Source: Cyanophora paradoxa CCMP329 (lineage: Eukaryota > Plantae > Glaucophyta). From it: a stretch of 39,910 nucleotides of DNA. The notes below the pieces were generated by a model. That model ran no database searches. It was not told the DNA's origin and was given only the letters and a program-made list of their open reading frames with translations. The stretch is taken from the NCBI GenBank assembly GCA_004431415.1, contig QPMI01000364.1:1-39910 (forward strand), read 5' to 3'. Within the stretch, counting starts at the first letter, position 1. The number at the start of each line of letters is the position of its first letter. The translations under genes and the position numbers were made by a program. Below, piece after piece: positions 1-39,910 of the stretch.

Positions 1-387
1 CGATCAAAGCGAGGCCGCCGAACGGGGTGATGGCGCCAAGCTTCTTGATGCCCGTGAGCACCAGCAGGTAGAGGGAGCCAGAAAACAGGACGATGCCAGC
101 GCTGAACAAGCGAGCTGCCGTCGGCGCGCCGGCTCCACGCGGCCCGACGAGGCCCGCTAGAACGAGGGCGCCGCTGTGGATCAGGTGGTAGTGAGCGGCC
201 GTCTCCCAGGTCTTCAGCAAATTAAGGTCCGTGACCGACTTCCGCAAGCCTGCGCATGAGAGTTTCAGTACATCACGCGAGATCTAGACGCGCCGGCCGG
301 CGCACCGTGCGCTCCGAACGCGCCGAGAGCCACGCCCAGCGCGCCAGAGAGACCTCCCCAGAAAACCGGGGCCGAGCTCGACGACAT
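1..387 (-). CDS. TMEM256 / DUF423 (YgdD-like) small membrane protein; 3' end lies outside the window
   Basis: ATG at 387. Exon 387-306 MSSSSAPVFWGGLSGALGVALGAFGAHG, GT-AG intron 305-250, then LRKSVTDLNLLKTWETAAHYHLIHSGAL...LFSAGIVLFSGSLYLLVLTGIKKLGAITPFGG. The GAFGAHG, W.TA..YH..H, LFSGSLY and ITP.GG motifs are typical of DUF423. Confidence 0.9.
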
Positions 388-416
388 GCGTACACGGCCG
401 CTAGAGATACGCCTAA

Positions 417-464
417 GGTGAGCCCGCCGCCGTCAAACGCGGCACCAGCCCACGACACTGCACT
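417..464 (+). repeat. 48-bp element, left arm of an inverted repeat paired with 3247-3294 (partial extra copy near 498-522)
   Basis: ggtgagcccgccgccgtcaaacgcggcaccagcccacgacactgcact matches the reverse complement of 3247-3294 at 47/48 positions. Confidence 0.9.
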
Positions 465-615
465 GCGCGATGCTTCGTCGCTTACTAGGCTTATCACCCC
501 GCCGTCAAACGCGGCACCAGCCACCCGGCAGCACCAGTGCTGCAGATCTGCGTATCCCCTCACGTCGGAGCACCTTAGCGACGAAGCCCTCACGTCGGCC
601 AGGGAGCACCGAAAG

Positions 616-1186
616 ATGGTGTCGCTTAAAGAGAAGATTCATAGCATGAAATACCCGATCGAGGTGCGCTGGCTGCGTGGCGCGCGCGCGCTGCTTCGCC
701 GCCGCACGCGCGCCGGTGCCGGCTGCATCGGCGCGCGCCGCCGACTGCTGGCAGACGGAGAGAGATGGCTAGCTATGGAGGCGCTTATGCGGGCGGCGCA
801 GAACAAGCGGGCGCTGTTCGCCGTCGGGCTCTTCTACTTCGTCACGCCCATCGTCGCTGGCTGGGGCATCATGCAGCTCGTCAACTCTTGGAGCGTCGGG
901 GCCTCCGAGGAGGTCCGCCGTGCTGCGGGGCCGCGCGCTAGCACTCGCTCGCGCTGAAGGCCTCGCCGCGAGCAGGGCCTCGATATGCTGCGCAAGAAGA
1001 GACAGGAAGTCACTATCGTGAACCCCACGTACCGAAACTCGGAGCTGCAGCGGACTCTGGATGAGGTGGGCCCTCCGAGTCCGAGCCCTGCTGTCGGTGG
1101 CGCCGCGTCGCTGAGCCCCGCGAACGCGCGCTGTGCAGGTTGCGGCGAGAAGGAAAGCGGCGGAGGGTGGCGCGGAGAAGAAGTAA
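616..1186 (+). CDS. Small single-pass membrane protein of unknown function (~98 aa, 4 exons)
   Basis: Exons 616-663, 802-912, 976-1065 and 1139-1186 are joined by GT-AG introns and give MVSLKEKIHSMKYPIE|NKRALFAVGLFYFVTPIVAGWGIMQ...SEE|GLDMLRKKRQ...TLDE|VAARRKAAEGGAEKK*. One hydrophobic helix. An alternative ATG exists at 775. Confidence 0.6.
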
Positions 1187-1537
1187 GGCCCTGCGCACGC
1201 CGCTCAACCCTCCCCTCCCCTCTTCGCCTCACCCCGGACGTCGACCCTCGCGCTCCAACTCCTGAACCCCCTTCCCTCCCTGCCGCCCCAGCCCGGCGGC
1301 CTCCTGATGTCCCCAGCCGCCCAGCGCTGCACCGCTCTCGCTTCACGCCACCTTCCTTACACCGCATCTTCGATTCTCCCTCCGAGCCCTCTCGCGCTCG
1401 CGCTCGCCGTCCCGCCCAACACCCAACGCCCCACTCCGGCCCCCCGCCCACCCCCCTCAACTCTTGTCTGCTCTAAATCGATGGTTCAACCAGCGCTACG
1501 CTACCTGCTACGTAGCTGGCGGAGGCTGCGGTAGCTG

Positions 1538-3200
1538 CTACCTGGCGGGGGCGGGCGCGAGGCACTGGCGGTCGATGGCGGTGCCGTTGACGAGGCGCTT
1601 CCAGGTGCAGAGGGCGACGGGCGGGGCCCCGGGGGCGGGCCGCCGGGGCCACGCGAGGTCGATCACGCGGGCGCCGTGGAGGAAGCCGCCGGCGGGCGTG
1701 AAGCGCTCGGGCTTGTAGCTGTCGAAGCCCGTAGAGCGGCCGTAGCAGAGCAGGGGCGGGGGGGCGCCCGGGGCGGCCTCGGGGGCGGGCCCCGGGGCGC
1801 ACCAGTCGTTGAGGTGGTCGTGGCCGCAGGCGATGAGGGCGGGGCTGATCTGGCGGGAGAGAGCCCCGTAGAGGCCCTTGAAGCGGAAGGCGGGGCAGAC
1901 CTCCTCGCCCTGCGTCCCCACGCAGGCCGGCCCCGCGCACGCCCCCCGGTACTCCAGCAGCGGCATGTGCATCATCGTCACGTTGACCGCCGTCGGGGGC
2001 ACCGGCGTGGGCACGCTGGCGCCGTCGGCGAAGCTGCGGGGCGGGCCGGCGGCGGCGGAGGCGCGGGGCCGGGCCTCCTCCTCGAGGAAGTGCTTGGCCT
2101 GGACGAGGCGGCCGGAGCGGGCGCAGGCGCCGGCGAGGTGGAGCCACTCCTCGACCTCGGCGGTGTGGTCGCCGAGGGAGAGGACGGAGGAGAGCCAGGC
2201 GCCGTCGTCGGAGACGTCGAGGAGGAAGAGCATGGCGTCGGCAGCCGCCGAGGGGCCCAGCACGCGCACCACGTGGTGGAACGGCGGCGTCACCTTCCGC
2301 ACTGTCCCGCCCCGCCTCGCACGCGCGCACCGGCGGGCTGGCGGGGAGGGCGCTCGCCTGCAGTCTCGAAGGTCCTCTCGATGAAGGCAGCGGCAGCCTT
2401 GCTCAAGCCGCCTTCTCTGCGGCCGCAGGCGCCGCCTTGGTGAGGGGGCGGGGGGCGGGGGGCGGGTGGCGGGGCGGGGCGGCGGGGCGCGGACGCGTCG
2501 TGGTTGCCGAAGAGGACGGTCCAGCGCATGCCCATGGAGTACATGGCGCGGCCGAGCTGGCGGAGGACCTCCCGCGGGTCGCTGCTCTCCCCCCCGAAGA
2601 GCGTGTCCCCCGTGAAGACCACCAGGTCCGGGTCCTCCGCCTGCGCCAGCGCCTCCAGCGCCTTGAACGAGAGCTCGTCCGCGCAGAAGTCCCGGCCCCT
2701 GTCCGCCCCCCGCAGGCCCGCGATCCCCGACTCCCTGCTCGGCGTCTTCTTCGCCGTCTGGGGGCACGCCTTCCCCGTAGTAAGATGCAGGTCCGTAATC
2801 TGCAGGATGCGGAACTCCGCCGCGTTCTCGCCCGGCGCGTCCGGCACCCGCGCGTGCATCTCCACGTACGGCACTAGGTACTGGTAGTTAGCGACGGCGA
2901 GCTGCGAGCGCCACAGCGGCGCCGCGGAAACCGCTTGCCAGCCGCACCTTCCGCACACGATGAATGAATGCCGAGCGGAGCCGGTAGCATGTTCAACACA
3001 GTCCGCAGCGCGAGGAGGACGCACGCGGCGCCTGCGGGTCGGTCACTGATTGAGACGCACCTACGCACGCAGCGCCTGCGACGCTCGCTCATCGCACCTA
3101 CAAGCGCTGCGACACCGCCCTGTGCCGCCTTTTTTCGCCGCGCTGTGGAGGGTTCTGCGGCCGTCGGCGAGCCCGACGAGCGCTGCCTGTATCGAAGCAT
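1538..3200 (-). CDS. Calcineurin-like metallophosphoesterase, PAP14/28/29-DCR2-like, with N-terminal hydrophobic segment
   Basis: Motifs FRILQITDLHL, DLVVFTGD, WTVLFGNHD, MMHMP, GHDHLND, LCYGRSTGFDSY and GARVIDL. At least two introns, one with a GC donor. 5' exon structure is approximate. Confidence 0.85.
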
Positions 3201-3246
3201 GTCGAACTGTGCCGAAGTGCAGTGTCGTGGGCTGTGTGTGTGCCGA

Positions 3247-3294
3247 AGTGCAGTGTCGTGGGCTGGTGCCGCGTTTGACGTCGGCGGGCTCACC
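3247..3294 (-). repeat. 48-bp element, right arm of the inverted repeat with 417-464; preceded by a local ~27-bp tandem copy (3208-3234 / 3239-3265)
   Basis: agtgcagtgtcgtgggctggtgccgcgtttgacgtcggcgggctcacc; tgtgccgaagtgcagtgtcgtgggctg occurs twice. Confidence 0.9.
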
Positions 3295-3636
3295 CCCGCG
3301 GAGACGAGCGAGGCGGCGGGGCGTCGGCGGGGGACAGCGCGCGCGGAGGCGAACTCCCGCTTTCGTTAGAGATTGTACCCCCTGCCGGACGCAAACTTCG
3401 TCGCAAAGTCACACGCGACTTCCCGACGCGGGGGCGCGTTATTCGCGTGCGCGGCAGCGCACGGTGTGGGCGTACGTCGATTACCCGCGCACGCGGCTTG
3501 CGGAGCCGCCGAGGCCGACGAACCGGCGCATGCACAGTTAGTGAAGCGAAGAGCTAGTAATATAAACTAGTATTACAGTTATATATAAGACTTCTCGAGT
3601 CCGCGCGCGGGCGGCTCATCGCTAGCTAGAGCGCGC

Positions 3637-5911
3637 ATGCTAGCGCGTGTCGCGACATTGCTCGCCGCGGCCGGTGGCGGGCTCGCGGCGGCCACGGTGC
3701 TCCTTCACGACAAGGAGGACGATGCAATCACGTCGCTGGAGGGCGGGATCCGCTTCCTGCGGGCGGGCGCCGTCGCGGCGCACGTCAGCCTCGACTACAA
3801 GTGGACGCTGCGCAACTCGGACTCGCTTGATCCCGAGGAGGAGAAGCGGCTCAAGTCGGAGCTGCACACGCGCTCCGCGGAGCGCATCCTCGAGCTCTGC
3901 AGGGAGCACAAGGGGATATTCACGAAGGTGGGCGGATCCGTCCACGCGCGCGCCCGCGGCCCTCTGGCGGCGGCTGATCGGGGCGGGGCGGGCGCAGGCG
4001 GGGCAGCACGTGTCGACGCTGAACCACGCGATCCCGGCGGAGTACACGCGGGTGCTGGCGCAGCTGCAGGACCAGGTGGCGCCGGCGCGGGCGAACGACA
4101 TGGAGCGGGTGTTCCGGGAGGACTTCGGGCAGCGCCTCGGGGAGGTCTTCCGCGAGTTCGGCCCCGAGCCGATCGCCAGCGCCTCGCTCGCGCAGGTCCA
4201 CCGCGCCCGCCTCCACGACGGCCGCCTCGTCGCCGTCAAGGCCCGCCCGCCCCCCGCCCCCGTCCCCTCGCCCTCCCGAGGCGCGCGGCAGGTGCAGTAC
4301 CCGAAGCTGCGGATCCAGCTGCAGGGCGACATGTTCACAATCCGCGTGCGCCGCGCGCCGCCCCCGCCGCCAGCCCCGCGCACTCCGAGCTGCCCGCCAG
4401 ACGCTCGTCCGCGGGGTGGAGTGGATGTGGCCGGAGCTGAGCCTGCAGTGGATCGTGCCGGAGTTCCGGGCGGCGCTGGTGCGGGAGCTCGACTTCGAGC
4501 TGGAGGGCCGCACGGCGGAGCGCGTCGCCAAGCAGCTCGCCGCCATCCCCAACCTCAAGATCCCCGACGTCTACTGGGTCCCCCCGCCCGCCCCGCCCCG
4601 CCCTTGACCCCGCTGGGCCGGGCCGACGTGACGCCGGGGGGCAGCGCTGGTGCTCGCACCGTGTGCTGACGATGGAGTTCATCGAGGGGCACAAGATCAC
4701 GGACTTGGAGGGGATGCGGGGGGCGGGGATCGCGCCGCGGGGCGTCGCGCGCACGCTCCTCGAGGTCTTCTCCAAGATGATCTTCATCGACGGCCACGTC
4801 CACTGCGACCCCCAGTCCGCGCCCCCGCCCCCGCCCCCGCGCCCCGCCCCGCCGGCCAACGACCCCGGCCAGCCCGGGGAACCTGCTGGTGCGGCGCTGG
4901 CCGCAGGCCCCGGGGGGCTACCAGGTCGTCCTCCTCGACCACGGGGCAAGCCGGCCTCCCGCCCCGCGCCGCGCCGCGCCGCGCCGGCGGGGCGCCGACG
5001 CGGGCGCAGCTGTACCGGGAGCTGGAGCCCGGGTTCCGGCGAGAGTACTGCGCCCTCTGGCAGGCCCTCGTGCGGCGCGACGAGGCGGCCCTCCTCCGCT
5101 CCGCCCGGGCCCTCGGCGCAGAGCGCTACGCGGCCCTCCTCCCGCTCTTCCTCGTCCAGCGCCCGTGGTCGAGCGTGGCGCGGCGGGGCACGGACCTCAG
5201 CCACAAGATGTCCCGCGAGGAGATCAAGCGCCTCCGCGCCGAGCTCCGCGTGCGCCCCGCCCCCGCGCGGCGGCCGGGGGCCTCTCTGAGGGCTTGCAGG
5301 GCGCTGGGATCGGGCACGGGGACTTCGTGGAGTTCCTGCGGGACCTGCCCCGCGACATGCTCCTCGTCCTCCGCACCAAGCGCGCCGCGCCGCGCCGCGC
5401 CGCGCCGCTTCAGTTCGATGCTGCGCTGACGCCCGGGGGGCAGCAACTTCCTGCGGGCGATCAACAAGGACCTCGGGGCCCCCGCCAACCGCTTCGCCAT
5501 CATGGCCGAGGTCCGCCCGGTCGCGCAGCTCCCACCCCGCCCCCTTCCCCCAGCCGAGCGCTGCCGCAGTACTCGCTCCGCGGTCTCTACAGCCCGATGC
5601 CACCCCGTCCTCCAGGCACAGGCCCCCTCCCCCGCACCCCCCGGGGGGCAAGGATTTGCAGGCCGCTCACGGGCGGGGCGGGGGGCGCAGGGTGCCCGGT
5701 GGGGGCGGCGCGGGCGCTGGTGGCGGGGGCGCGGTTCACGCTGGAGCTGGGGGCGCTGCGGGCGCGGCTCGCGCTCTACGACGCCCTGCTCGAGGCCCTC
5801 CGCCTCTACCTCCTCCTCGCCTGGCGCCTCCGCGCCACATGGGGGGCCCTCCTGCGCCTCCCCCCGCCCACCCGCCCGCCCCCTTTCCTCTTCGCCGAGA
5901 AGCTCGGTTAG
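3637..5911 (+). CDS. ABC1/UbiB (aarF-domain) atypical kinase, ADCK1/5-MCP2-like, probably mitochondrial
   Basis: Spliced motifs GIFTK|AGQH, LQDQ, PIASASLAQVHRA, VAVK|VQYP, ELDFELEG, LTMEFIEG, HCDPH|PGNLLV, LLDHG|LY and RTNNFLR. About 10 introns, three with GC donors (4241, 4946, 5380). Confidence 0.92.
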
Positions 5912-6124
5912 CTGCTAAGCGACCCCGCCGTCGGCTCCTTGAAGTGGAATCGTTGAATCGTCAATTTCAGAGAGCCGAAGCGCTGCCAGGCTGCATGCGC
6001 ATCATGATCATAGCGCAACTTCGCAATTTCAAAAAAGCAATGTCCGGCGGTCTTGCAAAGTCCGATTTCAGCCTGGCCCAGTCACACTGAGTGGCACAGC
6101 TTGAGCTAAATTTTTTTTAATTGC

Positions 6125-6862
6125 AAGCTATAGCTCAGCGGCTATAGCTATAGCTAGCGCTATAACGCTAGCGCTATAACGATCATGATCATGATCATCG
6201 GATCAAGCGCTAGCCCGCGCGGCGCGCGCTCGGCATCCGGTGATCTGTGAATTCGATGATCATAAATCGCTTCACTCGTCAATTTGTAGATGTGCACGTG
6301 CCACGTGCACGGTGACCGTCGGACTGCAGCTGACAGTTCCTGAGTGAACTCGATATACGTACCGCCGCGGCCGTCGACGTCGACGTCGACGTCGTCGTCC
6401 ATCGTCGTCGGCGCTGGCTCAAGGCTCAAGCCTTTTCGTGATATCAAGTTGAATTCGAAGATCGATATCGCGATATCGTGATATCGATCGATTATTGCTC
6501 GGGATATCGATCGGCGCTGGCGCTAGCGCTAGCGCTCGGATCATGATCATGATCATGAGACTCGGGCCCGGCGCCGCGGCCGGCGGGGGCCGCCGGGGGC
6601 CCGGCGCTGGCGCCGCTCGGCTCGACTCGGCGAACGCTCGAGGAATTCGAACGTACGCGTCCGACGCCGTGACGGTCATGATCATGAAGCCCGCGGCCGC
6701 AGGTCGACTATACTATGATAAGCTATCGAATCGGAATTCGAATTCGAATCCGCCTCGCGTGCCGCATGTGCGCACCGTGGCGCCGGCACTCAGTGACTGC
6801 GCATGCGCATGCGCGCTAGCGCTGCAGCATGCACTGCATGCGCAGGTCGTACGCGTACGCGT
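6125..6862. repeat. Tract of chained short palindromes and self-complementary microsatellites
   Basis: (GATCAT)n, (GTCGAC)n, (GCTAGC)n, (GAATTC)n, (GCGCAT)n, CGTACGCGTACGCG, GATATCGCGATATC, CACGTG and GGCGCCGCGGCC are packed end to end. No credible protein in any frame. Confidence 0.85.
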
Positions 6863-7438
6863 CGCCCAGGCGGCCCATGGGGGTGAGGTTGGTTGGGGTA
6901 CAGCATCACCGCAAAAAGTAATAGTGAGGTGCGGGTACCGCAACGCGCGCAGGACTGGCGCGCAGGAGCGGAGTTAGGTTCTTGTGCGTGCCGCCTGAGC
7001 GCGCTGCATCCCAACCCCGCCGAGCCGAAACGGCCCGCGGCCTCTCATCATTAGATCGGTCGCAGTGTGCACCGAGCGCGGTTGAGGGGGATTCGGCGCG
7101 ATGTCGTGGTTCTCGGGTAGTTTTGGCAAGGGTTCGTCGGGCTCTGGTGGTCCAGCTGCGCCGGCAAAGGTTCGCCGTACGCGGCACCGAGTTCGCTGCG
7201 AGCTTTGACCACGCCGCGCAGTCGAACGACCACCCCGCCGCGCATGAAGGCATGCCTTGTCAGTGATCGCTGACGTTCAGTCCGGCTGACGTCGAGCTCG
7301 CAGCGCACAAGGTGGCCGTATCGGTCACCGCTCCGCCCGGCCAGGAGGGTGCGCGGCCGCCGTCCCGGAATGAGCCGCACAAAAGCCTCATTTTCTCTTT
7401 TACTTTCTCTTTCTATAGGCTCCGCGAAGCACTCGTTG

Positions 7439-9510
7439 ATGGACTCGCTGCACGGCATGCTCCCAGGCCGTACGCACGGCCCGCCTCGCTTTCGCAGGGC
7501 CCGCTACTGACGAGGTCTCCAGGTCGCTGGACCGAGGTCCACAACACAACGGAAGTGCCCGCGCCGCACCCGGTGGAGCCCAACTCGCGTACGCGCCACG
7601 CCGGGCAGGGTCGGCGCGGGCTGAGGCGGGCGCAGGGCGCGGGTCGGAGCTGGTGCACGACGGCCCCGAGAAGAACGAGAAGAACGAGGCGAAGGGCAAG
7701 ATCGGTCTGAGTGGCAAGGCCTTCAACCTCTTCCGAGGCAGCACCTTCGCCCTGCCCGGCGAGCCCCAGCGCCTCGTCCCGCCGCAGGGCGCCGAGGGGG
7801 CCGCCGCGGCCCAGCCGGCGCAGGCGTCGGGCCCCGAGCGGGGCGGGTTCAGCTTCTCGGGCACGCGGCGGACGACGTCGGGGGCCCCGACCTCGCCGCA
7901 GCCGCAGCCGCTCGCGCCGGCCGCTTCGGCGCCCGTGCCCGGGGAGGAGTCGGCGCAGACGCGCGGCGGCTTCAGCTTCACCGGAGAGCGTCGCCGGGCG
8001 CCGGCGCCGGCGGCGGTGTACACGGAGCGGGCGCCGGGGAGCCCGGCGGGGGCGCCGCCGGCGACGGCCGGCTCCTTCTTCCTGCAGGGAGAGCGCCGGA
8101 CGACGGCGACGGCCTCGCCGCGGGCGCTGGGCGCGCCGCCGTCGCCGCAGCAGGTGCAGGCGAACCAGGGCGCCTTCGGCTTCCTCGAGGGCGAGCGCCG
8201 CCGCACGATGTCGGAGAGCCAGGGCGACGACGCCTCGAAGACCCTCTCCCTCGCGCACAGCGCCAGCTTCTTCCGCAACTTCACACGCATGGCCCCCACC
8301 CCCGAGGAGCAGAAGGCCATCACCGAGCAGGACAAACAGCGCGGCGGTCCGCCCGCCCCGCCCCGCGCCCCGCGCCGCGGGCCCTGCGGCCCTGAGGCGG
8401 GGCGCGCGCCAGGCTTCGTGTTCCCGGTGGGGGAGCGGCGCTCGCGGAAGAACAGCGAGGCGGAGGACGCGCAGGCGGGGGCCGTCGTCGCCGTCGACCC
8501 CGCCGCCGTCGCCGACGCCCGCGCCCGCGGCGGCTTCGGCTTCGTGTCCGCCCCGCCCGCCCCGCCCTGCCCCGCCGTCCCCGACGCCCCGCCGCAGCTC
8601 CGGGGAGAAGCGCCGCAGCCGGCACAGCAGCGAGACGGAGGGGGAGTCGGCGGGGACGCCGGGGCGGGCGCTCGCGCCGGTGGACGCGGCGGCGGTGGCG
8701 GCGGCGATCGGCGGGTGGGGCCTGGTCGGCGAGCGGCGCACGCGGCGCACCTCGGAGGGCGAGGAGAAGCCGACGATCCCCGTGGGGCACGCCGACCTCG
8801 TCCCCGTGGACGCGACGGTGGCGAAGGAGGCGCTGGCGCGGGGCGGCTTCTCGATGCTCTCCGGCGAGCGGCGGCACCCCGAGGGCGACCACAAGGCCGT
8901 CGTCGGCCACGCCGACCTCGTCCCCGTCGACCCCGCCACCGTCGCCGCCGCCCGCGCGGGCGGCGGCTTCGGCATGATCAGCGGGGAGCGCCGCGAGCGC
9001 TCGCGGCACAGCAGCGAGACGGAAGGGAGCGGCGACGCCAAGAAGCCGCCCGTCGACCCCGAGGCGACCGCCGAGGCCCGCGCCCGCGGCGGCTTCGGCT
9101 TCATGTCCGGCGGTGCCCCGTCCCCGCCCCCGCCCCCGCCCCCGCCCCCGACCCCCCCGCCCCGCGCCGCGGCTCACGCGGGGGCAGAGCGGAGCCGGGA
9201 GTACCACCACCGGGAGGCGGTGGTGCAGCCGCAGTTCGCGGCGGCGGCGGCGCTCGTCGCCGGCGAGTCGCCCCTGAAGGGCTTTTCCTTCCCCAAGGGC
9301 GAGAAGCGGCACGCGGAGCCGGCGGCGCCGGCCCCCGAGGCCCCGCCCTCGGCCGCCCTCGTCAAGTCGGACGTGCCGTCCCCCAAGGCGGCCCCCAAGG
9401 CGGAGAAGGACTTCGGCATGGGGGGCCTCGGCGAGCTCGACAACATGCACGAGGCCGGCGGCGTCCGCGCCATCATCCGCTCCGGCCGCACCGACGACAA
9501 GGAGCTCTAG
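7439..9510 (+). CDS. Uncharacterised low-complexity protein with ~12 (R)GGF(S/G)F-x(1-2)-GE(R/K)R repeats
   Basis: Spliced model MDSLHGMLPGR|RWTEVHNTT...NSR|RGSELVHDG...DDKEL*. Removing the introns at ~8347, ~8546 and ~9113 restores intact repeat units (KQRGG|FVFPVGERR, GFGFV|SGEKRR, FMSG|ERSR), which supports the model. Confidence 0.7.
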
Positions 9511-9621
9511 CCGGCCCCCGCCCCTCTCCCCACCCCCCCCGCCCCCCGCTCTGTATACGCACTCATCAACGCTCGTGCCTGCCTTTACTTGATGTAGACG
9601 ATAGCGGGGGATCGCGATCGC

Positions 9622-11509
9622 CTAGTTGGCGGGGGAGAGGAGGACGAGGCTGGAGTCGACGAGGGAGCGGACGTCGGCGAGGCTCGCCCCGCTCTCCGCC
9701 GCCAGCTCCGCCACCGTCCGCCGCCCCGCCGGGTCCACCTCCCGCAGCGCCCCCGCCCCCGTCACGCCGCCCGGCCCGAAGAGCGAGATGGGCGCCTGGG
9801 CGGTCTGCGCCTCGCAGGCGGCCATGAAGGCCCGCTGCGCCTCGCTGATGGTGACGAGGCGGTAGTCGTAGTCCATGAGGCTGTTGGAGGGCCAGCCGTG
9901 CATGCAGGCGCTCAGCTCGGGGACGGCTGCGGCGAGGAGGGCGTCGGAGGACCAGTCGGGGAGGGCGGGGGCCGGGGGCTGGCCGAGGAAGAACTCGAAG
10001 TGGGTGACGGCCTCGGGGTCGAGGAGCTCGATGAGGCGGTAGCGCTTGCGGGGGTCCTGGATCGCCTCGAAGCGCTCCAGGAGGCCGGCGTCGGCCCCCA
10101 CGAGCCGCTTGATCTCCCACGCGTCCGGGTTCGAGAAGCCCAGGAAGTCGAGCTTCGACGCCCCGACGAACTCGAAGAGCGTCTCCACGTTGTAGTCCAC
10201 CTCCTGCGGGTGCACGTACATGTCCGCGAACGTCTCGTCCTTCTTGTTCTCCATCGCCCACCGCGTCTCCTCCCGCACGCGCAGGCGGTTCTCCTTGGGG
10301 AGGGCCTTGAAGAGGCGCCGCCCGACGTCGACCCCGTCCACGAAGTCGCCCCGCTTCTCCCCTTGCAGCAGCGCGATCGCCTTCTGCTCGCCCCCTCTCA
10401 GCCCCCGCCGCCCTGTCCGCGGGCCGGCGGGGCGGGGCGGGGCAGGCCTGCATGAGGGCGATCTCGTGGCGGCCGAGCTCGGCGTAGACGAAGATGTGCA
10501 TCACGCCGCCGGGCGCCAGCACGCTCTCCAGCGCCCGCAGGCCCTCCACGGGGTCCGGCAGGTGGTGCAGCACGCCCACTGCCGCATCCGCGTGAGGCTA
10601 GGCCGAGGGGCGGCGGGCGGCGGGGCGGGACGGGGCCCCGGGCGCGCCGCAGTTGATGTAGTCGAACTTCTTGGTGGGATCGTCCCCGACGAGCTGCGCC
10701 ACGTCGCAGAGGCTCATGTGGTGCGACTCGATCCGCTCCGACACCCCCGAGCGCGTCCACTGCCGCCCCAGTCAGCCCGCGCGGGGGCCGCGGGGCCCGG
10801 GGCGCCGCGCGCGCGCACCCGCTCGCGCGCGACCTTGAGGGCGCCCGAGGAGAGGTCCACGGCGGTCACCGCCGCCGACGGGTTCAGGTGCGCCAGGAAA
10901 TCAGCGCAGTTCCCTGCACCCGGACCCGCTCGCGTCCAGGACGCGCAGGCGCGGCGCCGGCGGAGGCCCGCACCCGTCCCGCAGCCAGCGTCGAGGATTC
11001 GGACGGGCCGGTCGCGGCGGGGCGGGAGCTGCTTGTAGCAGAACGCGTACGCCGACTCATAGTGCCACCGAAAGTTGTAGCCTGCACGCAGCGGCGCGGG
11101 AGGTGAGCGGCGTTAGGCCAGCTCGAGCGGCCGCGTACCGGGCGGCGGGCCGTCGAGGATGGGTTCCGGCGGGTACGGAAACACGTCGTAGAGGCTTTCG
11201 ACGGCCTGGGAGACTTCCTGCGTGCGCGAGGGGTCAAGCTCGAGCCGCTGGCAGATTCTTTCCACTGATCAATCTGACCTTCTTGTCCGAGGCTATAGGC
11301 GCGTTGGCCTCTGCGCTGACGGAGAACGTGCGTTCCGCGACAAACGACGGCGCGCTGGGCGCCGCGGCGAACTGGAGCTGGCGGCCGCCGAACTTGCTCC
11401 GGAGGCGCCGCGGGGTGTTTGCGCAGGTCCCGGGCGCCTGGATCAACGCGACGGAATCGCCGCCGACGGGCCGCGCCACCAGGGCGGCGAGCTGGAACGC
11501 AGACGACAT
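9622..11509 (-). CDS. Class I SAM-dependent methyltransferase of cyanobacterial type with putative plastid transit peptide
   Basis: Mature part SLYDVFPYPPEPILDGPPPG|YNFRWHY...RILDAGCGTG...DYINC|VGVLHHLPDP...LAPGGVMHIFVYAELGR...FADMYVHPQEVDY...RYRLIELLDPE..THFEFFL resembles, from memory, a conserved cyanobacterial methyltransferase family. The ~70-aa Ser/Ala/Arg-rich leader starts MSSAF. Confidence 0.9.
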
Positions 11510-11560
11510 CGAGAGAGGGGTACGGCTACTCGTGCTTCGCCGCGCCGCCAGCGGCCGTTG

Positions 11561-13625
11561 ATGGACACGAGCGAGCAGCAGCGAGGCCGGAATCTCCGCA
11601 AGCGCACAACACAGCAAGCCCAGCAAGCCGACGACAGGTCGAAGTCGGGAGGCCGCTCCCAATCCCGGCCGCGCGGGCGGCCCGCCGGCGCCCGGTCGGG
11701 CTCTAGCTCGCGGGAGCGCAGCACATCGCGCGGAAGGGGTCGTGCGGCAATGCGGAAGAAGGGCGACTCCGACGATGCGGCGCTCGCGGGTGCGCGCCCC
11801 CCATCCTCCCCACGCCGCGTGCTGATGTCAGTCCGCCTCGCAGAGGAAGTTCAGCGACTCCGAGAGCAGCAGCGAATCGCCCGGCAGAACGTGAACATGC
11901 TGCGCTCGCCCGTCAAGACGCTGTACATCTTTTGCCTGGTGATTCTGACGAAGCTGCGGCACCTTATGTCATTCCTTCGTCTGCATCTTGTGCTCCTGTT
12001 CCTGTCGGTCTTCTTCCTCGGCTGCTTCGCGCTCATCCTGACCATGCCCGGCAAGCACGAGGCCGTGCGCGCCACCCGGCCATCCCTCGTTCGTGCGCGG
12101 GGCGAGCGGCACCACAGATGGTCGAGCAGGCGGTCGAGTTCATAAAGCTAGTCATCTGGTGGGTGGGCCTCGGCGTTCTGTCCTCCATCGGGCTTGGTTC
12201 GTGCCGGCGCCCTGTGGCCGCTCGCGGCGAGCGCTGACTGGCCCTGCAGGCACGGGCCTGCACACTTTTGTGCTATACCTCGGCCCCTACATCGCCCAAT
12301 ATACTCTCGCCGCGACGGAGTGCAACACGACGGCCCTTCTGCGCGCCAAGGACGGGTCGTTCGCGTGCCCGTCGGAGGCGGTGGCGAGCGCGTCGCCCGT
12401 TAGCCTCTGGGCGATCCTGCGGAGCGTGCAGCTTGAGGCCTTCCTGTGGGGCGCCGGCACCGCCATCGGCGAGCTCCCGCCCTACTTCGTCGCCCGGGCC
12501 GGTGCCCCGCCCCGCCGCCCTCCTCCCTGGGCGCCACCGAGATGCCCCCCTTGCGGCAGCGCGACTGTCCGGGGACAAGCTGGAGGAGCTGGAGGCCCTC
12601 GGGCTCGACGAGCCCGCCGGGCAGCGCAAGAACGACGCCAAGGCCCGCCCGCCCGCCCCGCTCCCCGCCTGCGCCGTCCGAGGGCGCGCCGACAGGTGCC
12701 CACTTTGGAGCGCCTGAAGCGGCGCGTGTACCAGGGCCTCCAGTCCTTCGGCTTCCTCGGCATCCTGCTCTTCGCCTCCGTGCGCGCTCCCGCCGCCCCC
12801 GCCGCCGCCCCTCACGTCCGCCGGCAGATCCCGAACCCCCTCTTCGACCTCGCCGGGCTCATGTGCGGGCACTTCCTCATCCCATTCTACAAGGTCGGGG
12901 CCCCCTGGCCCGCGGGCAGGCGGCAGGCCTCGCTCATGCCGCGCAGTTCTTCGGCGCCACGTTCATTGGGAAGGCTGTCATCAAAGTCTCCATCCAGGCC
13001 CGCCCCCGCCCCCGCCCCCGCCCCCGCACCCGCCCCCGCACCCGCCCCGGCCGCCGCCGGCGCGTCCGACGCGGCCCCGCGCAGTCGATCTTCGTGATCA
13101 CGGTGTTCAGCCAGAACCACCTGCAGGCCCTCGCGAGCGCCGTCGAGTTCTGCCTCCCCTTCCTCTCCGGCACCTTCACCGCCTGGCTCGAGGCCCGCCC
13201 CCCGAACGGCCCCGGCCCGCCTCGCCGCCTCGGCCGACCGCCGCGCAGAACGAGAAGAAGCGGCTGCACGAGACGTACATCAACAAGGGGGCCGGCGAGG
13301 CGGCCGGGGCGGAGCCGAAGCGGGAGAACCCGATCAAGGCCCTCTGGGAGGTCTTCATCGCCCTCATGGTCGCCTTCTTCCTCCTCAGGTGCGCGCCGCA
13401 CCGCCCCGGCGCCCCGCCGGCCTGAGCCCCGCCGCCAGCATCGTGAACAGCACGGTGCAACACCATCTCGCCAACCAGGACGAGCTCGAGGTGCAGAAGC
13501 TCATGCGGAGGCGCAAGAACGCGGACGAGGCGCCCGTCGCCGGCCCCTCGGCCTCCGCCGGCGTCGGCGACCTGCTCGGCAGCGTTATCGTCGACCACCG
13601 CGCCAACCCCGAGAAGCGGCAGTGA
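11561..13625 (+). CDS. VMP1: Vacuole membrane protein 1 (VMP1/KMS1, DedA-family scramblase)
   Basis: WWVGLGVLSSIGLG|TGLHTFVLYLGPYIA, LWGAGTAIGELPPYFVARA, GFLGILLFAS|IPNPLFDLAGLMCGHFLIPF and FFGATFIGKAVIK. Ten introns, with GC donors at 12643, 12998 and 13193. The start could instead be the ATG at 11750. Confidence 0.95.
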
Positions 13626-13769
13626 CGTCTACCTCGTTTCATGTTGACCCTTTCCGCCGCGTTTCGTCTGTCGTGCATACCGTGTGTCGAATCGAGCGCT
13701 CAGGCCCGCTGGGGTGCGAAGTTGCAGCATCGCATCTTGGATGCTGGCGCCATGCCATATGCCGAGTAC

Positions 13770-14213
13770 TAAAGCTATAGCTACTATATATAGCTAGGCT
13801 AGTCGCAGTGCACGTACGTATACGCGTGTGAGCAGCTCTGATCGTGAACTAGCTCCGGATCCGCGGCGGGGATTCCGCGCGTCGCGATCGATATCCGTGA
13901 ACTAGATCCGTGAACGCGCGCGATCGATATCGCGACGTCCGCGCGCGCGCGGCCGGCCCGGCGGCGCGGCGCGCGCCGGCGCGCGCGGGCTGGGCGCCGC
14001 GCGCGCGCGGCCTCAGCTGCAGCGCCGGCGGGCTCGAGCGCTCAGCGGCTAGCGCTCAGCGGCTAGCCTAGTAGCCTAGTACTAGCTAGCGCTATAGTAG
14101 CGCTTGCGCTAGCGCGAGCGCGAGCGCACGAGCGCCGGATCGCCGGCGCCGGCGCCGGCGCCGTCACGTCGACGTACGCGTCGGCCGCGGCGCCGGCGCC
14201 GGCGCGGACGTCG
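13770..14213. repeat. Palindrome-chain tract, left part (abuts the TIR element)
   Basis: agctatagct, gtgcacgtacgtatac, gatcgatatc, (GC)n runs, cagctgcag, ctagtactag and (GGCGCC)n. Confidence 0.85.
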
Positions 14214-15778
14214 CACAGCGCTTCAAAGTCCTTTTTTTCGTCCGGAAACGACTTGGCTTATTCCCCCCCAAAGGGGGTACAACTTGGGCTTTAGCGCTTG
14301 CCTTGCGCTGCCGGCACGGCGAACGCAATCTCCACGCCATCGCCTCCCGCTCTGGCAGCGAGTAGTATTGTCTAGATAACATCGATTGGGCGGGTCCTAG
14401 CCGCCCGAGGTCGCCCGGATCGCCCGCCCGCCCAGGAATCGGCAGCTGAGGCCGGCGGCGCATCGGACGTATCTACCGACCAGCCGGCATGACAAGCACT
14501 CTTTCCGGACGTAGTACATCACTTCCGGGCGCTTCACGCGCGCCCGGCAGCCCGGCAGCGCATCTCGGGCGCGGAAGCCAGGAGCGACTTTCGGATCTTT
14601 GGGCGCAGCTCACCCGCAGGTGTCTTTCTGGGCTTCTTGATGCATATCCATCCACTAGCTGCGATCTGAGCCGCCCGCGCAGCATCTGCGTGTTGGGACG
14701 GAGGGGTGCCTCCCGGCGGTCCTACGCCTGCACCACCAACGCGGCGCCGCTCACCCTGTATGCGTTCGAGGGCTCTCTTATCCATGTGCGTACCTTCTCC
14801 AGCGGTCGTGGCTCGGTTCCGCTCACGGGAAGCGGTCGCGCGCCCCAGATCAGTTGGCCCCCATCGCGTTTCGGTTGCGCCTCGCTCTTCTCCGACGCCA
14901 GGTTGCTCTAGCGGTACGCCACCACTTCGAAATACATGTTTACTATCCGCGTGCAAGCTCTGACCCGCCGGAACGCAGCGGGTGGCGCGCCCGGCCTCGC
15001 CGCGCCAAGGGGGGTGGTTCGCGGACCGGCGACCTGGAAACTGAGCCCCGCCGCCCGGAAGTGCATGCTTCTCTTTCTATATGTTAGATGTTAACTATGC
15101 GCGCTGCCCCCCGGCCCAGGCGCTTCGCTCCGCGCCGCTGACTGTGCACCACCAGTTAGAGACCTGCAGCCAGTTCACAACCACGGCGCCCACGGCGTGT
15201 CTTGGTGCGCTTTTACGGTATGAAACCACTTCATTGTCGACATAAGCTGGCTAAACTGCCGGGATGCAGCGAGCGCCGCCGGAATGGCCAGGATGACCAC
15301 CATTGCACCTCCGCGCCTTGCTATCCTGGTGCGCTCGCCGGCCGCCTGTTGCAGTTTCCGGCTTTGCTGATCGATGCGCACGTAGGCCGCTCGCTGTCGA
15401 GTGCGGCGAGGGTCCACGGCTGGGGCTGTGGTCTACACTGCTAGAGCCTGACCAAGAAGGAAGGACCAAAAGTAGCCCGGCCGCCGCCGCTCTCAAGCGG
15501 AATCAGCGGCTCTTGTTATGTTCTGCAAACGGTTGCATGCGTTAGAGTAGCAGTGCTCGGGAAGTTTGAACGCGGACCTACTTTTGACCCGTTCCAAAGC
15601 TGGTAGTGGGCGGGCTGGGACGCGCATGCAACCGTTTGCTCAGCGCATCGATCTGAGACGATTGCAGTCGCCAGCGCTCGCGCGAGATGCGTCGGTGGTC
15701 CTCCCACAGTTTGTGTGGGGGTACCAGTCTTTTTTTCCTGGTCAAGCCGACTTTTTTTCGGGACTTTGAAGCGCTGTG
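14214..15778. mobile_element. Putative non-autonomous DNA transposon with CAC...GTG termini (CMC superfamily: EnSpm/CACTA- or Chapaev-like)
   Basis: Perfect 18-bp TIRs: cacagcgcttcaaagtcc (14214-14231) and ggactttgaagcgctgtg (15761-15778). Flanked by the 3-bp direct repeat TCG (14211-14213 and 15779-15781). The interior differs in composition from the palindromic flanks. No recognisable transposase. Confidence 0.75.
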
Positions 15779-16090
15779 TCGCGATCGATAGCGCCGCGGC
15801 CACGCCGCGCCCCGGCCGCGGGCCGCATGCGCATATATGCGCATGCGCAGCCGGCCGCGCGCGCGCGCGGCCGCGGCGCCGAGCGCGCCGCGGCCCGGCC
15901 CGGCCGCCGGGCCCGCGCGCGCGCGCGCGCGGCCCGCGGCCGCCGGCGCCGGCGCCGCGCCGGCGCCGGTCCGACGGTCCCCGGCCCGGCCGGCCGCGCG
16001 GCGCAGTATAGCTATAGTACTATCGCTAGCGCGCTGCGCTAGCTAGAGTATAGGCTGTATACGTATAGCTGCGCATGCGCATGCGCCGGT
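15779..16090. repeat. Palindrome-chain tract, right part (continuation of 13770-14213)
   Basis: tcgcgatcgat, gcatgcgcatatatgcgcatgc, (GC)n, ggccggcc, tatagctatagtactatcgctagcgcg and (GCGCAT)n. Confidence 0.85.
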
Positions 16091-16320
16091 GAGGCTGCAC
16101 AAAAAAACGTTTAGGTCGCCAGAAGAAAAATGCTGGGTCACGCGAGAGCTTCCTCGAAACTATCAAAAAAGCAAAATGTTCGGACGCGGCCTGTGACGTG
16201 TCGAAAAAAGTCGTTTTTCGTCCCAAGTTTGAAAGTTGGTGCAGGTCGACTTGCCGCGCTCACCGCCGAGCTGCACACACCCTCGCACCTCGTACTCTTA
16301 CCTCTCTCTCTCGTATCACA

Positions 16321-16881
16321 ATGGCGGACAAGGCGACTGAGAAGCCCAAGGCGGCGAAGGGTGGCCGTGGCAAGGAGAAGAAGGGCAAGGCGGTCAGCCG
16401 CTCGACCAAGGCCGGCCTTCAGTTCCCTGGTTCGTAGGCAGCTATCGCAGCAGCAGGATAGTTGCACTTGCAGCGCGCTTACATCTCGGTGCGCAGTCGG
16501 TCGTCTGGCGTCGCTCCTCAAGAAGGGCCGCTATGCCTCGCGCATTGGTGCCGGTGCCCCGGTGTACCTGGCGGCCGTGCTCGAGTACATGTGCGCCGAG
16601 ATTCTTGAGCTCGCCGGCAACGCCGCCCGCGACAACAAGAAGACTCGCATCATCCCGCGCCACATCCAGCTCGCGTGCGTCCAGCTCACTTGCTTTCCGC
16701 CATGCACTGCTCTGAGCTCAAGATGGCTCTGCGCAGGATCCGCAATGACGAGGAGCTGAACAAGCTCCTTGCCAATGTGACCATCGCCAGCGGTGGTGTT
16801 CTCCCGAACATCCACGCGGTGCTCCTGCCCAAGAAGACCGGCGACGGCAAGGGCAAGAAGGGCGAGTCTTCGGCCGAGTAA
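16321..16881 (+). CDS. H2A: Histone H2A (two introns: 16430-16496, 16675-16736)
   Basis: [11 protein letters not shown]|[60 protein letters not shown]|[33 protein letters not shown]. The tail ends GESSAE, with no SQ motif. Confidence 0.98.
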
Positions 16882-16905
16882 ATCTCGTTGCCGCTCCTAC
16901 CATAC

Positions 16906-16921
16906 GGTGTCTTTTGACACC
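16906..16921 (+). promoter_or_regulatory. Histone mRNA 3' stem-loop (6-bp stem, 4-nt loop)
   Basis: GGTGTC-TTTT-GACACC lies 24 nt after the H2A stop and is preceded by A/C-rich ACCATAC. Geometry and GG...CC base match the SLBP-binding element. Confidence 0.75.
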
Positions 16922-17389
16922 TCTTTTTCTTCGGATCCCAAAGCGGTCGTCTGTGGTACGCTAGCTAGGCAGCTTGGGGCGGTATACCATCTTCGTAGCA
17001 CAGATCTCGTAAATTCGTCGCTAGGTAGTAGTGCGCATGTGCGTAGTGCAGCAGCTTATTCCTAGGCGCAGTAATCAGGTTCCTGCGGTATTCCGGAACT
17101 GGCAGTGTAAGCTTCTTGAGACCCCTTGCCTCAAGCGAGAGCTTGCGAGCTAGCCAGTCGTCGCATGCGCCTCTTGCTTGAGAAGCTAATCCCGCGCACT
17201 TCACGCGGCATGATGTGAGCTGCTAGCTGGAACATCTGTCATGGCGCAGTTGCAAACCGAACAGAAACAGGGGACACGCACAAATTAGTGCACGCAGCTA
17301 GCTGGCGGAAGCTGCGGCACAGGACCGGGCGAGGGCTATGCACGCAAGATGAGATCAGAGCTGAAGGGATCGCACGCAAGATGAGATCA

Positions 17390-17669
17390 GGGGCGTGCGC
17401 GGGGCCGGCCTGCGTGGGGACGCAGGGCGAGGAGGTCTGCCCCGCCTTCCGCTTCAAGGGCCTCTACGGGGCTCTCTCCCGCCAGATCAGCCCCGCCCTC
17501 ATCGCCTGCGGCCACGACCACCTCAACGACTGGTGCGCCCCGGGGCCCGCCCCCGAGGCCGCCCCGGGCGCCCCCCCGCCCCTGCTCTGCTACGGCCGCT
17601 CCACGGGCTTCGACAGCTACAGCATATCCAGGCCCTGCTCGCGGCGAGGCCGTCAGCGCGAGCGAGTGC
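17390..17669 (+). pseudogene. Chimeric copy of two local gene fragments (phosphatase exon 1945-1714 joined to 990-941)
   Basis: 17390-17621 is the near-identical reverse complement of 1714-1945. 17620-17669 matches the reverse complement of 941-990 at 48/50. The junction overlaps by 2 nt (CA). Confidence 0.9.
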
Positions 17670-17815
17670 GCATGCCAGCGGTACCGACGCAGCTAGCTCT
17701 TGCGTTGTCCGCAGCTAGCGTGCATGTGTTATCAATGCGCAGAAGGGATCGCTCCATGAAACCAAGCCGCGCCCGGGTATAGTGTCCAAAGCCGCGCACG
17801 AAGGGCGCAGTCACC

Positions 17816-20800
17816 ATGAACGGCCGAGCGCACGACGGCGCGGTGGCCGTCCAGCGGCCCGCGTTCCTCGCCCGGGTCTTGCCCGCATTGAGCAGAAAGA
17901 AGCTGCAGTGGGAGCCGGACAGCGCGGATGGACCGGCGCACGCGCACGACGAGCTCCATGCGAGCATGCCGAAAGTGCTTAATTGGTTCGGTGCGTCGCG
18001 CTTGCTCGACCTCCGTGGCCGCCGGCGCCGTCGCGGCTCACACGAGCGCAGATCTGATGTGTTTCGGCATGTGCGACCGAGCTATCTGATTGATCTACAC
18101 CGCGCTAGCGCATGCTGTCCTTCGCGCCGGCACCTGACGCCCCTTCACAGAGGCGGGATAATCGGTGCCGGGGTCTACATCCTCAGCGGGAAGGTGGCTG
18201 CGCAGGTGCGCATGCGACCGCACCGCGCCGCGCCGCGCTCGCGGATGCGATCCGCCTGACCGACTGCCGCAGACGGCGGGGCCGTCGGTCGTCGTGCGCT
18301 CCGCAGCTTAGCTTTGAGCGTGCCCTGCAGCTGGGTCCTGACCTCTGATCAGATCTCTTTCATCTTTGCTGGAGTGTTTTGTATCTTCTCCGGACTCTGG
18401 TCCGCTGTCCCCCTGTCTGCCGCAGTGCGGCCTGCATGCCACTCACGCAGGGGCGCAGCTGTGCGCCGTCCGGGCCCGGGGTCCCGCTCGCCGCCCTACA
18501 GCGTGCGGCGCCCAACGGCTCGCTCGCCTCCACGCAGACGCTGAGTTCGGATCACGTGCGGCCGGGTCCAAGGGCAGCGCCGGCAGCGCGTACAGCTACG
18601 CATACCTCAGCCTGGGGGAGTTCCCCGCCTGGATCATCGGGTGCGCGCCCGCAGCGCCGCCCCTCCGCTCCTCTTTCAATCCACGGGCTCGCCGCGCAGC
18701 TGGGATCTCGTGCTGGAGTCCGCTGCCGAGCCGCCAGCGCGCCGCGCAGCTGCCGCCCTCACCGCAGGCCGCGCAGATACACGGTCGGAACCGCTGCCAT
18801 CGCGAAGGGTGCGCAGTCTCAGTCCCTGCCCTCACGCCCACGACCTGAAGTGCTCCGCAGGCTGGTCGTACTACTTCTGGTGACCCCACGCCCCCACGCC
18901 GTCCCCGGACCCACCTGACGCCCTCGCCAAAGCGATTTCATTGACGCGCTGGGAGCAAATCTTCCGAAGTGGTTACAAGAAGGTCGCTCCGCCCTCGGAC
19001 CCGCCCCCTCGGCACTGCTTTCTTGACGGATCTGCGACCGCTCGGCAGGTGCCGCGATCGGGGACGCGAAGTACTGGAACGCGAACCTGCTCGCCGCGCT
19101 GCTCATCCTCGTGCGCCGCGCCGCGCCCACCGCGGACCTCCCGCGCGGCCGACCGGGGTTTGGGCGCAGGCGCTGACGGGCATCCTTTGCTTCGGGATCA
19201 AAGAGTCGGCGTGGTTCTCGAACGTCATCGTCTGCACAAAGGCCAGCCGCGCACCGGTCGCCGGCGGCTGCCGGCGCGCACTGAGCGTCGCGCAGATCGT
19301 GACGCTGCTCATCGTCGTGGGCGCCGGCATGGGCCTCGTGAGGCGGGAAAACTATGAGCCCTTTGTGCCTCCGGAATTCGGCTGGATGGGCGCCTGGAAT
19401 GTGCGCGCCGTGGCGTCTTTTTGGATCATTCCTTTCTGGCGCCCTCGCCGGTCCTTATTCTTACATTGCCTCTTAGGGAGCCGCAACCGTCTTCTTCGCC
19501 TACATCGGGTTCGATTCGGTCTCCGTACGCTTCACCAGACCAAACTAAAGCACGACGTGCTAACTAAGCCCAAAAAAAGGTCGTCGCCGAGGAGGCCAAG
19601 CGGCCCTCCCGCGGTGCGCCCCCCCCCCCCCACACACCACCATCGGGCGCCCGACGGCGAGCCGGTCCCGCAGACATCCCGCTTGGCATCATGGGGTCGC
19701 TCGTGCGCCCGCGCCCCTGCCGGCCGCCGCGCACCGCCTGGGGTGCCGACCCCCGGGGCAGCTGATCTGCACGGTGCTGTACGTGGTGGTGGTGCTCACC
19801 CTCGTGGGGATGGTCAAGTACAGCGCCATCGACACGCGCGCGCCCCTCGTCGCCGTCTTCCGCGTCCGCCGCCCCCACCGCCCGCCCCGCCCCTCCGGCC
19901 CGCCCCGGCGCCCCGGGGGGCCGGCGCTGACGGGGCGTGCAGGCGCACGGGATGAAGTGGGCGCAGCTGGTGGTGGGGGTGGGGGCCATCTCGGGCCTCA
20001 CGAGCACGTGCCTGAGCACCATGATGCCCCAGTCCCGCATCTTCCTCGCCATGGCCCGCGACGGCCTCCTCCCCCCCGTCTTCGGCAAGGCCAGCGCCCC
20101 GCCCCTCCTCCCTCCTCCCCTCTCCTCCCTTTTTGGCCCTGCTCCGCCCCCCCCCCCCCCCCCCCCTCTCACCCCCACACACACCCCACACACACACCCC
20201 ACCCCCCTCCCCAGGCCCTGCTCCGCGCCACCCCACCCTGCCCCACCCCGCCCCCTCCGCCCCGCCCCGCCCCGCCCCGCCCCGCCCCGCCGCCCCGAGT
20301 CGCCGGGCCGACGGGGGCGGCAGGTGAACCGGCGGACGGGGGCGCCGGTGCACGGGACGCTGATCGTCGGAGGCTTGTGCGCGGCCATCGCCGGCCTCGT
20401 CGAGATGAACATCCTCGCCGACGTCTGCCCTGCCCCGCCCCGCCCCGCCGACTCTTCTGATGGAGCCCCAGGCGGTCTCCATCGGGACCCTCTTCGCCTT
20501 CAGGCGCGCCAGCCGCCAACCCGTCCCCGCAGCCCGCCCGCTCCCACTTTCTCATCCTCGTCTAATCCTCATCGTCTGCAGCGTCGTCTGCACCGGCATC
20601 CTCATCCTCCGCTACCAGGCCCGCCCCTGCCGCCCCCCCACAGCGCCGCGGGGCGCGAGGGGCGGGGCAGGGGCCGGGGCGGGAGGGCGGGGGCGTGCTG
20701 GGCGACGCCCTCTTCCTCTACGCCGCCCTCCTCGTCTTCTGCTTCACGGCCGGCAACCCCGACTGCCCCCTCGCCCTCCGCGTCGCCCTCGGGTCCCGCC

Positions 20801-21830
20801 CCCGCCCTCCAGCCCGTCGTCGCCCCCGCCCACGGCGCCCCCGAACCGGCCGCGCAGCCTCCTCTCGGGGGGCGCCTCGCTGTGGACGACGGTGCGCATC
20901 TGGCGCAAGGAGCAGGCCCCCGTCCCCGCCAAGTTCGTCTGGTGAGCTGCCCGCCCCGCGCGACGCCCCCGGGCAGCCGCGGGGGTGACGGCGGGCAGCC
21001 CGCTGGTGCCGCTGGTGCCGATCCTGGGGATGCTGGGGAACGTGTACCTGATGACGCGCGTCGGGGGCGAGGCCTGGGTCCGCCTCGTCATCTGGTTCCT
21101 CCTCGGTGCCCCCGCCCGCCCCCGGACACCGCACCCCCGGGGCCCTCAACCTCCGCAGGCCTCCTCGTCTACTTCGGCTACGCGGTGCAGCACTCGAAGC
21201 TCGCCGCGGGGCCGGCCCCCGCCCCACTCCGCGAGCTCCCCGGCGTCACGCCCGATGGCGATGAGGCCCTCTCGCCCCCCAAGGCCCCCGCCGAGGCGAA
21301 GGACGACGACGACGACGAAGCGCAAGGAAGCGGCGCGCCCCGGGCCCCCCTCGCCGCCCCCGGCGGGGCCGGGCGCGCCCTCCCGTCGCCGGCTGCGGGG
21401 GCCGCCGGGAGGGGGGAGGCGCACGCGGTGCCGCGGGCGCACGGCGTGGAGCGCGGCAGCAGCGGGAGCGGCAGCTCCGCGCGCTCCCGGGGGGGCGACT
21501 TCGAGCTGGCGCACGCGTCCAGCCTCCACCTGCGGTGCGCGCGCCCGCGCCCTGCAGGCGTCCCGCCCTTGCTAGCGCTCGCAGCTTACACCCCAGACGA
21601 GCAGGACCGCGGGCCCCACCCCCCCGTCCCTCGTCGACGTCACGCAGCTCGACGCGGCCGGACACGCCCACTCCGCCAGCGCCGCACCGGGATCCCCCTC
21701 GGGCCCTGCCGCCGGCGCAGCGTCGGCGTCGGCGTCGCTAGCACTGCCGGCGGCAGGCCTCGCGGGCGCCGGTGCCCCTCAGACGCATGGCGCCGGCCAG
21801 CCGCAGGAGTACAACCCCTTCCTCGGCTAG
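17816..21830 (+). CDS. Cationic amino-acid transporter (APC/CAT, SLC7-like), >20 exons including micro-exons; 3' end approximate
   Basis: Spliced motifs DLMCFGI|GGIIGAGVYILSG, AGPSVV|ISF, GLC|YAEFGSR, GSAYSYAY.SLGE, IGWDLVLEY, FFAYIGFDSV, AEEAKRP, PQSRIFLAMARDGLLP, SIGTLFAF, CPLVPLVP and VYFGYAVQHS. Confidence 0.92.
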
Positions 21831-22052
21831 CTGTAACACACTGCGCCTTGCCGCGCGCCATGCGGTAGTGAATCATCGCAGTTAGATTGTATTCAATTCG
21901 TGTCGTAGGCTCGTTCAATTGCAAGGCGCATGTGCGTGTTGCAATTGCTCGTGGTAAGGCACTCAACGGGGGGTATGCGATTCTCGGCTTGGGTACTCGG
22001 TGCGGAGGGCAAAGCACGAGCTCGAGCTCGAAACCCGGGGCAATCGCGCGAG

Positions 22053-23264
22053 ATGTCCGCTTCGGTTCGTGCGCCGTGAAGCCTGCGAGCTTCTGCCCGT
22101 GACGAATCGCTCAAGCCTCTGTGCAGCAGCCGAAGCGCGCCATCTCGCGCGATGAATGGGAGAAAAAGCTGTCCGCCGTGAAGATTAACAAAAGGTTCGC
22201 GCCAATTGCGGGGGCACGCGTTCGACTGCGCTGACCGCGGTGCCCAGCGACCTGAATCGGCTGGTGATGAATTACCTCGTGATCGAGGGATACAAGGACG
22301 CCGCGGAGAAGTTTCAGCAGGAGTCCGGCACGGATCGGCTCGGCAAGACACGTGCGCGTGGCCCGGAAGTCCCTGCCGCTCGCTACGGCTGACCGCGTTT
22401 CCGCTGCCACAGAGGGCGTCGACTTGGACTCTATAGCAGATCGGATGGCTATTCGAGGCGCCATCCAGCGCGGAGACATTCTGGAGGCCATCGAGCGCGT
22501 GAACGACTTGGACCCGGAGGTGCTGACCCTGTCCTTCATTTTTGGCCGAGTGCTAAGGCGTTCCTGCGCAGATTCTGGATACGAATCCGCGACTATACTT
22601 CCATTTGCAGCAACAGCGGATGATTGAGCTCATCCGTCAGAACAAGATCCAAGAAGCGCTCGACTTCGCCCAAGAAGAGTTGGCTCCGCGCGGCGAAGAA
22701 AATGTAAGAACTTTTCCCCCTTCAGATTACTCGATTGGCCAATGATGATTTTATGTTGGGAATCTCTCTGACATATCCTGAAGTAAACCTTTTATAACAC
22801 CACTTAGGCCTACCCCCTCGCCCCTCCCCCACGGAGCCGTGTAGGAATTCCGTTCCTAACTGTTCTCTTGGTGCTTTCTCTCGCGCAGACTGCATTTCTG
22901 TCTGAGTTGGAGAGAACAATGGGCCTCTTGGCGTTCGAGGATCCGACACAGTCGCCGCTCGCGGAATTGCTCGACAACTCGCAGCGGCAAAAGATGGCCA
23001 GCGAGCTGAACGCAGCCATCCTCACAAGCCAGTGCCAGGAGAAAGGCGAGGCCATCCTTTTGTGTCGTGCTCGTGGCCGCCATTAACTCGCTTCGCGCCA
23101 CAGATCCGAAGCTTCCCGTTCTGCTGAAGATGCTCATCTGGTCGCAGAACCAGCTCGACGAGAAAGTCACGTATCCTAGAATCAACGATTTGAGCTCCGG
23201 AGCGCTCGACGTCGGCTCCGCGGCATTCGATCCCATGCAGGTTACATCTGCGAGCATTGTATGA
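22053..23264 (+). CDS. GID8: GID8/TWA1 (LisH-CTLH-CRA) subunit of the GID/CTLH E3 ligase
   Basis: [17 protein letters not shown]|[28 protein letters not shown]...[12 protein letters not shown]...LDPE|[22 protein letters not shown]...[12 protein letters not shown]|...[11 protein letters not shown]...[15 protein letters not shown]...[20 protein letters not shown]. Confidence 0.95.
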
Positions 23265-23471
23265 GATCTTTTTCTTTTGTTGCACAGACACCTTGTACTT
23301 TCCACCTTGTACTTTCCTTTCTTGTACAGATATAGACTTAGGAGTTTCAAATGCACAGTAAAGTGACCATCCGCGCCCCACCTTCCTGCTCGCCGCCCCG
23401 CGCACCACCTTCCCGCTCGCCGGGAAAAGAATTGCGTTTGATTTGCGCGATCTAAAAATTAGACCGATGCT

Positions 23472-24155
23472 CTACAAAACGTATTTGTGGAAGAAGCGGC
23501 CGACACCAGCAGAGCAGACGGCGTTGACGAAAGTGAGGAAGACCAAGAGGCCCAATACGGGTTGCACGGTTGCTATCCGACGCTGCGGGTCGTCTACGGA
23601 GGACATATACAGGACGGTGATAAGCGAGAGGACGAAGAGGAGGAAGGCGGAGATCTTGAAGGGGGCGCTGGGGGTCATCTTCGGCCGGCGCGAGCTGGCG
23701 AACCCGCACAGCACGAGAATGGCGAACGCGCTGAAAGGAGATAGAGGGATCGTGCCGCCCAGCGTACGTGCGAACAGGTCCCAGCATGCTGCCGACACCA
23801 TCCAGTTGAAGTCGTTAACTCCCATCGTCAGGTGCACCAGCAGCGTTGCGAGGCAGACGAAGAACACGAGCGCATCCGATATCTGCCATGCACGGGCGTC
23901 CACTTGCTCCGGGAAGTCCATGAAGGTATTCCAAGGGCGCGAGTTGATCCAGAGCGTGAAGGAGTACGGGCTGCTAGCCGCCGCCGCGGCCGCTAGCTTT
24001 GCCTGGTTCTTGGTGCGCACGCGCGCGGCCGCCGGAGCTCCAGGAGCGCCTGGCGCGCCGGCCGCCAAGCTCCCGCTCGCTTGCGCTGATTTGGCCGCGC
24101 TGGGCTCCGCATCGTTTAGCACGCCGGCGCCGGCGCTCTTCTTCTTCTTGCCCAT
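23472..24155 (-). CDS. Intronless multi-pass membrane protein of unknown function (copy 1)
   Basis: ATG at 24155 (MGKKKKSAG...). Four hydrophobic segments: ALVFFVCLATLLVHL, FSAFAILVLCGFA, ISAFLLFVLSLITVLYM and VLGLLVFLTFVNAVCSAGV. Confidence 0.65.
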   Translation of the reverse strand: MGKKKKSAGAGVLNDAEPSAAKSAQASGSLAAGAPGAPGAPAAARVRTKNQAKLAAAAAASSPYSFTLWINSRPWNTFMDFPEQVDARAWQISDALVFFVCLATLLVHLTMGVNDFNWMVSAACWDLFARTLGGTIPLSPFSAFAILVLCGFASSRRPKMTPSAPFKISAFLLFVLSLITVLYMSSVDDPQRRIATVQPVLGLLVFLTFVNAVCSAGVGRFFHKYVL

Positions 24156-24448
24156 GTCTGGGCCTCTGAGCGCCGTTGCGATTCCTCCCTCCTGGAGTCG
24201 ACCCCCTGCAGCCAGAGTCCTGCTGGCTTTTTTTTCAGCCTCCCCGGCCAGCAACCCAGGTGCATACTTAAGTGCATGCTAAGCGCAAGCTGCTGTGGGC
24301 GGATGCATGCGCCGGAGGAGCGCGAAATTGGTGGTGTCAGTTAGCACATTGCCTGGCTGGTGGTTCAGCCAGCCGACCGCCTGCGCGGGGAGGGGGTGGT
24401 CGCGCAAACGCTGCTCAACAAGTCGGGCCCACGGCGCTCACGGACGGG

Positions 24449-26227
24449 ATGCATGCGCAAAGACCACTCCTGCCCCGCGAGCACCAGCGCTCGGCGGGCG
24501 TCTCGCGGGTGCCCGTGACGCGTGCTGCGACCCTCCGAGACATAGCCATCCGCGCCTCCGAGCTGTCAGTGATCGAAGGTAACGTGGCTCGCGCGTGGAC
24601 GAGCGCCCCCTGAGGCGCGCGCAGAGACGCAGAAGCAGCGGGAACAGAGGAGGCTTGAGGAGCAGCGAGAGGAGGAGGAGGTGCGCTATCGCGTAGCCGA
24701 CCCGCGCCGCCGACGTCTTACGTGGGGCCGCAGCGGAGGCGAGCTGTCCGATCGGCGGACAGGCTCTCGCTTCTATTCGACAGAGTGGCAAACCCCGCTC
24801 CCGACGCCAGACCGGCGAAGCAGAAGATGGTCCCCTCCTACGCGCGCCTCCTCGAGAGAAAGCAAGCCGCCGAGGCCGGCCCCGCGCCATCGCGGCCCCG
24901 CCCTCCCATCCGAGGCGGCGGGGGCCGCCGGGCGGGCCGCGGCCCCCGCCAGCTCCCGCGCGGGCGGTGCACGGCAGCGCTGCGGATGTGCCCACTTTGC
25001 CGCCCGAGGTCTCTTCGCGGGTGGCGGGGAGCGCGCCGAAGCTCTCCGCCTCCTCCTCGGCGCCGCAGCTGCCGCGGGGGGCCCTGGCGCCCCCGACGCT
25101 GCACCCCGCCGCCTCCACCTCCCGCCTCCCGCCCCCCTCCTGGCGCCTCCCCGCGGATGCGCCGGCGGAGGCGACTGCTGTCGCGGGGAGGCCCGTCGCC
25201 ACGGCCCCCTCGCAGCCACACGGCCCGCCGCGGGAGGCGAGCCCCGCGCGGCCGGCCTCCGCGGCGGCGAGGCGGGCGGCGTCACCGGAGACGCCGCCAG
25301 CGAGCGCGGCGGGGCCGAGCGTCGCGTGGGGCCCCGGCGTGGCGCCGCCGTCGCCGCCGCCGGTGGCCGGGGAGGCGGCGCTGGCGCCCTATCTCGCGCG
25401 CGCCCCGCTCCCCGACGGCGCCTTCGGCATCTACCGCAGCGAGCTCGCCGGCGGCTCGCCGCCCGCGACTCGCCGGGAGGCCGAGGCGGCGGGCAGCGAG
25501 GGGGAGCGCTCGGGGGAGGAGGAGGGGGGGGACTTGCTGGCCCTCTCCCCGCGCTCCGCGATGCCCACCCGCCGCTCCGCCGCCCCCGCGCACGCGCCGC
25601 CCGCCCCCACCGCCCGCTCCCTCCTCGCCACCTCGCGCTCCCTCGCCGCCCTCCACGCGCCCCTCTCCCTCGCCCGGCCCGGTGCGCCGCCCCACCGCCG
25701 GCCCTGCCCCGCGCCGAGGCATCCGCGCAGGCTCGCCGGAGGCGGCCGCTGTGGATGCGGCGGAGCAGCAGCGCCCGTCTACGGCGCCCCGGGCGGCGGG
25801 GCCGCGGGCGGCGTGGCGGGAGCGGCCGGGGAGCGCGGCGTCGCAGCCGCCGGCGGGGGCGCCGTACGGGCGGTGCGGTGGCGGGGCGGGGCCGGGGGGC
25901 GGCACGGGGCCGGCCCCGCCGTGGATGGCTTCCTCGTCCTCTCCCACGACGGCAGCTTCAGGGTCCGCTGGGGCGCGCCGCCCCCCGCCCCCGCCGCCCT
26001 CGCCCGCCCCGGCTTCGGCTCCCGCTCCTCCTCCGCCCTCGGCTCGCGCTCGCCCTCCGCCCCGGGGTCGAGGTCCCCCTCGAGCTCCGCCCTCAACTCC
26101 GGCGCCCGCACGCCCGCCGCCGCCTCCGGCCACCCCGCCGGCCCACCCCCGCCCCGCCCCTCGCCCTCCTCCGCCGCGCCCTCCTCGGCAGCTCCGCATC
26201 CAGGGCCCGCCTTCCGCCCCCTCGTGA
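24449..26227 (+). CDS. Hypothetical Pro/Ala-rich protein with a short N-terminal coiled coil (copy 1)
   Basis: MHAQRPLLPREHQR...AETQKQREQRRLEEQREEEE|...KMVPSYARLLERKQAAE, with typical gtgcgc/gccggc...gcag introns. An extra C near 24610 breaks the frame here but not in copy 2. Confidence 0.4.
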
Positions 26228-26567
26228 TTGCTTTTCGTGAGGCTTTTTCTCTTTTTCTTGTCTGCATTTGCAGCAGTTGGATGGCGCCGCGGCGCCCGCT
26301 GTTTTTTGGGTCTGATAGTCTCATCTCGCAGTTCGCAACGCCATGTGTTTTATTGCTGAGAATGATTGCGCAGAGTGTCACAGTGTTTTTTCCGATGCTT
26401 TTTCGACAGAACAGTTGAGCATACTTACAGTAGTGCTGCCGCAGTGCGGTGCAGGAGCTCTTTTTCAGTGGATTGGATATTTAGAGCGATGCATTTACAG
26501 TCGTACAAGAAACTTGAAGCGAGGAGGCGCCAGCCTCCAGGGGCCCCGCCGCAGGGTTCGCCTCCGC

Positions 26568-27370
26568 TCACGTGGAGGCCCTGCTCGTGCTCGAGCGCCG
26601 AAAGGCCGTCACATCGAATTTGTACGCCTCCGGCGGCGGGGGCGCAACCTTGAGGCTCTCCGAGCGCGGGATCGAGCGCTGCGCGCGCCGCTCGACGGCC
26701 GGACGGGGCGGGGCGGGGCGGGCGGCTGCGTACACGGCGCTCGACCTCCTCGATGCGGGACGTGGCCGCCGCGACGATCTCGTCGGCCGAGCGCGGCACG
26801 CCCGCCACCGGCAGCCGCAGCGCCGCTGCCCGCTGCGCCGCCGCCGCCGCCGCCGCGCGGGCCGCTCGCGACGCCCGCGTCCGCTCCAGCCAGTGCTTGA
26901 CCACACGCTGCGCGCATGCGGCTCGCGCGGGAGGGCGAGAGCGCTCGGCAAGCGCGCGGCCGCGGCGCACCTGGATGCGCCAGACGCTGTATTGCACAGA
27001 CATGCTCTGCGACCTGGAGACGATCCTCTTACGCTCCAGGTCCAGCTTCATCGTACTCGAGTGGATGATTGAAAGGCCTTCCGCAACCTGCGCCGAATGC
27101 GCAGGTCAGGCCTTCAGGGAATCCGGTGGTCAGCTCCTGCTGCCCTGCTTATGCATGATCCCCTGCCGCGCAGTGCGCTGCCCCGCCCAATCCCGCTCCC
27201 ACTATAACGTTCTGAGCTGATGTACTGAGCTGGTGTGAGCTGATGTGCTGTTGTGAGCTGGAGGTCCGCAGTCTAGATCTAGACCCGCGCGGGCGGAGAT
27301 GCATGGATATCCTGACCTGCTGCTCGCGCCTCCTGTTCAGCTCTTGCTCCTCTTTTTCCATCTTCTCTCC
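26568..27370 (-). pseudogene. 3' fragment of the IQ-motif gene, cut at the duplication junction
   Basis: Essentially identical to 31100-31901 but lacks the 5' part, which exists only beyond 31901. Confidence 0.6.
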
Positions 27371-27431
27371 CCCACGGAGCCGTGTAGGAATTCCGTTCCT
27401 AACTGTTCTCTTGGTGCTTTCTCTCGCGCAG

Positions 27432-27807
27432 ACTGCATTTCTGTCTGAGTTGGAGAGAACAATGGGCCTCTTGGCGTTCGAGGATCCGACACAGTCGCCG
27501 CTCGCGGAATTGCTCGACAACTCGCAGCGGCAAAAGATGGCCAGCGAGCTGAACGCAGCCATCCTCACAAGCCAGTGCCAGGAGAAAGGCGAGGCCATCC
27601 TTTTGTGTCGTGCTCGTGGCCGCCATTAACTCGCTTCGCGCCACAGATCCGAAGCTTCCCGTTCTGCTGAAGATGCTCATCTGGTCGCAGAACCAGCTCG
27701 ACGAGAAAGTCACGTATCCTAGAATCAACGATTTGAGCTCCGGAGCGCTCGACGTCGGCTCCGCGGCATTCGATCCCATGCAGGTTACATCTGCGAGCAT
27801 TGTATGA
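27432..27807 (+). pseudogene. 3' fragment (last two exons) of GID8 in duplication copy 2
   Basis: Identical to 22889-23264. The duplication begins inside GID8 intron 22704-22888, so the 5' exons are absent. Confidence 0.8.
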
Positions 27808-28014
27808 GATCTTTTTCTTTTGTTGCACAGACACCTTGTACTTTCCACCTTGTACTTTCCTTTCTTGTACAGATATAGACTTAGGAGTTTCAAATGCACA
27901 GTAAAGTGACCATCCGCGCCCCACCTTCCTGCTCGCCGCCCCGCGCACCACCTTCCCGCTCGCCGGGAAAAGAATTGCGTTTGATTTGCGCGATCTAAAA
28001 ATTAGACCGATGCT

Positions 28015-28698
28015 CTACAAAACGTATTTGTGGAAGAAGCGGCCGACACCAGCAGAGCAGACGGCGTTGACGAAAGTGAGGAAGACCAAGAGGCCCAATA
28101 CGGGTTGCACGGTTGCTATCCGACGCTGCGGGTCGTCTACGGAGGACATATACAGGACGGTGATAAGCGAGAGGACGAAGAGGAGGAAGGCGGAGATCTT
28201 GAAGGGGGCGCTGGGGGTCATCTTCGGCCGGCGCGAGCTGGCGAACCCGCACAGCACGAGAATGGCGAACGCGCTGAAAGGAGATAGAGGGATCGTGCCG
28301 CCCAGCGTACGTGCGAACAGGTCCCAGCATGCTGCCGACACCATCCAGTTGAAGTCGTTAACTCCCATCGTCAGGTGCACCAGCAGCGTTGCGAGGCAGA
28401 CGAAGAACACGAGCGCATCCGATATCTGCCATGCACGGGCGTCCACTTGCTCCGGGAAGTCCATGAAGGTATTCCAAGGGCGCGAGTTGATCCAGAGCGT
28501 GAAGGAGTACGGGCTGCTAGCCGCCGCCGCGGCCGCTAGCTTTGCCTGGTTCTTGGTGCGCACGCGCGCGGCCGCCGGAGCTCCAGGAGCGCCTGGCGCG
28601 CCGGCCGCCAAGCTCCCGCTCGCTTGCGCTGATTTGGCCGCGCTGGGCTCCGCATCGTTTAGCACGCCGGCGCCGGCGCTCTTCTTCTTCTTGCCCAT
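28015..28698 (-). CDS. Intronless multi-pass membrane protein (copy 2)
   Basis: Translation identical to 23472-24155. Confidence 0.6.
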   Translation of the reverse strand: MGKKKKSAGAGVLNDAEPSAAKSAQASGSLAAGAPGAPGAPAAARVRTKNQAKLAAAAAASSPYSFTLWINSRPWNTFMDFPEQVDARAWQISDALVFFVCLATLLVHLTMGVNDFNWMVSAACWDLFARTLGGTIPLSPFSAFAILVLCGFASSRRPKMTPSAPFKISAFLLFVLSLITVLYMSSVDDPQRRIATVQPVLGLLVFLTFVNAVCSAGVGRFFHKYVL

Positions 28699-28991
28699 GT
28701 CTGGGCCTCTGAGCGCCGTTGCGATTCCTCCCTCCTGGAGTCGACCCCCTGCAGCCAGAGTCCTGCTGGCTTTTTTTTCAGCCTCCCCGGCCAGCAACCC
28801 AGGTGCATACTTAAGTGCATGCTAAGCGCAAGCTGCTGTGGGCGGATGCATGCGCCGGAGGAGCGCGAAATTGGTGGTGTCAGTTAGCACATTGCCTGGC
28901 TGGTGGTTCAGCCAGCCGACCGCCTGCGCGGGGAGGGGGTGGTCGCGCAAACGCTGCTCAACAAGTCGGGCCCACGGCGCTCACGGACGGG

Positions 28992-30760
28992 ATGCATGCG
29001 CAAAGACCACTCCTGCCCCGCGAGCACCAGCGCTCGGCGGGCGTCTCGCGGGTGCCCGTGACGCGTGCTGCGACCCTCCGAGACATAGCCATCCGCGCCT
29101 CCGAGCTGTCAGTGATCGAAGGTAACGTGGCTCGCGCGTGGACGAGCGCCCCTGAGGCGCGCGCAGAGACGCAGAAGCAGCGGGAACAGAGGAGGCTTGA
29201 GGAGCAGCGAGAGGAGGAGGAGGTGCGCTATCGCGTAGCCGACCCGCGCCGCCGACGTCTTACGTGGGGCCGCAGCGGAGGCGAGCTGTCCGATCGGCGG
29301 ACAGGCTCTCGCTTCTATTCGACAGAGTGGCAAACCCCGCTCCCGACGCCAGACCGGCGAAGCAGAAGATGGTCCCCTCCTACGCGCGCCTCCTCGAGAG
29401 AAAGCAAGCCGCCGAGGCCGGCCCCGCGCCATCGCGGCCCCCGCCCTCCCATCCGAGGCGGCGGGGGCCGCCGGGCGAGCCGCGGCCCCCGCCAGCTCCC
29501 GCGCGGGCGGTGCACGGCAGCGCTGCGGATGTGCCCACTTTGCCGCCCGAGGTCTCTTCGCGGGTGGCGGGGAGCGCGCCGAAGCTCTCCGCCTCCTCCT
29601 CGGCGCCGCAGCTGCCGCGGGGGCCCTGGCGCCCCCGACGCTGCACCCCGCCGCCTCCACCTCCCGCCTCCCGCCCCCTCCTGGCGCCTCCCGCGGATGC
29701 GCCGGCGGAGGCGACTGCTGTCGCGGGGAGGCCCGTCGCCACGGCCCCTCGCAGCCACACGGCCCGCCGCGGGAGGCGAGCCCCGCGCGGCCGGCCTCCG
29801 CGGCGGCGAGGCGGGCGGCGTCACCGGAGACGCCGCCAGCGAGCGCGGCGGGGCCGAGCGTCGCGTGGGGCCCCGGCGTGGCGCCGCCGTCGCCGCCGCC
29901 GGTGGCCGGGGAGGCGGCGCTGGCGCCCTATCTCGCGCGCGCCCCGCTCCCCGACGGCGCCTTCGGCATCTACCGCAGCGAGCTCGCCGGCGGCTCGCCG
30001 CCCGCGACTCGCCGGGAGGCCGAGGCGGCGGGCAGCGAGGGGAGCGCTCGGGGAGGAGGAGGGGGGGGACTTGCTGGCCCTCTCCCCGCGCTCCGCGATG
30101 CCCACCCGCCGCTCCGCCGCCCCCGCGCACGCGCCGCCCGCCCCCACCGCCCGCTCCCTCCTCGCCACCTCGCGCTCCCTCGCCGCCCTCCACGCGCCCC
30201 TCTCCCTCGCCCGGCCCGGTGCGCCGCCCCACCGCCGGCCCTGCCCCGCGCCGAGGCATCCGCGCAGGCTCGCCGGAGGCGGCCGCTGTGGATGCGGCGG
30301 AGCAGCAGCGCCCGTCTACGGCGCCCGGGCGGCGGGGCCGCGGGCGGCGTGGCGGGAGCGGCCGGGGAGCGCGGCGTCGCAGCCGCCGGCGGGGGCGCCG
30401 TACGGGGCGGTGCGGTGGCGGGGCGGGGCCGGGGGCGGCACGGGGCCGGCCCGCCGTGGATGGCTTCCTCGTCCTCTCCCACGACGGCAGCTTCAGGGTC
30501 CGCTGGGGCGCGCCGCCCCCGCCCCCGCCGCCCTCGCCCGCCCGGCTTCGGCTCCCGCTCCTCCTCCGCCCTCGGCTCGCGCTCGCCCTCCGCCCGGGGT
30601 CGAGGTCCCCTCGAGCTCCGCCCTCAACTCCGGCGCCCGCACGCCCGCCGCCGCCTCCGGCCACCCCGCCGGCCCACCCCCGCCCCCGCCCCTCGCCCTC
30701 CTCCGCCGCGCCCTCCTCGGCAGCTCCGCATCCAGGGCCCGCCTTCCGCCCCCCTCGTGA
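28992..30760 (+). CDS. Hypothetical Pro/Ala-rich protein (copy 2, several 1-nt indels relative to copy 1)
   Basis: Duplicate of 24449-26227. Confidence 0.35.
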
Positions 30761-31099
30761 TTGCTTTTCGTGAGGCTTTTTCTCTTTTTCTTGTCTGCAT
30801 TTGCAGCAGTTGGATGGCGCCGCGGCGCCCGCTGTTTTTTGGGTCTGATAGTCTCATCTCGCAGTTCGCAACGCCATGTGTTTTATTGCTGAGAATGATT
30901 GCGCAGAGTGTCACAGTGTTTTTTCCGATGCTTTTTCGACAGAACAGTTGAGCATACTTACAGTAGTGCTGCCGCAGTGCGGTGCAGGAGCTCTTTTTCA
31001 GTGGATTGGATATTTAGAGCGATGCATTTACAGTCGTACAAGAAACTTGAAGCGAGGAGGCGCCAGCCTCCAGGGGCCCGCCGCAGGGTTCGCCTCCGC

Positions 31100-32850
31100 T
31101 CACGTGGAGGCCCTGCTCGTGCTCGAGCGCCGAAAGGCCGTCACATCGAATTTGTACGCCTCCGGCGGCGGGGGCGCAACCTTGAGGCTCTCCGAGCGCG
31201 GGATCGAGCGCTGCGCGCGCCGCTCGACGGCCGGACGGGCGGGGCGGGGCGGGCGGCTGCGTACACGGCGCTCGACCTCCTCGATGCGGGACGTGGCCGC
31301 CGCGACGATCTCGTCGGCCGAGCGCGGCACGCCCGCCACCGGCAGCCGCAGCGCCGCTGCCCGCTGCGCCGCCGCCGCCGCCGCCGCGCGGGCCGCTCGC
31401 GACGCCCGCGTCCGCTCCAGCCAGTGCTTGACCACACGCTGCGCGCATGCGGCTCGCGCGGGAGGGCGAGAGCGCTCGGCAAGCGCGCGGCCGCGGCGCA
31501 CCTGGATGCGCCAGACGCTGTATTGCACAGACATGCTCTGCGACCTGGAGACGATCCTCTTACGCTCCAGGTCCAGCTTCATCGTACTCGAGTGGATGAT
31601 TGAAAGGCCTTCCGCAACCTGCGCCGAATGCGCAGGTCAGGCCTTCAGGGAATCCGGTGGTCAGCTCCTGCTGCCCTGCTTATGCATGATCCCCTGCCGC
31701 GCAGTGCGCTGCCCCGCCCAATCCCGCTCCCACTATAACGTTCTGAGCTGATGTACTGAGCTGGTGTGAGCTGATGTGCTGTTGTGAGCTGGAGGTCCGC
31801 AGTCTAGATCTAGACCCGCGCGGGCGGAGATGCATGGATATCCTGACCTGCTGCTCGCGCCTCCTGTTCAGCTCTTGCTCCTCTTTTTCCATCTTCTCTC
31901 CAAGCAACTCCGCGTACACCATCCTCGCCTGATTCGGGCTGAGCTTTCGAAGATAGGTCTGTACAACCCTCCGGACCTTTGCCCTGCGTATGAGGGCTTG
32001 AATACGCGCTGCCGCCGCATGGACACCCTTCAGTGGCGGTGGGGGCTTGGGTCGGTGCATCTTCTGCAGAAAATTTGCGCCGACGGAGGCGTCTACGGAG
32101 ACCGCGATTGCTTGCGCAGCACGGACAATTCGCTCCTCACGCAATTGGTCAACAGCGCCGTGCGCCATCGCGCTGCCCGATTTGCGTGCCTCGTCCGTCG
32201 GGTCCAGGCGGCGTCTCTGCAATGCCTCGTCCGTCGGGTCCAGGCGGCGTCTCTGCAATGCCGACTGTCTTACGCTGCTTCCAGCAAAGAAGACTTTCAG
32301 AAACTTGAAGAAAGCTGTGCTGCTGTCCGAAGCTGTCCGCTGGTCGCCGAGGGGGGTACGTGGCAGAAGATCGATCTCCAGCTGGATATCGATGTCCCGC
32401 AGCACAGCAGGAGACGCGCGTGACGCGGCGGCGTACGCGCAAACACTAGAAGCGCTGAAGGTAGCGCACTCTTCCGCAGAACTCTCGCGGCCCTTTCAAG
32501 TTTGTTCACAGCGTTCCCGTGGTACAGGCGGTTCAAGATAAATCGCTCTCGCTCCAGGCAGACATCGAAGTGTTGGAAATCGAGTGCGCCTCTTTGCGGC
32601 GCCGGCGCGACAGCGCGGGCGCCGACGTCGAGCGCGACGTTTTCGTGCTCACCGCGTACCGCCCGTTGCTTCTTCTTTTCCCGGCGTGCCTCATCCTCGG
32701 CGTCCTTGCGCTTTTCAACCACCCGCTTGTCGACGTCTCGGCCAGCTCAGGGGCCAACTCTGACCGCTTCGAGGAGAGCCTCTTCTCTCTCGTCATCAGC
32801 ATCTATAGTCTGCTCTTAATCCGCTTCTGCTCTTCCACGGTATAGTCGTC
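31100..32850 (-). CDS. IQ-motif / coiled-coil protein, possibly disrupted at the 5' end
   Basis: IQ-like AAARIQALIRRAKVRR and spliced WRIQ|RVVKHWLERTR; charged helices EKRKDAEDEARREKKKQR. An in-frame TGA at 32747-32749 and an apparent frameshift near 32815 leave the start unresolved. Confidence 0.45.
32187..32262 (+). repeat. 36-bp in-frame tandem duplication (ALQRRRLDPTDE x2 on the minus strand)
   Basis: tgcctcgtccgtcgggtccaggcggcgtctctgcaa occurs twice exactly. Confidence 0.9.
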
Positions 32851-33047
32851 TGCTATTCACTCGCGGGCTGAGCGCCTGAACGCCCCGCAGCGCCCGTTCG
32901 CGGGCTCGGTGCTCGCCACACAGCTCGCCCTCTCGGCTTGCCTCGTCTTCCTTGGCCACGCCTGCGCCGCCCACCTCTACTCGCCGGCCTAGCTCGCGGC
33001 CGCAGACGTTTAAATAGCACGCCGGAGAGAGAGCGGCCTGAGGGCGG

Positions 33048-36000
33048 CTAGAAGTCGAAGGCGGAGGCGGTGAGGGCGCCGGCCTCGTAGCCGGCGAGGT
33101 GGTAGGCCCGGTGCTGCGGGGCGTCAGGGGACACGGGCGCGCGGAGGGGCCGGCGCACGAGGCGGGGGTAGAAGAAGACGTGGGCGGAGGCGTGCTGGGG
33201 GAAGGAGCCGAAGAGGGCGCGGGAGAGGCGGGCGAACCAGGCGGTGCGCCCGAGGGCGGAGGGGCCGCAGTCGCAGAGGCAGCCGTGGAGGGAGGAGGGC
33301 GGCCCCAGGCCCGCCGCGCTGTGCGCCTGCTGCGCGTGCCCCTCCCACGACTCCCGCGCCGCCCGCCGCTGCGCCCCCCGCGTCGGCCGGCGGCGGGGCG
33401 GGGCGGGGCGGGGCGGGGCGGGGTGGCGGGCCTCTTTCGAGGAGCGGGAGGCGCGGAACCAGCCGAACCAGCGCCACGAGCGGCCCTTCTTGCGGCCCTT
33501 CCCGGCCGCCTCCGGCAGCCCGCCCTTCTCCATGTCGAGCCCCTCGGGGACCCCCTGCGGGGGCGTCGGGGGAGTGCAAGGGGGCGGGGCGGGGCGGGGG
33601 CCGGGGACCGGGGGCGGGGCGTCGGGGGTCGGGGGCGGGGCCATGTTCCAGGCGGGGGAGGGCCGGAGCTTGAGGTAGGTGATCTCCCCCACGCGCCGGT
33701 CGGCGTAGCGCACGAAGAAGACGCAGGTGCGGGGCGGCACGGGGGGCACCCCGGCGCCCTCCCCGCCCGCCCCCGCCACGAAGTCCCGGAAGAAGGTCAC
33801 CGCCAGCTCGTCCCGCATCCGCCACAGGTCCGGGTGCCGCGGGTAGAACGAGCAGCTGCGCCGCGTCAGCCGGGCCGGGCGGCCGGGCGGGGGGGGGGGG
33901 GGGCGCGCTTGAGGACTTTGCGGGCGCGGTCGAGGGCGAGGGTCAACGCCGCGCACTCCTGCCGCGCCGCTCGCGGGGCGGGGCGGGGCGGGCGGGCGGG
34001 CGGGCGGGCGGGACGGGCGGGCGGGGCGGACGGTGGCGGGGTCCTCGGTGGAGTCGAAGAGGACGATGCGGTCGCAGCCGCGCCGCAGCAGCGGCAGCAG
34101 CGCCGTCCCCTCCGAGTACGCCGCGTCGCTCAGGTACTGCCACCCGTCGGCCCCCGCGCCCCGCGCCGGCGGGCGGGGCGGGCGGGGCGGGCGGACGATG
34201 TAGGAGGGGAGGCGCTCCGAGTCGCTGCGGACGCCCACGGGGAGGTCGAAGACCTGGGCCGGCGTCAGGGGCGGCGCGGGGGCGCGGCGGCGGGGCGGGG
34301 GCCTGGCGACAGAGCTGGACGATGGGGAGGCCGCTGACGTGCACGCGGAAGGCCCGCGGGGCGAAGCGGACGGCGAGGAGGAAGAAGGCCTGCGGCACCT
34401 CGGCGCGGGGCCCGGGGCGCGGGGCGGGGGCGGGGGCGGGGGATGGGCGCACGACGGTGCCGATGGTGAGGGGGAAGAGGTAGAGGGGGGAGGGGTCGAG
34501 GGCGGCGGCGACGAGGCAGGGGAGGAAGGCGGCGCCGTTGAGGAAGAGGGCGACCCACTGGCCCTCCCGCACCTTCACCGTCGCCACCCACCGCCCCAGC
34601 GACGTCCCGAAGAGCGCCAGCGCCGGCCGGTGCTCCCCCATCCGCCCCGCGCTCGCCGATGCGACCCCCAGCGCCCCCTGCGCCGCCTCAGCGCGCGGCC
34701 GGCGGGGCGGCAGGGCGGGCGCGCGGAGATGGCAGCGGCGTCGGCGAGGGAGAGGGGCGGGAGGCGGTGCACGCCCATGACGCCCTCCCCGGGGGGCGCC
34801 ACGTCCAGCCGCTCGATCCCCGCCGCCGACAGCGCTGCGCCCGCTCGTCGGCGCCGCGCGAGGGGCGCTCGCAGGCGGGCGGAGGCGGGGCGCACCGACG
34901 GGGCACCACTGGCTGGCGTCCACGGGGGCCGGCCCCTCGCCCGCCCCGGAGGCGGCGCGCCAGAGGCTCGCCGAGGCGCAGCTGCGGCGGCCGCGTGAGC
35001 GCGGCGCGAGGCGGGCGGGGCGGGGCGGTGCGGGGCGGGGCGGGGCGGGCGGGCCAGAGGAGCTGGGGCCGGGCGGCGCGGAGCTCGTGGAGGCGGGTGC
35101 CCTTGAAGCCGAGGCGGGGGCAGCGGGCGAAGAAGGCGCGCTGGAGGCGCCAGCGGTGCCACCAGTGGAGGTACCGCTGCTTGACGGCGTCCAGCAGCGG
35201 GTTGGCGACGACGAGGGCGGCGGCGGCGACGCGCAGCTTGACCCAGTCGGCGTGCGAGAGGGCGCTCGCCGCGGGGCGCTCGAAGAGGAAGAGCTCGGCG
35301 AGCTTCCCGTAGGCGACGACCAGCGCGAGGAAGGCGGCGAGGTCCGTGCGCACCCCCGAGAAGAGGCCCGGCAGCAGCGGCGGCAGCAGCAGCGCCCCCG
35401 CCGCCCCGGCCACCACGTACGTGTCCAACATCGCCTCGCTGCGCCCCGTCGGCGCGGGGCGGGGCGGCGGGCGGGGGGCGGGGCGGGGCGGGGCGGGCCT
35501 GAGGAAGAGGTGGCCGGCGAGGTAGACGAAGAGGCCGAGGGCCATGGCGAGGAGGAAGGCGGCGACGGTGAGGGCCCCGTAGGCGAGGCGCGCCGCCCGC
35601 GAGCGCCCCGCCTGCACCCGGCCCCGCACCGCGAAGACCCCCACCAGGCCGGCCAGCATGCACCCGCCCACGCGCCACACGGCCTCCGCCTCCCCGCCCG
35701 CCAGCACGCCCCCGTAGAAGTACCACAGCGTGCTCGTCAGCGGGCCGGCGTACGGCAGGATCGTCACCCCGACTGCCCCCGCCCGTCGCCGCGCCGCGCG
35801 CGGGGGGCGGGCAGCGGCGGGGGCGGGCGGACCGAGGAAGAGGAAGCCGAGGAGGAGGAGGAGGGCGGCGGCGGCGTCGGCGAGGAAGGTGCGGAGGGAG
35901 CGGGCGGAGAGCCAGAGGGGCGCGTTCCGCTCGAACTGCTCCATGAACTCCGCCACCTGCCGCCCCGTCGGCGCCGGCAGCGGCAGCGCCGGCGGGGCGG

Positions 36001-37005
36001 GGGCGCACCCAGCGGGAGGGGTCGGCGCCGCGGCGGGCGAGCCAGTCGTACCAGGCGGTGACGGCGTAGGCGGCCGAGCCGGCGCAGGCGAGCACGTCGA
36101 CGCGCTCGAGGGCGCCGCTGCTCGAGAGGAAGCACAGCACGCCCGACGCGAACGACGCGCTCCGCAGGCCCGCCCCGCCCACCGCCACGCCCACCAGCGG
36201 CCGCCCCGCCTCCCGCTCCGGCCTGCCCCGGCCCCGGCCCCGGCGATCGCGGCGCACCCGCTCCGGGAGAGGCCTGCGCGCGGACCCCCGCGGACGCCTG
36301 CAGTAGCTGCGCGGCGGTCTGCAGCGGGGCCCGCGCTGCAGCGGGCGTCGCAGGTGGCGCCGGCCCCGCGGGGCGCTGCGGCGTCGCGGCCGCCCCGCCC
36401 ACCGGCGGCGGCGGGCGGAAGGCGGGCGGTGGCTGTCGCTGGATACCGGGCGAGGAGGGGCTGTACGCGGCAGTGCTCTTCAAGCCGCGGCCTCCTGGGG
36501 ACGGGAGCGGCGGGCCCGGCCTGCCCTGCGGGCTCGGCGACGCCGACCGGGGAGGGGGCCCGCCCCGCCCCAGCGGCTGGCCCCGCCCCAGCATCCGGTT
36601 CTGCGCGCTCGTGTACACGAGGCTCGCCTGCGAAGAAGACGGCGACGGCTGCTGCTGCTGCGCCAGAGCGCTAGCCGCCGGCGCTGCCCTCGCAATCGAC
36701 GGGGGAGGTGACGGGCGCTGCTGAGCGACCGGCACGGCCACGGGGCGCTGCTGCACGGCCGGCACGGCCACGGGGCGCTGCAGCTGCACCGGCGCGCCCG
36801 CTCTCGGCTGCAGAGCAGGCGGAGGCGCACGCGGCTGCAGGCTCGGAGGCGGCGAAGGGCGAGGCTGGAGCTGTGATGTGCCCCGCCCGACCGGCTGCAG
36901 CGGAGGCGGGCTGGGTCTCGCGGGCGTGGCGAGGGAAGCCCCGCCGCGCCCCAGAGGCAGCGGGGGCACCCGCGGGGCCGGCCTGTCTGGCGGCGGCGGG
37001 CGCAT
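33048..37005 (-). CDS. Patatin/cPLA2-like (FabD/lysophospholipase fold) membrane protein with degenerate catalytic motifs and a Pro/Gln-rich N-terminus
   Basis: VGVAVGGAGLRSASFASGVLCFL...LERVDVLACAGSAAY; multi-TM insert; LSLADAAAIS; LALFGTSLGRWV; YLSDAAYSEGTALLPLLRRGCDRIVLFDS; GEITYLK; FPQH; AYHLAGY. The motif order matches the TM-containing patatin-like family. Confidence 0.75.
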
Positions 37006-37421
37006 CTTGCATGCAGCGAGTCTGACTCAACTACGCTTAGCTAGATCATCGGGCGCCACGTAGATACTGGGAGCGGTGCGCACCGTTTGAAGCTTGCTGA
37101 GTTTGCGTACCCCAAAACCAAGCAAGAACCGACGAAGCAGCGAAGCGCACGGCCTTCGAGCAGCAGAGGCTGATTGAGCAGCCCATAGAAGCTTCTCTGA
37201 CGCCCCTTAGCGCCCCCAGACAACGGCGGCGCTTTTAGCACGGAAGCATATTCGCCAGCTAGCGTCCTGGCGCGGCATCAACAGCTGGGGTTTTTGTGCT
37301 GGTGCCGCAGGATCCAACCCGCTCTCTGAGCGCCAGGGCCGCGGTCCGCAGGCGCGCAGACTAGGTGCTGCCCACCGCTGCAACTGCCTGCAAGGGAGCA
37401 GCGGGTAGCTTAGCTCTAGAT

Positions 37422-39910
37422 ATGGACTTCTCCTTGCCTGGGGCGCCGGTACCGCCGCCGCCCCGGGGCGCGCGGCCGGCTTCCGGGTTTAGGCCGCGCT
37501 CTGGCGGACCCAGGGGGAGCGTGCCAGTCGTTGTGTCGAGGCCGGACTCTGGAACGGGGTGGGTGACGCCAGTGGAGGTAGGAGATCCGGCCGTGATCGA
37601 GTCCGTGGAATCAGTCTCGCTGCGCAACGTGCGCGGGTCATTGAGACGGGGCTCCGCCTTCGTTCGCAGGTACGCTAAGTACGTCGGGCTGGATCTCAAT
37701 CGCGATGCCGACCTGCTCTGGCTCGCCTACTCGGGCCTCCACGCGCCGCTGCCCCCGGGGTGGACCACGCACGACGACGCGGAGACGGGCGCGCCCTACT
37801 TCTACAACGAGGCGAGCGGCCAGAGCAGCTACGAGGTGCGCCGGCCAGCGCCGCCGCGCGGCGGGCGGCTCCTGACGCAGGGGGGCAGCACCCGGCGGAC
37901 GCGCCGATGCGGTTCATGGTGCAGTTCCTGCGGGATCACCGGGAAGAGATGCACGCCTCGCTCGGCGTGCTCGACCTGCGCCGCCAGCTCCGCGCCGAGA
38001 TGGACGCCCGCTGGCACCTGGAGAACAAGCTCCGCCGCGCCGCCGACGTCGCCGCGCAGCAGGCGATGGAGTTCAAGGCGCAGCTCGAGGCGGCGCGGGC
38101 GGAGGCGGAGCGGCAGCTCGCGGAGGCGCACGCGGAGACGCTCCTCGTGCGGGCGCAGCTGCACCCCGACGACGTCGAGAAGGCCGGCGCCGCCATCGCC
38201 GCCCGCCGCGCCGAGAGGCCGCCCGCAACCGCGCGGGCGGCCCCCGCCCGGCCCCGGCCCCGGCCCCGGCCCGGCCTCGGCGGGGAGGTGTGGCGGGACG
38301 CGCTGGAGGCGGCGCAGCGGCGGCACGCGGCGGCGCTGGAGGACGCGCGGCTCGCGCACGCGACGGCGGAGGCGGTGCTGCGCAAGGACATCGAGGCGGC
38401 CCGCGAGGAGGCCCGCCGCGAGGGCGCCATCGCCCTCGCCGCCCTCGAGGGCGCCCTCGAGCAGCTCCGCGAGGACAAGCGGGGCGTGGAGCGGGAGCGC
38501 GAGTCGCTGCGGGAGGCCGTGCAGGCCGCCGAGCGCGCGCTGCGCACGGCCGAGGACGAGCGCCTCGGGCTGCAGGAGCGGCTCGTGGAGAGCCGGCAGG
38601 CGCAGACGCGGCTGCAGGCGCGGGAGGGGGAGCAGGAGGAGGCCAAGGCGGCGCTGGCGCGGCGGGTGGAGGAGGTGCAGGGCCACGTGCGCCGCGTGGA
38701 GGAGCTCCTCGCGGGGCGCACGGCGGAGGCGCTGGCGCTGCAGGGGAGGCTGGCGGAGCTCGAGGGGGAGCTCGGGGAGGAGCGGGAGAAGAGCAAGCGG
38801 CTCGGGGAGATGCTCGAGCGCGCCGCCACCGAGTTCGGCGAGGAGCGCGACCTCATGCGCACCCGGTGCGCGCCCCGCCGGCTCCCCGCCCCGCCCCGCC
38901 GCGCCCGCCGAGGCGCGGGGGCAGGCTGCAGGCGGCGGAGGCGGTGTACGAGGAGGAGAAGGCGCGGGCGCGGGGCGAGGTGGCGGAGGCGCAGGCGGCG
39001 CTCGAGGCGCAGCGGGGCGAGACGGGGCGGGCGGAGGCGAGGGTGGCGGAGCTGCGGGGCGAGCTGGCGCGCGCCGGCGAGCTCATCGCCGACCTCGAGG
39101 CCAAGGTCGCCGACGCAGACGCCACCCTCGGCCAGAAGGTCCGCCCGCCCGCCCCGCCCGCCCGCCCCGGGGGCCGGGGAGTGACGGCGGGGACAGTACA
39201 AGCTGGTGGTGACGGGCCTGGAGGTGGAGAAGCGGGCGCTGGAGCAGCGGCTGGACAAGGTCAGCCGGGCGGCGAGCGAGGCGGCGGCGGCGCACGGCGA
39301 GGAGGCCGCCACGCTGCGCTCCGACGCGGCGGCGGCCAAGGGCGAGGCGGCCGACCTGCGGCACAGGCTCCAGCTCGCCCTCGCCGAGGCGCGCCGCGCG
39401 GGGCGGGGCGGGGCGGGGCTCCGGGGCGGGGCTGACGCGCGCGGCAGAAAGAGGAGGTGATCGCGTCGGCGGAGCGGTTCCAGGCGACGATGGAGGGGGC
39501 GATGGCGCAGCAGCGGGCCGGCGAGGAGGCGCGCGTCGGGGAGCTCGAGGCGCGGCACGAGCGCGAGCGCTCGGAGTGGCGTGTCCTCCTCTCGAAGGAG
39601 CAGGAGGAGCGGCGCGTCGAGGTCGCCGCCGCCGTGCGCGCCATCGCCGAGGAGAAGCTCAAGACCGCCGAGGCGCTCGCCGCCGCTAAGGTCGCCGTCG
39701 AGCGCCTCGCCGCCGAGCTCGAGGAGCGCACAGCGGCGATGCGCGCCGCCGCCAAGCTCGACCCCGAGAAGCTCGCGGAGCTGGTCGAGGGCGTGCGGGG
39801 CGAGATGCGCGCCGAGGTCGCCGAGGCGGTGGCCCGCCTGCGCGAGGAGGCGGCGGAGGAGGTGGCGGCGCTGCGGGCGGAGGCGCGGGAGGCGCAGGAG
39901 CGCTGGCGGG
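37422..39910 (+). CDS. CEP164-like WW-domain plus long coiled-coil protein (runs off the window)
   Basis: RYAKYVGLDLNRDADLLWLAYSGLHAPLPPGWTTHDDAETGAPYFYNEASGQSSYE|HPAD matches the CEP164-type helical-bundle plus WW module. It is followed by several hundred residues of E/A/R-rich heptads. Confidence 0.75.

Follow-up and report, generated by a model that had tools for sequence, protein, structure and literature searches.

How does a transporter gene of the glaucophyte Cyanophora paradoxa keep its reading frame across a site at which the direct joining of two conserved exons creates a stop codon? In the window, by which we mean the whole stretch of 39,910 nucleotides that was analysed (contig QPMI01000364.1), exon 6 of this gene ends in ..GGA CTC TG at 18399, followed by gtccgc, and exon 7 starts with AC GCT GAG TTC at 18538, preceded by ccacgcag. 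When 18399 is joined straight to 18538 the result is TGA. When the dinucleotide CT at 18459-18460 is included, which lies in the context GGGGCGCAG-CT-GTGCGCCGTC (gcgcag-CT-gtgcgc), the sequence becomes TGC TAC GCT GAG TTC, which reads C-Y-A-E-F. The earlier note on this DNA had proposed that CT is an exon in its own right, and all of its coordinates and strings proved right: the CT itself, the ends of the flanking exons, the introns of 59 and 77 nt and the TGA. Its reading as a 2-nt exon is supported by the requirement of an orthologous protein, by splice-site strength, by intron lengths and by the ranking of splice paths. We consider it very probable that CT represents a real 2-nt internal exon of the cationic amino-acid transporter gene of C. 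paradoxa; since no transcript from this alga was found, the splicing itself is what we infer.

A transporter gene with very short introns and exons

The window has a GC content of about 70%, and the plus-strand gene near 18 kb is split into many tiny exons. This gene extends over 17816..21830 on the plus strand, where the ATG at 17816 is the preferred start codon and TAG at 21828-21830 is the stop codon. Its identity was derived from the exact mapping of the protein P0001, from Pfam and from structures related to an ortholog. P0001 is the annotated EukProt protein tig00001525_g9239.t1, which came up at 100% identity when a stop-free frame of the window was used for a word search in which one true 50-residue exon was scored; gene names of C. 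paradoxa take this form (PMC6704402). The protein carries the Pfam domains AA_permease_2, AA_permease and AA_permease_C, with E-values of 2e-44 for PF13520 and 1.8e-16 for PF13906, and thus has the AA_permease_2 domain together with the C-terminal AA_permease_C domain by which members of the CAT/APA family are recognised. Likewise, CAT-type transporters were the nearest solved structures to the ortholog P0174, as expected for a family member, namely GkApcT (5oqt; 4.9e-106), plant CAT4 (6.6e-95) and human CAT1 (1.9e-83). As judged from its sequence, the host gene encodes a cationic amino-acid transporter of the CAT/APA type, for which transport activity is predicted. It shares its Pfam domains and the CYAEF and GSAY motifs with the CAT family (SLC7 CAT subfamily/APA; GkApcT 5OQT, CAT4 and CAT1). 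In contrast to other CAT homologs, the Cyanophora gene and its ortholog from a related alga have four extra residues between CYAEF and GSAY, the spacer being 11 residues long in the window exon and in P0141, and seven residues long in 155/156 other homologs.

Exact spliced mapping placed P0001 on the window in 26 exons, and the gene has at least 27 introns, so that its coding sequence is interrupted about once every 70 nt. Among its confirmed exons are some of 18, 19, 19 and 21 nt, and very short exons are therefore normal in this gene. The 23 reference introns of the P0001 model measure 49-80 nt, 59 nt being the commonest length (n=5). The first intron of the published model, at 189 nt, falls outside this range and is doubtful. 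For the genome as a whole, a GC content of 67.6% was reported, with introns that average 86 bp in length and number 9.2 per gene (PMC6704402). The gene models of C. paradoxa were produced with BRAKER1/Augustus using RNA-seq hints, and their authors state that manual curation is needed (PMC6704402).

Conserved residues and splice sites at the CT dinucleotide

The residues that belong at the site could be read from a related alga that is known from mRNA. Its protein P0174 has 649 residues, is full-length and is encoded on L115, a fully spliced contig of 2,255 nt. P0141 was picked out among fragment matches by its unusual 11-residue spacer between YAEF and GSAY, as in the window exon. The cluster of P0141 and its sister cluster, which between them include P0174, come from cultured-alga transcriptome assemblies (label mmetsp; two JGI samples). 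Three independent contigs give ..TTCAGTGGACTATGCTATGCTGAATTTGGC.., which translates to FSGLCYAEFG. When P0001 was compared with P0174 by BLASTP, the two proteins were colinear, 65% of the first 377 aligned positions being identical, and P0001 showed one gap of 14 residues, exactly opposite YAEFGARAAGSKGS. The other interruption of this alignment is a proline-rich stretch at residues ~451-525 of P0001, which is absent from the ortholog.

Exon 6 (18353..18399, plus strand) encodes ISFIFAGVFCIFSGL and ends with TG, which begins a Cys codon, and the translation of 18353-18397 is identical to residues 111-125 of P0174 at 12/15 positions. Exon 7 (18538..18640, plus strand) starts with AC, the end of a Tyr codon, and encodes AEFGSRAAGSKGSAGSAYSYAYLSLGEFPAWIIG; here the translation of 18540-18641 matches residues 128-161 at 30/34 positions without gaps, including the lineage-specific spacer of 11 residues. 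Because the flanking exons account for residues 111-125 and 128-161, the missing Cys126-Tyr127 has to be built from TG (18398-18399), two further bases and AC (18538-18539). The first of these bases must be C or T and the second must be T, and CT fits. Of 156 homologs, 142 have a Cys in front of the Tyr, and 112 contain the complete pentapeptide CYAEF. The 2-nt exon at 18459..18460 (plus strand), for which the frame, the ortholog and the top-ranked splice path speak, would complete the Cys codon TGC with its C and open the Tyr codon TAC with its T. CT is thus needed both for the frame, which is otherwise closed by TGA, and for the conserved residues, as the ortholog calls for Cys-Tyr. With CT, the junction reads ..GGACTCTG CT ACGCTGAG..; without it, ..GGACTCTG ACGCTGAG..; and in the annotated model, ..GGACTCTG CGCCGGCAGC...

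CT is directly preceded by AG and directly followed by GT, a canonical acceptor and a canonical donor. To score these sites, we built position weight matrices on the gene's own 23 reference introns and kept the sites in question out of them. On the plus strand, the donor at 18400 (CTG followed by GTCCGCTG) scored 8.8 bits and fell at the 98th percentile of GT sites in the window, while the acceptor ending at 18458 (..ACTCACGCAGGGGCGCAG) scored 9.4 bits, at the 99th percentile of AG sites in the window. The donor at 18461 (GCT followed by GTGCGCCG) reached 6.7 bits, the leave-one-out median of confirmed donors being 6.1, and the acceptor ending at 18537 (..CGCCTCCACGCAG), with 6.5 bits, lay inside the range of real acceptors. 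The splice sites around CT hence score like, or better than, confirmed sites of the same gene.

These sites delimit two GT-AG introns on the plus strand, each viable alone in length and branch site. Intron A (18400..18458) combines the modal length of 59 nt with a strong acceptor and a branch-like CTCAC, the A of which is 13 nt from the 3′ splice site, an arrangement similarly found in 12/23 reference introns. Intron B (18461..18537) is 77 nt long and has a donor and an acceptor with the scores given above; a strict branch motif was sought in it and none was found, as is likewise the case for 11/23 reference introns. The lengths of 59 and 77 nt are both within the gene's range of 49-80 nt, and a single intron of 138 or 178 nt would be outside it. 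There are accordingly two complete intron-like units 2 nt apart, and the conserved protein is obtained only by removing both. A recent copy-and-paste, introner-like origin of the introns was rejected, since pairwise alignment of the gene's introns revealed no similarity above shuffled controls (best 0.339, null maximum 0.373); introns A and B, with a similarity of 0.034, are unrelated.

Alternative splice paths, chance and rival explanations

All in-frame, stop-free paths through 18353-18640 with 0, 1 or 2 GT/GC-AG introns were enumerated (n=3,839). The path with the 2-nt exon ranked 1/3,839 for homology, with an alignment score to the ortholog of 222 (runner-up 210), and again 1/3,839 for the summed site score, with 31.4 (runner-up 29.1). 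No rival splice path explained the data equally well. A single intron at 18381-18537 (..AGVF-YAEFG..) keeps the frame but deletes seven conserved residues and ranked 312 for homology. Longer forms of the micro-exon, beginning at 18426 or 18451, would either require an intron of 26 nt or break the frame. A donor shifted by 2 nt would give Trp-Tyr but begin with the non-canonical CC, and was rejected on that ground.

Taken alone, the pattern CAGNNGTGCG is not unusual, with two occurrences in the whole window and 3.5 expected. How often the full configuration arises by chance was estimated with a first-order Markov simulation of 100,000 introns of 138 nt. AG-YT-GT occurred anywhere in 2.2% of the simulated introns, in 0.8% when both sub-introns were to be at least 45 nt long, and in 0.1% when modest site scores were demanded in addition; site scores as high as those observed were found in 0/100,000. 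The chance of the CT configuration is thus at most 0.1%. When both strands of the window are considered, an AG and a GT that are 2 nt apart and each reach 6 bits or more occur at 18459 alone, and among gaps of 1-6 nt with both sites at this level there is, besides 18459, only one 1-nt case on the minus strand. The full two-intron signature (a donor, 45-100 nt, an acceptor, an exon of at most 8 nt, a donor, 45-100 nt and an acceptor) occurs in three places in the window, namely 18459 and two on the minus strand. These two candidates are unsupported: the one at 19178 lies antisense to the transporter gene, and the frame of the one at 3025 (7 nt) is not kept in the simplest model.

The published gene model offers a different solution, as it joins 18399 to 18578 and reads ..FSGLC-AGSAYSY.., so that a single intron of 178 nt (18400-18577) would be removed and the stretch encoding YAEFG would be intronic. 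This path bypasses CT yet stays in frame, has no stop codons and obeys the GT-AG rule, and the model is the output of the genome's annotation pipeline, which made use of RNA-seq hints (PMC6704402). An in-frame bypass of CT is formally what the earlier note named as refuting its reading, but the published model is a prediction and not a cDNA. The 40 nt that it skips encode YAEFGSRAAGSKGS in the correct frame, and the whole exon is 88% identical to the ortholog mRNA; consequently, the model lacks exactly 14 residues (YAEFG..KGS) that are present in the spliced mRNA of the related alga. The acceptor that it uses, ending at 18577 on the plus strand (GGCCGGGTCCAAGGGCAG), is weak, with 3.4 bits at the 78th percentile of AG sites in the window, and none of the 23 reference introns is even half as long as its intron. 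With a homology rank of 810/3,839, the truncated exon 18578..18640 (plus strand) was rejected. The published model, furthermore, gives no account of why its presumed intron of 178 nt should contain a strong donor between two strong acceptors. It also reads through another probable intron at 20090-20323, and was therefore not closely guided by transcripts. We regard it as highly improbable that the published model is correct at this site. The skipped CT and the loss of 14 residues are in line with the view taken in the earlier note that gene predictors miss exons of this size.

Alternatively, the gene could be broken or the assembly wrong, such that a single intron of 138 nt is present, the frame has been lost through a small indel and CT is coincidental. 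The assembly was built from long reads (PMC6704402) and such assemblies may carry small indels; in addition, no transcript was found in the collections searched. All the other exons, of which there are more than 25, are nevertheless intact and run colinear with the ortholog with the frame unbroken, a length of 138 nt is an outlier, and intron A possesses a donor, a branch-like motif and an acceptor at the modal 59 nt. Given that the required coincidence has a probability of at most 0.1%, we give this explanation very little credence. The CT exon could also be real but optional, with inclusion versus skipping serving as an on/off switch on transporter output. That joining 18399 to 18538 yields TGA would suit such a switch, and use of the 1-nt exon in plant VPS55 is alternative in some lineages (PMC8831610). 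Nothing in the sequence, however, indicates regulation, and the sites are strong and typical, which makes optional use most unlikely. Since skipping of CT leads to an immediate TGA, inclusion would be obligatory for a full-length transporter.

RNA was sought in several collections. An exact scan of metagenome and metatranscriptome contigs for the 26-nt micro-exon junction returned 0 matches, in a collection that may lack Cyanophora RNA. A control scan with the junction of exons 7 and 8 returned 112 matches that were non-specific: the comparable ones were at most 58% identical over exon 7, and they resemble GC-rich bacterial homologs that share the codons for AWIIGWDLV, which makes them uninformative on Cyanophora RNA. 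Protein-fragment searches in three length ranges yielded no near-identical fragment besides the annotated model, again in collections that may lack Cyanophora RNA.

A putative splicing mechanism and its relation to known tiny exons

Removal of the two short GT-AG introns of 59 and 77 nt would join ..CTC TG, CT and AC GCT GAG.., and the predicted product of their joint removal is Leu-Cys-Tyr-Ala-Glu-Phe, the conserved motif of the transporter family. With only 2 nt between the end of intron A and the start of intron B, the factors recognising this acceptor and this donor would overlap, so that introns A and B would most likely be removed sequentially and not simultaneously. Each intron would be recognised across itself, which is expected with introns of 49-80 nt and exons down to 18 nt. 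Intron definition with sequential removal of A and B is consequently the mode of splicing that the arrangement suggests. Exon 6 and intron A have the same last base, G, and the donor context, GCT followed by GTGCGC, is therefore unchanged by the removal of intron A; in either order of removal, the remaining site would be the same at positions -3 to +8.

Recursive splice sites are zero-length exons with AG/GT ratchet points, which typically divide very long introns and leave nothing in the mRNA. The CT site resembles them in that an acceptor is followed almost at once by a donor within an apparent single intron, and in the two-step removal. In contrast to such sites, it keeps two bases that the frame needs, and its introns have an ordinary short length. 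With two frame-required bases between AG and GT, the interpretation as a recursive splice site was rejected.

Exons shorter than one codon are already known, with 1-nt cases in plants and fungi, and what is notable about the Cyanophora case is its lineage and its very short flanking introns. The 1-nt exon of APC11 in Arabidopsis was proven by sequencing of cDNA and with reporter constructs that had been mutated (Guo & Liu 2015; PMC4674806), and intron-defined, sequential removal was proposed for it (PMC4674806). Both this exon and the CT exon are sub-codon internal exons that have canonical AG and GT borders, are essential for the frame and were missed by annotation. They differ in that the Arabidopsis exon is 1 nt long, belongs to a land plant, lies in an interval of 422 nt and has cDNA proof, whereas the Cyanophora exon is 2 nt long, belongs to a glaucophyte, lies between introns of 59 and 77 nt and is deduced from sequence. 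Yu et al. (2022) described 1-nt exons of plant VPS55 in a catalogue of plant micro-exons of 1-15 nt (PMC8831610), which have RNA-seq and RT-PCR support (PMC8831610), and a 1-nt exon has been proposed in Fusarium CYP621A (PMC12940212). The VPS55, CYP621A and Cyanophora cases are alike as ultra-short coding exons that were found through missing conserved residues, that are usually misannotated and that are supported by protein conservation; the Cyanophora case concerns a different lineage and gene. Literature searches, the outcome of which depends on their wording, found no published description of a 2-nt exon and no paper on micro-exons in Cyanophora.

On balance, we lean towards the wider view that inclusion of a 2-nt exon between introns of 59 and 77 nt is constitutive in C. 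paradoxa, that this is the first sub-codon exon of a glaucophyte, and that very small exons, of which it would be the extreme, occur throughout the genome and are systematically missed by the published annotation. If RNA confirms the CT exon, the transporter model that lacks 14 residues of a conserved segment would be corrected, and the protein sets of C. paradoxa, which are much used in work on plastid origin, can hold errors that lie beyond the reach of standard predictors. Sub-codon exons would then extend to a third, deeply separate lineage besides land plants and fungi, and would be found among very short introns, which must be recognised across the intron and not across the exon. The site would, moreover, provide a natural substrate of about 190 nt for studying the order in which adjacent introns are removed when an acceptor and a donor are 2 nt apart, and C. 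paradoxa would be a natural system for how two spliceosomes handle overlapping splice-site footprints.

A retained stretch and GC donors in the published transporter model

The published model of the amino-acid transporter gene (EukProt tig00001525_g9239.t1) contains 25 introns, of which three, located at window positions 19242, 20504 and 20619 on the plus strand, are GC-AG introns that start with a GC donor instead of GT. All three agree with the alignment to the ortholog, which was derived from a spliced transcript of a related alga, and this share is unusually high. The published model also keeps as coding a proline-rich stretch of 234 nt (20090-20323, plus strand) that is absent from the ortholog, where the sequence across this position reads VFGK/ISKRFG. 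The stretch contains no stop codons and its length is a multiple of 3. At its 5′ border, AAG is followed by GCCAGCGCC, which is near-identical to the GC donor of the confirmed GC-AG intron at 19242, while at the 3′ border ..GGCGGCAG precedes GTGAAC, with an acceptor score of 6.3 bits (position weight matrices from 23 reference introns of this gene). Conceivably, the stretch could be divided at 20214/20215 (..CCCCAG/GCCCTG) into segments of 125 and 109 nt, but the donor for this division scores only −2.6 bits. Most likely, the 20090-20323 stretch is a GC-AG intron left unspliced, and its retention is probably a second error of the published model.

The start of the published model is placed at 17381 (region 17381-17855, plus strand), with a 285-nt exon 1 and a 189-nt first intron to which nothing corresponds in the ortholog. 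A simpler start is provided by the ATG at 17816, whose frame is that of exon 2; the 5′ portion of the model looks like an over-extension.

Other features of the window

About 4.54 kb of the window is duplicated in tandem almost perfectly (about 22815-27350 and 27358-31900), with six blocks of 280-300 nt showing 99-100% identity at a start-to-start spacing of 4531-4543 nt. It starts at the 3′ end of a LisH/CTLH-like gene, the next gene after the transporter. A minus-strand gene encoding a metallophosphoesterase-like protein (..FRILQITDLHLTTG..) carries at its 5′ end the 7-nt stretch GCGCCGC (3019-3025). This stretch is bordered by an acceptor and a donor that both score high (9.9 and 7.0 bits, respectively), and its flanks are of intron size; as an exon, it does not keep the frame in the simplest model.

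Intron likeness and intron positions

The 59-nt introns 18400-18458 and 18718-18776 (plus strand) both begin with GTCCGCTG and resemble each other at the end (CTCAC.GCAGG..GCGCAG); their overall similarity of 0.339 was not above that of shuffled controls (maximum 0.373).

Three intron positions of the related alga were readable from partly spliced transcripts (contigs L001:604-668, L002:1-162 and L116:1-113) compared with the window exon borders. The intron at PSVV/LSF is positioned identically to window intron 18294-18352, and the remaining two are 2 nt and ~5 nt off the window introns at 18718 and 19242. This pattern suggests that introns have slid, or that they were gained independently at neighbouring positions.
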